Source: a virus
Taxonomy: Duplodnaviria > Caudoviricetes
Direction: 5' to 3' (one strand)
Length of the DNA stretch: 42,099 bases
Virus record (IMG/VR): IMGVR_UViG_3300022670_001120
Location: 1 to 42,099 of that record
The position numbers and the translations under genes were made by a program. Every line of letters begins with the position of its first letter. The stretch's first letter is position 1. Shown here in pieces: positions 1 to 42,099 of the stretch. A model generated the notes under the pieces. The model was not told the origin of the DNA. It worked only from the letters and a program-made list of their open reading frames with translations, and ran no database searches.

Positions 1-151
1 TGTAATCACACCCCTGCGGACTGGGAGGCTCATGTTGGGAGTATAGCCCACAGAGGCATGGTAATCGCCTATTTTTTAAAAATTGATCAAAAATAGATTA
101 CCTCTACATTTTTTTTAATAAAAAAGAATAGATTTGAAACTGTAAAAAATT

Positions 152-229
152 CTACAGTGATAGAAGTGAAACTGCTATTGCTATAATGATACCAGCCCAC
201 GTTGGAATATGCAAGTAATTTTGATTCAT
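152..229 (-). CDS. 25-aa hydrophobic microprotein (MNQNYLHIPTWAGIIIAIAVSLLSL)
   Basis: Hand translation; single TM-like stretch; TAGTTCTCT motif 30 nt upstream. Confidence 0.45.
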   Translation of the reverse strand: MNQNYLHIPTWAGIIIAIAVSLLSL

Positions 230-264
230 TGTGATGAGTTAGAGATTATCACTCCTTTAGAGAA

Positions 265-411
265 CTAAGTTTCTATGTTCTGTATCTTATCAGGTGCATT
301 CCAGGTTGCAATTAATAGGAATACAGCATTACAGTTCTTACAATGTATCTTATCATCTGTTTGTTTCTCTAATTTCTCAGAGCCACAATTGTTACATGTT
401 ATTAATGACAA
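265..411 (-). CDS. 48-aa Zn-ribbon microprotein (CNNC...CKNC)
   Basis: Hand translation from TTG; two CxxC pairs; overlaps the end of 402..554. Confidence 0.65.
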   Translation of the reverse strand: MSLITCNNCGSEKLEKQTDDKIHCKNCNAVFLLIATWNAPDKIQNIET

Positions 412-554
412 AAGCACTCACATATTTTATTGAACCCGTTTTTTTCTTTGTATGTTTTTGACATTCCGTATATTCTCAAACATGTATTATGATGAGATTG
501 TTTGCAATGAGATGATATTTTTGTACCAGGTTTGTTCTTTAATGGACGGCTCAC
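402..554 (-). CDS. 50-aa Cys/His metal-binding microprotein
   Basis: Hand translation from GTG (HCKQSHHNTC...CECFCH); TAGTTCTCT motif 28 nt upstream. Confidence 0.6.
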   Translation of the reverse strand: MSRPLKNKPGTKISSHCKQSHHNTCLRIYGMSKTYKEKNGFNKICECFCH

Positions 555-683
555 ATCTGTATAATTCAAAAATACGGATAAAGAGAACTATTGCCCCCGC
601 GTATGAAAACCCAAAACACGAAAAGCATCCAAAGAGTGCGGGAGCGATAATATGAGTAAAATTAATAGTAAAAAAAGAAGTAG

Positions 684-1001
684 TTACACTTTCTTTGCTT
701 TGCCTCTATTGGCTTTGGCTTGAGCATCTTTCTCTTGAGATTCTATAGTAATTTTTAGTTCAGGATGTGCGTTGTAGCATTTTTCAAGTTTTTCAGTTAA
801 TTCCACGATTTGCTTGTCTCTTTGTGCTACTTGTTGAAATATCTGACCAGTCATGTTCATTACTTGCTCTAGTGTTTGAGTCATGGCATCTGCTGTCATT
901 TGAGATGTTTCACCTGCTGTTTGGGATATTCTTCTCTTTAGACCACCCATATTTTGGGAGAATAGTTGTGGTGTTATCTCTTGGAGTGTTTGTGGATGCA
1001 T
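684..1001 (-). CDS. Coiled-coil protein, possible fibre chaperone
   Basis: Gln-rich helical ORF after the tail fibre; upstream motif at 1027. Confidence 0.6.
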   Translation of the reverse strand: MHPQTLQEITPQLFSQNMGGLKRRISQTAGETSQMTADAMTQTLEQVMNMTGQIFQQVAQRDKQIVELTEKLEKCYNAHPELKITIESQEKDAQAKANRGKAKKV

Positions 1002-1032
1002 ATCGTACTTTTCAAATGTACATATTAGAGAA

Positions 1033-3555
1033 CTATACGTTTGTGTTAATTATTCCATAATTTCTAAGAACTTGAAGAAGAGCTGATAAATCAGTTACAA
1101 GAGTTGTAACAGTAGTCCCAGTCAAATTAGATGTTTGTTTGGTTACTGGAGTAGTACCAAAGAATCCTATTGTTGAACCATCATGATTTAATGCACCATC
1201 AATCTCGATATTATCAACATCAATATCATCAACATTAATGATATCTCCTCCAACCATATTAATTCGAGAACCTGATCCAACAAAGGTCAAATCATCAACG
1301 CCAATTATATCGCCTGAACTCATCTGTAAATTAGAAGCTGAATTCTGCATTGTCAGATCACCTATACCCACTAAATTATTCCCCTCAAAATCAATCTCTG
1401 TACTTCTGATTGTCATTTGCGGAGTGAATCCAATCTCAAACTCGTGAATGTCTCCAAGTGCTACGTTGTAAGTCATTCCTGCTGTACTACCAATTATGGT
1501 ATTACCTGCATTGTCAAGGGTTATTCTATCTGTAAATGTATTAGCCCAAAATAATGTAGAACCACCAAGTAAGAATACACCACTTGCAGCAGGTTCTGCA
1601 TCTCCTAATCCTGAGATTTTATTTGATCCAAATGTGACTGACTGTTGAATTGAGAAATTACTGACATTTTTAGTAGATACAACTGTTCCATCAATGATAT
1701 CAGTGATTGATCCTACTCCTGAATCAAGTACAGTAACTGAACTATTACCCTGAGAAATTGCATTACCTGCTGTTCCAATATCGGATATATTTCGAACAAT
1801 TCCTCCAGAAAATATCAATACATCTGTTCCATCACTCCTAATCTCTCCAACAAACAAAGGAGTGGTAACACTTACTCCAAGCTGTAAGACATCTTCAGCA
1901 TTTACACTATTAGCGGTAACCGCTCCAAATCCTGAGGGATTAATCCTAACACCTCCTCCTGCATTATTTTCCTCAAAGGAGAATAATTTCCCAGTTGGTA
2001 CTTGGAATCGTAAAGTATTCTGGGATGCATCAAAACCAAATCCAGCGCTAGCACCAGGAAATGCATATGTTGTACCAATATCCAGACGAAAGTCTTTGAC
2101 ATTTTGTATGGTATTGGCTTTCATATCTAGACGTAAAATGGAACTTCCAGCGTCAATGAATGAGCCAGCATCAGCACCTCCGATTACAAATTGATGATCA
2201 GTTCCTAAACCAACCTGATACACTAGAGATGATGCCAAAGAGTTGATACTCTGATTGGCCTGGAAAAATGCAATATTAGTTACTCCCTGGATTGTAGCTG
2301 CAACACCATCCATGTCAATATTTGTAACACCTAGAATGTCATTTTGATTCATGTTGAGTGGAACAGTTGGAACAGTAGGAGATGTCATGTTTGAGAGGTC
2401 CTGATTTAGTCCCCCTCCTCCTGGAGCTTGATTCACCCATAGAGCACCATCAAAGGTCAGCACTTGATCAAGTAGTGGTGTGCTTATTGCAACATCTGTT
2501 AATTCATCAAGTGTAGTAGCTCCACCCCCAGAACCTCCTCCAGATTCTTGTTTAATCAAATAAAATCCACATTCTTGGAATGTGAATGTAACAGGTACTC
2601 CTTTATCATGTGATATTTCGATTTCCAAAACATCATTGGTTGTAAAATCAGATGGGGCAGTAGGGTATAGTCCACTATTATCTCCAAAACCTCGGAGGAA
2701 AACACTATTGACATTTGTAAGGGGAACACCATTCACAACTAATGCAAAGTCAGCAGTAGTGTTATTGGAATCAGCTGAGAGAGTTAGATTAAGACCAAAG
2801 ATATATCGTCCACTTTCTAAAACTGTTATTGTATTATTTGTGGTACTTACTGCAACGCCATCTGCGAGTACTGTAATATTAAAGACATCAAGAGTGACTG
2901 AACTAGCTGCTGGAACAACTTGGGTACTTCCAGTTGTGGTAAGCATAAAACCAGTCTTTGCATTAGTTACAGCTCCAGCTCCACCAGGACCTGATATTAG
3001 TCGCCATGCTCCCTGAATGTTTACATTTCCAGTAGATGCAGTAACATCAAAGATTAGTGTAAGAATATCTCCAAAGTTTGCAATTAAATCAACACCTGTT
3101 CCTGTTAGAATATTTCCAGAGTTTGATGCAGTTCCATTAATAATTGTGGTATCTCCAGGAGCAGTCATTTGTAGATATAGTAATTGACCAGCAAAGTTAG
3201 CTCCAAGGATTGTAGCTAATGATTCAGGAGTATCTGTTCCAGTTAATATGTAAGTTGAATAATCTAGTCCCTGAGAGTTTATGTCAATGGATGGATTTAG
3301 AGAATCTGTCTTGTCTATGGTTGCAACTCTAGGAAAGAATCCTATTGGTCCAACCATAGTATCGCCTTGAGGTTGGAGAAAATTTCCAGTACTCCCTGAT
3401 CCTTGTCCAGATGGAGGGGTATTTGCTCCTCCTGATGGTGGTTGTATTACTCTGGGAATTATCCTGTGACGATTTAATCCCCTGATGTTTAGTTCTCCTC
3501 TTGCATTACTAATTAGAGTGTCAGTCTTTGTTGCACGTCTTGTTGGTTTGGTCAT
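1033..3555 (-). CDS. Tail fibre / receptor-binding protein
   Basis: 840 aa, G/T/S-rich, LDELTDV repeat, C-terminal GFFGTTPV motif, last large gene of the tail module. Confidence 0.75.
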   Translation of the reverse strand: MTKPTRRATKTDTLISNARGELNIRGLNRHRIIPRVIQPPSGGANTPPSGQGSGSTGNFLQPQGDTMVGPIGFFPRVATIDKTDSLNPSIDINSQGLDYSTYILTGTDTPESLATILGANFAGQLLYLQMTAPGDTTIINGTASNSGNILTGTGVDLIANFGDILTLIFDVTASTGNVNIQGAWRLISGPGGAGAVTNAKTGFMLTTTGSTQVVPAASSVTLDVFNITVLADGVAVSTTNNTITVLESGRYIFGLNLTLSADSNNTTADFALVVNGVPLTNVNSVFLRGFGDNSGLYPTAPSDFTTNDVLEIEISHDKGVPVTFTFQECGFYLIKQESGGGSGGGATTLDELTDVAISTPLLDQVLTFDGALWVNQAPGGGGLNQDLSNMTSPTVPTVPLNMNQNDILGVTNIDMDGVAATIQGVTNIAFFQANQSINSLASSLVYQVGLGTDHQFVIGGADAGSFIDAGSSILRLDMKANTIQNVKDFRLDIGTTYAFPGASAGFGFDASQNTLRFQVPTGKLFSFEENNAGGGVRINPSGFGAVTANSVNAEDVLQLGVSVTTPLFVGEIRSDGTDVLIFSGGIVRNISDIGTAGNAISQGNSSVTVLDSGVGSITDIIDGTVVSTKNVSNFSIQQSVTFGSNKISGLGDAEPAASGVFLLGGSTLFWANTFTDRITLDNAGNTIIGSTAGMTYNVALGDIHEFEIGFTPQMTIRSTEIDFEGNNLVGIGDLTMQNSASNLQMSSGDIIGVDDLTFVGSGSRINMVGGDIINVDDIDVDNIEIDGALNHDGSTIGFFGTTPVTKQTSNLTGTTVTTLVTDLSALLQVLRNYGIINTNV

Positions 3556-6281
3556 TCTTCAATTCTCCTAGCACCTTCTATGGTTCTAAGAAATCCACCA
3601 GGTCCAGTTGGTGGTTTGTCAATGACAAAGTTGATTCTTTTTGCTACAAGCTTAATGGTATTTGGAACAAATCCTCCTCCACCGTCTGGCTTGTCTGCAT
3701 CATTAATTATGTCCTCATTGAGCAAAAAGAAAGACTGCCCATAATCAATATCGAACAATCCTTCAGTAACAGTATCATATCTTTTCTGCTGGAAATTATT
3801 AAGTTCAAACTTTGCCAGGTTTGCCTGGTCAAGCTGAATCTTATTACTGATTAATGGCTCATCAAAGAATCTTGGCTGGATTGCTCTTCCACTTGTATTA
3901 GGATCAGACAGTGATAAAGCAGCCTTTGCCCATTGGAAAGAGTCTATACTCCACTTTATGTTGTATCCATCTACGAAAGCTCCAGTAGCCAATTCTATGA
4001 GATCAGGAATAAATGATACTGTAAACAAGTCAACAGGATTATATCTTCCTTGATCATCGTATGGGCCGAGCCACTGAAGTCCTATCTTTTGGATATTATG
4101 ATACTCAAAGACTTGAAGAATTTCTAGCTGCTGTAAGAATACATTGGAAATGATATTTTCAAATCCAATTGGTTTTCTTCCTCTGTATATCTTAAACTCT
4201 GATATAGGTAAGGACATTTGTTGCCATAATCCATTAAATGGAATGTTAAAATCTTGAATAACTACATTGTCAGATGTATCGACCATCCAGCAACGACAAG
4301 CAATATTACCCTGAAAAACTGTCCCTTTAGAACCGTCCTTACCCCTAGTCCATAGGAATTTCGTATGGAAAGCAAGTGCATCAAGTGGTCCTAAATCTTC
4401 GGCATCAACATTATTGAACCCAATTTTTCCATTTGCAGAAAAATGCATGTTGGTCACATCAAAAGTTACTGGCTCAAACTTGACCTGATTGTTCCCATAA
4501 AACTCTCCAAGTGTGTTACTGTTGTGAGAGTTTGGAGGAAATGGAGCTCTGAAATTAATACAAGCTCCTGCTCTGTAATATTCTGGCTTGTCAAATAGTG
4601 CTGCACCAAGATCACTCCTTGAATATCTAAATTCGTAAGTTACTGCTGAAACTTGTCCATAGTTTCCACCTGCTCCGTTATTGGTATTGTTGTGACCTTG
4701 ATCATTTCCTATATCAAATAATGCATGATAGCAGTCATTCGTTCTACTGTCACCTGAGATGTCATCCCATGAATCATCACTTTGTTTTTGGAATACTCGA
4801 CCCTCGTCATCATCTGCACATAGACCATTCTCGTCTGGATTTCTGAATATGCTAAAGGTTGCAACTCCATCAACACCTGGACTGGAATATTTGATTATTT
4901 GATTTGAAAAATTGGCATAAGAACCAGTCCCTGTACCATTAACTAATACACGGAAACCTCGATAGAATACTCTCCCTGGATATAATAATTGACTTGGAAC
5001 TGTACCGGGGTCTGTCTGTGCAGTATCCACCCAAGTTCTACTTACTGGATTATCTATTATTACCTGATTAGAATCCCATACATTTAGTGAAGTGGAAGTG
5101 GGAGGATCGTCTTGAGTGGTTCCATCGACTTTGGCGCCACATGACTTCCAATCTGAAGCGTTTGCATTAGTCCATCGAGAATAAATTGTAGTTCCATTAT
5201 CGTTTAAAAATTCTGTAAGTGTGAGAAAGTCCCACTCAGAACTCGGAGGGGTATCTGTGGTTTTAGTATTTGCCCTATAATGCTCATTAAATCCATCAAC
5301 TACTGAAATTACAGGTATCTGTACTATACTATCAGCGGGATATGTGGTTCCCGAAACAAAGAAAGGAGTTAATTGAAACACCTCTAGTGCTCCAATGAAT
5401 TGTGCGTTTTGTCGGGGTAAGGTCCCTATTCCATCTGCTCCCCAGGTTCCAGTAACATTTCCTTTGATAGATTCGATTCCTCCTTCTTCTTCTCCGGGAT
5501 TAACTGCAACAGTATCGTCTATTGTGATTGCTTTGGTAGGATCAAAGTCACCATTTGCATCCTGCTGTGATGGTGGATTCCCTGAGATAAATCCCTTGAA
5601 TAATAATTGATTCTGGTCTACTGTATCTGTCTCAAAAAATACCTCAAAAAAGTCTCCAGCTCCGCCAGCAGCTACTGAAGACCCAAGTCTGTCAGAGGTA
5701 ATAGTTAATCCATCATATGCTGATTGTTCTGTTAATTCAAAATGATAGTCATTAGCTGTAAATGTAGGAAAGTCATTTCCTCCCCCTGATGCTGTGTCTG
5801 CATCATTACCAATTACTAATGGTTGTAATCCACCTTTTGAATCTCCGTCATTGTAAAAGTCAATGATATCTCTTGCAACCTCAAAACCACTTGCACCTCC
5901 CTGCAAAAAGAAAGGTTTTGAAAAGTTTACTTTCATTAGTTGGTTTTCTAATCCTAACATCTGCACTTCTAGAACGGTTCCCTGTTGTGCGTTTTGGATT
6001 GGTTTGAGAATATCTACCTCATAAACATGTAATCGAGTTACATTATTTCTGTCAATTACTGCTACTGATATTTTATCAAACTGCTGGAGGATAGGAGTTG
6101 ATTCTCCTGCAAAGCTAGTACTTCTTGTAATGAATTGACCGTCTTGTGCGTTTAATCGTATAGTGCAACTTCTAACTTCACCACTCCCTACTTCATTCCA
6201 TTCTACTCTTTCACAAAAGTTAGTGATGGCAACAGGAGAAACTGTAGGGTCAAATAGAACAATATAGTCAAACTGGGTCAT
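3552..6281 (-). CDS. Large tail-tip / baseplate hub-like protein
   Basis: 909 aa, beta-rich, directly upstream of the fibre; function from synteny. Confidence 0.55.
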   Translation of the reverse strand: MTQFDYIVLFDPTVSPVAITNFCERVEWNEVGSGEVRSCTIRLNAQDGQFITRSTSFAGESTPILQQFDKISVAVIDRNNVTRLHVYEVDILKPIQNAQQGTVLEVQMLGLENQLMKVNFSKPFFLQGGASGFEVARDIIDFYNDGDSKGGLQPLVIGNDADTASGGGNDFPTFTANDYHFELTEQSAYDGLTITSDRLGSSVAAGGAGDFFEVFFETDTVDQNQLLFKGFISGNPPSQQDANGDFDPTKAITIDDTVAVNPGEEEGGIESIKGNVTGTWGADGIGTLPRQNAQFIGALEVFQLTPFFVSGTTYPADSIVQIPVISVVDGFNEHYRANTKTTDTPPSSEWDFLTLTEFLNDNGTTIYSRWTNANASDWKSCGAKVDGTTQDDPPTSTSLNVWDSNQVIIDNPVSRTWVDTAQTDPGTVPSQLLYPGRVFYRGFRVLVNGTGTGSYANFSNQIIKYSSPGVDGVATFSIFRNPDENGLCADDDEGRVFQKQSDDSWDDISGDSRTNDCYHALFDIGNDQGHNNTNNGAGGNYGQVSAVTYEFRYSRSDLGAALFDKPEYYRAGACINFRAPFPPNSHNSNTLGEFYGNNQVKFEPVTFDVTNMHFSANGKIGFNNVDAEDLGPLDALAFHTKFLWTRGKDGSKGTVFQGNIACRCWMVDTSDNVVIQDFNIPFNGLWQQMSLPISEFKIYRGRKPIGFENIISNVFLQQLEILQVFEYHNIQKIGLQWLGPYDDQGRYNPVDLFTVSFIPDLIELATGAFVDGYNIKWSIDSFQWAKAALSLSDPNTSGRAIQPRFFDEPLISNKIQLDQANLAKFELNNFQQKRYDTVTEGLFDIDYGQSFFLLNEDIINDADKPDGGGGFVPNTIKLVAKRINFVIDKPPTGPGGFLRTIEGARRIEE

Positions 6282-6793
6282 GCAATAACAGAAATATCTC
6301 CATTACGATACAGCTGTGCTCTGAATACTACCTCGTCTCGAGGATCTTCAACATCATCAACTTCTACGTCATAGAGAATATAGCCAGTTGTAAGAGTGGG
6401 AGTAAGATTGAGTAGACCAACTCCTCCAGTTGCTGCAAATCCGTTTAGTTGTAAACCGAATCTCCCAAAAGGAAAGTTCGAGTTTGTTGCAGGATCAACT
6501 TGCCAGTTGAATAGATTCTTAGGTCCAAGTGTTACTGAGTGCTGTACAAAGTATCCATTCAATGTGACATCAAGTAATCCAAGCAAAGAGTCTTGGACCT
6601 GGTCTAATGCTCGTCTTGGGTTTGGATGGATATTGACATCCCTCGACATTCTGAATTTGTTAGCAATTAATCGTCCTGTATCATCAGGTGATGTTCCAAG
6701 ATTGAATTCAATCTTTTCAGTTGCAGGTATTGTTCCAAGTGTATCTCCAGGATTTGTAAATCTAAATAAGATTGCATCAAGGACTGCACTCAT
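6278..6793 (-). CDS. Putative tail protein (distal-tail position)
   Basis: Translationally coupled in the tail operon. Confidence 0.45.
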   Translation of the reverse strand: MSAVLDAILFRFTNPGDTLGTIPATEKIEFNLGTSPDDTGRLIANKFRMSRDVNIHPNPRRALDQVQDSLLGLLDVTLNGYFVQHSVTLGPKNLFNWQVDPATNSNFPFGRFGLQLNGFAATGGVGLLNLTPTLTTGYILYDVEVDDVEDPRDEVVFRAQLYRNGDISVIA

Positions 6794-7458
6794 TGGAATA
6801 ACTCCTTTGAATGATCTAGGATGTCAATTTGAGCAAGTCTGTTCCCATCAACTCCACCATCCCTAATTTGTCGTATGGTATTTTCATTTCCTCCAGCTCC
6901 ATTTTTCTGGATGAATCCTGCTCTACTCTGAATGATTACCTGACGTAATCCAATCTGAGTATTTCGTTGAGTTTGCCTGTCAAGGAATCCATTGACCTCT
7001 CTATCAATGATTCTTTTCCATCTTAAATCTAGTATAGAACCATCTTTTGTTATTTCTTTGAAAATTATTGGAATCAATGCTGTTGCAAGTGCAACAAGTG
7101 CAGCATGTGGAATTGGTATTCCCTTTATTGCACCAGAAATTGCACCTAGAGGGTCTTTTGTAGAACCCACTCCTTTGAGTACGTTGGATTTTATTTTTGA
7201 TTCAATGTCTGTTCCTTCTGATAATCCATCACTACCCACAGATGTTTCTGATTCGCCTTGACGAACCTCTATCATCTGGATTTGTATTTCTTCTCTTATT
7301 ACACGGACTACTTCTGAGCGAAACGTCTCATCAAGAAATGATGGCGCTACTGGAATGATTTCTTTTACATAGTTTGTATGTTCAGGATTTGCAGAAGTAA
7401 TACCCACATTATCTAGCATCCTCTCAACAAAGTCGCGTACTATACCGCCAAAAGTCAA
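6790..7458 (-). CDS. Virion protein in tape-measure position (short, one hydrophobic helix)
   Basis: 222 aa with AALVALATALIPIIF segment; synteny only. Confidence 0.35.
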   Translation of the reverse strand: MTFGGIVRDFVERMLDNVGITSANPEHTNYVKEIIPVAPSFLDETFRSEVVRVIREEIQIQMIEVRQGESETSVGSDGLSEGTDIESKIKSNVLKGVGSTKDPLGAISGAIKGIPIPHAALVALATALIPIIFKEITKDGSILDLRWKRIIDREVNGFLDRQTQRNTQIGLRQVIIQSRAGFIQKNGAGGNENTIRQIRDGGVDGNRLAQIDILDHSKELFQ

Positions 7459-7895
7459 AAGGATAACACCCCAATGTTTTGCTCTGTTACAAACTCTAAT
7501 CGTATGGATAACTGAACAGCTCCTAATCCTGAATCTAAAATTTTAAATTCTTTCATAATTGCATCACCTGAAAGAATAGTTGTCCTGTTTGATTGGTCAG
7601 TAATTGAGACAGACCAGTTCTTTGTTGTTAATTGAGCAGATACAGGAATGGCAAGATTAACTAATGCTGCAAGTTCTGGTTGCGTTACCATCATGAGAAT
7701 ATCAAATGCTGCATTTGTAAGGGAGAAAGTCTTGTCAACTGTATCATTAGTTAATTGATGAAAGTTCATGTTGTGGTCTACATCAGCAGGAGCTACAGAG
7801 AGTACTTGATCATAAATTAAGCCATCAGTAGTATTTTCAACTTCTAATCCTTGTGTATCTACAAAGCCTGACTCATCACCCACTCTAGTACTCAT
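7455..7895 (-). CDS. Putative tail tube-like protein
   Basis: 146 aa, beta-rich, in the tail operon. Confidence 0.4.
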   Translation of the reverse strand: MSTRVGDESGFVDTQGLEVENTTDGLIYDQVLSVAPADVDHNMNFHQLTNDTVDKTFSLTNAAFDILMMVTQPELAALVNLAIPVSAQLTTKNWSVSITDQSNRTTILSGDAIMKEFKILDSGLGAVQLSIRLEFVTEQNIGVLSF

Positions 7896-8860
7896 GCGAT
7901 TATTGCCTCCGTTGGTTTGAAGAGAGTCCCAGTGAGTCGAAATGATATTAGTTGCTCGTCACCGTTCAGTTTGTCTATTCTACTAATTTTCGTAAATGAT
8001 TTTGTAGTGAATGTTCCTGTTGGATTTTCTTTGTTGTTGGTGGTGTTTAGCATTACTGCTTTGATGTTCTGTCCAATGAGTGGAGAGAGTGATTGTATCT
8101 TGAAAATATTGTAAATCTTTTCTGCTGTTGTTCCTTCAATGTCGGATTTTTTTGCCATTAAAGTGGCTGAAAATATTCCACTGTACAGTCCTCTCTGAAA
8201 GTAAGGAATTCCCCTACCATTGGTTAGTACGTCTTTTGTAAGGTATGGAATCTGATTGAATCCCTCACTTAGTGTGACGTTTAGTAGTTCGGTATATTCA
8301 TAGTCTAATGCGGGAAGACTATCTCCTGCACTATCAGAGATGTCAAAGACTAACACAGCTCCAAATCCCGTGAATACCTCAGGATTCTCAGAGGTGAGAT
8401 TATTCAGAGAGATGAAGAATTTTCGTTCTAGCTGTGGTTGTGCCTGGTCTACCATGTCAAAATTCTTCCAATTTGTATTTTTTAGAAAGAATGGGCCCGT
8501 AGTGGTTGTAGGATTAAAAGTTAAACTAATAATCCTCTGTACCTCTGTTGCCATTAATTCTACATCATTTAGTGCATCAGAGAATGTTGGCTGTTGTACA
8601 TCAACTACTCTATAGAAAAGAGTAATGACATACTTGTCAGTATGTTCTGTAAAGTTTGGATGAACAATTAGATCCTCTTGTTCTGTTGCGTTTATTTTTT
8701 CTACAGTAATTACTTTAGTTTGCTCGTTTCCTTCTACTTGTTTTCTGTCAATAAAATAAACAATCTCTTTCATGTTGTCTGTTGGAGTTTTTGATAAATT
8801 ACCAGTCAAAGACCACTCATCAAAGAGTAGGTCACGAATTGTTTCTGCTTGACTTGTCAA
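7892..8860 (-). CDS. Putative tail completion/terminator-like protein (probably two domains)
   Basis: Follows the head-tail connector; 322 aa. Confidence 0.4.
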   Translation of the reverse strand: MTSQAETIRDLLFDEWSLTGNLSKTPTDNMKEIVYFIDRKQVEGNEQTKVITVEKINATEQEDLIVHPNFTEHTDKYVITLFYRVVDVQQPTFSDALNDVELMATEVQRIISLTFNPTTTTGPFFLKNTNWKNFDMVDQAQPQLERKFFISLNNLTSENPEVFTGFGAVLVFDISDSAGDSLPALDYEYTELLNVTLSEGFNQIPYLTKDVLTNGRGIPYFQRGLYSGIFSATLMAKKSDIEGTTAEKIYNIFKIQSLSPLIGQNIKAVMLNTTNNKENPTGTFTTKSFTKISRIDKLNGDEQLISFRLTGTLFKPTEAIIA

Positions 8861-9255
8861 GTTCCGTTATTTACTGAACTAGTAAACCCCGAAGTTGTAC
8901 CGAATGTCTTGCCACCAGCTAGTAGATTAGGATTCTTTCTGCCATATACTGCTAAGATGTGCTCTTGAATTGCTTTCTTCCATTCGTTTTGTGCATCAAG
9001 ATTCCTATCTTTAATTGGTGTCTGCCAATAATTGTAAAGAGTACAAGCAAGTGAGGATGCCAATGATATTATCTCAGGGTCAGGATCAGTTAGGGGGGTT
9101 ATTGCGTGGAGATTAATCTGAGTATTAACATAATTGTCAGCTTCTCTCATGTTGTCTGATATTTTTTCATTAGGAGCAGTGATACTTGCTGAAATGTTTA
9201 ATCTCCTTTTACATTCGGTAAGGTTTGCATAACCTGGCTGTGCTTCACTACTCAT
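8857..9255 (-). CDS. Head-tail connector/adaptor
   Basis: N-terminal YANLTECKRRL...EADNYVN pattern typical of gp6/gp15-type adaptors. Confidence 0.65.
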   Translation of the reverse strand: MSSEAQPGYANLTECKRRLNISASITAPNEKISDNMREADNYVNTQINLHAITPLTDPDPEIISLASSLACTLYNYWQTPIKDRNLDAQNEWKKAIQEHILAVYGRKNPNLLAGGKTFGTTSGFTSSVNNGT

Positions 9256-9581
9256 GATGACAAACTCCTAATCACTCGAAGATCCAAGATGAAAGATTTT
9301 ACTAAAGAAGTAGTTTGGATTTCTATCTGTGCTGAATAGATATCTGCACTTTGTGGCATGAATGTATTTTGAACTACTAGTCTTGCAGTACCATCAACTG
9401 GATCTCCTAGGATTGCCATGTCAGTGCCGCCAGTAGGAAAGTCTGTTACACCGTCAGTACTTTTGATAAACATTGTAATAGTTGCGCCAGTGAGGTCTAG
9501 GGGTTCTTTTGTATTTCTGTCATTAATTTGAAAATCCTGATTGAATCCCCCCTCCCCTACGATGTATACCCAGTCACTCAT
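9252..9581 (-). CDS. BppU-N-like Ig-fold virion protein
   Basis: PLDLTGATITMFIK...YSAQIEI pattern. Confidence 0.55.
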   Translation of the reverse strand: MSDWVYIVGEGGFNQDFQINDRNTKEPLDLTGATITMFIKSTDGVTDFPTGGTDMAILGDPVDGTARLVVQNTFMPQSADIYSAQIEIQTTSLVKSFILDLRVIRSLSS

Positions 9582-9769
9582 GAGACCATCCTGGGGATTA
9601 CTTCATTCCCGTGTACTAGGGAGGTAATTTGCTCATTTCCATGAACAAAAACAGTAATGAATGCTTGGCCTACTGGTTCAACTAGTTCAGTATCAAATAT
9701 GGCATCATCAAATATTGTAGTGGTACTTACTGGAGATTCTCCATCAAAAATTCCACGTTCAGATGACAC
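9578..9769 (-). CDS. Small virion-associated protein
   Basis: GTG start 27 nt below the upstream motif; coupled to the next gene. Confidence 0.5.
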   Translation of the reverse strand: MSSERGIFDGESPVSTTTIFDDAIFDTELVEPVGQAFITVFVHGNEQITSLVHGNEVIPRMVS

Positions 9770-9788
9770 GAATTATTTTATGTTTAAT

Positions 9789-10016
9789 TTATTTTAGAGA
9801 ACTATTCCTTCTTTCACTTCTTAAGGTGTGATAACCTTTAGAGTCTGTCCAGGTTATTAGATGAATCCAGTTCCAGCATTCCTCACAATACACTCCTCTT
9901 TCATTTCGATTATTCTGATATTCATCTACTCTAAGTTCTGCTACACCACAACGGTCGCAAATATATTTTTGAGCATCATTAATGTTTGAATAGTATTCAG
10001 TGATTAATTCCATCAA
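9789..10016 (-). CDS. Small Zn-finger protein
   Basis: CDRC...CEEC. Confidence 0.6.
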   Translation of the reverse strand: MMELITEYYSNINDAQKYICDRCGVAELRVDEYQNNRNERGVYCEECWNWIHLITWTDSKGYHTLRSERRNSSLK

Positions 10017-10501
10017 TCAGTTCCTAATGCACTAAGGTTTGTATCAGTATCGTAGTCACCAACATTATCATTAAGCAAATCAAATCTAGTGATGTCTGCA
10101 TCTGGACTTGGAACAAATTTATTCACATATTCTAATCTACTTGGAGGAGTCGCGGCACCAGCTGCTACTTGTTCAATAAGAAATCCAATACCTAATTTTT
10201 CTTCACCTGATACACTTAGAGTATACATTATATGGAAAAAATCAGTATTTCTAGAATTAAACCATAAATCAAGAAAAGTTCTTGATACCACATTACTATC
10301 TGTATTACCATCATCAGATCTTCTTGTTGCATATACAGAATTTGAGTTACTATTGAAAGTACCCTTAACATTGACTACACCTCCAGCAGGTAAAAGATTA
10401 TCCATAAACATATTGAATTTTTTTGCTTCCAAATTTGAAATAGATAAAAGATCTCCAGCACTTGTTAATGTGTCAGGTGTTCCATTCGTTTGCCAAGCCA
10501 T
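10013..10501 (-). CDS. Virion beta-sandwich/adhesin-like protein (one domain)
   Basis: Similar to both halves of 10501..11544 (YATRRS, EEKLG, AGAATPPSRLE). Confidence 0.6.
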   Translation of the reverse strand: MAWQTNGTPDTLTSAGDLLSISNLEAKKFNMFMDNLLPAGGVVNVKGTFNSNSNSVYATRRSDDGNTDSNVVSRTFLDLWFNSRNTDFFHIMYTLSVSGEEKLGIGFLIEQVAAGAATPPSRLEYVNKFVPSPDADITRFDLLNDNVGDYDTDTNLSALGTD

Positions 10502-11544
10502 TAGTCAGACCCCCAAACTTTTAGAATTGTAGGAGTGTCTAACGTCCCTGCTTTGTTATTTGTTAAAGTAATTTGATTTATGGGAGATGCATTAAACCAT
10601 TTTATTGCACCTTCTCGTCTATCAGGTGTTGTACCTGCTCCAATAACTGTATCTTGATTAGTATGACCTACACCTAATCTTTCATCTGATGTACCATTTA
10701 TCATGAACATGTTTAATGAGCCTCCAGTCCCTGCTGGCATATCATCATTGAAAATATCAATATTTGTTAGATTTCCAGCTGCTGTATCTGCTGCTCCATT
10801 TGCACTTACCCTTCTTGCATAATTATTTCCAACATTTCCATTAAAGGTAATTCTTGCAGATGTTGTAGATCCAACTGCTTTAGCATAATATTGAATCCAT
10901 AGATATTTTTTTACTGCAAATATTCCAGTATCTAAAACATCTGCTGCACCACCCGATAAATCTACTGAGACTAATTGTTCCCAGAAATTATTAGTATGTA
11001 CATCTGTTGGGTCCCAACCTAATACAACTTGTTCAGAACCAGTTGCAAAAGTTCCTGCTTGGTCGTTTAGTGTTTCTATAATATCAATAGGATTTGTAGT
11101 GTTTACCCACTTACCTGCACTTTCACATCTTTCAGGAGAAGTTCCTGCTCCAGGTGCTCCTGCTTCTGTGAACCATGTTTGTATTAATTTTTCTCTATTT
11201 GATAAATTAGCAATATATGACACCATAAAAAAATTTACTGCACCATCTAACGAAGAATCAATACTTGCTCTATTGACTGATGTGCTATCTGCTGTACCAT
11301 TAACACTTTGTCTTCTTGCATAATTATTTGAAACGTCTATAGTAGAATTGCCAAATCTTTGTGCCAATCCTATAGAGCCAGAGTTTAAGCAATCTGATAA
11401 TATCATATAGTATCTTTTATCAGGTAAACTTCCTACATCGATTGTATCACTTGGAGAGCCCAGAGTTGTTCTTCCAAGTTCTACCCATCCGCCAACTGGA
11501 AGTCCTGTACCCACTTTGAATGGATTTACAACATTTAGTGACAC
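10501..11544 (-). CDS. Virion adhesin-like protein with a tandem duplicated domain
   Basis: NNYARR...NG.AD and GAGT.P.R.E...KW occur twice. Confidence 0.6.
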   Translation of the reverse strand: MSLNVVNPFKVGTGLPVGGWVELGRTTLGSPSDTIDVGSLPDKRYYMILSDCLNSGSIGLAQRFGNSTIDVSNNYARRQSVNGTADSTSVNRASIDSSLDGAVNFFMVSYIANLSNREKLIQTWFTEAGAPGAGTSPERCESAGKWVNTTNPIDIIETLNDQAGTFATGSEQVVLGWDPTDVHTNNFWEQLVSVDLSGGAADVLDTGIFAVKKYLWIQYYAKAVGSTTSARITFNGNVGNNYARRVSANGAADTAAGNLTNIDIFNDDMPAGTGGSLNMFMINGTSDERLGVGHTNQDTVIGAGTTPDRREGAIKWFNASPINQITLTNNKAGTLDTPTILKVWGSD

Positions 11545-11600
11545 GCACTATCTGAAAAAAAATAAATAAAGAGAACTAAACTGATTTATTTTTTTACAAA

Positions 11601-13439
11601 CTAAGACCCTAGAATACTGACCTTGAGGTTTGATCCAGGAGTATTACTACCAATAGTGGTTATTTCTACTTCGATTTCATCTGTAGTAGATAGACTATCA
11701 GTGAGTGGTCCAGAGGTTCCAGTTAGTGCTCCATCATTAATGGTGACTGTTCCAATTAGTACAGTATTTTTTGTTACATCAAAGATTAGTGCAGCACCAA
11801 GAGGTGCAACCTCTACATATGCAGTAATTTCTGTAAGTGATGTTATATCAGTAGGAACTCTCCAAACATCTGGTACTAATCCCACTGTAATATTATCCAG
11901 AGTATTTGTTGCTGCAAATTGTAGTGATTTTGTATTACTTTGTGCACCATCTATAATGGATATTTTGAGATTACTACCAGTAGCACCTGATCCTATCTGA
12001 GTGATGTCTGCGGTTATTTCATCAGTTGTTAGTATACTTCCAGAAACAAATGTACTGGTACTTCCAGTTAGGGTTCCTGCTGGAATGGTTAGTGTTGCTT
12101 CAGTTACCCCTCCCTTTTTGATATCTATAATGATGGCAGCACCAGTTGAGACCTCCTCTACATATCCAGTGATAAATGCTAGAGATGCAAAATCAATTGG
12201 CAATCTCCATAAATTAGCAACTAGACCAGTTTCAAGAGCTGTTGGTAATACAGAAAACTGATAAGATGGCTGAAACGTTCCAGCTCCTCCTGATTCCTGA
12301 AATGTGGGTGCCGATCCTGTTCCATTAGATGTTAAGACATCACCACTAGTCCCAACAGATACTACAGCTGGTGCACCTAAATTATCCCAGGTGATTAGTT
12401 CACCAGCAGTTGCATCTGCCAAATCTGCTACTTCTACATTAGCTAAAGAGTTACCTGTACCATTTGCATCAAAGACAAAGTTTGTTATTCCTCTAGCATT
12501 AAAGCTAAGAGCAGCTGTTACATCAGTTATGGTAATTGCTGCAAGTGCATTAGTCTCATCATTAATTATTCCAACTGCTATTACACTTACATTATCAATT
12601 AGATTAGTTCCCATGTCAAGTGTTTGAGATTGTATTCCAAGTCCAGTAATTCCTGAATAAACTCCTGCAAGTGTACCTCCTGCTGCTGTACTCAAATGAT
12701 CATGTGTTGCGTTTGTAAAGTCTGTAATTATTGGTAAATCCAAAGTTTTAGAAGCTAGAGTCTGTGGAAACTTTTCAGTTGCTAGAGTGTCTGCTTGTGT
12801 AATGTTTGGAATAAGTAATGTCTGAATTGTTGATTGAAATGATTGAAGTGTAAGTGTGATAGCTGTAGTCATTCCAAGAAGGTCTAATGCCAATAATTTT
12901 GTTGGGTCTGTTCCATCTGCAAATATTGCTGCCTCTAATGCAAAGCCATTTGCGTCATGGTTTGCACTCCAGGTGAATACTTCTGTAACATTATCTATCC
13001 ATTCTATTCCTTCTGTTTGTGCTGAATTTGCAGAAAGTATCTGTCCATCAGTACCAACTGGAAATCTAACATCTAATGTGCTAAAAGTAAGAAGGTCTCC
13101 CTTTGTTGTTAATGGAGATAACCCAGTAGATGATATTGTTACATCATCTGCATTGTCAGTTACTGTAATGTTTGTTCCACCGATTAGTGTTTTAAAATTT
13201 AATGTAACTCCTATTTTATCTCGAAATATTGTTCCAGTACCTGCACCAACATTTGCTCCTGTATTGTCCTCACCACTACCTGAGACAAACTCTTGCCATG
13301 TACTCCCATCAAATACAAATTTTTGGATGGTATCTGTTGCATCAAATATTGCTCCAGTAAGTGTGGTATCAATAGGTAATGATGCGACATCAGTAGCTAT
13401 CCCAATAAACCTTAATGCACCTAGTCTGGTTATTGCCAT
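11601..13439 (-). CDS. Fibre-like virion protein
   Basis: LTTKGDLLT/GTDGQILSA and GTSGDVLTSNG fibre repeats; duplicated C-terminal domain ending GSNLKxSI. Confidence 0.7.
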   Translation of the reverse strand: MAITRLGALRFIGIATDVASLPIDTTLTGAIFDATDTIQKFVFDGSTWQEFVSGSGEDNTGANVGAGTGTIFRDKIGVTLNFKTLIGGTNITVTDNADDVTISSTGLSPLTTKGDLLTFSTLDVRFPVGTDGQILSANSAQTEGIEWIDNVTEVFTWSANHDANGFALEAAIFADGTDPTKLLALDLLGMTTAITLTLQSFQSTIQTLLIPNITQADTLATEKFPQTLASKTLDLPIITDFTNATHDHLSTAAGGTLAGVYSGITGLGIQSQTLDMGTNLIDNVSVIAVGIINDETNALAAITITDVTAALSFNARGITNFVFDANGTGNSLANVEVADLADATAGELITWDNLGAPAVVSVGTSGDVLTSNGTGSAPTFQESGGAGTFQPSYQFSVLPTALETGLVANLWRLPIDFASLAFITGYVEEVSTGAAIIIDIKKGGVTEATLTIPAGTLTGSTSTFVSGSILTTDEITADITQIGSGATGSNLKISIIDGAQSNTKSLQFAATNTLDNITVGLVPDVWRVPTDITSLTEITAYVEVAPLGAALIFDVTKNTVLIGTVTINDGALTGTSGPLTDSLSTTDEIEVEITTIGSNTPGSNLKVSILGS

Positions 13440-15874
13440 TATACCACTCTTATCTCCTGGATTATGCCTGCTTGCTCTAGTTTGACAAATAATCCCTGGT
13501 TATTCACATCTATTCTTTTGACATAAAATCGCATGTCAGTTACAGCAGGATCACCAGGAATTGTCTGCTCTGTATAATCTTGGAATCCAGTCCAGATGTT
13601 ATCTCCAGTAAGGATACCTGCGGGGTTGTCAACGTTTAGCCATTGACCTGCTCCATCGTTTTGTAATATTTGATCTAACAGTGGTGATACTATAGTAACA
13701 TCAGTTAATTCATTTAGATTGGTTGCACCTCCTCCTCCACTAGTACCACCAGAAGATGCAGCTCCTGGAATTTGTCCCCTCAAATCTTTAATTGCTAAAA
13801 CCTCAAAGGTTCCACCACCACCAGTAATTTTTATGACAACTTCTGCAATGAGTAATGCAGTTCCTCTAACTGATAGTGGAACATTTTTCACTGCAAAACC
13901 TGAAACATCAGCAATCGAATCTGCATCAGCACCCCCGCCATTATACACATCAGTTGGTACATTAACTCCATAGTTTGTTTGGTTTGGTTCTGTATCAATG
14001 TGAACTGTAAATAATACGACATTGATGTTGTCATTATTACTAATTACAGTAGTACCATTAGCACAAGTTAATCCAACTAGGTCTGTCCCAATGTTTGTAA
14101 CTTGTAAAAGTTGACCAGGTGATATTGTTCCTTCGTTTGATATATTTGCAAGAGAACCAGCAATTGTAATATCATATGCTTCAATTTCTTCCTGGTGTAA
14201 TTCAAATGCTCTACCAGCTGTAGTGCTAAATGTAACATCAGCTGCTGTACCACCACCAACAGTTGGTGCAACTGTAATATCAATTCCTGAAAGATAAGCC
14301 GAATCAAGCTCAGATAATCTGTCATCAATGTGAGATAAGTGTCCACGTAAGTCATTATCAAATATTTCATAGTCTGGCAATAAATCAGCAAAAGGACCAT
14401 TAGCTAGTACAGATGCCTGTGATTGAAGTAACACTCTTCCAACTACTGCAAAGTCTCCACTAGTTGGAAATCCCATAGTACTGCTCTGCATCGTAGGAAC
14501 ACCTACAACTAGAGCAATCGTAATGAAATGCAGAGTTGGTGTTAGATCAGTTCCTACAGTAAGATCAATTGTATTACTAACACCAGGTGATGTATCAGGG
14601 GATTCAATTGTGAATAGTTGTCCATCAAGTACTAATTCATATGAATTGGCACGATTTGCTTCATTGAATTGTTGTAGTCTAATACCTATTCCACCGTCAG
14701 TGATTAATTCTACTCCAGTCTCATCAGTAAACATTCCATTAGAAAAATTCCTCAATGCAAAGACAGTCTCAGATGTTACTACAGGTTTTTTCTCTATAGT
14801 ACCACCCCTGTCAATTAATACTTGTAATAATGGATCTGTACTGTTAAAGTCAGAACCATCAGCCATGTACATTAAGGTATGATTCACATCAGGGTCAGTC
14901 GGCGTTATTACTTGTTCTTCAAATTCTATAAACCTTGAATCTAATATTTGCCCACCTGCCATGTCAAGATTCTTGTCAGGTGCTAGTTGTAGTCCTTCTT
15001 GGAATACATTATTCACTGTAAAGGTGTTCATCTCATCTTCATATGCAATTTCAGATGGGAGCTGTGATTTTGTAATTAGTTGGTTGACGAATTGGCCTGA
15101 ACCATTATTTACTAATATTTGATTTACCATTACAGATGTAATTGTAACGTCTGACAATCCATCAAGACTCGTTGGTAAGGTTGCTATTTGGTCATCTACG
15201 TATTTTTTAGTTGATGCATCTGTATCTACTGTTGGTGCTCCAAGATTGTTAATCTGTTGTAAGTTCATTAATAATGGAACTGTAATGTCAAAGTCTGAAA
15301 CATTAACTGTGGTCTTTAATATTCCATCAATTACTGATTCAATTCTTCCAATCCCTGCATCAATTACTGTAACTGAACTATTACCTTGAGTGATTGCATT
15401 TCCAGCTGGAACTACTAGTGATTTATTCTCCCATTGACCAGATGTGGAATTAAATTGTAAAAACTGTAAATCAAGAGGTGTAACTATTGTAACATCAGAT
15501 AAATCATCTAATTCTTTGGCAAAGCCCTGGGTATCCACATAGTTTCTAGTAGCTGCATCTTGTGCTAGAATAGGGTCTAGCAAATCATTAATTCCAAATC
15601 CTGCTAAATCTACATCCTGAGTGGCAGGAAATGTACTCCATAAAGCTGCACCATTAGTATCTACATAATTCTTAGTAGCCAGGTCTTGCGCTGAAACTGG
15701 GTCCAGTGCATTTTTCATCAGTGTAGCAGCCCAATCTATTTGAGCACCTCTAACTGACATCTCTCTTTGAGTGATTATGTTTAGTTGATCAGCAGAAATA
15801 TCAAAAGCATTATTTTGTGACTGTGCAGTAGTCCACGCAATAGGCATCTCCAAGCCAGTGATACTCAGTGACAT
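13439..15874 (-). CDS. Fibre-like virion protein
   Basis: Three D(A/L)(A/S)T(K/R)xYVD and three L(D/N)xL(S/T)DV repeats. Confidence 0.7.
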   Translation of the reverse strand: MSLSITGLEMPIAWTTAQSQNNAFDISADQLNIITQREMSVRGAQIDWAATLMKNALDPVSAQDLATKNYVDTNGAALWSTFPATQDVDLAGFGINDLLDPILAQDAATRNYVDTQGFAKELDDLSDVTIVTPLDLQFLQFNSTSGQWENKSLVVPAGNAITQGNSSVTVIDAGIGRIESVIDGILKTTVNVSDFDITVPLLMNLQQINNLGAPTVDTDASTKKYVDDQIATLPTSLDGLSDVTITSVMVNQILVNNGSGQFVNQLITKSQLPSEIAYEDEMNTFTVNNVFQEGLQLAPDKNLDMAGGQILDSRFIEFEEQVITPTDPDVNHTLMYMADGSDFNSTDPLLQVLIDRGGTIEKKPVVTSETVFALRNFSNGMFTDETGVELITDGGIGIRLQQFNEANRANSYELVLDGQLFTIESPDTSPGVSNTIDLTVGTDLTPTLHFITIALVVGVPTMQSSTMGFPTSGDFAVVGRVLLQSQASVLANGPFADLLPDYEIFDNDLRGHLSHIDDRLSELDSAYLSGIDITVAPTVGGGTAADVTFSTTAGRAFELHQEEIEAYDITIAGSLANISNEGTISPGQLLQVTNIGTDLVGLTCANGTTVISNNDNINVVLFTVHIDTEPNQTNYGVNVPTDVYNGGGADADSIADVSGFAVKNVPLSVRGTALLIAEVVIKITGGGGTFEVLAIKDLRGQIPGAASSGGTSGGGGATNLNELTDVTIVSPLLDQILQNDGAGQWLNVDNPAGILTGDNIWTGFQDYTEQTIPGDPAVTDMRFYVKRIDVNNQGLFVKLEQAGIIQEIRVV

Positions 15875-15906
15875 TGAACTATATCTAACTAAAATGATAA
15901 AGAGAA

Positions 15907-16131
15907 CTAATCAATACTCTTTTTTTTCTTTGATTTCTTTTTCTTTTGTTTTGTAATTTTTGTTGGAACAGTTTCACTTTGTGTTTCAATTGTTTTTGTG
16001 CCAGTACTAAATTTGGGAATACCTATCTTTGCACCACATCCTGTTTCATGCTTTAAAGAAAACTTTGCTACAAAGTTTGTTTCATACCCAGTTCCGGTTG
16101 CACCGCATCGGGTACATAGAATGTCTACCAT
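15907..16131 (-). CDS. Small Zn-binding basic protein (start revised to 16131)
   Basis: CTRC...HETGC, Lys-rich tail; ATG at 16131 is 26 nt below the upstream motif. Confidence 0.55.
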   Translation of the reverse strand: MVDILCTRCGATGTGYETNFVAKFSLKHETGCGAKIGIPKFSTGTKTIETQSETVPTKITKQKKKKSKKKKSID

Positions 16132-16188
16132 AATGTGGTGGTGGTACAACCATTATAGAGAACTAAAAAGAAAAAGATTAGTCTATTC

Positions 16189-17391
16189 CTAGACGTTAAA
16201 GTCAGTAATTATGAAAGCTCCTACATCTGCATGTGCTGGCTCTGGATCAAATCTAACAAGTAGATCAGATTCATAAAGTCCACCGACACTAAGATCAAAG
16301 TTTTCAATTGTCAAGTCTTCTCTGAGTCCAACGACTTCAGCAATGTCTCTCTTTGTAATGAGGACTGTACCTGCTGCAATCTGTGGTGTTTCCCAAACAT
16401 TTCTCAATCCTAGGGCTGCTGCAAGTCCTGAGTTATTTACAACATCAGTATTGTCAGTTGGTCCTACGATAAATCTTGATAGGAATGGCCACTCACCGTT
16501 TGTTCCTGCTGTCTTTACAGAAAGTGCGGCATCTGCTGGATTCATGAACATTGTATCAGCTCTGTTTCTTTGCGTTCCTGGGAAGCGTGATCTAATAACT
16601 TCGATTAATGCTTCAAACTCTGAATGAACTGGACTAGCCAGATCAAGATCAGCCTTTGTAGCTGTTGGAACACCAGCAGCTCCGACAAGAGTTCTGATAA
16701 TCTTCTCACCTATCATAAAGTAGAATTCATTGCCCGCGTTCTTGAGGGACTGTTCTACTGCTAGGAAGTTGTTATCTTTAACATCATTTCGGTTGACACC
16801 CAAGGTACCACGGTATGAATTGTTGGTACCTGAGCAGTCAAGTTCTACGGTCTCTACCTTACCTCCAATTGGTGGTGGAGTTCCGCCTGCTTCTTTGTAG
16901 ATTTCTATACCTTTCTGGTCTCCGACTGAACCTCCAACATTGTCAGTGTATTTTGTAATTGGAACATTGACTTTTGGTGTGTCCATGTCGATGAGTCTTG
17001 CGTACTGTTTCCAGTCACTCCAAGGCTCAGCACCTTCAAGGATTTCGTCTGCAATTTTCAAAGCCGACAAACTGTTCGGAATGGAAACTGTCTCATGCAA
17101 TGCCTTACCACCTATGTAGGGGTTTGTTGTTGCTTGATCACCAATTCTTATGCCATATCTGGAGAACCAAATACTTGGTAAGTATGGATTAAGTTTCTCA
17201 TTCTCAAAAGACTTTGGATCAGCGCGGTCAAAGAATACACTGAGTGGTGTCTCTCTGATAGGGCGCATTATATCAAATGGTTTTCCTTGGACACTAGCAG
17301 ATTCTGCACCTAATGTTAGAGCTTCACGAATGTGAGCCATTTCATTAGTTTCAAGAATTGCTTGGCGTGACCATTTAGTTTTATTAGCCAT
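16189..17391 (-). CDS. Major capsid protein, HK97-like
   Basis: 400 aa after scaffold/decoration genes; MFMNPAD and C-terminal REDLTIE...LLVRFD patterns. Confidence 0.85.
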   Translation of the reverse strand: MANKTKWSRQAILETNEMAHIREALTLGAESASVQGKPFDIMRPIRETPLSVFFDRADPKSFENEKLNPYLPSIWFSRYGIRIGDQATTNPYIGGKALHETVSIPNSLSALKIADEILEGAEPWSDWKQYARLIDMDTPKVNVPITKYTDNVGGSVGDQKGIEIYKEAGGTPPPIGGKVETVELDCSGTNNSYRGTLGVNRNDVKDNNFLAVEQSLKNAGNEFYFMIGEKIIRTLVGAAGVPTATKADLDLASPVHSEFEALIEVIRSRFPGTQRNRADTMFMNPADAALSVKTAGTNGEWPFLSRFIVGPTDNTDVVNNSGLAAALGLRNVWETPQIAAGTVLITKRDIAEVVGLREDLTIENFDLSVGGLYESDLLVRFDPEPAHADVGAFIITDFNV

Positions 17392-17393
17392 TT

Positions 17394-17864
17394 CTATAAA
17401 ATTCCCTGACGCTGAATGTCAACTGCCGCCATATCACCAGCGGATGCTGGTTGCAATGCGATTGCGATAACTTCGTCTGATGCTGCTGCTACTTCTAGCC
17501 CACCAGCTGCTGATGCAGTAAGTGGATCACCTAGAACGATAGTACCGTCAATCTTTGCTTTACACCGACCCTGAGTTACAACAACAACTCCTTGTCCAGC
17601 AGCGTTTGCTGCTCGAGTTGTATTATCTGTACTATCAGAACCGTCTCCGTAAATTCCGTCTACATCACCACCTACGACTACGCCGTAAGAGGCCTCACCT
17701 TGAGAGTCAACAACGTCAACTCTTGGTAAAAGTTCTGTGGATGGAGGAGCAACTAGGGCAACTGCTGCGCCCATGTCGATTGATTCATTGGCAATTGAAT
17801 TAATTACCGAACTTGCTTCGTGATCAATTGGACCACGATGTAATCCGACAAATAAGTCTGTCAT
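17394..17864 (-). CDS. Capsid decoration/cement protein (DUF2190-like)
   Basis: AAGQGVVVVTQG...GDPLTASAAG...IAIALQPA.AGD pattern; adjacent to the capsid gene. Confidence 0.7.
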   Translation of the reverse strand: MTDLFVGLHRGPIDHEASSVINSIANESIDMGAAVALVAPPSTELLPRVDVVDSQGEASYGVVVGGDVDGIYGDGSDSTDNTTRAANAAGQGVVVVTQGRCKAKIDGTIVLGDPLTASAAGGLEVAAASDEVIAIALQPASAGDMAAVDIQRQGIL

Positions 17865-17936
17865 TAATAATGGGATTAATTATATAATTAAGAGAACTAA
17901 TTACTCACACATTTTGTAAAATAAAAATAAAATCCC

Positions 17937-18806
17937 TTATTGGTAAGGGGTGGATTGTCCACGCAAAGTTTTGTCCATGTTTGCAATATCACTTCGAGCT
18001 TGCTCTAGTGTTGCACGATTTGGATTTCCATCACCTACTATAGTTGGACCTCCAATACTTGGAAGAGTTTCTGTGATTTTATGAGGTGTTGCCATTGCGT
18101 TTCTTTTAACACTATCAATGTCAAGTTTCATAGATCCAGTCTTTGCTTCGGATTCTCTAATTTGTCTAGATAATACTTGGATTGCTTCTGTTTGATGTAC
18201 AATTTTATTTCTGAGAGGTAATACTACGGTTCTGTGGTATTTCTCCAAAGTATATTGCATCTGCTTCATCATTTGAGGAGTACTCATTGGTGGAAGTTGT
18301 GGCATCCCTTGGCCCATCTCATTTGCAATTGATGGTTCAAGTCCTGGCATCATTCCTGGCATCATTCCTGGCATTCCTCCGTTTTGTGGTGGGAATCCTT
18401 CCTTCATCTGGTCTTCTGTTCCAGACATTTTCTCCATGTCTTTCTCTCCATTGTCGGAATCTTTTGCTACTTGTGGATATGGTTCTGTGTTATCTGATGA
18501 TTGATCAGAACCATCTGTGCCATCTTTGTCTCCACCAGCTAGTAATTCTTCTTTAACGAATTTGTCTCCTTTGGTTTTTAGACCAGGAGATTCTGCTGGG
18601 GTTGGTTCCTCATCTGCATCTAGTTCTTGGATAGCAGAATTGATAAAGCCTTGACCGTATTGTCGCTGTTGAGCATCTGGATGATTCTTCAACATAACGC
18701 CAGTCTCTACAAGTTTCCTGATTCCAGGTCCTGCTTTGACTGAACTGAGAATACTATCAGCTTCGGCAATAGAAGTACATTCTCTAAGTTTTGAGATGTT
18801 ACTCAT
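17937..18806 (-). CDS. Putative scaffolding protein
   Basis: Acidic low-complexity plus coiled coil; between protease-like and capsid genes; GMMP repeat. Confidence 0.55.
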   Translation of the reverse strand: MSNISKLRECTSIAEADSILSSVKAGPGIRKLVETGVMLKNHPDAQQRQYGQGFINSAIQELDADEEPTPAESPGLKTKGDKFVKEELLAGGDKDGTDGSDQSSDNTEPYPQVAKDSDNGEKDMEKMSGTEDQMKEGFPPQNGGMPGMMPGMMPGLEPSIANEMGQGMPQLPPMSTPQMMKQMQYTLEKYHRTVVLPLRNKIVHQTEAIQVLSRQIRESEAKTGSMKLDIDSVKRNAMATPHKITETLPSIGGPTIVGDGNPNRATLEQARSDIANMDKTLRGQSTPYQ

Positions 18807-18938
18807 GATCTGTTAAATATCAGAGTGATAATGAGAACTAAATTAATGGAAACTTTCTTTATGTGTCCTATTCTACACACATAAAATGAATTTATTGAAT
18901 AGGGATAATCTTTTATGCTTCACACACTCATATCTTGC

Positions 18939-19103
18939 ATGGCCAAAGAGTTTCGTTCCATTCGAATTTCAGATAAACTAATCGTAAGACTAGAGAGATA
19001 TCTTGCATCAAGAGAGGCAAATGATTTGGGTATTGAAACTCTAAAGGATGCACTAGAGCATCAAGTAAGAAAAGGACTGGTATCAAAAACCTATAGTGAT
19101 TGA
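18939..19103 (+). CDS. Ribbon-helix-helix DNA-binding protein
   Basis: FRSIRISDKLIVRLERYL pattern; TTTTAT about 25 nt upstream of ATG 18939. Confidence 0.6.
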   Translation: MAKEFRSIRISDKLIVRLERYLASREANDLGIETLKDALEHQVRKGLVSKTYSD

Positions 19104-20269
19104 ATTACTGTAGTTTTAATTCCAGGTGTTGCTGGTTGTATCATATTACCTCTCCACATGAATGGCTTACTTGCAACCCATGTGAATCCAATATCATCTA
19201 ACTCAGCTAGTATTACACCAACTGGGACAGTACATAACTCACATGCATCACCAATACAATCATGTACACATGGCTCTACTACTTCTCGTCTGGGAGCACC
19301 ACCATTAATTGAGACAGCATCAATGTCTCCTCTACTAATGGCTGCATTAATTTCAGGATCTGATTCTATAACTAAATATTGCATCTCCTCCATATTTGGG
19401 TCCCACTCTCCATCAACTATTACACCACCAGTTTGGAACTCTGGCCCCATGTGATTGATGTCTGTTCCCTTACTAATTGCAGTTCTCACCATCTTTTGCA
19501 GTTCTGTTGCTGCAAGTTTTCTTAGATATGGCTCACCTTCTGAGCGATGATCAGTAATTGTTTCTTCTGCTGCCTTTACCAGATATAGTTTAGCACCATT
19601 TTTCTCTGCTGATTCTTTAGCTGCTAAAATATAATCCGGTTCAAGCCATGTTGCATTTACTTTACCTAATGTTTCTCTTATCTTCCGCTTTGCTTCCTGA
19701 GTAAAACCACTTGGAAAGATAGCAATAGGAGGCACGTTAATTGGCACAGATTGGCTTTGCTCAACATCATATCTCCAGGGAGGAACTGACATATCAAAAT
19801 TATATCCTGTCACACCTACAGTGGGCGTTTCACTACCTGTATCAGATGCAAGACCAACCCAGTTCTCAGAGGGTTCGGCTGGAAAGTTTGTGATATTGTA
19901 GGTGTGACCAAGATTGGAACCATTGTGATCATACACTGGCGTGTTAGTTCTAACTGAACCTAAAGGGTCAGGTGTTGGTAATGAGAGATAACCATGTGGT
20001 CCTACACTTGGAATGAAAGCAGTTGATGCTTCAGGATTATCAACGAATACTGGAGGAAAGCCAGTGTCAGGAACTTTTAATCTAGGTTGATTCCCTGCCA
20101 GATCAATTCCAGTTACTGGTCCAGGAAAGTCAGCAGCTTCAATTGGAGGATTTTCCATCTGTGATTGGATGGCCCTCATTATCTCTTCTTCTGGTATTCC
20201 TTGAGCTCGCAATAATTTTGCAAGCTGTGTAAAATATTCTAAGCTTTGGGCCTGCTCTTGTTCTTGCAA
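19091..20269 (-). CDS. Putative prohead maturation protease
   Basis: Between portal and scaffold; DINH and AVSING could supply catalytic His/Ser. Confidence 0.55.
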   Translation of the reverse strand: MQEQEQAQSLEYFTQLAKLLRAQGIPEEEIMRAIQSQMENPPIEAADFPGPVTGIDLAGNQPRLKVPDTGFPPVFVDNPEASTAFIPSVGPHGYLSLPTPDPLGSVRTNTPVYDHNGSNLGHTYNITNFPAEPSENWVGLASDTGSETPTVGVTGYNFDMSVPPWRYDVEQSQSVPINVPPIAIFPSGFTQEAKRKIRETLGKVNATWLEPDYILAAKESAEKNGAKLYLVKAAEETITDHRSEGEPYLRKLAATELQKMVRTAISKGTDINHMGPEFQTGGVIVDGEWDPNMEEMQYLVIESDPEINAAISRGDIDAVSINGGAPRREVVEPCVHDCIGDACELCTVPVGVILAELDDIGFTWVASKPFMWRGNMIQPATPGIKTTVIQSL

Positions 20270-20607
20270 TTACATTCTCCGAGTTGTGTTTCTAGAATTT
20301 GCTTTAGTACATGACTTGACATCTCTTCCATTTTGTGTTTACCTTCTTTTGAGTTATCAACTAATACCTCACCAACTTTTCTTTTACCGCCAATCGATAT
20401 AGAACTAGCACTAGATGGTATGGATACAGTTTCTGGAACTTCCCTACCAAATGGAATATCAAGAGGAGAGTGTGTTTCACCAACTCCTGCAATTGCTAAT
20501 GCATTTACTACTTCTTCTTTTAGTGAATCAGTACATATGGCCCAAGCAGAGTCCTCTCCTTTTTCTCCCTTTACTTTATTGACACATCTATCTAGTTTTT
20601 CAGGCAT
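20239..20607 (-). CDS. Small head-module protein
   Basis: MPEKLDRCV...SAWAICT start; coupled to portal. Confidence 0.5.
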   Translation of the reverse strand: MPEKLDRCVNKVKGEKGEDSAWAICTDSLKEEVVNALAIAGVGETHSPLDIPFGREVPETVSIPSSASSISIGGKRKVGEVLVDNSKEGKHKMEEMSSHVLKQILETQLGECNCKNKSRPKA

Positions 20608-22255
20608 TGTATTCTCCTTGCTTCCAGTTTTGGTTTGGGTTTGGTGGTTTGCCTCTTACGTCTCTAATCATATCATTGTAAATGGGCATGTCATTTGGTG
20701 GTGGTGTGGTACCACTTGTAAAGTCAGGATAGATTGGACCGCCTCCCATATCATTAAACATTGGTGACAAATCTTCTTGGAAATTATTAGAATTTTCTCC
20801 TGGATCATCTGGGGATTCTGGTGATGGTTGTGTTGGGGAATTTGCAGGCATCATCATTCCTTGTTGTGCCATCTGCTCTATCTGATCATCATATGCTTTA
20901 GTTAGTCCCAAACCTGCTTGAACGAACAATTTCCTCAACTCTATAGGGTCTGCTACTCCAGAGTTCATGTAAATTTCAATTAATTTGATTTGGTCTTCTA
21001 TTGGTATGTCTCTTTTCTCAACTTCCCCAAAGTCTATCTCAAAGTTTGTCTCCTCCCAGGGGACTGGTATCATTCCACCCAAATATGACATCTCTACAAA
21101 TGGATGAGCCATATACCAAGGGCGGAATAATTTTTCTATTAGTTGTGTTTTAATTGCTATAGGAAATGCAGAGAGTCCTATCTCATCTAGAATGGCTGAT
21201 TCTTTTGCGTTAGCGTAACTATGCCCAGAGCTACCGGATTCTTTTCCTCTGAAATCATTTAGGGCTTTCATGATTGGGCCCTGTGTGATATCCATAAACT
21301 GCTCAGCATTGAAATTTTTACTTTGTGATCCAAGTTCTGTTACTTCTACTTTAGTTCCAGCAACTACATCTTGACCTATTTCTAAATTATCCACTTGTTG
21401 TTGAAGATTATTCCTCTCATCTTCTGTTGCTCCATCAGCTGACCAAACATTTCTTGAGATGTATCTTTGCTCTCCCATCTGCATTGTAAATTGTGTTGCA
21501 TACTTTCTTTCTAGTAATGGTGGTAGTCTCTTCTCTACATCTCCTTGTGGTGTTGGCATTGTAAAGAATCGTGGTGAGGTCATTGTAACACCAAAGCCCG
21601 TACCAAATGCAGATGCATCTATCTTGTTCCAATAGAAATGTATCACTTCATCAGGATTGTGATACCCCTGATACTCTGCTCCTCTAAACTCATACTTGTA
21701 TGGGACTCTTTGTCTATCCCACCAAATCCTAACGAAACTACTAATGGGAATGTGCATTAAATCATCAGCTGATCTAATGTGATTAATTCCAAGTCTTGGC
21801 TTGTATATTGAATTACCATACCAAAGTAACTCTTTTACTATATCTGTATCAAAAATATCAAATTCTAATCTCTTTGTAAAGTCCTCAAAGTATTCTACCA
21901 TCTCATCTGTTTTGGCTTTTACATAGTGAGAGCCACCTGTAACTTGTGCAGATAAATGGTTAATTGCTAATTGTACATCCTCATCAATTTGTAACGCTTG
22001 AGATTGCTCTCTAAATGAGACAACGGGCCTATCAAATGTTTTACTTGTGTATCCTTCTCTGGAGTATGCTCCAACTGTACTAATCTCCGGCCCCCAGACT
22101 GGCTGCGATAATCCAGGGGCCGCTTCTAGCATGCTCCTCATATCATTAACATTAAGGGAAGTACCTCTAGGGGATCGGTCCCGAGCAGGCGCTAATGCCT
22201 GCTGATTACTCATAAAAGCTGCAACACCATTTTTGAGTCGGCTACCCCATCCCAT
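20600..22255 (-). CDS. Portal protein
   Basis: 551 aa; VKELLWYGNSI and PDEVIHF portal-like motifs; first gene of the head module. Confidence 0.85.
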   Translation of the reverse strand: MGWGSRLKNGVAAFMSNQQALAPARDRSPRGTSLNVNDMRSMLEAAPGLSQPVWGPEISTVGAYSREGYTSKTFDRPVVSFREQSQALQIDEDVQLAINHLSAQVTGGSHYVKAKTDEMVEYFEDFTKRLEFDIFDTDIVKELLWYGNSIYKPRLGINHIRSADDLMHIPISSFVRIWWDRQRVPYKYEFRGAEYQGYHNPDEVIHFYWNKIDASAFGTGFGVTMTSPRFFTMPTPQGDVEKRLPPLLERKYATQFTMQMGEQRYISRNVWSADGATEDERNNLQQQVDNLEIGQDVVAGTKVEVTELGSQSKNFNAEQFMDITQGPIMKALNDFRGKESGSSGHSYANAKESAILDEIGLSAFPIAIKTQLIEKLFRPWYMAHPFVEMSYLGGMIPVPWEETNFEIDFGEVEKRDIPIEDQIKLIEIYMNSGVADPIELRKLFVQAGLGLTKAYDDQIEQMAQQGMMMPANSPTQPSPESPDDPGENSNNFQEDLSPMFNDMGGGPIYPDFTSGTTPPPNDMPIYNDMIRDVRGKPPNPNQNWKQGEYNA

Positions 22256-22273
22256 GAATAATGAGACGAATTA

Positions 22274-24265
22274 TCAGTTTTGAGAACTAATTACTTGTTT
22301 TTGGTAAAAGCGTTCTTGGATTAGAGCGTTTTTCATTTCACGCTCTTCTGCTAGAATTTCACTTATTGGTCTATCATCAGATGCAAATTCATTGAGTATT
22401 CCAACAGTTGAATCATTATTCACTAGGTGTGCATAATGTGTCTTTGATAGTAAATCAAATAGATGTAGTTCTGCACGTTCTGCTGCATCAATCATTCCTT
22501 GTTGTAATACTACATTATCTGCTCTACTTGTATGGGAGTATGGAGTAACATCTGGTACATAATTGGTTAGATCATCACCTTGAATTTGTTTGTAAGATGT
22601 GATATAACCAAACTGTTCTAGTGCACGTTTATTTTCATATTCTTTTAATTTGTAAAACTCTGAATGCAGTCTATCTATAATTGTTACAAGCTTATCTGGT
22701 GTATCTTCAAAGGTGCGATATACAATTGGAATGAATGTTTCAAAGGAGTTTTTCTGATATAATAGTACGGGTTCTGATTTATCCATAGCCATCCAGATAT
22801 CATGTTCTTTGTCCATTCTTTGAACGGTTTGTAACCCCTTGTATTTTATCTCAGATGGTATGTGTAGTATGGTAGGGAAGTTTAACGAATCCCCAATAAT
22901 ATCTAGTCCATCATTGAAATACAATATTTGATTTGCTCTATCATTATCAATTGCTTGGAGTGCAAGGACTTTACCTACTGGAGACTCGTTAAATGAAAAT
23001 TCTATTGATACACGATAACATGGTTCTGTGTTGTCATCAGCTACACACTTTACTTTACTTGAAGAGTATTCTAAACTTGTTGCATTAATTATTGGGGAAG
23101 TTTTGTGATCATTGATTTTAAACTCTATAGCATCCCCGTCATAGTTTGTATAAATTTCGATGCTTGCTTCTGCATCATACGCTTTACTAACTTCAGGAAC
23201 TCCAAAGATAAACTCCAGGAGATATAGTGTATGTGGTGCATATACTGTAGATGTAAAGTTTTGAATTACACCAACTGTCATATTTTGCATTGGGATTGGA
23301 GTATAGAAATTATCAGTTACAGTAAATATTTGACCATTAATTTCTAGTCCATTATCTACTCTTTGTACAAATGTCTTATGATCAAGCCCAAAGGTTGGTC
23401 TGGAGTTATGCTCATCATCAGAACCTCCATTACTAAGAATAGTGATGATTCCAGTATACACTTCAATTAATAATGAATATGCAGATTCAACGTGATTACT
23501 TTTAGATATCTCACCCAGGTTTAATCCAGGATAATTTATCATTCCAATGTCAACGTATTCATTATTTTCTATATACTCATATTTGCTACAATTATCTCCA
23601 TTAGTTCCATGAGCAATTATGCTGCCATTACTGCCACTTTTATCAATGAATAGTACACTACCAACCTGCTTATTACAGGACCATTGCACCTGATCAGTGC
23701 CATCATCGAGAACACCATTAACCAAAGCCTCATTTGGTGAATAAACAACAAAGACTTCATCAATTCTAACACTCTCACTTAGCGAATATGTTGTTACATC
23801 GTCAGTTGCATAAAATGTTAGAAAAATTAGAAGGCTATCTAAATTGTATATGTTTAGTGGGGAATTCATTATAGTATCCAAATCAATTCTAAATGAATCA
23901 TTTTCACAATCCACTTCTTCTCCATATTGTCCAGAATTGGCAGCTATATCGATTAGTGTAGGAGCAGATGATATGGCTGAATAATAAATTGGAATGTAAT
24001 GACTAATCTTGGCTGGAGGTACGTGATCATTTGTTGCCCTATCCTGATATTCAATATCAGCTTTTATCACACATTTGTCACCAGGAGTCATTGTGTTAAA
24101 ATTCCAGCTAATCTGAATTTGGTTTGTACTATTGGTATAACTAGCATATGCGTTTGTTTGTGTTGGAGTATATTCTGTACCAGCACCTATTGCAAATGCA
24201 TCCTCAAATAAGATCCCAGAAGTTAGGATAATTGCAAACACTGTGAACAGCTTGTAATTTAACAT
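22274..24265 (-). CDS. Secreted modular surface protein, paralog A
   Basis: Signal peptide; C-terminal ~390 aa shared with 24613..27138. Confidence 0.75.
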   Translation of the reverse strand: MLNYKLFTVFAIILTSGILFEDAFAIGAGTEYTPTQTNAYASYTNSTNQIQISWNFNTMTPGDKCVIKADIEYQDRATNDHVPPAKISHYIPIYYSAISSAPTLIDIAANSGQYGEEVDCENDSFRIDLDTIMNSPLNIYNLDSLLIFLTFYATDDVTTYSLSESVRIDEVFVVYSPNEALVNGVLDDGTDQVQWSCNKQVGSVLFIDKSGSNGSIIAHGTNGDNCSKYEYIENNEYVDIGMINYPGLNLGEISKSNHVESAYSLLIEVYTGIITILSNGGSDDEHNSRPTFGLDHKTFVQRVDNGLEINGQIFTVTDNFYTPIPMQNMTVGVIQNFTSTVYAPHTLYLLEFIFGVPEVSKAYDAEASIEIYTNYDGDAIEFKINDHKTSPIINATSLEYSSSKVKCVADDNTEPCYRVSIEFSFNESPVGKVLALQAIDNDRANQILYFNDGLDIIGDSLNFPTILHIPSEIKYKGLQTVQRMDKEHDIWMAMDKSEPVLLYQKNSFETFIPIVYRTFEDTPDKLVTIIDRLHSEFYKLKEYENKRALEQFGYITSYKQIQGDDLTNYVPDVTPYSHTSRADNVVLQQGMIDAAERAELHLFDLLSKTHYAHLVNNDSTVGILNEFASDDRPISEILAEEREMKNALIQERFYQKQVISSQN

Positions 24266-24330
24266 CTTAACTTCTTAACATACAATAAATGTACAGGTTA
24301 TAATCAAACACTACTTCCTGTTGTTAGTAT

Positions 24331-24389
24331 TGTATCTTATAGGATACACATGGTAAGTTATGAATTAACTATGTATCTTATGGGTTACA
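24331..24389. promoter_or_regulatory. Pair of 18-bp palindromic operators (TGTATCYYATRRGATACA family)
   Basis: tgtatcttataggataca at 24331 and tgtatcttatgggttaca at 24372. Confidence 0.7.
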
Positions 24390-24397
24390 GGTAGGTA

Positions 24398-24616
24398 TTA
24401 GATGTATTCTAAGTTTTTAGTACTAAATCCCCAGGATAGTTTACACTTGAGACAATAAAAAATTATGAGAATATCTGTTGTTTTTCTTATCATTCCCTCA
24501 TTGTGACATTTGTGGCACTTGTTGCCATATCCTAGAACTCTGAAAAAATTCTTGACAAATTCTAAACGTTGCTGAGGCGGTAACAATCTTTGTCTCATCC
24601 TGGTATATGGAGTCAT
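24398..24616 (-). CDS. Small Zn-finger protein, paralog of 27836..28051
   Basis: FF..LGYGNKCxKC...CxxC..W.F shared. Confidence 0.7.
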   Translation of the reverse strand: MTPYTRMRQRLLPPQQRLEFVKNFFRVLGYGNKCHKCHNEGMIRKTTDILIIFYCLKCKLSWGFSTKNLEYI

Positions 24617-27138
24617 TTTTGAGCAGCTATCACTTGTTTTAGGTATGCACGATCTTGGGTTAGAGTGTTTTTCATTTCACGTTCTTCTGCTAGAATTTCA
24701 TTAATTGGTCTATCATCAGAGGTAAACTCTTCTAATATTCCAACATAGGAGTTGTTCTTAACCAGGTGAGCATAATGGGTTTTTGATAGTAAGTCTAGTA
24801 AGTGTAGTTTGGCACGTTCTTCTGCATCAAGGATACCTTGTTGTAGAACTTTATCATCGGCTCTGCTTGTATGGATAACATTCATCTCTTCTGCCACATA
24901 TTTTGTAAGATCATCACCTTGAATTTGCTTGTAAGATGTTATGTACTGAAACTGCTCAATTGCACGTTTTGTTTCATAGTCTAATAATTTGTAAAACTCT
25001 GAATGCTCTCTATCCATAATTGTAACAAGCTCATCTGATTCAGGTACAAAGGTGCGATACTCTATTGGAATAAATGTCCCAAATGAGTTTTGCTGGTATA
25101 ATAGTACAGGTTCTGATTTATCCATAGCCAACCAGATATCATGTTCTTTGTCTACTCTCTGAATGGTTTGCAGTCCTTTGTATTTAATTTCTGAAACAAT
25201 TTGTTGTATGGTTGCCGGGTTTAATGAATCCCCAACAATGTCTAGTCCATCATTGAAATACAATATGTTGTTCATTCTCTTATAATCTATTGCCTGGAGT
25301 GCAAGGACTTTACCTACTGGAGACTCGTTAAATGAAAATTCTATTGATACTCGATAGCATGGCTCTGAGTTGTCATCAGCTACGCATTTTACTTTAGATG
25401 ATGCAAATTCCAGACTGGTTGCATTAATTATTGGTGAGTCATTGTACTCATTAATTTTAAAGTCTATAACCTCACCATCAAAGTTTGTGTAAATTTCTAT
25501 ACTAGATTCAGCTTCATCCCATTTGTCAATTGTTGGAATTCCAAAGAGAAATTCTGTGATGTATAGTGTGTGGGGAGCATATGCTGTAGCTGTAAAGTTT
25601 TGAGTTGCACCTACTTTTAGTTCAAGTAGATCCATTGGTGTGTAGAAATTATCAGTTACAGTATAGGTCTGATTATTAATTATTAATCCATTATCTACTC
25701 GTTGAACAAATGTCTTGTAATCAATTCCAAAGGTGGGTCTAGATTGGGACTCATCATCAGAACCACCAGCAGATGTGGCAGTAATACTACTTGCCCTTGT
25801 AATGGAGAATAGATGTATGGCACCAGAATTAGTTTCTCCTCCTGTATCATCTTGATGGGCAGATATTGCAATTATTGCGGTATCTCCAGAATCCCTCCAT
25901 AAGGCCATTCCATGACCAAACAGATCAGTTGCAGCAAATGGTGAAATAGCAGTTCTTGTATTTTCTGATTCATTTGATATCTTTTGAGATTCTTTTAGTG
26001 TATCATCAGCATTCAAATACAAAATATGTGCCTCGCCTGAAGTTGCAGCAGTATCATCTCCTGCCTCATTTCCCACTATAATATCATTAACTCCATCATT
26101 ATCCATATCTCCCAGTGATGCAACACCACTACCGAAAGATTCATCATTTGCAATACCAGCAATGGTACTACCTGCAATCTCAGTACTAGAAACAAAAGCA
26201 CCAGCAGCAGTCAAATTAACAATGAATACTGAGCCTCCACCATCACCATCAGCTTGGTTGCTAACAACAATTTTTGTGCCACTAATTGATGCACCATCAT
26301 CGATATACTCGCCAGTGTCAACTCCAATTGTATTTCCAGAAATTGGTGCAGCTGGATGACTGCTCACTGTGCCATCTGCATTCAAAAACAATACCCACAA
26401 GTCTGTAAAATTATCAGGATCACTGTTAGCACCTACAAGTAATTCGTTTTGCCCATCACCATTTAGATCAGTTGCAATTACTGGCCATCCAAAATTTGCA
26501 GTTCCTTGTTCTATGTATGCTCCATCCGCAGGATTAAATCCATTTCCATTTTCTGGGACAATTAATACACAGTTGTCAACTTTACCAGTAGTTTTTAATT
26601 CTAACATATACACGGCACCACTGTTGGCAGTGACTACAGCATTATCTGCATTCACATCATGATTATTGGAGTTTGCACCCAATGCAATGGTTGGTAATCC
26701 ATCACCATCCAAATCACCAACAAATGCTAATTGTTCTATAGATCCAAAATCTCTATTTGTACCATCACCTGCAATGCATCCAGCAGTTAATCCATTAGCT
26801 GTAGCATCCATGATAATGTTATTTGTACTTTTTACAGAGCCATCAGCATTCATAAATAAAATTAGAATGGAACCAAAATCATCAGCAGTATCTGCATCAT
26901 CACCAGCCTCATTATCAAAACCAAACATGATTGAAGCTAAATCAATTACTCCATCTGAATCTAAATCCCCAATTGCTTCTATCTGATAACCTAAATTATT
27001 ATTAAAATCAACAGCACCTGCAATGTCATCATTATCAATTTCTACTCTATCAGTTACAGTCTGGGCAGCATATGCAACAGAAACCACCATCATTCCAAAT
27101 GCAAATAAAAATATTAATTTTAATCTTGTATTAATCAT
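24613..27138 (-). CDS. Secreted FG-GAP/integrin-alpha-like repeat protein, paralog B
   Basis: Signal peptide; GDLDSDG, GDLDGDG, DLNGDG, GDMDNDG loops; FG..., SGAVY and SGAIH motifs. Confidence 0.8.
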   Translation of the reverse strand: MINTRLKLIFLFAFGMMVVSVAYAAQTVTDRVEIDNDDIAGAVDFNNNLGYQIEAIGDLDSDGVIDLASIMFGFDNEAGDDADTADDFGSILILFMNADGSVKSTNNIIMDATANGLTAGCIAGDGTNRDFGSIEQLAFVGDLDGDGLPTIALGANSNNHDVNADNAVVTANSGAVYMLELKTTGKVDNCVLIVPENGNGFNPADGAYIEQGTANFGWPVIATDLNGDGQNELLVGANSDPDNFTDLWVLFLNADGTVSSHPAAPISGNTIGVDTGEYIDDGASISGTKIVVSNQADGDGGGSVFIVNLTAAGAFVSSTEIAGSTIAGIANDESFGSGVASLGDMDNDGVNDIIVGNEAGDDTAATSGEAHILYLNADDTLKESQKISNESENTRTAISPFAATDLFGHGMALWRDSGDTAIIAISAHQDDTGGETNSGAIHLFSITRASSITATSAGGSDDESQSRPTFGIDYKTFVQRVDNGLIINNQTYTVTDNFYTPMDLLELKVGATQNFTATAYAPHTLYITEFLFGIPTIDKWDEAESSIEIYTNFDGEVIDFKINEYNDSPIINATSLEFASSKVKCVADDNSEPCYRVSIEFSFNESPVGKVLALQAIDYKRMNNILYFNDGLDIVGDSLNPATIQQIVSEIKYKGLQTIQRVDKEHDIWLAMDKSEPVLLYQQNSFGTFIPIEYRTFVPESDELVTIMDREHSEFYKLLDYETKRAIEQFQYITSYKQIQGDDLTKYVAEEMNVIHTSRADDKVLQQGILDAEERAKLHLLDLLSKTHYAHLVKNNSYVGILEEFTSDDRPINEILAEEREMKNTLTQDRAYLKQVIAAQK

Positions 27139-27163
27139 TTCATACTCCTGTTAATTGTAAACA

Positions 27164-27181
27164 TGTATCTGGTGAGATACA
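27164..27181. promoter_or_regulatory. 18-bp palindromic operator
   Basis: tgtatctggtgagataca, 26 nt upstream of start 27138. Confidence 0.6.
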
Positions 27182-27308
27182 CGTATGAAATTAAGATATA
27201 CTGTGGGTTTGTAATACCTTGATTCATTACTTTAAGATGGTGTTAGTATTATTTATTGATGGATCGAATTTCCCATGAATGGAATATAAAAAACCAAAGT
27301 TGGGAAAT

Positions 27309-27849
27309 CGTAAGCCCAATATGGTTTTCAATTTCTTACTGACTCGTCGTATTACAATGGGTTTCAAACTTCTATTGACTCGTAAACTTTCCATGGTTTT
27401 CACTTTATTAGTGAACTCGTAATCCTCCTTTGGTTTTCACATGATGGGTGACTCGTTAGAGCATGTTGGTTTTCATTACTTTCATGACTCGTATGGGGAT
27501 TGTGGGTTTCATCCGTTTACTGACTCGCATTGGTTCAAAGGGTTTCAATGGGTATATGACTCGTAATCATCCCTGGGTTTCAGTCTTTCAGTGACTCGGT
27601 ATCTTCCTTGGGTTTCACATATTCTTTGACTCGTAATCTTATTGGGGGTTTCATGTTGTTCTATGACTCGTAATCTTGTTATGGGTTTCATGTTGTTCAA
27701 TGACTCGTAATCATACTGTGGGTTTCAAACATTTCGTGACTCGTTTGTGCTTAATGGGTTTCAATGGGTATATGACTCGTAATCCATGTATGGTTTTCAC
27801 ACTTACTATAACTCGTTCTCTCTCAATGGGTTTCATTATTTAGATGACT
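27309..27849 (-). ncRNA. TIGR-like guide RNA array, 15 units of 35-37 nt
   Basis: Minus-strand unit AGTCA-N9-TGAAA(C/A)CCA-N9-NACG; plus-strand TGACT (or variant) at 27340, 27376, 27412, 27449, 27485, 27521, 27557, 27592, 27627, 27664, 27701, 27737, 27773, 27809, 27845; downstream of a Nop-domain gene. Confidence 0.9.
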
Positions 27850-28051
27850 TCTTAACTCTCTTTGTTCCATTATTTATTGAACCCATATCAAATGACCAAT
27901 TATAATCACATGGTTCACAGTGGAAATTAATCAGGTTCCTTGTTATTTTATAAATGGTTCCCACCTTGAGACATTTTGTACATTTGTTACCATATCCCAA
28001 CATTATGAAAAACTCATCAAGGAGATCTGAATCTTCTTTAATTAGTTTCAT
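27836..28051 (-). CDS. Small Zn-finger protein (start revised to 28051)
   Basis: ATGA overlap with the tasA-like stop; CTKC...CEPC; the revised start aligns with paralog 24398..24616. Confidence 0.7.
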   Translation of the reverse strand: MKLIKEDSDLLDEFFIMLGYGNKCTKCLKVGTIYKITRNLINFHCEPCDYNWSFDMGSINNGTKRVKKSSK

Positions 28052-28863
28052 TCGTCTGTAAAGGCCTCCACCACTGAATGGCCCAACAGTTGTTTTGCAT
28101 ATGGTTCTGTAGCTTCTAATTTCTCTTGCCTTCTCCATGTTTGCCAAACATGTGCAAGAAATATTTTAGAAACTTTTCTTAATGCACGATTATGAATGTG
28201 TCCGTCATTGTATAATGTACGGCCATTCTTTACAATCTTTGTGGGATGTTCTTTTCTCTCCTTTCTTTTTATGGTATCATACAATTTACGATATTTTGAT
28301 TTAGCTGCTGATTGTTTCACAAATGACCCAGATGCCTTCCAAGCTAATACTTTGAGACGGTCATTCCAGTTTGATTGATATCCAATAATTCTTTTTTGTA
28401 GGATTGGTTCAGTTTTAGTTTGGCAAATAGGGCATGCTTCCATGGGGTGTAGCTTCTTTGCTTTCTTTCCTGTCTCATATTCTACTTCAAGATATGTTGG
28501 TTTCTTACATTGTGGGCAGAACCTATTCATCCCATACCCAGAATACTGCCACAAGCTAGACACATGATCAAACTTTCCTATATCATCAATGTATGAAATT
28601 AGTCCAGCAGCAATTAACGGTCCAATTCCCCTAATCTTTGAGAGATACTGTGTGTATAGTGCGTGGTTCTTTAGTTGTCTTACTATTAATTTTTCAATAT
28701 CTTTCTCAAATGCTCCAGCATTCTCCAATATTGTAGTAATTCCATATACTGAGAGTTCTTCTTTGGTTAGTGTGTTTTCTCTCTCTGATGCACCTATTCT
28801 TAATTGAGTTTGAATTCTCTGTGCCTGGAAATCATAGTAAATATCCACAAGATTTCTCAGCAA
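28048..28863 (-). CDS. tasA: TasA-like Nop-domain (IS110 C-terminal related) RNA-guided DNA-binding protein; may start at ATA 28989
   Basis: Coiled coil, LSKIRGIGPLIAAGLIS, HVSSLWQYSG, GHIHNRALRKVSKIFL; no RuvC or HNH domain; adjacent dual-repeat array. Confidence 0.8.
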   Translation of the reverse strand: MLRNLVDIYYDFQAQRIQTQLRIGASERENTLTKEELSVYGITTILENAGAFEKDIEKLIVRQLKNHALYTQYLSKIRGIGPLIAAGLISYIDDIGKFDHVSSLWQYSGYGMNRFCPQCKKPTYLEVEYETGKKAKKLHPMEACPICQTKTEPILQKRIIGYQSNWNDRLKVLAWKASGSFVKQSAAKSKYRKLYDTIKRKERKEHPTKIVKNGRTLYNDGHIHNRALRKVSKIFLAHVWQTWRRQEKLEATEPYAKQLLGHSVVEAFTDE

Positions 28864-28985
28864 AAAGTGTGGAATATCTACTGTATCTTCAAATGGAATT
28901 GGGACATCTTTAGTGGTCTTCTTTTTGGTCTTTGATTTGGTTTTCTTTTTAGTTACAACTTTTAGTGGAGCCTTCTTTTTTGCTG

Positions 28986-29849
28986 CTATTTCTTAACATC
29001 CCCTTTTGTTAGGTCTAGTCCTACCTTTGGAGCTGCAATGTCTATGATGTAATGATATATTCCACGCATTGCAAAGGTGTCTCTTTTTTCTGCAAGTTCT
29101 ATTACTTTGGGTGATTTGAGTAACAGTTTGCCGAGTTCTATCATTTTTTCATCTGGTACTTTATTTTCAAAGTATACTCTGAAAAAATTCCTTAAAATGG
29201 TGTAACGATAAAATGGTGATTCAGTATTTGTTGCTATCTGGTATAATACTGGTACAAAGAGTTTGACCTTCTTGGTGTCAAGAGATGTTATTCCCTGGAT
29301 AAAGTCATCAACAGCTACTGGTCTTACAGGTCTTATTGATGTGCTCTTTGCATAGTGTAGCCAGTTTAGAACAACAGCATAGCGAAACTTTGATACACTA
29401 TTGTAATGATCACATACCTCTCTTAGCTCATTGAAATATGAAATTCTTCCAGTATCTAGTGCTTTAAGATGGTCTCCAAGTGTTAGGGGTTTTCCCAAAT
29501 TTAGTCGTCTATAAATTTCGCGTTGATTCCCTCCAGTATAAATAAATAAAATTAGATCATATGCTAATAATCCATAATATTCTCTAGCATAACGCAATCC
29601 AGCAATTCTATGTTGTCCATCAATAATGTGATATTTTACTTTCTCAGTTCCTGAAACTACACGTAGTGTATTATCTACGAATTTGTTATCCATGATTGCG
29701 TTTGCGATTCTTCCGATTTTAGTAGGGGATATTTTCCTCTCAAATAATGCAGGTGCAAATGTTTTTTCTAAATCTTCGAGTTTAAAATCATTAAGATAAA
29801 CTATCTCTGCCTTTGGTGGCATGTATACAGTTGAACGTGTTTGGCTCAT
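28986..29849 (-). CDS. ParB/Srx-superfamily DGQHR protein
   Basis: FERKIS, IIDGQHRIAGL, YRRLNLGKPL. Confidence 0.75.
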   Translation of the reverse strand: MSQTRSTVYMPPKAEIVYLNDFKLEDLEKTFAPALFERKISPTKIGRIANAIMDNKFVDNTLRVVSGTEKVKYHIIDGQHRIAGLRYAREYYGLLAYDLILFIYTGGNQREIYRRLNLGKPLTLGDHLKALDTGRISYFNELREVCDHYNSVSKFRYAVVLNWLHYAKSTSIRPVRPVAVDDFIQGITSLDTKKVKLFVPVLYQIATNTESPFYRYTILRNFFRVYFENKVPDEKMIELGKLLLKSPKVIELAEKRDTFAMRGIYHYIIDIAAPKVGLDLTKGDVKK

Positions 29850-30475
29850 GTCAACTGCCCGGCTTCTTTAACATCTACAAAAAATATTGGAGGACAAATT
29901 GCCTCGTGTTTCTTGGAAATTTTCATTTTAAACTTGGATGGTGTGTGTACTTTTTGTTTGGGTGGTTTTGGTGCTCTTTTTGGTATCAATTTAGTCAAGC
30001 GTAAATACACCTTAAAAAAAGCTGGACCCCACCAAACAGCTGTAAGTATTGCAGCTCCAACTCCACACTGAATTGGACCAATAATTAGTGAGCCATCCCC
30101 ACCTCTAACCAAACTCATTAGTCCAAATGCAAAATTAATTGAAGAAGCAAAACCAATTGATATCCAAGTTCTCCTCCTAGAGTTTTTTCTTATCTGCTCT
30201 ATGGTCATTGGTTTTTTATTTTTAGTATGAGGGAACAATCTATACACATACAAAAATGGTAATGTAGTAACAGCTCCAACTATTGCTCTACAATATGGAC
30301 ACAAATTGACAGTCCTTGGGGTGTATTTGTAGATTAATTTGAAACTCTCTTTTGTTCCATCATAATTTTTTCCGGTTTCATCAAGATCAATCCTTGCATC
30401 CATGAAAAAGTTCTTGCCAAAAGAGTATAGGATCAGGCGATAGTGCCAAGAATTTTTATTGAAAATCAATGTCAA
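29846..30475 (-). CDS. Membrane protein
   Basis: 2-3 hydrophobic segments; SWHYRL and NLCPYCR motifs. Confidence 0.65.
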   Translation of the reverse strand: MTLIFNKNSWHYRLILYSFGKNFFMDARIDLDETGKNYDGTKESFKLIYKYTPRTVNLCPYCRAIVGAVTTLPFLYVYRLFPHTKNKKPMTIEQIRKNSRRRTWISIGFASSINFAFGLMSLVRGGDGSLIIGPIQCGVGAAILTAVWWGPAFFKVYLRLTKLIPKRAPKPPKQKVHTPSKFKMKISKKHEAICPPIFFVDVKEAGQLT

Positions 30476-30692
30476 TGGTTACTCCTGTTAATTTTTTGAT
30501 GTTCTTTGATAGGTCCTTCATATCCCGAGTAATGGATGGTATCATCTCTGGATTGTCTTCAATCATAACAGCCCAAACATCAAGTGCTCCTGCAATATGG
30601 GCCCAGTATGCTTTCTGCACTGCTTTGCGAGCCCTGGTATCTCCAGCTAACACCTCAGCATTCAATTGTAAAACCTCTGACATTCTTTGCAA
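30456..30692 (-). CDS. Hypothetical helical protein
   Basis: Lies in the operon between RHH genes and the membrane protein. Confidence 0.55.
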   Translation of the reverse strand: MQRMSEVLQLNAEVLAGDTRARKAVQKAYWAHIAGALDVWAVMIEDNPEMIPSITRDMKDLSKNIKKLTGVTIDIDFQ

Positions 30693-30750
30693 TAGTGAGT
30701 TGGGGAATCTGTTCTAACTTTCTGGCATTTGACACAAAATGGTAGTAAGG

Positions 30751-31113
30751 TCATATGTGGAGGGCCTTCCTTAGTATGCTGTTTAGAATTTTGGAGTAAC
30801 TATTAGATGGCGCATCACAATAATTTTTGGCACAATTCTCAATTGCATTGGCTGTATAACTAATAATTCTATCATGATTATCCATATCAATTACTAGAGT
30901 CATTCTGAGATTTCCACGTGAATTTCGTGGTGTCCTAAATTTATCCAAGTTTTTAAAATTGGATCCTCTGATCATATCATTAACAACTCGTGACAGAAAG
31001 ACTACTTTCTCTGATAATTTGGCTTCTCTATCACAATTTTTTTCTAGTAATGGTCTGATATCTGAATCTAAAGATACAGTCTTTCGCACAAAATCAATGG
31101 TGCGTCTTCTCAT
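30751..31113 (-). CDS. Tandem ribbon-helix-helix-like regulator
   Basis: RKTVSLD...LSRVVNDMIR and RMTLVID...YSKILNSILR. Confidence 0.6.
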   Translation of the reverse strand: MRRRTIDFVRKTVSLDSDIRPLLEKNCDREAKLSEKVVFLSRVVNDMIRGSNFKNLDKFRTPRNSRGNLRMTLVIDMDNHDRIISYTANAIENCAKNYCDAPSNSYSKILNSILRKALHI

Positions 31114-31116
31114 TAT

Positions 31117-31266
31117 TCATTTCAGGCCCTTTTTCAGAGTTTCATTAATTACAGAAGACATTGAAACTGAACCTTTTGTTTTTCTTATCTTGTCAGCTTG
31201 TATCATTCTAAGTTTCCTTTGGGTCTCTCTATCGATCATAATTGTAATCCTATCCTGCTCTAACAA
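31117..31266 (-). CDS. 49-aa RHH-like regulator (not in ORF track)
   Basis: MLEQDRITIMIDRETQRKLRMIQADKIRKTKGSVSMSSVINETLKKGLK; TATATTAA about 25 nt upstream. Confidence 0.7.
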   Translation of the reverse strand: MLEQDRITIMIDRETQRKLRMIQADKIRKTKGSVSMSSVINETLKKGLK

Positions 31267-31290
31267 TATACAATTATACGGCTTTCAGTC

Positions 31291-31359
31291 ATTAATATAG
31301 TTGTGTCCCATGAGATACAATATATGGTATGAACATAACACTGTATCTTATGTGGTACA
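31291..31359. promoter_or_regulatory. Divergent promoter region with two 18-bp operators
   Basis: tgtgtcccatgagataca at 31302 and tgtatcttatgtggtaca at 31342, between divergent regulators. Confidence 0.7.
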
Positions 31360-31371
31360 ACACGATCTGTT

Positions 31372-31614
31372 ATGAAGACGATTAAAAGGATTCACTGGGA
31401 GGTAGTCATACTCATCATTGAAAGTGTACTAGAAAATCCCAAAATATTACGCACGCCCCTAGCACAAAAATGCAATAGAAATTATCAACAGATGACAAGA
31501 TATCTTGAACAAATGGAATTAACAGAATTAATAATTCTTGTAGAAGAGAATAATAAAACTTTCATCAGGATTACTGAGCTTGGAAAAAGAGTTTTACTAA
31601 AATCAAAAGACTGA
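31372..31614 (+). CDS. Archaeal winged-helix regulator, candidate repressor
   Basis: RTPLAQKCNRNYQQMTRYLEQMEL...IRITELGKRVL. Confidence 0.8.
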   Translation: MKTIKRIHWEVVILIIESVLENPKILRTPLAQKCNRNYQQMTRYLEQMELTELIILVEENNKTFIRITELGKRVLLKSKD

Positions 31615-31677
31615 CAATAGAAATCAGTCTTTCTAAAAGTAGTTTATCATTATAATCCGTACAATTAGAATTTCATT

Positions 31678-32127
31678 ATGACGACAAAAACAATCAAAAC
31701 TTTATTGTTTGCAGGTCTTTTTGCAGCACTTCTAATCCCATTCATGGGACAACAAGAAGCAGAAGCAACAGGTACTGATGCAATCGTTGCCCATACCATT
31801 AATGTGGGTTCAAGTGGATGGGGTTACAGTACACAAACTGTAACAATATGCGGTGAAGATTTCACAAGTACTGCATATACGTATGCACCAAACAATAAAA
31901 TCTATTTCGTATGGGATGGAGAGCAATCAATTAGTTGTCCAACTGGAAACTACACATTTGATGACTTTGACATCACCATGGTTGAAGATGATGGTGGATC
32001 TGACTCTGAAGTATCAGTAAGTCACTGGTCTGTCCAATATGTTTGGAATACACCTGCTGTTAAAAGCACAACTGATGTTGATGCAGGCGATGAAATCTAC
32101 GTAGAAGCTGTTTGGCACTATAATTAA
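31678..32127 (+). CDS. Secreted protein
   Basis: MTTKTIKTLLFAGLFAALLIPF...AEA signal peptide. Confidence 0.75.
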   Translation: MTTKTIKTLLFAGLFAALLIPFMGQQEAEATGTDAIVAHTINVGSSGWGYSTQTVTICGEDFTSTAYTYAPNNKIYFVWDGEQSISCPTGNYTFDDFDITMVEDDGGSDSEVSVSHWSVQYVWNTPAVKSTTDVDAGDEIYVEAVWHYN

Positions 32128-32222
32128 CCAAACTTTTTCTCTTTTTTTTCTAAACACTACCAATAGGAATAAGTCCTTGAGAAAGTAGTTTCTCATTATT
32201 ATCTATAGATTGTACAATTTGA

Positions 32223-32327
32223 ATGGGATTAGTAACTTACACTCCACACACAATTGCAGATTTAATTTTAACAGATATTTCAAGAATAGTTGAGGCGTTT
32301 TATTCCTTCTTTAATTTAATGATATGA
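32223..32327 (+). CDS. 34-aa microprotein
   Basis: MGLVTYTPHTIADLILTDISRIVEAFYSFFNLMI; stop overlaps ATG 32324 (ATGA). Confidence 0.5.
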   Translation: MGLVTYTPHTIADLILTDISRIVEAFYSFFNLMI

Positions 32328-32665
32328 GAATTCTATATTTATTACCAATAATTACAGTCTTGATGATTTTTGTTCCATTGGATAGTTATGAGCATGAAGA
32401 TGAAGAGATTCATTTGGAGTATTGGATGAATTTTAGAGGTGAAATAGTCACTATTTTCTCCACATCTGAAGATAAATTGTTTGAACGAGGATACATCATC
32501 AAAGAAGTAGAATCAGCAACTGATTACCCAGAGAAGAAATCAGTTGATCATACAGAAATGACTTATTCTAAATGCATGGGGTTAGTGGCAAATAGTTGTC
32601 AATCTTCTGGAAATGTAGCACTGTGTATGAGTCAGGTTAGTGAGTCATGCAGACAGCATCGTTGA
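32324..32665 (+). CDS. Secreted/membrane-anchored protein with Cys-rich C-terminus
   Basis: N-terminal hydrophobic segment; four C-terminal Cys. Confidence 0.65.
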   Translation: MRILYLLPIITVLMIFVPLDSYEHEDEEIHLEYWMNFRGEIVTIFSTSEDKLFERGYIIKEVESATDYPEKKSVDHTEMTYSKCMGLVANSCQSSGNVALCMSQVSESCRQHR

Positions 32666-32924
32666 GAATTACATGCTTGAAATTCCAACACGTAGATTCA
32701 GCGATACCATGTTTGTATTGGGAATAATATTTTGTGTAATTGCATCTCTTTGGTTTTTGATGGCATTTCTCAGTAGTCTAAGTTATAGAGGTCCGGATCT
32801 AAATCTTGGTCTTTCACTTGTTTTTTTATTATTTACTATATTTTTAATGGCTGTTGGAAATAAGAAAGTAGTTGATCCTGATTATTTAATTACATTTCTA
32901 AGAGATTTTAACAAAAAAGACTAA
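32640..32924 (+). CDS. Two-TM membrane protein
   Basis: Two hydrophobic helices. Confidence 0.65.
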   Translation: MSHADSIVENYMLEIPTRRFSDTMFVLGIIFCVIASLWFLMAFLSSLSYRGPDLNLGLSLVFLLFTIFLMAVGNKKVVDPDYLITFLRDFNKKD

Positions 32925-33002
32925 CAACAGGAAGACGTCCTATACAGAGTAGTTATTCATTATAATAATTATTTTTCATAAAATCTGTTCAGACTATAAA
33001 TA

Positions 33003-33206
33003 ATGATTAAAAAAGCTAGGAAAACATATCGTGAATTCTTACAGATGATAATTAAATATAAAATATATCAGATCCAGAATTTTGAACACTATAGAGATGA
33101 ACCTGCTGGAGATGTTATTGATCTTGGAAAATTAATGCTAACAGGTTACGAAGATGAGTTGGAGATATTGTTAGAGCTTAAAAGTTTGGAATTAATAGAG
33201 AAATGA
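33003..33206 (+). CDS. Hypothetical protein
   Basis: ATGA-coupled to the next gene. Confidence 0.55.
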   Translation: MIKKARKTYREFLQMIIKYKIYQIQNFEHYRDEPAGDVIDLGKLMLTGYEDELEILLELKSLELIEK

Positions 33207-33454
33207 AACCCAAATCACTTAAAGTTCTGCAAAAAGAAATTAAAAAAATATTAAAATTATATTTAGATTTAAAGGAACTCCAAGAAAATTGGAGTAAGGG
33301 AGGCAGTGATATGCCAAATAAAATGAATGAATCATTTTGTCGTTTGATTGAATACGAGTTCTACACATTACTCACAATTCTAAAAATTGAGGAACCAGAA
33401 ATCTATGAGAAAGATTGGAAAGAGTTACACATGAAATCAAAAGACTACCAATAG
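33203..33454 (+). CDS. Hypothetical protein
   Basis: Ends inside a cassette repeat. Confidence 0.55.
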   Translation: MKPKSLKVLQKEIKKILKLYLDLKELQENWSKGGSDMPNKMNESFCRLIEYEFYTLLTILKIEEPEIYEKDWKELHMKSKDYQ

Positions 33455-33586
33455 GAAGACGTACTGTGCAGAGTAGTTATTCATTATACATTGCAATTGT
33501 ACGATTAATCATTGAATACTAGCAATCATAGTAAGTATAACTGCCCACAGTCAAACTAGTCACAAGTTAGTATTCAATTTCCCCAA

Positions 33587-33727
33587 TTAATATCGAGGCA
33601 AATCTTCAGTTATTCTTGCCAGGTTTCTCTTTCTAACTTGATTAATATCGAGAGTGTTCTTGTCTATATTTTTCATCAGTCTAGTAAATTGTTTTTCTCT
33701 TGCTTCTTTTGACCAATCTTTTTTCAT
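33587..33727 (-). CDS. 46-aa basic microprotein
   Basis: MKKDWSKEAREKQFTRLMKN...; ATGA overlap with the upstream ORF. Confidence 0.6.
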   Translation of the reverse strand: MKKDWSKEAREKQFTRLMKNIDKNTLDINQVRKRNLARITEDLPRY

Positions 33728-33816
33728 TCGCAATCACAAAACTCTTCGGATTCCTCACACTCTTCACATTGATTGCCATCTCCATAATTAGGAGACACAT
33801 CTAGATCAAAAATCAA
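33724..33816 (-). CDS. 30-aa acidic Cys microprotein
   Basis: MIFDLDVSPNYGDGNQCEECEESEEFCDCE; TTGA/ATGA overlaps at both ends. Confidence 0.55.
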   Translation of the reverse strand: MIFDLDVSPNYGDGNQCEECEESEEFCDCE

Positions 33817-33983
33817 TTCATTTGTTCCTTTACTTTTTCAGCAGTAAAACATACAGTAAGTGTATCCTCCTTTTCATTCCATACTCTATCTAATGTGAAA
33901 CACTCAAAGAATTCTTCTAGATCATCGCATAGTGATTTTATTATTTTTAGATTTGATTTAATCTGTTTATTATTAGCCATCAT
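33813..33983 (-). CDS. Small hypothetical protein (start revised)
   Basis: MMANNKQIK...; ATG overlaps the end of 33973..34071. Confidence 0.55.
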   Translation of the reverse strand: MMANNKQIKSNLKIIKSLCDDLEEFFECFTLDRVWNEKEDTLTVCFTAEKVKEQMN

Positions 33984-34071
33984 ATGGACTCCCGCAAGTT
34001 GGACATCTGTCTGGTTTTGCATCAGGTGGAAATCCTTGTATTTCATCACATCTATGACAAACCATCTTCAT
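33973..34071 (-). CDS. 32-aa CPxCG-type Zn-finger microprotein
   Basis: MKMVCHRCDEIQGFPPDAKPDRCPTCGSPYDG; upstream motif 26 nt above ATG. Confidence 0.7.
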   Translation of the reverse strand: MKMVCHRCDEIQGFPPDAKPDRCPTCGSPYDG

Positions 34072-34111
34072 GATTATTCCGTATAATTGAACTACTAGAG
34101 AACTAATCAGA

Positions 34112-34243
34112 CTATTCACAGTAATTAGTTCTAAAACAAAATGGACAACATTCTACTAATTGCTCCATACTATTCACTAATCCTAAATTACATATTTTAC
34201 ATCGCTTTGGTAAATTAGGTCGTATGTCAGTATCACTCATCAT
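34112..34243 (-). CDS. 43-aa Zn-finger microprotein (start revised)
   Basis: CKIC...CPFC; motif variant TAGTTCTAT 26 nt above ATG 34243. Confidence 0.6.
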   Translation of the reverse strand: MMSDTDIRPNLPKRCKICNLGLVNSMEQLVECCPFCFRTNYCE

Positions 34244-34274
34244 ATCTATTCCGTACAATTTAACTAATATAGAA

Positions 34275-36059
34275 CTAACGTCTCTTCCTTGCAGGTGTAA
34301 TCCTAAATGCATCTTCGTGATAGTTTTGATCAGCAATTAGACAGTAGATGATACTCATAACACTATCTGGTGGATGGTTGTATTCTTTGCGGGCCTTTTG
34401 TCTTGGGTCCTCTATTCTAACTTCCTGTACTGGGTCTAAATCTTTTCTAGTAATTGATGTCATATCATCTAGTAGGAAATCAGTCTCCCAGTCATTTTTG
34501 GCTGGTATCATGAATACAGTCTTGTTTAGTTTTTCTTCAGTTGGTCTTTTTGGATGCGCTACTGTTTGGCCAATAAAGTTTACAAAGTTTTGAATGATTG
34601 TAGTTTTATCTACTTGGAGTGATGCATACTCTATTCCCTTCTCATCTGTCTTTTGCGCTGAATCCAGTTCGGGCCTCGTTTCATCTCCATGTGTTCTGCA
34701 TCCAACAAATCTCTTTCTTCCGATTCCTTTGAATTTCTGGTCTTTAGAATCTCTACCCCCGTCTTGAATGAATCTAATCTGGTCTTGGCCGTATCCCCAA
34801 TCCCCCACTGCAAACTCAACACCATACTCTGAAAACATCCCCGCGATGTGTCTACTTTGATCTCCAGGATGCTCTTGAGGTCTTTGGTCAATATTAGCGA
34901 GCAGATAACGATTTGACTTTCTGAACCTGATGAGAACGGAAGCCACGGTTTGAGACGCAGCAGGGCCTGAACCAAAGTCTACTCCCCCCAGGATTCTAAC
35001 TTCATTTTGATGAGTTGCTTTAATCTCTCTAACTTCGTCGGGTCGTAGTAAACCCAAATATCTGATGTAACATCGCTGGACCATTTCAGGAGTAATTGGA
35101 CGTCGTTCTGCTTTGTAGAACTCACCAAGTGTATGTGATGTATACATGGACAGGGGATAGTGCTTCCGCTGATACTCAATTGATAGTTCTGGTTGAGTTT
35201 GATATTTTTCGATAGCATCAATAATAGTAAGCGGAATGGATGGAAAAATCGTCTGTGGAAAGTGATAACCTCTGTAATTGACATTCTCTGGAGCTTGTGG
35301 TATCCATTTGCCAGATAAGATCTTCTTTAGTTCATCAAGATGATTTGTAATTATTCCTATTCCATCAAATAATAGATTCTCTCTCCAGTAAGGATCATCA
35401 TAAATCCATTCTCTCTGGTCTGTTCTCTTCCACATTTTGTAGTAATCAGACCCAGCTTCACCACCAATTCCAAATGCTCGAAACTTTCCTTTGGTAGCTG
35501 ATAAGGAATACATTGCAACCGGTAAAAATCCAACGTCTTGAGCTTGGGTCTCATCTAAAATTAAAATTCGATTAGACTTTCCCTCTACCTTATGGTATTT
35601 GTTCTCATCAGTTACTAGATAGATAACACTACCATTATTGATTCGAATCCTACCAACTGATGCCTTACCACCAGGAAGAAATGGCCTTAGTCTATTATTA
35701 CTAAGAAACACTTCGTTTCTCAATCGTTGTTCAGAGAATGCTCCCTTGTGTTCCTCATCATCTGCAACATATGTAACCTCACATCCAGCTTGCTGAAGTG
35801 CAGCCCAGGCAATCATACTACCAGAGTTTGTGGTCTTGTAGGTTTGTCTGCCATTAACAAACATGATGTTGGGATGGTTATCGAGTAATGGCTCTATCCA
35901 GAATGGTGATAAATCAAAAGAGCGAACTCTCTTTCCTATCATTGGTTGATACTCACTCATAAAGTCAATGAGATTATTTGGGATAGCACCACTAACTGTT
36001 GCAATCTTTGCTTCGAGTAGTTCTTCTAGTTCTTTGATTTTATCAATCCTACGTAGCAA
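34275..36059 (-). CDS. terL: Terminase large subunit
   Basis: Walker A GRQTYKTT, Walker B ILILDE, nuclease GVDFG and HPPDS. Confidence 0.9.
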   Translation of the reverse strand: MLRRIDKIKELEELLEAKIATVSGAIPNNLIDFMSEYQPMIGKRVRSFDLSPFWIEPLLDNHPNIMFVNGRQTYKTTNSGSMIAWAALQQAGCEVTYVADDEEHKGAFSEQRLRNEVFLSNNRLRPFLPGGKASVGRIRINNGSVIYLVTDENKYHKVEGKSNRILILDETQAQDVGFLPVAMYSLSATKGKFRAFGIGGEAGSDYYKMWKRTDQREWIYDDPYWRENLLFDGIGIITNHLDELKKILSGKWIPQAPENVNYRGYHFPQTIFPSIPLTIIDAIEKYQTQPELSIEYQRKHYPLSMYTSHTLGEFYKAERRPITPEMVQRCYIRYLGLLRPDEVREIKATHQNEVRILGGVDFGSGPAASQTVASVLIRFRKSNRYLLANIDQRPQEHPGDQSRHIAGMFSEYGVEFAVGDWGYGQDQIRFIQDGGRDSKDQKFKGIGRKRFVGCRTHGDETRPELDSAQKTDEKGIEYASLQVDKTTIIQNFVNFIGQTVAHPKRPTEEKLNKTVFMIPAKNDWETDFLLDDMTSITRKDLDPVQEVRIEDPRQKARKEYNHPPDSVMSIIYCLIADQNYHEDAFRITPARKRR

Positions 36060-36333
36060 TTACCTTCCGTGCCTCCGCTAATGCTTCTGGAGAAACAGCT
36101 AGGAGTAACCTCTCAATATTTTCTATTCTTTTTGTAGTATCCATCAAGTCAATCATTTTGGTGATGGTAGTGGCAAGAGTTGTTTTATGCTTCATCATTT
36201 TTAGCATAGTATCGATTTCTATGTCATCGAGATCTCTGCCTTTTGCTTTTTTGGTTAATGTATCAAGATGTGTAAAATCACGCTTTAGTTTTATGCCGAA
36301 ATATCCAAGGTTAGTCCAGGTTGTGGATGTCAA
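36049..36333 (-). CDS. Putative terminase small subunit
   Basis: Helical ORF overlapping the terL start. Confidence 0.5.
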   Translation of the reverse strand: MTSTTWTNLGYFGIKLKRDFTHLDTLTKKAKGRDLDDIEIDTMLKMMKHKTTLATTITKMIDLMDTTKRIENIERLLLAVSPEALAEARKVIAT

Positions 36334-36423
36334 TTGATCCTTCTCCTACCCATGATTCTGAGTGAAATTGTCATAAGAGAACAGATGAGATTGTACGATA
36401 AAGAGAACTATATTAAAAAAAAG

Positions 36424-37263
36424 TTAAGGAATGTAGGAAGGCAATACTTCACTAATCATTACATTCCAAATCAAGTGGATGGACTTTTGTGAACCTTGCA
36501 TGTTCAACAATATTCCTCTTACTTTCTCGTTTTTCTCAAGCTTCATACCAATTGCCATAAAATCAGCTTCAAGATCTGGGTAATCATGAGTAAGTCTGAC
36601 CATATTTCTAAACATTGGAGATTTTGAAAGATGAGTACTTTTCAAAGTTTCACCGTTTGCCTTTACTGCTTCTATTGCCAAAGTGACTGCTTTACTCTCT
36701 TGGGGAGTTATGCTAAGGAATAAATCCCTTGTTTCTGTTCTGTAACTCGCTATAGATTGTGCACTATTGTTTCTTACATACAATATTGCCATCAATGCAT
36801 CTGCATAGCAAAATTCAGTCTTGCTTCGGTAGTGATTCATGAATTTCCTATTCTCTTCAAAGTATGGAACGGTACCATCGTCTAGTGCTTTTGTGAAATC
36901 CCTTACAGTTAATGCTCTTCCTGAGTTGGAATTTACATATGCTTCTCTTTCTAATTTCTTGTCAAAAATATGAAGTACCAAATGAAATGTTTTTACTCCA
37001 TAGTCTTTGTAAGCCATTTTCAAAGCTTCTAGTCTGTGTTGTCCATCAAAGATTGAATATCTGTTCTCACCGATTTTGGTTCCCATAATAGTGTGGTTGT
37101 GCATCTTTTCTGAGATTATAGATTCTAGAATTTTGTTCACACTTGAAATATTTACCTTTCTCTCAAATTCTGCATATTCAAACATCTCAGATATTTTTGA
37201 CAAATCAAAGTTATCCAATTGAATAATGCTGAAGTCTTTTTGTGATTGTGTTTTCATAGTCAT
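36424..37263 (-). CDS. Second ParB/Srx-superfamily DGQHR protein
   Basis: FERKVN, IFDGQHRLEAL, NSGRALT..D..KALDDG; aligns with 28986..29849. Confidence 0.75.
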   Translation of the reverse strand: MTMKTQSQKDFSIIQLDNFDLSKISEMFEYAEFERKVNISSVNKILESIISEKMHNHTIMGTKIGENRYSIFDGQHRLEALKMAYKDYGVKTFHLVLHIFDKKLEREAYVNSNSGRALTVRDFTKALDDGTVPYFEENRKFMNHYRSKTEFCYADALMAILYVRNNSAQSIASYRTETRDLFLSITPQESKAVTLAIEAVKANGETLKSTHLSKSPMFRNMVRLTHDYPDLEADFMAIGMKLEKNEKVRGILLNMQGSQKSIHLIWNVMISEVLPSYIP

Positions 37264-37406
37264 TAATGAATATAATTGAGGCTAGTAATTGGATCTAGTT
37301 GATCTGTAAAAAGTACGCTTTTGATCCCCATGTGTTAACCAAATTGTTTATTGATCTAACATAATTGAAACTTTGGCATTATTACAATTAATGATAAAGA
37401 AAACTA

Positions 37407-38279
37407 TTACAGGGTAGGTAATGCTTTTGACATATTCATCTTTTGCCAGTTATCACATGTGACGCAATGGTCTTCATAGTTGTGTACATCTGAATGATAT
37501 GCTCTCTCTACTCTATATTCTCCACATTTATCACATGCATTACCAGTCCAGCCATGATTAATGGCCTCTATTTCTGTGTGAGGACGTAGAGTATCAAATG
37601 CAACTTTAATCTTCATCTGTGTAATCTTACCCATTTGCTTAGATGTTATGGTACTTTGCTTCATCTTCTGTGCAGTTAATTCATCATAGATGGAATTGAG
37701 AGTACAACTGCTTGCTAGTTCTAATGTTAATACCTGGTCTAACTTGCATAACTTCTCTCTGCCATCTGCTGTAAACTTTGCTTTCTCTATAACTGCATCA
37801 GTCATCTTTTTAATTATGATAATCCATTCATCAATGCAGTTAGGTTCTACCTTTGTTATTTGTAAATAATTAATTAGATTAGTTGCGGTGTTTTTTAGAT
37901 CATTTGCAATAATAAGTAAAGATTGGTTGTTTATTGAATAATCATCAGAACTATTATCCGTCGGATTTCCGACATTTTCAGATACTAATTCCTCTTCATC
38001 CTGGTGTTCATCTGCTGCATGTTTGAATTTAGCAGGTAATACTTCATACATATACACTACTGCTGGCTCTAAATCCATATCTAGTAATTCTCTCCTTATG
38101 TGACGGCCTATCTTGTTTATTGGAATATCAATTGAGCCATTATTAATTTTAGATTCTAATGCATCTGCCCATATTACAAATATTTCATTCTTGTTTTGCT
38201 GATACATTGTACGTAATGGAGTGTCTTTAGTTAGATTCTCTTTAATCCAAAATATGATACCATCAGGCGTGTTTTCCAT
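37407..38279 (-). CDS. Hypothetical protein with C-terminal Zn ribbon
   Basis: CDKC...CVTC. Confidence 0.6.
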   Translation of the reverse strand: MENTPDGIIFWIKENLTKDTPLRTMYQQNKNEIFVIWADALESKINNGSIDIPINKIGRHIRRELLDMDLEPAVVYMYEVLPAKFKHAADEHQDEEELVSENVGNPTDNSSDDYSINNQSLLIIANDLKNTATNLINYLQITKVEPNCIDEWIIIIKKMTDAVIEKAKFTADGREKLCKLDQVLTLELASSCTLNSIYDELTAQKMKQSTITSKQMGKITQMKIKVAFDTLRPHTEIEAINHGWTGNACDKCGEYRVERAYHSDVHNYEDHCVTCDNWQKMNMSKALPTL

Positions 38280-38337
38280 GAAATAAAGCCAATTTTCAGA
38301 TCTTTAAACAAATTGAGCAGCAACCGTCTTTGAATGG

Positions 38338-38808
38338 TCAAGGATTAATGACTAACCATGCAGATCCATATGGAGCAGCTGATGGACCTGGTTTACCATC
38401 TTTCCAAAATCTAATTCTTCCCCTGTGAAAATATACCTTGACAAAATCATTCTCTGTAACATATCTCTGCCACCATCTAGTGTCAGTTTTAGCATAAATC
38501 AAAATGATACATGGTACTCCCCAAGCGATACTCTGGTTAATTGCATACTCTAACCACTCCTCTTTGTTAGAATATGGAGGATTCATGAAAAATGGTTTAT
38601 TCCATAAATGATCAAAGCCATTTCTATGTTCTGGATTTGGATGGTCTGGTCCATACCATTTGAAACACTTTGTTGTTTTACTTGTTGCACACACATCAAT
38701 CTCAGGATAAATCTTCACTTTATTACAAAACTCTTTAAAAATATCTGGCGGTGTCTCCCACAAATCATGAACACCTATTGATTGTAAATGTTGAATTGAT
38801 TTGTTCAA
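38338..38808 (-). CDS. Phage-type DNA N6-adenine methyltransferase
   Basis: DLWETP, IDVCA, FMNPPYS, KTDTRWW, GRIRF. Confidence 0.85.
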   Translation of the reverse strand: MNKSIQHLQSIGVHDLWETPPDIFKEFCNKVKIYPEIDVCATSKTTKCFKWYGPDHPNPEHRNGFDHLWNKPFFMNPPYSNKEEWLEYAINQSIAWGVPCIILIYAKTDTRWWQRYVTENDFVKVYFHRGRIRFWKDGKPGPSAAPYGSAWLVINP

Positions 38809-38930
38809 TGTTCTTCTCTATTCTTGGCAGAAGGTAAGAACCATTATTACAAAAAGAGAGTAAAGAGAGAGTTACCCTATAATAATAAAATATTTTTTTA
38901 GAAAAAATAAAAAAAAGATAAGTAAGGACT

Positions 38931-39173
38931 TTACTTGTCACTCTTTACACTATCCTCACTCTTTTGGGTAGAGACTGGCAGATAACGCCAAGTCTTCATT
39001 TTTGGGTCGAAATGAACTGTATGCTCATATCGATGTCTGAACCAGGACTTGATGGCTTTGTATTGCCAAATGGACATATCCAAGAGGTCAATCAGATCAA
39101 ACTCATGTATTACACCAGAATTTTTTATCTGGTTTACCATTCTGTTTGCAATTTTTGCCTGACCTCTATTCAC
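38931..39173 (-). CDS. Small hypothetical, possibly winged-helix
   Basis: Coupled to 39170..39400. Confidence 0.5.
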   Translation of the reverse strand: MNRGQAKIANRMVNQIKNSGVIHEFDLIDLLDMSIWQYKAIKSWFRHRYEHTVHFDPKMKTWRYLPVSTQKSEDSVKSDK

Positions 39174-39400
39174 TTGACCACCACTTGCTCAGATTTAACA
39201 AGCGGGATATAGCCATCAGCAGTCTCCTCATTACATCTCTCACAGGTAAAATCCCCTTGAGTTTCAGGGTTTACCGGATGGACAGTGAGATGGTCAGGGA
39301 GTCCTAATCCTTTGACTAATTTTGTATTCTTCAACATAAACTCTGAAAGTGTACCAAAGCACCTAGAGCATATGAAGAATTTATCTTCACGTGTTTGCAT
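39170..39400 (-). CDS. Small Zn-finger protein
   Basis: CSRC...CERC; motif variant TAGTTCCCT 26 nt upstream. Confidence 0.6.
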   Translation of the reverse strand: MQTREDKFFICSRCFGTLSEFMLKNTKLVKGLGLPDHLTVHPVNPETQGDFTCERCNEETADGYIPLVKSEQVVVK

Positions 39401-39470
39401 AGTCTGAACGATTCCTATACACTAAAGGGAACTAAAAAGGGATCGATCTAGAGTTTTTCTAAATTTTACA

Positions 39471-39488
39471 AGTATCTCATGAGATACA
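39471..39488. promoter_or_regulatory. 18-bp palindromic operator
   Basis: agtatctcatgagataca (16-bp perfect core). Confidence 0.7.
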
Positions 39489-39504
39489 GAGTTTTCTGAA
39501 CGTG

Positions 39505-39578
39505 AAGAGTGGCGTGATAGCCAGGCCCTCATAATTGTTCAGACTATGAAAACTGAACTGACTACCACGCCAATCTCA
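39505..39578 (-). ncRNA. Candidate structured small antisense RNA
   Basis: 15-bp stem (39510-39524/39558-39572) fully closed by G-U pairs on the minus strand; inner hairpin; TTTATAA about 25 nt upstream. Confidence 0.6.
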
Positions 39579-39630
39579 TTCATACTTTAACATGTTATAA
39601 ACTTAATCAGAATTTCCCTAGTGTGGGAAG

Positions 39631-39648
39631 TGTAACCTATAGGATACA
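39631..39648. promoter_or_regulatory. 18-bp palindromic operator
   Basis: tgtaacctataggataca. Confidence 0.65.
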
Positions 39649-39736
39649 ATCAAAAATTATAGTTAGTAAGAACTGTTTTTTTTAATATATGAATTATTTA
39701 ATAATTGTTTTAGTATTTAGTATTATTTCCACATTA

Positions 39737-41056
39737 CTAGTTGTTATCTTTTATTCTTTTCCAAGACTTTAGTAACTCCGATTGCATTGCTGGATTGTTC
39801 TGGTATTGCATCATGTTTTCAAGTTTTGAACGGGTGATTATAGATAACTTTTCATCCATCTCTTTTAATTTCTCATCCATTGTTTTTTCTAATTTAATTC
39901 CAGTGATCGTATTTACTGGTCTTCCACACTTGTAGCAAAAGTCTGCATCAATAGGATTTTCTGTTCTACATACCTGGCATACAATATGTGGATTGTTCTT
40001 TGTCTTCTTTTTAGCATTTAATCCATGATATTCTCGGAGTGCATCATCTACATCTTCATCTACAATATGCTGATATTTTGCAAGCATTCTAGTCATTGGA
40101 GACCAACCGTGCCTCTTTTTTGTCTGACCATCAGAGAGTGGTCCTATCATTCTAGTAACCTCTGAATGTCTAAACAAATTAAGATAGATTCGTTTTCTAA
40201 TTCCTGCTTGTTTTGCCAGGTTTTTTAATGTCTGGAGTGCTGTTTTGTGGGTTAGTGGTCGTCCTCTGTATCCCTTTTGGAACTGTATCCATAAAGGCCA
40301 TTCCACATTATCACGGAATGGGTGGGAGTTGAGCCATTGTGCAAGTGCAGGAGCTGATTCCACTAGAAGGATGTTTCGTGCCACAGTCTTTCCACTAACT
40401 GCAATTTTAAATCCAATATCATTATGTGTTACATTTTTCAAATAGATGTTTAGAACTTCACCGGGTCTAGCTCCTGACTCCCACAATACCCAGATAAAAG
40501 CACGCCACATCGTATCGCCATTACATCCTTCTAGAATTGCATCTCTATCGTCTTCAGTTAGTAGGGATTCTCGTACTAGAGTATCTTTGATTTTTTTAAT
40601 CTTGACATTTTTTATTAGTTTATGACATTGTACGTTATCAATTGCTGCAATGTCATGAGTTCCAGTGAAATACCAGCGAATAAAATGACGTAGGTATTTT
40701 TTTAAATCACTTGTAGTGTTTGATTCTTGGCCATCTTTAGTGGCATATTTTTTCATTATTTTTGTAACTATTCCGTCAATGTCAGATGAGGTGATTGATT
40801 TCTCCCAATTCTTGCCATACATTATGGTGATATTCTTTAGTGATTGCATTGCTTTGAGACGTGTTGCTTTGGCCTTTGATTGATTAATGAAATATCCATC
40901 AAATCCAAAAATTAGTTCTGCGTTATGTTTAGTTAATTGCTCTTTTACTAAAATTTCTATATTCTCTAATCTTTGATCATACTTGTGTACGTCAATTTGT
41001 ACAGGTGCATCCTCAACTGTTAGGTCCCCATACGGGTTTGCCTTTTTCCTTCTCAT
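39737..41056 (-). CDS. int: Tyrosine integrase with C-terminal Zn ribbon
   Basis: ESGARPGE, SGKT, LFRHS, HGW, catalytic KYQH; CQVC...CYKC. Confidence 0.92.
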   Translation of the reverse strand: MRRKKANPYGDLTVEDAPVQIDVHKYDQRLENIEILVKEQLTKHNAELIFGFDGYFINQSKAKATRLKAMQSLKNITIMYGKNWEKSITSSDIDGIVTKIMKKYATKDGQESNTTSDLKKYLRHFIRWYFTGTHDIAAIDNVQCHKLIKNVKIKKIKDTLVRESLLTEDDRDAILEGCNGDTMWRAFIWVLWESGARPGEVLNIYLKNVTHNDIGFKIAVSGKTVARNILLVESAPALAQWLNSHPFRDNVEWPLWIQFQKGYRGRPLTHKTALQTLKNLAKQAGIRKRIYLNLFRHSEVTRMIGPLSDGQTKKRHGWSPMTRMLAKYQHIVDEDVDDALREYHGLNAKKKTKNNPHIVCQVCRTENPIDADFCYKCGRPVNTITGIKLEKTMDEKLKEMDEKLSIITRSKLENMMQYQNNPAMQSELLKSWKRIKDNN

Positions 41057-41407
41057 AGTCTGAACACCCCAAATAGAATTGTACAGTAATTAAATGTGAT
41101 CGGATGTGGGGGATGTCCCAAATGAATGAGTGCCAGGGGCGGGCATGAACACAAATGGGACATCTCGATCACTGTATTGTTAGGCTGCTCAATAATGGAG
41201 ATTTGCTGCATCATAACCCCAATTGTACGGCTTTGTAATAAGACCGATGAATTGTACAATTTCACAAAGAGAGTCATTCGTAGATATACCCCCCGCAAAC
41301 ACCACATCTTGGTATCATTCTTGTAGATGAGAAATCACGATTGCAACCTTTACAGTGAATAATTCGAAGCTTACATTTTTCTAAATATCTTTTTGCTAGG
41401 CCTGGAT

Positions 41408-41881
41408 TCATTTCAATCCCTCTATATTTTGTTTGTAGGTCTCTCTGATATCATCGCATTGTTTTGTGTCACATTGTACCTCTCCTAGAATTACTTGGCT
41501 TTGCCATGATGATTCTTGCCAAGGCATACTCCAAAGTAATGATTCGTTCTCACTCTCATGAGCCCACGATTCAATGGTTATCCAGCATCTGTTCTCAACT
41601 AGTTGTTTTGATGCAGACTGAATTGTTTGGTACATTTCTTGAGCTTCTTTCATAGGATTTGATGTTTGTTGTCCATCCTCTTTTACACTCTCATAATATG
41701 ATACCAACTCATCTATTGCATTGGCACAGTCAAAAGTGCTAGGAATCATTTTGACTTTAATTTCTGTAGCTGTTTGTGCTACTTCTGATACTTGTTCGCT
41801 AACTTCAGCGTTAAAAAATACGAGTCCAGTAATTGCAAGAATAGCTACTACTCCGATTATTGTAATGTGTTTTTTTTCCAT
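41408..41881 (-). CDS. Membrane-anchored protein
   Basis: N-terminal TM helix; four Cys. Confidence 0.65.
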   Translation of the reverse strand: MEKKHITIIGVVAILAITGLVFFNAEVSEQVSEVAQTATEIKVKMIPSTFDCANAIDELVSYYESVKEDGQQTSNPMKEAQEMYQTIQSASKQLVENRCWITIESWAHESENESLLWSMPWQESSWQSQVILGEVQCDTKQCDDIRETYKQNIEGLK

Positions 41882-41963
41882 AGCTTCTCATGTTACTTCT
41901 TGTATAATAAGTATAGCACACTACGCTATCCTTATATTGGTATAGCATGACAGTCTATACATC

Positions 41964-42099
41964 ATGAAACCCAAAATCCTTGAGGGTTTTGATCATGTCC
42001 TGTTTGTAATATGCCTTGTCCTTGGGGCAATGCATTTTGGACCATTACTCTGGCGTGTGACCGGTTTTACCATTGGCCACAGCATTACATTGTCCCTCG
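41964..42099 (+). CDS. Partial HupE/UreJ-family membrane protein (runs off the window)
   Basis: MKPKILEGFDHVLFVICL...VTGFTIGHSITLSL matches the G.DH.LF and FT.(A/G)HS.TL motifs. Confidence 0.65.
   Translation, partial: MKPKILEGFDHVLFVICLVLGAMHFGPLLWRVTGFTIGHSITLSL

Follow-up and report, generated by a model that had tools for sequence, protein, structure and literature searches.

Whole guides recur as A-B units in dual-repeat TIGR arrays related to that of a 42-kb virus record

The array, its operon and the virus

The stretch of DNA analysed here, in the following called the window, is a record of 42,099 nucleotides from a virus whose genes include terminase, integrase, tail-like and Dam-family ones. 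The features needed for the discussion are:

27288..27298, minus strand: T-rich tract directly 3' of the array, a likely archaeal-type terminator
27308..27849, minus strand: dual-repeat TIGR array of 15 units, each made up in order of an edge repeat, then spacer A, the loop repeat and spacer B
27313..27339, minus strand: unit 15, of a guide family present in 6 other arrays
27422..27448, minus strand: unit 12, of a guide family present in 9 other arrays
27530..27556, minus strand: unit 9, with the spacer A of unit 3 and a spacer B that is 3 edits off; absent from other arrays
27636..27700, minus strand: units 5 and 6, neighbouring near-duplicates, both with a 10-nt spacer A; absent from other arrays
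27710..27736, minus strand: unit 4, whose guide family is the most widespread, with members in 11 other arrays
27746..27772, minus strand: unit 3, with the spacer A of unit 9; absent from other arrays
27782..27808, minus strand: unit 2, with a counterpart in one other array (L080) that differs only at position 9 of each half
27836..28051, minus strand: 71-aa cysteine-rich ORF between tasA and the array
28048..28863, minus strand: tasA, coding for a nuclease-less protein that has a Nop domain, a four-cysteine insertion and a Y/H pair
28986..29849, minus strand: parB-like (DGQHR) gene immediately upstream of tasA (PHROG 1033, E 2.9e-5)

The array has the dual-repeat organization, i.e. two alternating repeats of 8-12 nt with spacers of approximately 9 nt in a unit of approximately 36 nt. 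The loop repeat is TGAAA[A/C]CCA, the edge repeat is mostly TACGAGTCA, and the unit period varies from 35 to 37 nt. Truncated edge repeats form the borders, 5'-truncated at 27849-27845 and 3'-truncated at 27312-27308. The pairing between box D (UG) and box C (CCA) is present, as UG..CCA in the loop and as UA..UCA in the edge, where there is a compensatory A-U pair relative to the TaTIGR array discussed in the last section. In the 20 related arrays defined below the G-C is kept at this pair in 279 of 286 loops and the A-U is found in 185 of 286 edges. A hairpin scan did not list the putative terminator at 27288..27298; there is only a T tract at this place. Parsing the array anew gave the same 15 minus-strand A/B pairs that had been listed in a sequence-only reading of this DNA. 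Spacer A of unit 1 coincides with the last codons and the stop codon of the 71-aa ORF (27836-27849, minus strand), and because of this overlap unit 1 may be a by-product of packing instead of a real guide.

The best sequence matches of TasA in the PDB are TasR (9MTY, E 1e-29) and TasH (E 6e-9). A structural model based on an alignment (pLDDT 82) ranked TasR and TasH first, with IS621 far lower; the fold from the single sequence was poor (pLDDT 42). An N-terminal RuvC or HNH domain was not found: the N-terminus is a low-confidence Lys-rich tail and the alignments to TasR begin in the Nop region. The residues Y297 and H304 are invariant in 25 aligned sequences and align with Y289 and H296 of SpTasH, the C-terminal processing pair; the four-cysteine insertion is likewise invariant in 25 aligned relatives. 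Identity as an IS110 transposase was rejected, there being no N-terminal DEDD/RuvC recombinase domain and the IS621 structures ranking well below Tas; the PHROG label "transposase" likely reflects the common Nop fold. The tasA frame is open to 28989, 42 codons upstream of the listed TTG, where an ATA overlaps the stop codon of the parB-like gene, an operon arrangement as in tasParB-tasA loci. This extension (28863-28989) adds a Lys-rich N-terminal tail, as in relatives, and the start of tasA is possibly a non-ATG codon.

The 71-aa ORF is a paralogue of the ORF at 24398-24616 (43% identity over 51 aa, E 6e-14). Two large signal-peptide proteins of 663 and 841 aa, with FG-GAP repeats in one of them, are encoded on the minus strand at 22274-27138; they have a C-terminal region in common (74% identity) and this paralogue of the 71-aa ORF lies between their genes, an arrangement suggestive of a surface-protein module that has been duplicated. 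The minus strand also carries another parB-like gene and a gene for a Dam-family methyltransferase, at 36424-37263 and 38338-38808, and an ORF at 30751-31113. The integrase has its best matches in archaeal viruses, and an HTH_45 protein and a surface-like protein have archaeal look-alikes, the latter as a lead only; from the sequence a Nitrososphaerota archaeon is weakly indicated as the host. All words sampled from the window are present in one sequencing run, from a metagenome of marine sediment, which may be where this DNA originated. No Cas1-like gene and no Cas1/Cas2 hit was seen in the window ORFs scanned (32 against Pfam and 30 against PHROGs, with small ORFs partly covered). A CRISPR-Cas system was rejected, as neither a single repeat type of 25-36 nt nor cas genes were found in these scans.

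Guides within and between arrays

Related arrays were collected from 12 tasA loci, 19 loci found by the repeat pattern and 116 metagenome loci, many of them there by chance; the metagenome loci were drawn from 9 of the 64 parts of that collection. Altogether 148 sequences were parsed, and after removal of 13 duplicates there were 55 arrays with 587 units, the parser skipping some degenerate units. The clade set discussed in the following consists of 20 arrays with 286 units, including the window array, joined by common units. The sequence-only reading had suggested looking for unit variation among relatives, and units do vary across these arrays: 41 guide families (154 units) are found in at least 2 of the 20 arrays, the most widespread ones reaching up to 12, and 132 of the 286 units belong to no family found in more than one array. 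Four of the 15 window units (4, 12, 15 and 2) have relatives elsewhere.

The order of the families is loosely kept. The family of unit 4 is placed anywhere from the first to the last position, and contigs in two runs (X1, possibly the source of this DNA, and X2) connect units 12 and 4 through a different intervening unit. When the order of family pairs was compared across arrays 242 were concordant and 111 discordant (of 353); the order being partly kept, vertical descent with loss accounts for part of the pattern.

The first-unit position is held by two guide families, one in L001/L003/L020/L066, with A and B partly self-complementary as a target, and one in L009/L010/L012/L023; such recurrent first units might be anchor or regulatory units. 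Some relatives have more than one array or sub-array, up- or downstream of tasA (L008/L020 on one contig, L005 and L022). A widespread family has a run of G in its A half and a run of A in its B half (L004, L005, L007, L009, L012, L023, L037, L059, L133), and the site predicted from it therefore resembles a non-coding signal, be it a terminator's 3' arm or something else.

The reuse and near-duplication of spacers that had been seen from the sequence of the window array was confirmed. The spacer A TATACCCAT is present in units 3 and 9 with differing B halves; when sets of 15 A and 15 B halves were drawn 100,000 times as random 9-mers of the same composition, either set contained an identical pair in 0.33% of the draws. 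The two B halves are not unrelated, being 3 edits apart with 5 of 9 positions identical, and a whole-unit duplicate in which B has since diverged fits equally well as a swap of halves. Units 5 and 6 are 1 edit apart in A and 2 edits apart in B. In the 20 arrays there are 9 near-duplicate pairs within arrays. B did not diverge significantly faster than A in duplicates (17 vs 8 edits, p 0.11), and across families the two are equal. The best reading of units 3/9 and 5/6 is that they are drifted whole-unit duplicates, or duplicates selected to cover the variants of one target.

The trinucleotide GAT was also correctly noted to end 7 of the 15 B spacers; among the 271 units of the 19 related arrays 21 end in this way. 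The binomial probability of this excess is 6e-5, or 4e-4 with units 5 and 6 counted once, and 1e-3 if any trinucleotide at any of the four ends is allowed; it should be noted that units 7 and 8 are 35 nt long and that their GAT end hinges on the placement of the missing base. GAT is common in the families of two of the seven GAT units (4 and 12). The bias is real but peculiar to the window array. Conversion from the repeats was rejected as its cause, as no sign of such conversion was seen. The tetranucleotide GATC at the A/B junction is not significantly enriched (4 vs 2.0 expected, p 0.11). In the window as a whole GATC is under-represented (113 vs 195 expected).

The sequence-only reading had proposed that the guides diversify by half-unit recombination and duplication without acquisition of the Cas1 type. 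The guide array, the lack of a Cas1-like gene in the scans, and duplication and recombination all stand; what is not supported is that diversity comes mainly from half-unit recombination, an idea mostly overturned by the comparison with relatives. Of the pairs of units from different arrays with an identical B, 105 of 110 also have A halves no more than 2 edits apart, and the A of the next unit is that close in only 5 of 78. When an identical A is found, B is within 2 edits in 92 of 107 pairs, and the B of the previous unit in 6 of 84. Such pairs are not independent, so the count was repeated with distinct halves present in at least 2 arrays: a partner no more than 3 edits different is retained by 30 of 30 B halves and by 23 of 27 A halves, whereas the neighbour on the other side of the edge repeat is kept throughout by 0 of 23 and 3 of 25. 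One of the four exceptional A halves has an unrelated B and the others have B partners 4 edits apart, which leaves the A half TAGAGATTT, in L012 compared to L007/L009, as the single clear half swap. The module is the whole guide, A and B travelling together.

The ends of the two halves point in the same direction. The last bases of A and B (A9 and B9) are complementary in 83 of 169 non-redundant units, where 46.8 are expected (0 of 5000 shuffles), and outside the clade in 133 of 290 vs 74.6; the window array by itself shows no enrichment (5 of 15 vs 4.7). Free reassortment of halves would erase this complementarity. Because it exceeds chance the A and B halves probably derive from one contiguous site, and by arithmetic from the A9/B9 counts the site read would be 17 bp long in approximately 30% of the units, with its centre common to both halves.

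The guides have changed little. At four-fold degenerate sites the tasA genes have a median difference of 0.52 (13 genes, 78 pairs), and 47 guide matches at no more than 1 edit were found against an upper bound of 3.8 if all units were orthologous and neutral. Near-identical guides despite diverged tasA genes fit either selection or recent exchange. The numbers of changes at spacer positions 1 to 9 are 5, 10, 15, 6, 8, 14, 8, 12 and 31, i.e. position 9 takes 31 of the 109 changes (chi-square p 2e-6), and the remaining positions are flat (p 0.21).

Targets and a model for the guide units

The target was taken to be A followed by the reverse complement of B, because this geometry can be deduced from the published cut positions and the 8-nt 3' overhang; other orientations were also tested locally. 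The enrichment of targets over shuffled pairs, which had been suggested as a check on the guides, was not found in the window, in related viruses or in IMG/VR. Within the window 261 distinct guides in four orientations gave no self-target with fewer than 2 mismatches and no excess, and 254 guides gave none with fewer than 2 mismatches in the A plus reverse complement of B geometry in 404 kb of related records; gapped and overlapping geometries gave match counts at chance level. A near-match of an L003 guide to tasA (2-base overlap) was discarded, being one locus counted 8 times and within chance.

Exact scans of IMG/VR with three widespread families (18 bp, two of them also 17 bp) gave 1, 13, 16, 39 and 3 records, to be compared with a chance level of approximately 1-15 distinct loci, which is a rough estimate made without a shuffled control. 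These matches reduce to a number of unrelated genes, none of the contigs turns up in two lists, and no convincing match to a second family lies nearby. The record L214, with the dataset number of two array contigs, was followed up and dropped: it is a fragment of 4.7 kb that has terminase-like ORFs and lacks a match to a second family. Six loci with related integrases had 6 near-matches vs 1.5 expected (p 0.005), but the excess was not replicated on the remaining 99 kb of five of these records (2 vs 2.0).

Near-matches to the clade's own genomes are rarer than for shuffled pairs (2 of 164 vs 8.3, p 0.013), and a second self-match test gave 40 near-matches vs 53 shuffled (p 0.007). These tests were run after the trend had been seen, and p was below 0.05 in 3 of 10 overlapping tests; there is thus a hint that guides avoid the genomes of their own clade.

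We consider it probable that TIGR units recur as intact A+B pairs, recombine at the edge repeats, and are kept for conserved non-self sites bound by TasA. The observations from which this model starts are direct: the anatomy of the array, the identity of TasA, the A-B linkage and its breaking across edges, the low divergence of guides and the A9/B9 complementarity. By analogy with published work on other members, the array would be transcribed and cut in the edge repeats into RNAs of approximately 36 nt, and a Tas dimer would bind both strands of the target guided by RNA. The repression by another nuclease-less TasA suggests that the TasA of the window could bind and probably silence a conserved DNA site. 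Both halves of a guide would be born together from one contiguous site of 17-18 bp, and units would likely be exchanged, duplicated and lost through recombination at the edge repeats. Purifying selection would keep the units and purge broken pairs, with most of the drift at position 9, and the targets would be non-self, either in the host or in another mobile element. The argument for selection and function is indirect, since no target was identified in the DNA searched.

A more specific version, which we put forward tentatively, is that viruses of ammonia-oxidising archaea pool guide cassettes made in one step from a site of 17-18 bp with one half inverted, and that a core of these cassettes, retained in divergent viruses, silences fixed sites on the host chromosome. 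If true, natural TIGR targets would be known for the first time, as would a way of acquiring and exchanging guides without Cas1.

The low divergence of guides might also come from frequent swapping of units between co-infecting viruses with little selection on the identity of the target, and it must be conceded that recent neutral swapping would equally yield near-identical units in diverged viruses. Guide sharing does not track TasA identity (rho -0.08, p 0.48), which counts for swapping and against selected units, contigs carrying related arrays and tasA genes are found together in individual runs, and the searches of the window, related records and IMG/VR were without a target. We nevertheless find swapping an unlikely explanation: swapping through repeats of 9 nt should split pairs at the loop and at the edge with equal frequency, contrary to what is observed, the variation is concentrated at position 9, and a few families are spread over many arrays while nearly half of the units belong to none.

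Independent acquisition of the recurrent families from the same conserved sites, the guide variants being copies of target alleles, would agree with the origin from a contiguous site indicated by A9 and B9, and some families do vary at third codon positions only, in one frame. The pooled test for such codon tracking is at chance, 49 of 109 vs 49.4 for the 18-bp site and p > 0.3 for all geometries of 16-19 bp, identical registers in many arrays are simpler to explain by descent, and no acquisition gene is evident; this explanation is improbable as well. That new guides arise mainly by half-unit recombination at the loop repeat is very unlikely: published work gives the two halves equivalent roles in cleavage, and units 3/9 as well as the A half found with two unrelated B halves are what it has in its favour, but there is a single clear swap (against 0.14 identical A pairs expected by chance), partners are kept, the A9/B9 complementarity persists, and the B halves of units 3 and 9 are close to each other. 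Intact units recombining at edge repeats remain our preferred model.

Comparison with known systems

CRISPR arrays store guides in tandem, lose units and have spacers in common between relatives, and arrays of the window type do likewise. The window array differs from them in having two repeat types, a split guide, and common units which may be at any position.

The locus is an ordinary member of the published TIGR-TasA family, because it has a Nop-domain TasA resembling TasR, a parB-like gene, the TaTIGR loop repeat, and a clade represented in Table S1 of Faure et al. (2025; PMC12045711), where its TasA proteins are in cluster node27591node with 20 rows; the TasA cluster as a whole has over 100 proteins. 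With the dual-repeat TIGR-TasA systems with tasParB, as described in that paper, it has in common the 9-nt alternating repeats and spacers, the 36-nt period and the truncated ends, as well as a solo Nop protein and a parB-like gene in the operon. The closest solved relative is TaTIGR-TasR from a Thermoproteota archaeon (PDB 9MTY). According to Table S3 of Faure et al. its loop repeat is identical; the edge repeat differs at 2 of 9 positions, and the TasA of the window is without the RuvC domain. Through the two changes in the edge the G-C pair of box D and box C becomes A-U, while the loops keep the G-C, so the two repeats are asymmetric.

The TasA repressors of Xu et al. (2026; bioRxiv 10.64898/2026.09.09.750476) are without nuclease like the one in the window and indicate its likely mode of action. 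In that preprint repression is demonstrated for another TasA with engineered guides in E. coli, and natural targets and spacer acquisition are called unknown. Faure et al. call the maintenance of arrays an enigma, and the accessible part of their paper gives neither a comparison of guides between arrays nor a natural target; the window TasA differs in addition by the invariant four-cysteine insertion. The literature searched, which was mostly without subscription papers, contained no account of TIGR arrays having guides in common or of guides being shuffled between them. The gain of guides and their targets are stated as open questions in both papers, partly because a single 18-mer has many false matches. 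Recurrent guides, with their variants and a geometry of 17 or 18 bp, provide a shortlist for a far more specific target search, and any model for acquisition has to meet the constraint that both halves of a guide arise and travel together.

What the first reader, a model, noticed from the sequence alone, without database searches (positions are those of the whole stretch)
28986..29849. DGQHR/ParB-like gene coupled to tasA: candidate effector
The gene directly upstream of the nuclease-less Tas has the ParB/Srx/DndB-type DGQHR motif. Inference: an RNA-guided Tas could replace parS and load a spreading clamp for partitioning or silencing at programmable sites.
Basis: inference. Interest (0 to 1): 0.75.

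Follow-up and report, generated by a model that had tools for sequence, protein, structure and literature searches.

The report
ParB-like partner of viral TIGR-TasA
A tailed virus, likely of ammonia-oxidising archaea, carries a ParB-like gene overlapping a nuclease-free RNA-guided DNA-binding gene and its guide array; this pairing was published in 2025, and the ParB-like protein likely helps silence other genomes' genes rather than partition the virus's own DNA.

Summary
ORF 28986-29849 (-) encodes 287 aa with DGQHR and a ParB/Srx-fold N-domain. It overlaps a nuclease-less TasA gene that is followed by a 15-unit TIGR array. TasA follows this clade in 19 of 19 informative loci. The frames overlap in 18 of 19 junctions, and the pair also sits in an otherwise largely unrelated virus. 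The pairing is published as tasParB (Faure 2025), and this scan saw it before on other DNA. The partition reading is poorly supported: no ParA motif in 8 virus records, no ParA-binding motif, and no guide matching its own or related viruses above control. Silencing remains plausible but unshown. TasA alone represses in E. coli (2026 preprint), paralogues occur without tasA, no fusion was found, and the complex prediction could not be run. New here: 54 of 141 guides recur across different viruses, and their inferred targets lean to one coding orientation (post hoc). No natural target was found. Verdict: new member of a known kind, mechanism open; interest 0.33.

The parts
28986..29849 (-). DGQHR / ParB-Srx-fold gene, 287 aa (tasParB-type): N-domain about 16-121, helical C-domain about 135-280
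29607..29621 (-). DGQHR motif (GxxR-type phosphate-binding box); ER37-38 at 29736-29741 and YRRLN113-117 at 29499-29513 complete the DGQHR-domain signature
28048..28989 (-). tasA, 313 aa from a probable ATA start overlapping the upstream stop by 4 nt: Lys-rich tail, Nop domain, invariant CxxC...CxxC insert, conserved C-terminal Tyr/His pair; no nuclease domain
27304..27853 (-). Dual-repeat TIGR array: 14 complete units of 35-37 nt plus a terminal unit with a decayed last repeat; edge repeat mostly TACGAGTCA, loop repeat TGAAACCCA, spacers 8-10 nt
   Evidence: TaTIGR repeats and guide geometry
29846..30475 (-). 209-aa predicted membrane protein whose stop overlaps the DGQHR start (ATGA); same operon here but its position varies in relatives
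36424..37263 (-). Second DGQHR paralogue (279 aa, 30% identical over 239 aa), just upstream of a 94-aa ORF and terL, not next to tasA

Best explanation
The gene encodes a ParB/Srx-fold protein that overlaps the gene for a nuclease-free TasA and is likely a nucleotide-switched co-repressor, which TasA and its guide RNAs would bring to genes of the host or of rival mobile elements to strengthen silencing. Shown here: the fold, the conserved motifs, the strict linkage, the frame overlap, guides shared between viruses, and the lack of ParA and of self-targets. From the literature: TasA-guide complexes bind DNA and repress transcription, phage ParB-DUF6551 fusions bind CTP or ATP, and KorB acts as a CTPase clamp co-repressor with KorA. 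Inferred: co-translation, contact with TasA, nucleotide gating, and foreign-gene targets. Whether it spreads as a clamp is untested.
For: TasA follows the gene in 19 of 19 informative loci (12 viral, 7 metagenome); all 13 viral contigs with this TasA clade carry the gene or its last codons upstream. Frames overlap in 18 of 19 junctions, by an ATA/TAG 4-nt overlap in 8 loci plus the window or a TTG start about 20-26 nt upstream of the stop in 9 loci. The pair sits away from terL in the window and G304, and in G306, a terminal-repeat virus with no match to the window's capsid, portal or terminase. TasA-linked proteins form one clade (17 rows, SH-aLRT 97, quick tree). 54 of 141 9+9 guides recur across loci (80 pairs vs 0.3 shuffled), consistent with stable external targets. 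The inferred target strand scores as coding-sense in 61 of 97 guide families (p 0.014, post hoc). The best structural match is KorB (abstract of PMC11790492). TasA repression. NTP binding by ParB-DUF6551 fusions; Atlas resemblance of the C-part to DUF6551 clusters, score 0.92.
Against: TasA represses without any partner in E. coli (those TasA were stem-loop type). The family occurs without tasA: the window's own paralogue, G308's paralogue, L035 and L036. No ParB-TasA fusion among longer TasA homologues (1 hit, an intein-bearing TasA). Distance correlation parB~tasA (rho 0.30, p 0.086) is no stronger than parB~terL (0.44, p 0.029) in the 11 loci with all three genes. No HTH or C-terminal dimerisation domain was identified. 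No natural target was found in viral or Nitrosopumilus-family searches.
Confidence: 0.4

Rival explanations
1. Co-expressed but physically independent: a general DGQHR protein of these archaeal viruses (for example a DndB-like repressor of its own operon, or a packaging-region factor) that became locked to tasA by gene overlap.
For: Paralogues without tasA lie just upstream of terL in the window and L036. The linked gene follows terL directly in most relatives. No specific co-evolution signal. DndB is described as an ATP-dependent repressor of its own operon (passage). TasA works alone.
Against: The linkage survives separation from terL (window, G304, G306), and the overlap is kept with two different start-codon geometries.
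Confidence: 0.3
2. Enzymatic effector: a nucleotide-dependent catalytic or sensing domain (GmrS/SspE/DndI/Srx-like) that acts on DNA or proteins at the TasA-bound site, supplying the activity that a fused nuclease gives TasR and TasH.
For: Structural matches include BrxU (Z 7.4, rmsd 9.0 over 242), DndBCDE-DndI entry 9jfl (Z 6.3), Srx (Z 6.2) and SspE (Z 5.0). Weak GmrSD_N and DndB Pfam hits in relatives. Conserved R110, D126, H148, R220, R224 outside the core motif.
Against: No nuclease domain or motif was identified in the C-domain. The long matches have high rmsd.
Confidence: 0.2
3. One reading: TasA marks a site on the viral DNA as a programmable parS and loads a ParB clamp for segregation.
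For: ParB/Srx fold; the virus has an integrase, so a temperate stage is plausible.
Against: No ParA-type Walker-A motif in 8 virus records, three of them rated 100% complete. No ParA-binding motif (definition). No self- or cross-virus target above control: 31 matches at <=2 mismatches vs 21-32 in three controls, none perfect. The window itself may be an incomplete genome (no end repeat).
Confidence: 0.06

Closest known systems
tasParB-tasA-TIGR operons (Faure et al. 2025, Science, PMC12045711, Discussion and methods section 44)
   Same: ParB-like gene in an operon with nuclease-less tasA; dual-repeat arrays upstream or downstream; variable flanks. Twelve close relatives of this TasA are rows of that paper's Table S1 (node27591).
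   Different: The paper's text gives 10-nt repeats for tasParB loci; here both repeats are 9 nt and near-identical to TaTIGR's. Fig. S14 and any TasParB sequence could not be seen, so it is open whether this is the same ParB-like clade or a second recruitment.
TaTIGR-TasR (PDB 9MTY)
   Same: Nop domain (E 1e-29; Foldseek E 6e-13), 36-nt units, same loop repeat and a similar edge repeat.
   Different: No RuvC; a Lys-rich tail and an invariant four-Cys insert instead; an overlapping partner gene.
KorB-KorA of plasmid RK2 (PMC11790492, abstract read)
   Same: ParB-fold N-domain (best VIA-align row, Z 8.2); a working precedent for a ParB-family clamp acting as co-repressor with a DNA-bound partner.
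   Different: KorB loads at its own operator through an HTH domain and uses CTP; no HTH, operator, dimerisation domain or nucleotide preference is established here, and only 91 residues align.
Orphan phage ParB-CTPase-fold proteins, ParB-DUF6551 fusions and DndB/DGQHR domains (PMC12704722, PMC4619093; passages read)
   Same: DGQHR, xR pair and [FY]xxxN motifs; no ParA-binding motif; viral; C-part resembles DUF6551 clusters.
   Different: No Pfam family reaches its cut-off for this protein; this clade is tied to an RNA-guided partner.

Membership tests
TIGR-TasA (dual repeat) | Nop-domain Tas protein | tested here: met
TIGR-TasA (dual repeat) | No RuvC or HNH nuclease domain | tested here: met
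   N-terminus is a 25-110 aa Lys-rich, low-pLDDT tail in 14 of 14 aligned loci
TIGR-TasA (dual repeat) | Array of alternating edge and loop repeats with about 9-nt spacers, 36-nt units | tested here: met
TIGR-TasA (dual repeat) | Processing to 36-nt guides and guided DNA binding | not testable with these tools
   The C-terminal Tyr/His pair is invariant in 62 of 62 rows (Y297, H304), matching the dyad described; no expression data examined
tasParB (Faure 2025) | parB-like gene consistently operonic with tasA | tested here: met
   19 of 19 informative loci; overlap in 18 of 19 junctions
tasParB (Faure 2025) | Dual-repeat arrays up- or downstream with 10-nt repeats | tested here: inconclusive
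   Arrays upstream (L002, L003) and downstream are present, but repeats parse as 9 nt; fig. S14 not readable
tasParB (Faure 2025) | Predicted C-terminal co-folding dimer and 2:2 complex with head-to-head TasA | not tested
   Complex prediction queue was full
tasParB (Faure 2025) | Sequence homology to the published TasParB proteins | not testable with these tools
   No ParB entry found in the four readable supplement files, Table S1 being cut
DGQHR domain / ParB-Srx fold | DGQHR pentapeptide, QR-type pair, FxxxN motif | tested here: met
   DGQHR77-81, ER37-38, YRRLN113-117
DGQHR domain / ParB-Srx fold | ParB/Srx fold | tested here: met
   KorB Z 8.2 rmsd 2.7 over 91; PadC Z 7.7; nearly all top Foldseek rows are ParB, Noc or Srx
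Canonical partition ParB (parABS) | ParA-binding motif and a parA gene in the element | tested here: not met
   No (L/F/I)G(K/R)G(L/F/I) motif; no KGGxGK(S/T) motif in 8 virus records
Canonical partition ParB (parABS) | Central HTH and C-terminal dimerisation domain | tested here: inconclusive
   Helical C-domain with no clear structural match; not folded alone
Canonical partition ParB (parABS) | CTP binding, clamp closure and sliding | not testable with these tools
   PMC12704722 reports that nucleotide preference is not predictable from sequence or AlphaFold3

The most novel reading that the evidence does not exclude
These archaeal viruses recruited a DGQHR/DUF6551-like NTPase to TasA independently of the published tasParB loci, and TasA loads it at guide-specified, conserved genes of the host or of rival viruses, where it spreads and silences: a natural RNA-programmable sliding-clamp silencer.
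Probability: 0.18. Interest if true: 0.8.

Novelty: new member of a known kind. Interest (0 to 1): 0.33.

Why it matters
The role of nuclease-free TasA partners and the natural targets of TIGR guides are both stated as open in the 2025 paper and the 2026 preprint. This clade offers a compact two-gene test case with repeats close to the validated TaTIGR, and a short list of guides kept across different viruses, which are the best candidates for finding real targets. If TasA loads an NTP-gated partner, it would be a programmable long-range silencer. The pairing itself is already in print, and nothing here shows the mechanism.

Tried and rejected
Complex prediction (TasA x2 + ParB-like): the queue was full on both tries; no result, no evidence either way. 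Self- or cross-virus targets: none above controls for 103 units or for 178 distinct pairs with 0-2 nt gaps. Viral collection scans with three recurring guides gave 6, 1 and 12 exact matches. The 12 lay in loci with no tblastn match to these viruses' ORFs; the 6 and the 1 looked unrelated from their translations only. By my rough estimate these counts are near chance. Nitrosopumilus-family genome samples: 0 of 151; 3 vs 2 control; 12 vs 7; 4 vs 0 (four scattered one-mismatch sites); 6 vs 7 (three in a UbiD-like gene, not accepted); one genome at 2 mismatches, 1 vs 2. Test that guide variation is synonymous in one frame: 26 of 51 vs null 23.9, p 0.24, rejected. TATA-box, Shine-Dalgarno and T-run enrichment in targets: none. 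Programmed frameshift fusion: rejected, because the tasA frame is -1 in some loci and +1 in others. Natural fusion: none found (weak evidence). Mirror-tree test: not specific. PDB sequence searches for the ParB-like profile gave no significant hit. A viral scan with the paralogue found nothing. The careful tree did not finish; the quick tree is reported. Alignment A2 was faulty and not used. The sigma-70 promoter scan is not suited to archaea and was not used.

Full report
Observation. The ORF at 28986-29849 (minus strand) encodes 287 aa with DGQHR at 77-81. It has 154 homologues at E<=0.001, the 120 listed being 60-79% identical apart from itself, and 214 clusters in the 50% library. R38, R81, R110 and N117 are invariant in 68 of 68 aligned rows. 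These match the QR pair, DGQHR and FxxxN features of DGQHR domains in PMC4619093 (passages). Pfam gave nothing for the protein; PHROGs gave a weak ParB-like hit. The AlphaFold2 model (pLDDT 86) matches KorB (Z 8.2, rmsd 2.7, residues 16-121), PadC, BrxU, Srx and Noc/ParB. The helical C-domain has no clear solved match; ESM Atlas places it near DUF6551 clusters (0.92) and the whole protein near unnamed viral clusters (0.97).

Neighbourhood. The next gene is a Tas protein (9MTY, E 1.1e-29; Foldseek 6e-13) without nuclease. Its frame is open through the apparent gap and carries a Lys-rich tail. It probably starts at an ATA overlapping the upstream TAG by 4 nt (inference from conservation: 8 loci plus the window; 9 other loci have a TTG about 20-26 nt upstream of the stop; L025 is the exception). 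It has an invariant four-Cys insert and the C-terminal Tyr/His pair. A 15-unit dual-repeat array follows at 27304-27853, with repeats close to TaTIGR's. The contig is a 42-kb virus record with terminase, probable major head protein, Dam methylase and integrase. The host is inferred: the only strong cellular match in the genome-collection scan (1 of 7 loci) and in 301 genomes of that family is a truncated 128-aa remnant in a Nitrosopumilus MAG.

Linkage. TasA follows the gene in all 10 viral loci found with it and in 2 more found with TasA. The 13th TasA contig begins within the partner's last codons. Of 13 metagenome loci at >=55% identity, 6 show TasA by tblastn, 1 shows the start of its Lys-rich tail, 1 duplicates a viral locus and 5 end too early. 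That gives 19 of 19 informative loci; the host remnant lacks tasA. In most relatives the pair follows terL, but not in the window, G304 or G306; G306 shows no match to the window's capsid, portal or terminase. The linked proteins form one clade (17 rows, one of unknown context; SH-aLRT 97; quick tree). Outside it, the window's second DGQHR gene (30% identical), a paralogue in G308, L035 and L036 have no tasA beside them. Distances of the pair correlate weakly (rho 0.40, p 0.038, n 13), but no more than with terL. No fusion was found.

Guides. 186 units were parsed from 14 sources. 54 of 141 units with 9+9 spacers have a near-copy in another locus (80 pairs vs 0.3 in shuffles); one guide of the window recurs in 8 sources. 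Shared ancestry of arrays can explain part of this. The target geometry (spacer A then reverse complement of spacer B) was taken from Table S3 of Faure 2025. No guide matches its own or a related virus above controls, and targeted scans of viral contigs and Nitrosopumilus-family genomes stayed near chance. Post hoc, the strand reading spacer B forward scores as coding-sense in 61 of 97 families (p 0.014; true sense 18-mers score 68%) and carries more ATG than matched background (47 vs 30). This hints at oriented targeting of genes and needs independent data. A synonymous-variation test was negative.

Mechanism. Partition is unlikely: no ParA motif in 8 records, no ParA-binding motif, no self-target. 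TasA proteins bind DNA and repress transcription unaided (bioRxiv 2026.09.09.750476, parts 1-4 of 7 read; ParB is not mentioned). The overlap and strict linkage argue that the partner serves the TIGR function. KorB (abstract) gives a precedent for a ParB-fold co-repressor, and phage ParB-DUF6551 fusions bind CTP or ATP (PMC12704722, passages). I therefore favour an NTP-gated co-repressor recruited by TasA (0.40), over an independent co-expressed viral protein (0.30), a catalytic effector (0.20) and partition (0.06). Contact, nucleotide use and spreading are all inferred; the complex prediction could not be run.

Known status. Faure et al. 2025 (PMC12045711; sections 6, 7, 10, 44, passages, Table S1 part 1 and motif hits, Table S3 part 1 read) describe tasParB operons and an AlphaFold3 2:2 model, without experiments in the sections read. 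Twelve rows of their Table S1 are close relatives of this TasA. Their supplementary PDF with fig. S14 could not be read and bears directly on whether this is the same ParB-like clade; their text gives 10-nt repeats against 9 nt here. Three literature searches listed no other paper using the term TasParB or testing it. Also seen: passages of bioRxiv 2026.07.30.739390 and the abstract of 2026.08.11.744272. Earlier notes of this scan reached the same classification on other DNA; I had read the paper before seeing them.

Verdict. A real, well-conserved new member of a published arrangement. Interest 0.33.

Noticed in passing
protein P0391: A TasA of this clade interrupted by an insert of about 340 aa right after the conserved SSLWQY motif. 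The insert begins with Cys, ends in Asn before Cys and looks by eye like an endonuclease-bearing intein (recalled pattern; Pfam did not call it).
   Followed up: partly
window 28986-28989 and 8 related loci: Conserved ATA codon overlapping the upstream TAG by 4 nt, the geometry of an ATGA overlap; suggests ATA initiation by translational coupling. Gene callers miss the Lys-rich N-tail here.
   Followed up: partly
window 27745 unit; G303, G304, G307, G308, L008, L023, L030: The same guide pair recurs in 8 sources, varying by transitions at three positions and freely at the last base of spacer A; target not found.
   Followed up: yes
G306:C1 about 39300-39620: A largely unrelated terminal-repeat virus carries the two genes with only a short decayed array, yet one guide is the same as in L004 and L023 (seen by eye).
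   Followed up: partly
proteins P0130, P0142, P0148, P0153, P0169, P0175, P0204, P0210, P0212, P0218, P0244: 456-508 aa homologues with an unannotated N-terminal domain of about 200 aa fused to this DGQHR family; several have a degenerate DGQHR motif.
   Followed up: no
window 34275-36059: The window's terL is about 50% diverged from ten relatives whose terL differ by only 3-19% among themselves, while its probable capsid protein is 72-74% identical to four of them: a likely module swap.
   Followed up: no
window 31605-31654, 32151-32200, 32915-32964, 33439-33488: Four copies of a 50-nt motif spaced 520-760 nt apart, each before small plus-strand ORFs: possibly a gene-cassette array inserted between terL and the DGQHR operon.
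   Followed up: no
window 22274-24265 and 24613-27138: Two tandem paralogous genes (663 and 841 aa) sharing the N-terminal leader and C-terminal half but with different middle domains, one with FG-GAP repeats.
   Followed up: no
L045:7986-8372: Truncated 128-aa copy of the gene in a Nitrosopumilus MAG, among transposase genes and without tasA.
   Followed up: partly
L009 / L017: tasA is broken by an apparent inversion or misassembly at the contig end.
   Followed up: no

What the first reader, a model, noticed from the sequence alone, without database searches (positions are those of the whole stretch)
39398..41066. Structured small RNA complementary to three start regions, including the integrase's
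A minus-strand RNA (~39505-39578) folds into a 15-bp stem plus inner hairpin and contains UCAUAGUCUGAACA. Its complement lies in sense orientation over the integrase start (TGTTCAGACTATGA, 41053-41066, 14/14), over the start of 39170..39400 (GTTCAGACTATG, 39398-39409) and 5 nt before the start of 33003..33206 (TGTTCAGACTAT, 32986-32997). It has its own TATA-like box and sits between two operators. Inference: a trans-acting antisense regulator of lysogeny, reminiscent of P4 CI or P1 c4 RNAs. Alternative: DNA sites, since 39536-39549 and 41053-41066 are inverted repeats flanking int.
Basis: partly seen in the sequence, partly recalled or inferred. Interest (0 to 1): 0.82.

Follow-up and report, generated by a model that had tools for sequence, protein, structure and literature searches.

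The report
Archaeal-virus antisense RNA silencing integrase
A marine-sediment virus, likely of ammonia-oxidising archaea, carries a conserved hairpin that is predicted to be a 70-base RNA and is complementary to the starts of its own integrase gene and two other genes, so it likely silences them together, a kind of control known from bacterial phages.

Summary
Observation confirmed. The minus-strand hairpin (39505-39578) folds far better than shuffles (z -7.0) and than the opposite strand. Its loop and 5' arm match the integrase start (14/14), the Zn-finger gene start at 39400 (19/21) and a site just before 33003 (12/12). These are the top 3 of 47 gene starts. Among 8,406 control windows, only those over the hairpin match three starts.

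One relative (L165; integrase 40% identical) keeps the hairpin, TATA-like box and operator. Its outer stem changes only by pair-preserving substitutions. Its single seed change is mirrored at its own integrase start. Over-long gene calls of Zn-finger homologs show the target motif conserved too.

Each site begins 26-28 nt after a TATA-like box, so the targets are probably the extreme 5' ends of short leaders with no Shine-Dalgarno motif.

Best reading: a trans-acting antisense RNA that works like IS10 RNA-OUT or P1 C4 but belongs to neither family. A role in lysogeny is inferred. DNA inversion is unlikely. No transcript data exist, and only one DNA homolog was found. The scan's AI notes describe analogous, unrelated hairpins in other archaeal viruses.

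The parts
39505..39578 (-). Predicted small RNA: 15-bp outer stem (39572-39558 / 39524-39510), 4-nt bulge, weak G-U-rich inner stem, 7-nt loop; 5' end predicted near 39575
   Evidence: Fold z -7.04; conserved in L165 2084-2158 with 15 of 15 outer pairs kept; coordinates
39533..39553 (-). Antisense tract: 5' arm of the inner stem plus the loop CUGAACA (39542-39536), the predicted toehold
   Evidence: Pairing diagrams; accessibility-corrected energies
39594..39601 (-). TATA-like box of the RNA, 29 nt before the stem; a similar box lies at the same distance in L165
39632..39647 (.). GTATC-N6-GATAC palindrome upstream of the RNA promoter (likely operator); conserved at L165 2015
39472..39487 (.). 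GTATC-N6-GATAC palindrome between the RNA and the Zn-finger gene promoter (likely operator)
   Evidence: reads VSHEI/VSHRI in homolog N-terminal extensions
39614..39629 (.). TTCCC-N6-GGGAA palindrome just upstream of the RNA's TATA-like box; conserved in L165; a related palindrome at 39412-39431 lies between the Zn-finger gene's box and start
41050..41066 (-). Target 1: 10-nt leader plus start codon of the integrase; 17 contiguous pairs including one G-U
   Evidence: compensatory change in L165
41087..41094 (-). TATA-like box of the integrase, 28 nt before the target site (same spacing in L165)
39737..41056 (-). Tyrosine integrase, 439 aa, with a C-terminal zinc ribbon
   Evidence: Pfam PF00589 E 1.9e-11; PHROG 1
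39393..39413 (-). Target 2: leader and start codon of the 76-aa Zn-finger gene; 19 of 21 pairs
   Evidence: V-Q-T-M in 8 of 8 over-long homolog calls
39431..39438 (-). T-rich TATA-like box 28 nt before target 2
39170..39400 (-). 76-aa protein with two CxxC pairs; first gene of a leftward run towards the methyltransferase and terminase genes; function unassigned
   Evidence: no named family
32986..32997 (+). Target 3: first 12 nt of the predicted 17-nt leader of the 67-aa ORF; ends 5 nt before the ATG
32915..32967 (+). Copy of a four-copy 50-nt promoter-like repeat ending in a TATA-like box (32960-32967), 26 nt before target 3
   Evidence: family D3
33003..33206 (+). 67-aa ORF, no family and no homolog found
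37250..37261 (-). Possible weak fourth site: 12-nt match over the second ATG of the ParB-like gene 36424-37263; lacks the loop-pairing half
41130..41143 (-). Likely attP core: 14 nt identical to the 3' end of a host-type tRNA-Phe(GAA), inside an inverted repeat (about 41095-41175) upstream of the integrase promoter

Best explanation
The hairpin is likely a separately transcribed ~70-nt viral RNA whose loop is predicted to pair first with the free 5' end of three of the virus's own mRNAs and then zip through its weak inner stem over the short leader, which would block their translation. Shown: the sequence complementarity, its specificity within the genome, the conserved outer stem, and one matched RNA/integrase change in a relative. 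Inferred: (1) transcription from the TATA-like box at 39601; (2) target leaders that start at the site and have no Shine-Dalgarno motif; (3) loop-first pairing, as in IS10 RNA-OUT; (4) blocked ribosome loading, perhaps with decay of the duplex. On int and the Zn-finger gene the duplex covers the AUG; on 33003 it covers only the 5' end. Likely purpose (about 0.6 given the mechanism): the att-like core lies upstream of the int promoter, so integration would leave int intact and transcribable. The RNA would then keep integrase and the first gene of the adjacent early run quiet in the lysogen, as a second layer under a protein repressor that binds GTATC-N6-GATAC.
For: Fold z -7.04 on minus versus -3.07 on plus; L165 -33.7 versus -15.6. 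Outer stem in window versus L165: 15 of 15 pairs kept, 4 vary (1 two-sided, 3 wobble-type that pair only on the minus strand). In the 14-nt seed the RNAs differ at one position and the int sites differ at one position, and these are the partners (roughly 1 in 30 by my arithmetic). That change breaks an inner-stem pair instead of being compensated there, so the base tracks the target. Targets rank 1-3 of 47 starts; 5 of 8,406 control windows hit three starts, all over the hairpin. A blind scan with automatic ORF calls recovered it in the window and found no other strongly folded element with three or more same-seed targets in 26 related virus or provirus regions. Accessibility-corrected energies at 37 C: int -14.1, Zn-finger -13.2, 33003 -11.1, versus -6.7 to +3.0 for 20 other starts. 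P0300's N-terminal extension equals the translation of L165 2116-2166 (17 of 17 residues), which places the L165-type hairpin directly upstream of a Zn-finger homolog. 8 of 8 over-long calls from 4 clusters read V-Q-T-M at the start while the two residues before vary. AT-rich boxes lie 26-28 nt before 4 of 4 sites, against 8% of positions genome-wide and 28 nt from box to ATG at neighbour 31678. No SD-like motif at the three targets.
Against: Only one homolog could be read as DNA, so the RNA/target covariation is a single event. The shuffle control on two sequences is uninformative (245 of 500 reach the observed value). Whole-molecule cofolding gives a net of only -0.3 kcal/mol for int and does not form the intended duplex for the other targets; that method cannot model pairing inside an intact hairpin. 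With accessibility, the L165 RNA pairs slightly better with the window's int (-11.7) than with its own (-10.4). In L165 the predicted loop is only 4 nt. The V-Q-T-M records are related, show no DNA, and the Thr codon hides the covarying base. Target 3's gene has no homolog or family and its AUG is not covered. TATA criteria were chosen after seeing the sites, and intergenic DNA is AT-richer than the genome-wide control. No clear terminator follows the hairpin (one search uses bacterial rules).
Confidence: 0.66

Rival explanations
1. The hairpin is the 5' part of a longer transcript running into the Zn-finger operon. It acts by causing premature termination or processing of that transcript, as P4 CI does with seqC. 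The int and 33003 sites are secondary. This partly overlaps with the best reading.
For: The longest match (19/21) lies 100 nt downstream on the same strand. The arrangement is conserved. No clear terminator follows the hairpin. An extra 7-nt seed copy lies right after the stem at 39501-39495. P4 CI precedent: PMC4825925, passage.
Against: The Zn-finger gene has its own TATA-like box at the same spacing as int. Folding the whole precursor leaves the hairpin closed and unpaired with the site. The covarying target is int, 1.5 kb upstream. The extra seed copy is absent from the 15 bases that follow the stem in L165.
Confidence: 0.14
2. The RNA acts on transcription, not translation. It pairs with the nascent 5' end or with the unwound non-template strand at the start site, possibly as the guide of a viral or host protein, and so shuts the three promoters.
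For: The shared feature of the sites is the predicted start of transcription, not the AUG. Site 3 does not cover its AUG. The genome encodes an RNA-guided-type Tas-like protein elsewhere.
Against: Pairing extends over and beyond the AUG on int, the Zn-finger gene and L165 int, with G-U pairs typical of RNA-RNA contacts. No partner protein gene is conserved next to the RNA other than int and the Zn-finger gene. The hairpin does not resemble the 36-nt array units.
Confidence: 0.09
3. TGTTCAGAC(T/A)AT is a start-associated tag bound by a protein, on DNA or mRNA. The hairpin copy is a further site or a plus-strand decoy RNA.
For: The motif sits at the same place relative to the TATA-like box in 4 of 4 cases. 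A shared change in L165 would also follow if one protein read all copies. The lead came from scan note e1-6489021.
Against: Folding energy and wobble covariation put the RNA on the minus strand, where the copy is antisense. The TATA-like box is conserved on that side only. Complementarity extends beyond the shared core differently for each target, as pairing predicts and a fixed tag does not. The plus-strand micro-ORF from the hairpin's ATG is not conserved: a stop follows at codon 3 in L165 (read).
Confidence: 0.06
4. The 14-bp inverted repeats at 39536-39549 and 41053-41066 are recombination sites that flip the integrase gene between an on and an off orientation.
For: They are perfect inverted repeats flanking a recombinase gene, covariation would also be required for recombination, and the int frame would stay whole (439 aa) if flipped.
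Against: It does not explain sites 2 and 3 or the wobble-covarying stem. The 14-mer is not palindromic. All molecules seen across the repeat are unflipped: X1 record 8 spans 38516-41976 unbroken, X2 record 16 and X4 record 31 bridge the left repeat, and L165 has the same orientation. None of the 15 joints shown changes strand, but 12 more were not shown and contigs drop rare variants.
Confidence: 0.04

Closest known systems
IS10/Tn10 RNA-OUT (PMC4737173, passages read)
   Same: A short, stable hairpin whose loop starts pairing with the unstructured 5' end of a recombinase mRNA and blocks translation.
   Different: RNA-OUT is transcribed opposite its one target (recalled). This RNA is encoded elsewhere, pairs over only 12-19 nt, has at least three targets, and is in a likely archaeal virus whose targets lack an SD motif.
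C4 antisense RNA of phages P1/P7 (PMC5320573, passages read)
   Same: Phage-encoded, about 75 nt, trans-acting on the phage's own genes near the translation start; small seed changes co-vary with targets.
   Different: C4 has three stem-loops, two separate recognition loops (a', b') and RNase P processing. This is one long hairpin with one contiguous site, no Rfam match, and it targets the integrase.
CI RNA of satellite phage P4 (PMC4825925, passage read)
   Same: Small RNA lying just upstream of a gene run it is complementary to, in a temperate element.
   Different: CI is processed from the transcript it terminates and pairs with seqA upstream and seqC downstream. Here no upstream site exists before the predicted 5' end, and the targets appear to have their own promoters.
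Tant antisense RNA of halovirus phiH (PMC4284463, passage read) and HFTV1 asRNAs (PMC12542753, passages read)
   Same: Antisense control in an archaeal tailed virus; Tant acts on an early lytic transcript as part of immunity.
   Different: Both are cis-encoded, transcribed from the strand opposite their target. This RNA is trans-encoded and multi-target.
sRNA162 of Methanosarcina mazei (PMC4152357, passages read)
   Same: Archaeal trans-acting sRNA that masks a translation start.
   Different: Cellular, pairs through an unstructured linker with an RBS in a long leader. That review expects control of leaderless transcripts to lie in the ORF or 3' UTR; here the sites are 10-17-nt leaders.

Membership tests
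C4 antisense RNA (P1/P7) | Match to the Rfam model | tested here: not met
   No gathering-level match in the window; no C4-type hit up to E 10 in 39350-39750 or up to E 5 in L165
C4 antisense RNA (P1/P7) | Three stem-loops | tested here: not met
   Single unbranched hairpin in both sequences
C4 antisense RNA (P1/P7) | Two separate loops pairing with bipartite a/b target sites | tested here: not met
   One contiguous tract pairs with each target
C4 antisense RNA (P1/P7) | Processing by RNase P from a longer precursor | not testable with these tools
   Needs RNA end mapping; predicted 5' end is only about 3 nt before the stem
C4 antisense RNA (P1/P7) | Maintains lysogeny and superinfection immunity | not testable with these tools
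   Inferred only from the targets and the att-like site
P4 CI RNA | Complementary site downstream in the same transcription direction (seqC-like) | tested here: met
   39393-39413, 19 of 21 pairs
P4 CI RNA | Complementary site upstream within the same primary transcript (seqA-like) | tested here: not met
   No antisense match of 9 nt or more on the minus strand between the RNA's box and the stem; the next upstream site is the int start
P4 CI RNA | Causes premature transcription termination | not testable with these tools
   Needs transcript mapping
IS10 RNA-OUT-type cis antisense RNA | Transcribed opposite the target's 5' end (feature recalled) | tested here: not met
   RNA locus is 1.5 kb, 0.1 kb and 6.5 kb from the three sites
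IS10 RNA-OUT-type cis antisense RNA | Hairpin loop complementary to the target's free 5' end | tested here: inconclusive
   Loop is complementary to the first bases of each site; the 5' ends are predicted from box spacing only
phiH Tant-type archaeal viral antisense RNA | Cis-encoded on the strand opposite the target gene | tested here: not met
   Intergenic locus, not overlapping any target
Invertible recombinase switch | Inverted repeats flanking the segment | tested here: met
   14/14 at 39536-39549 and 41053-41066
Invertible recombinase switch | Both orientations found in the population | tested here: inconclusive
   4 of 4 molecules seen across the repeat are unflipped; contigs hide rare forms

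The most novel reading that the evidence does not exclude
An archaeal virus has built artificial 10-17-nt leaders onto otherwise leaderless-type promoters purely as address labels. One trans-encoded hairpin RNA reads these labels at the transcript 5' end and switches off integrase and early genes together. This is an RNA immunity module in which RNA and labels co-vary between viruses to set specificity, and it silences mRNAs by capping their 5' end without needing a Shine-Dalgarno site or even the AUG.
Probability: 0.35. Interest if true: 0.85.

Novelty: new variant of a known kind. Interest (0 to 1): 0.7.

Why it matters
The antisense RNAs I found described for archaeal viruses are cis-encoded (phiH Tant, HFTV1). 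My searches returned no trans-encoded, multi-target RNA in an archaeal virus and no RNA control of an integrase in viruses of ammonia-oxidising archaea. The library lacks most subscription papers.

If real, this gives a compact, testable case for two open questions. One is how a small RNA can repress archaeal mRNAs that have almost no leader and no Shine-Dalgarno motif. The other is how a temperate virus with an unsplit integrase keeps it off. The natural window/L165 seed pair is a ready-made compensatory-mutation experiment. A 70-nt hairpin with a 12-17-nt programmable tract would also be a candidate tool for gene silencing in archaea.

Tried and rejected
Homolog searches that found nothing beyond L165:
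- IMG/VR scans with the integrase and the Zn-finger alignment: no locus.
- IMG/VR motif scans (119, 17, 27 and 15 loci): no extended similarity by blastn or nhmmer.
- Of 108 integrase loci, only L165 matches the hairpin. The two-sequence covariance model found nothing in 100 of the other 107, nothing in 98 terminase-linked loci or pieces, and nothing in 151 host-family genomes. Many of these contigs end near the gene.
- Hairpin DNA against 401 host-family genomes: only short matches, best 35 nt. Zn-finger profile: 0 of 401 genomes and 0 of 53 virus records. Integrase profile: 0 of 35 terminase-related virus records.

Other dead ends:
- No RNA holder listed among 9 runs; this says nothing about expression.
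- Letter-level variants of the hairpin in runs X2 and X4 were not among the rows shown, so they remain unread.
- The G412 candidate from the blind scan (two same-seed targets) was viewed. The seed is partly buried and the stretch looks coding; not pursued. The G421 and G427 candidates had unrelated or low-complexity seeds.
- No tRNA and no Rfam family in the window.
- The second hairpin 41095-41175 was first considered as an RNA. It is better read as attP.
- The YUNR-like CUGA in the loop is too common by chance to count.
- Families for the two small target proteins: none.
- No look-alike stretch among the scan's notes.
Full report
Context. The window is a whole 42,099-bp virus record from marine sediment. 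It encodes a terminase (UniRef name; phage terminase matches), a weakly matched major head protein and tail proteins, and a tyrosine integrase at 39737-41056. The host is likely a Nitrososphaeria archaeon. All 28 GTDB loci with integrase relatives are titled Thaumarchaeota or its genera. Terminase relatives occur in 52 of 401 genomes of the family around a Nitrosopumilus record. That tally includes four genomes marked unpublished; no other claim rests on them.

The minus strand 39505-39578 folds at -37.2 kcal/mol, z -7.04, against -21.4 and z -3.07 for the plus strand. The outer stem has 15 pairs, the inner stem is G-U-rich, and the loop is CUGAACA. The tract made of the inner 5' arm and the loop pairs with the integrase start over 17 contiguous bases, with the Zn-finger gene start over 19 of 21, and with 12 bases before 33003. 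These three starts rank first to third of 47 by duplex energy. Of 8,406 control windows, the only five with antisense 12-mers at three starts overlie the hairpin; eight have two, and all eight overlie the hairpin or the antisense strand of the int start. A blind scan with automatic ORF calling recovered the element and added a weaker fourth site at the ParB-like gene. It found nothing comparable in 26 related virus or provirus regions.

Conservation. One homolog was found as DNA: L165, a 2,166-bp metagenome contig whose integrase is 40% identical. Downstream of its integrase it keeps the GTATC operator, the TTCCC palindrome, the AT-rich box and the hairpin. All 15 outer pairs are kept, with four varying: one two-sided change and three wobble-type changes that pair only on the minus strand. 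With two sequences the shuffle control is uninformative (245 of 500). In the 14-nt seed the two RNAs differ at one base and the two integrase starts differ at one base, and these are pairing partners. The inner stem does not compensate this change, so the base follows the target and not the hairpin. This is a single event.

A second line of evidence comes from mis-called genes. Four of 9 Zn-finger homologs carry spurious N-terminal extensions that translate the upstream DNA. Across cluster members, 8 of 8 such extensions from 4 clusters end in V-Q-T-M, the in-frame reading of the target motif, while the two residues before it vary. P0300's first 17 residues equal the translation of L165 2116-2166. 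The L165-type hairpin therefore lies directly upstream of a Zn-finger homolog that keeps the site. These records are related, and the Thr codon hides the covarying base.

Where the sites lie. A TT-led AT-rich box starts 26-28 nt before the first base of each site: int, Zn-finger, 33003 and L165 int, 4 of 4. The genome-wide rate is 8%, and the criteria were set after the fact. The 33003 promoter is a copy of a four-copy repeat. In the copy before 31678 the same box lies 28 nt from the ATG, whereas at 33003 it lies 43 nt from the ATG, and the extra stretch is the target. None of the three targets has an SD-like motif. I infer that the sites are the extreme 5' ends of 10-17-nt leaders. By the same spacing the RNA would start near 39575.

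Mechanism. The loop likely pairs first with the free 5' end, and pairing then extends through the weak inner stem. IS10 RNA-OUT works this way (PMC4737173, passages). Accessibility-corrected energies at 37 C are -14.1, -13.2 and -11.1 kcal/mol for the three targets, -7.4 for the fourth site, and -6.7 to +3.0 for 20 other starts (20 of the 34 starts listed in the script were scored). Two results go against this reading. Whole-molecule cofolding gave a net of -0.3 for int and did not form the intended duplex for the others, although that method cannot place a helix inside an intact hairpin. Cross-pairing was mixed: bare duplexes prefer cognate partners, but with accessibility the L165 RNA did slightly better on the window's int.

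Biological role (inferred). A 14-nt stretch at 41130-41143 is identical to the 3' end of a tRNA-Phe(GAA) in genome G017. Shorter versions match tRNA-Phe in L405 and L239, and L165 has two similar copies. It sits in an inverted repeat upstream of the int promoter. Integration there would leave int whole and with its promoter, so it would need silencing. Seven GTATC-N6-GATAC palindromes (1.12 expected) flank the RNA, the divergent wHTH region and late-gene promoters, which points to a protein repressor above the RNA. The simplest reading is lysogen maintenance. The RNA could instead shut int and early genes during lytic growth; the sequence does not decide this.

Rivals. Attenuation within a longer transcript, as for P4 CI (PMC4825925, passage), fits the nearby 19/21 site but not the separate promoter box or the int covariation. 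Action on transcription start is possible, because the shared feature is the 5' end. A protein-bound start tag fails to explain the strand-specific stem and the target-specific extensions of pairing. Inversion would leave int in frame, but X1 record 8, X2 record 16, X4 record 31 (another study) and L165 are all unflipped. Of the joints, 12 of 27 were not shown.

Comparison. No Rfam family matches. It works like RNA-OUT in geometry and like P1 C4 in being trans-acting on the virus's own genes (PMC5320573, passages), but it fails the defining features of both. Archaeal viral antisense RNAs in the papers I read are cis-encoded (PMC4284463; PMC12542753; passages). The archaeal trans-acting model sRNA162 is cellular (PMC4152357, passages). 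A 2025 survey of Nitrososphaeria viruses has no occurrence of 'antisense', 'small RNA' or 'repressor' in its main text (bioRxiv 10.1101/2025.08.23.671958, term search; its supplements were not seen and could list this virus). PMC8940887 mentions antisense RNA only in a reference title. Other papers were seen as search listings only. The scan's own notes describe analogous anti-start hairpins in methanogen, peat and halophile viruses. None shares sequence with this one, I tested none, and they are not independent support.

Verdict. The element is real, specific and conserved, and most likely a trans-acting antisense RNA (0.66). It is confined to a small clade in the data I could reach. It is a new variant of a known kind. 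It remains untested as a transcript, and its lysogeny role is inferred.

Noticed in passing
window 27303-27856 and 28048-28863 (-): A 271-aa protein matching PDB 9mty_A (E 1e-29) and TasH 21kl_A (E 6e-9), followed by about 15 units of a 36-nt two-repeat array. It looks like a TIGR-Tas locus with a nuclease-less Tas; the system name and type are recalled. Spacer targets were not searched.
   Followed up: partly
window 41130-41143 (-), within 41095-41175; L165 about 372-450 and 470-545: Likely attP: 14-nt core identical to a tRNA-Phe(GAA) 3' end inside an inverted repeat. L165 carries two tandem att-like copies whose cores differ by one base.
   Followed up: partly
window 24332, 24373, 27165, 31303, 31343, 39472, 39632; L165 2015; L273 2177 and 4815; L272 5595: GTATC-N6-GATAC palindromes, 7 in the window against 1.12 expected. 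Likely operators of one repressor that also covers late-gene promoters.
   Followed up: partly
window 31120-31239 (-) and 31372-31614 (+): Divergent pair of a 40-aa basic protein and a winged-helix protein (Pfam HTH_45) with two operators between them: a candidate genetic switch.
   Followed up: no
window 31605, 32151, 32915, 33439 (+): Four copies of a 50-nt promoter-like repeat, each between short plus-strand genes; a cassette-like accessory region.
   Followed up: partly
window 41085, 41229, 41253-41258, 31658, 32211, 33498, 34252; L165 87, 277, 307, 563: Recurrent GTACAATT-like motif near promoters and around the att-like site; could be a regulator or integrase arm site.
   Followed up: no
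window 39495-39501 and 39553-39558 (-): Two extra short copies of the target seed (7 nt just after the stem, 6 nt across the bulge) could pair with the loop in a folding intermediate. Neither is clearly kept in L165.
   Followed up: no
window 36424-37263 and 28986-29849 (-): Two ParB-like proteins (PHROG 1033). The first has a 12-nt match to the RNA over its second ATG.
   Followed up: partly
L459 about 18930-19070 (-), record G412: A folded stretch with a 12-nt seed complementary to two gene-start regions of that related virus. It looks coding and is probably chance.
   Followed up: partly
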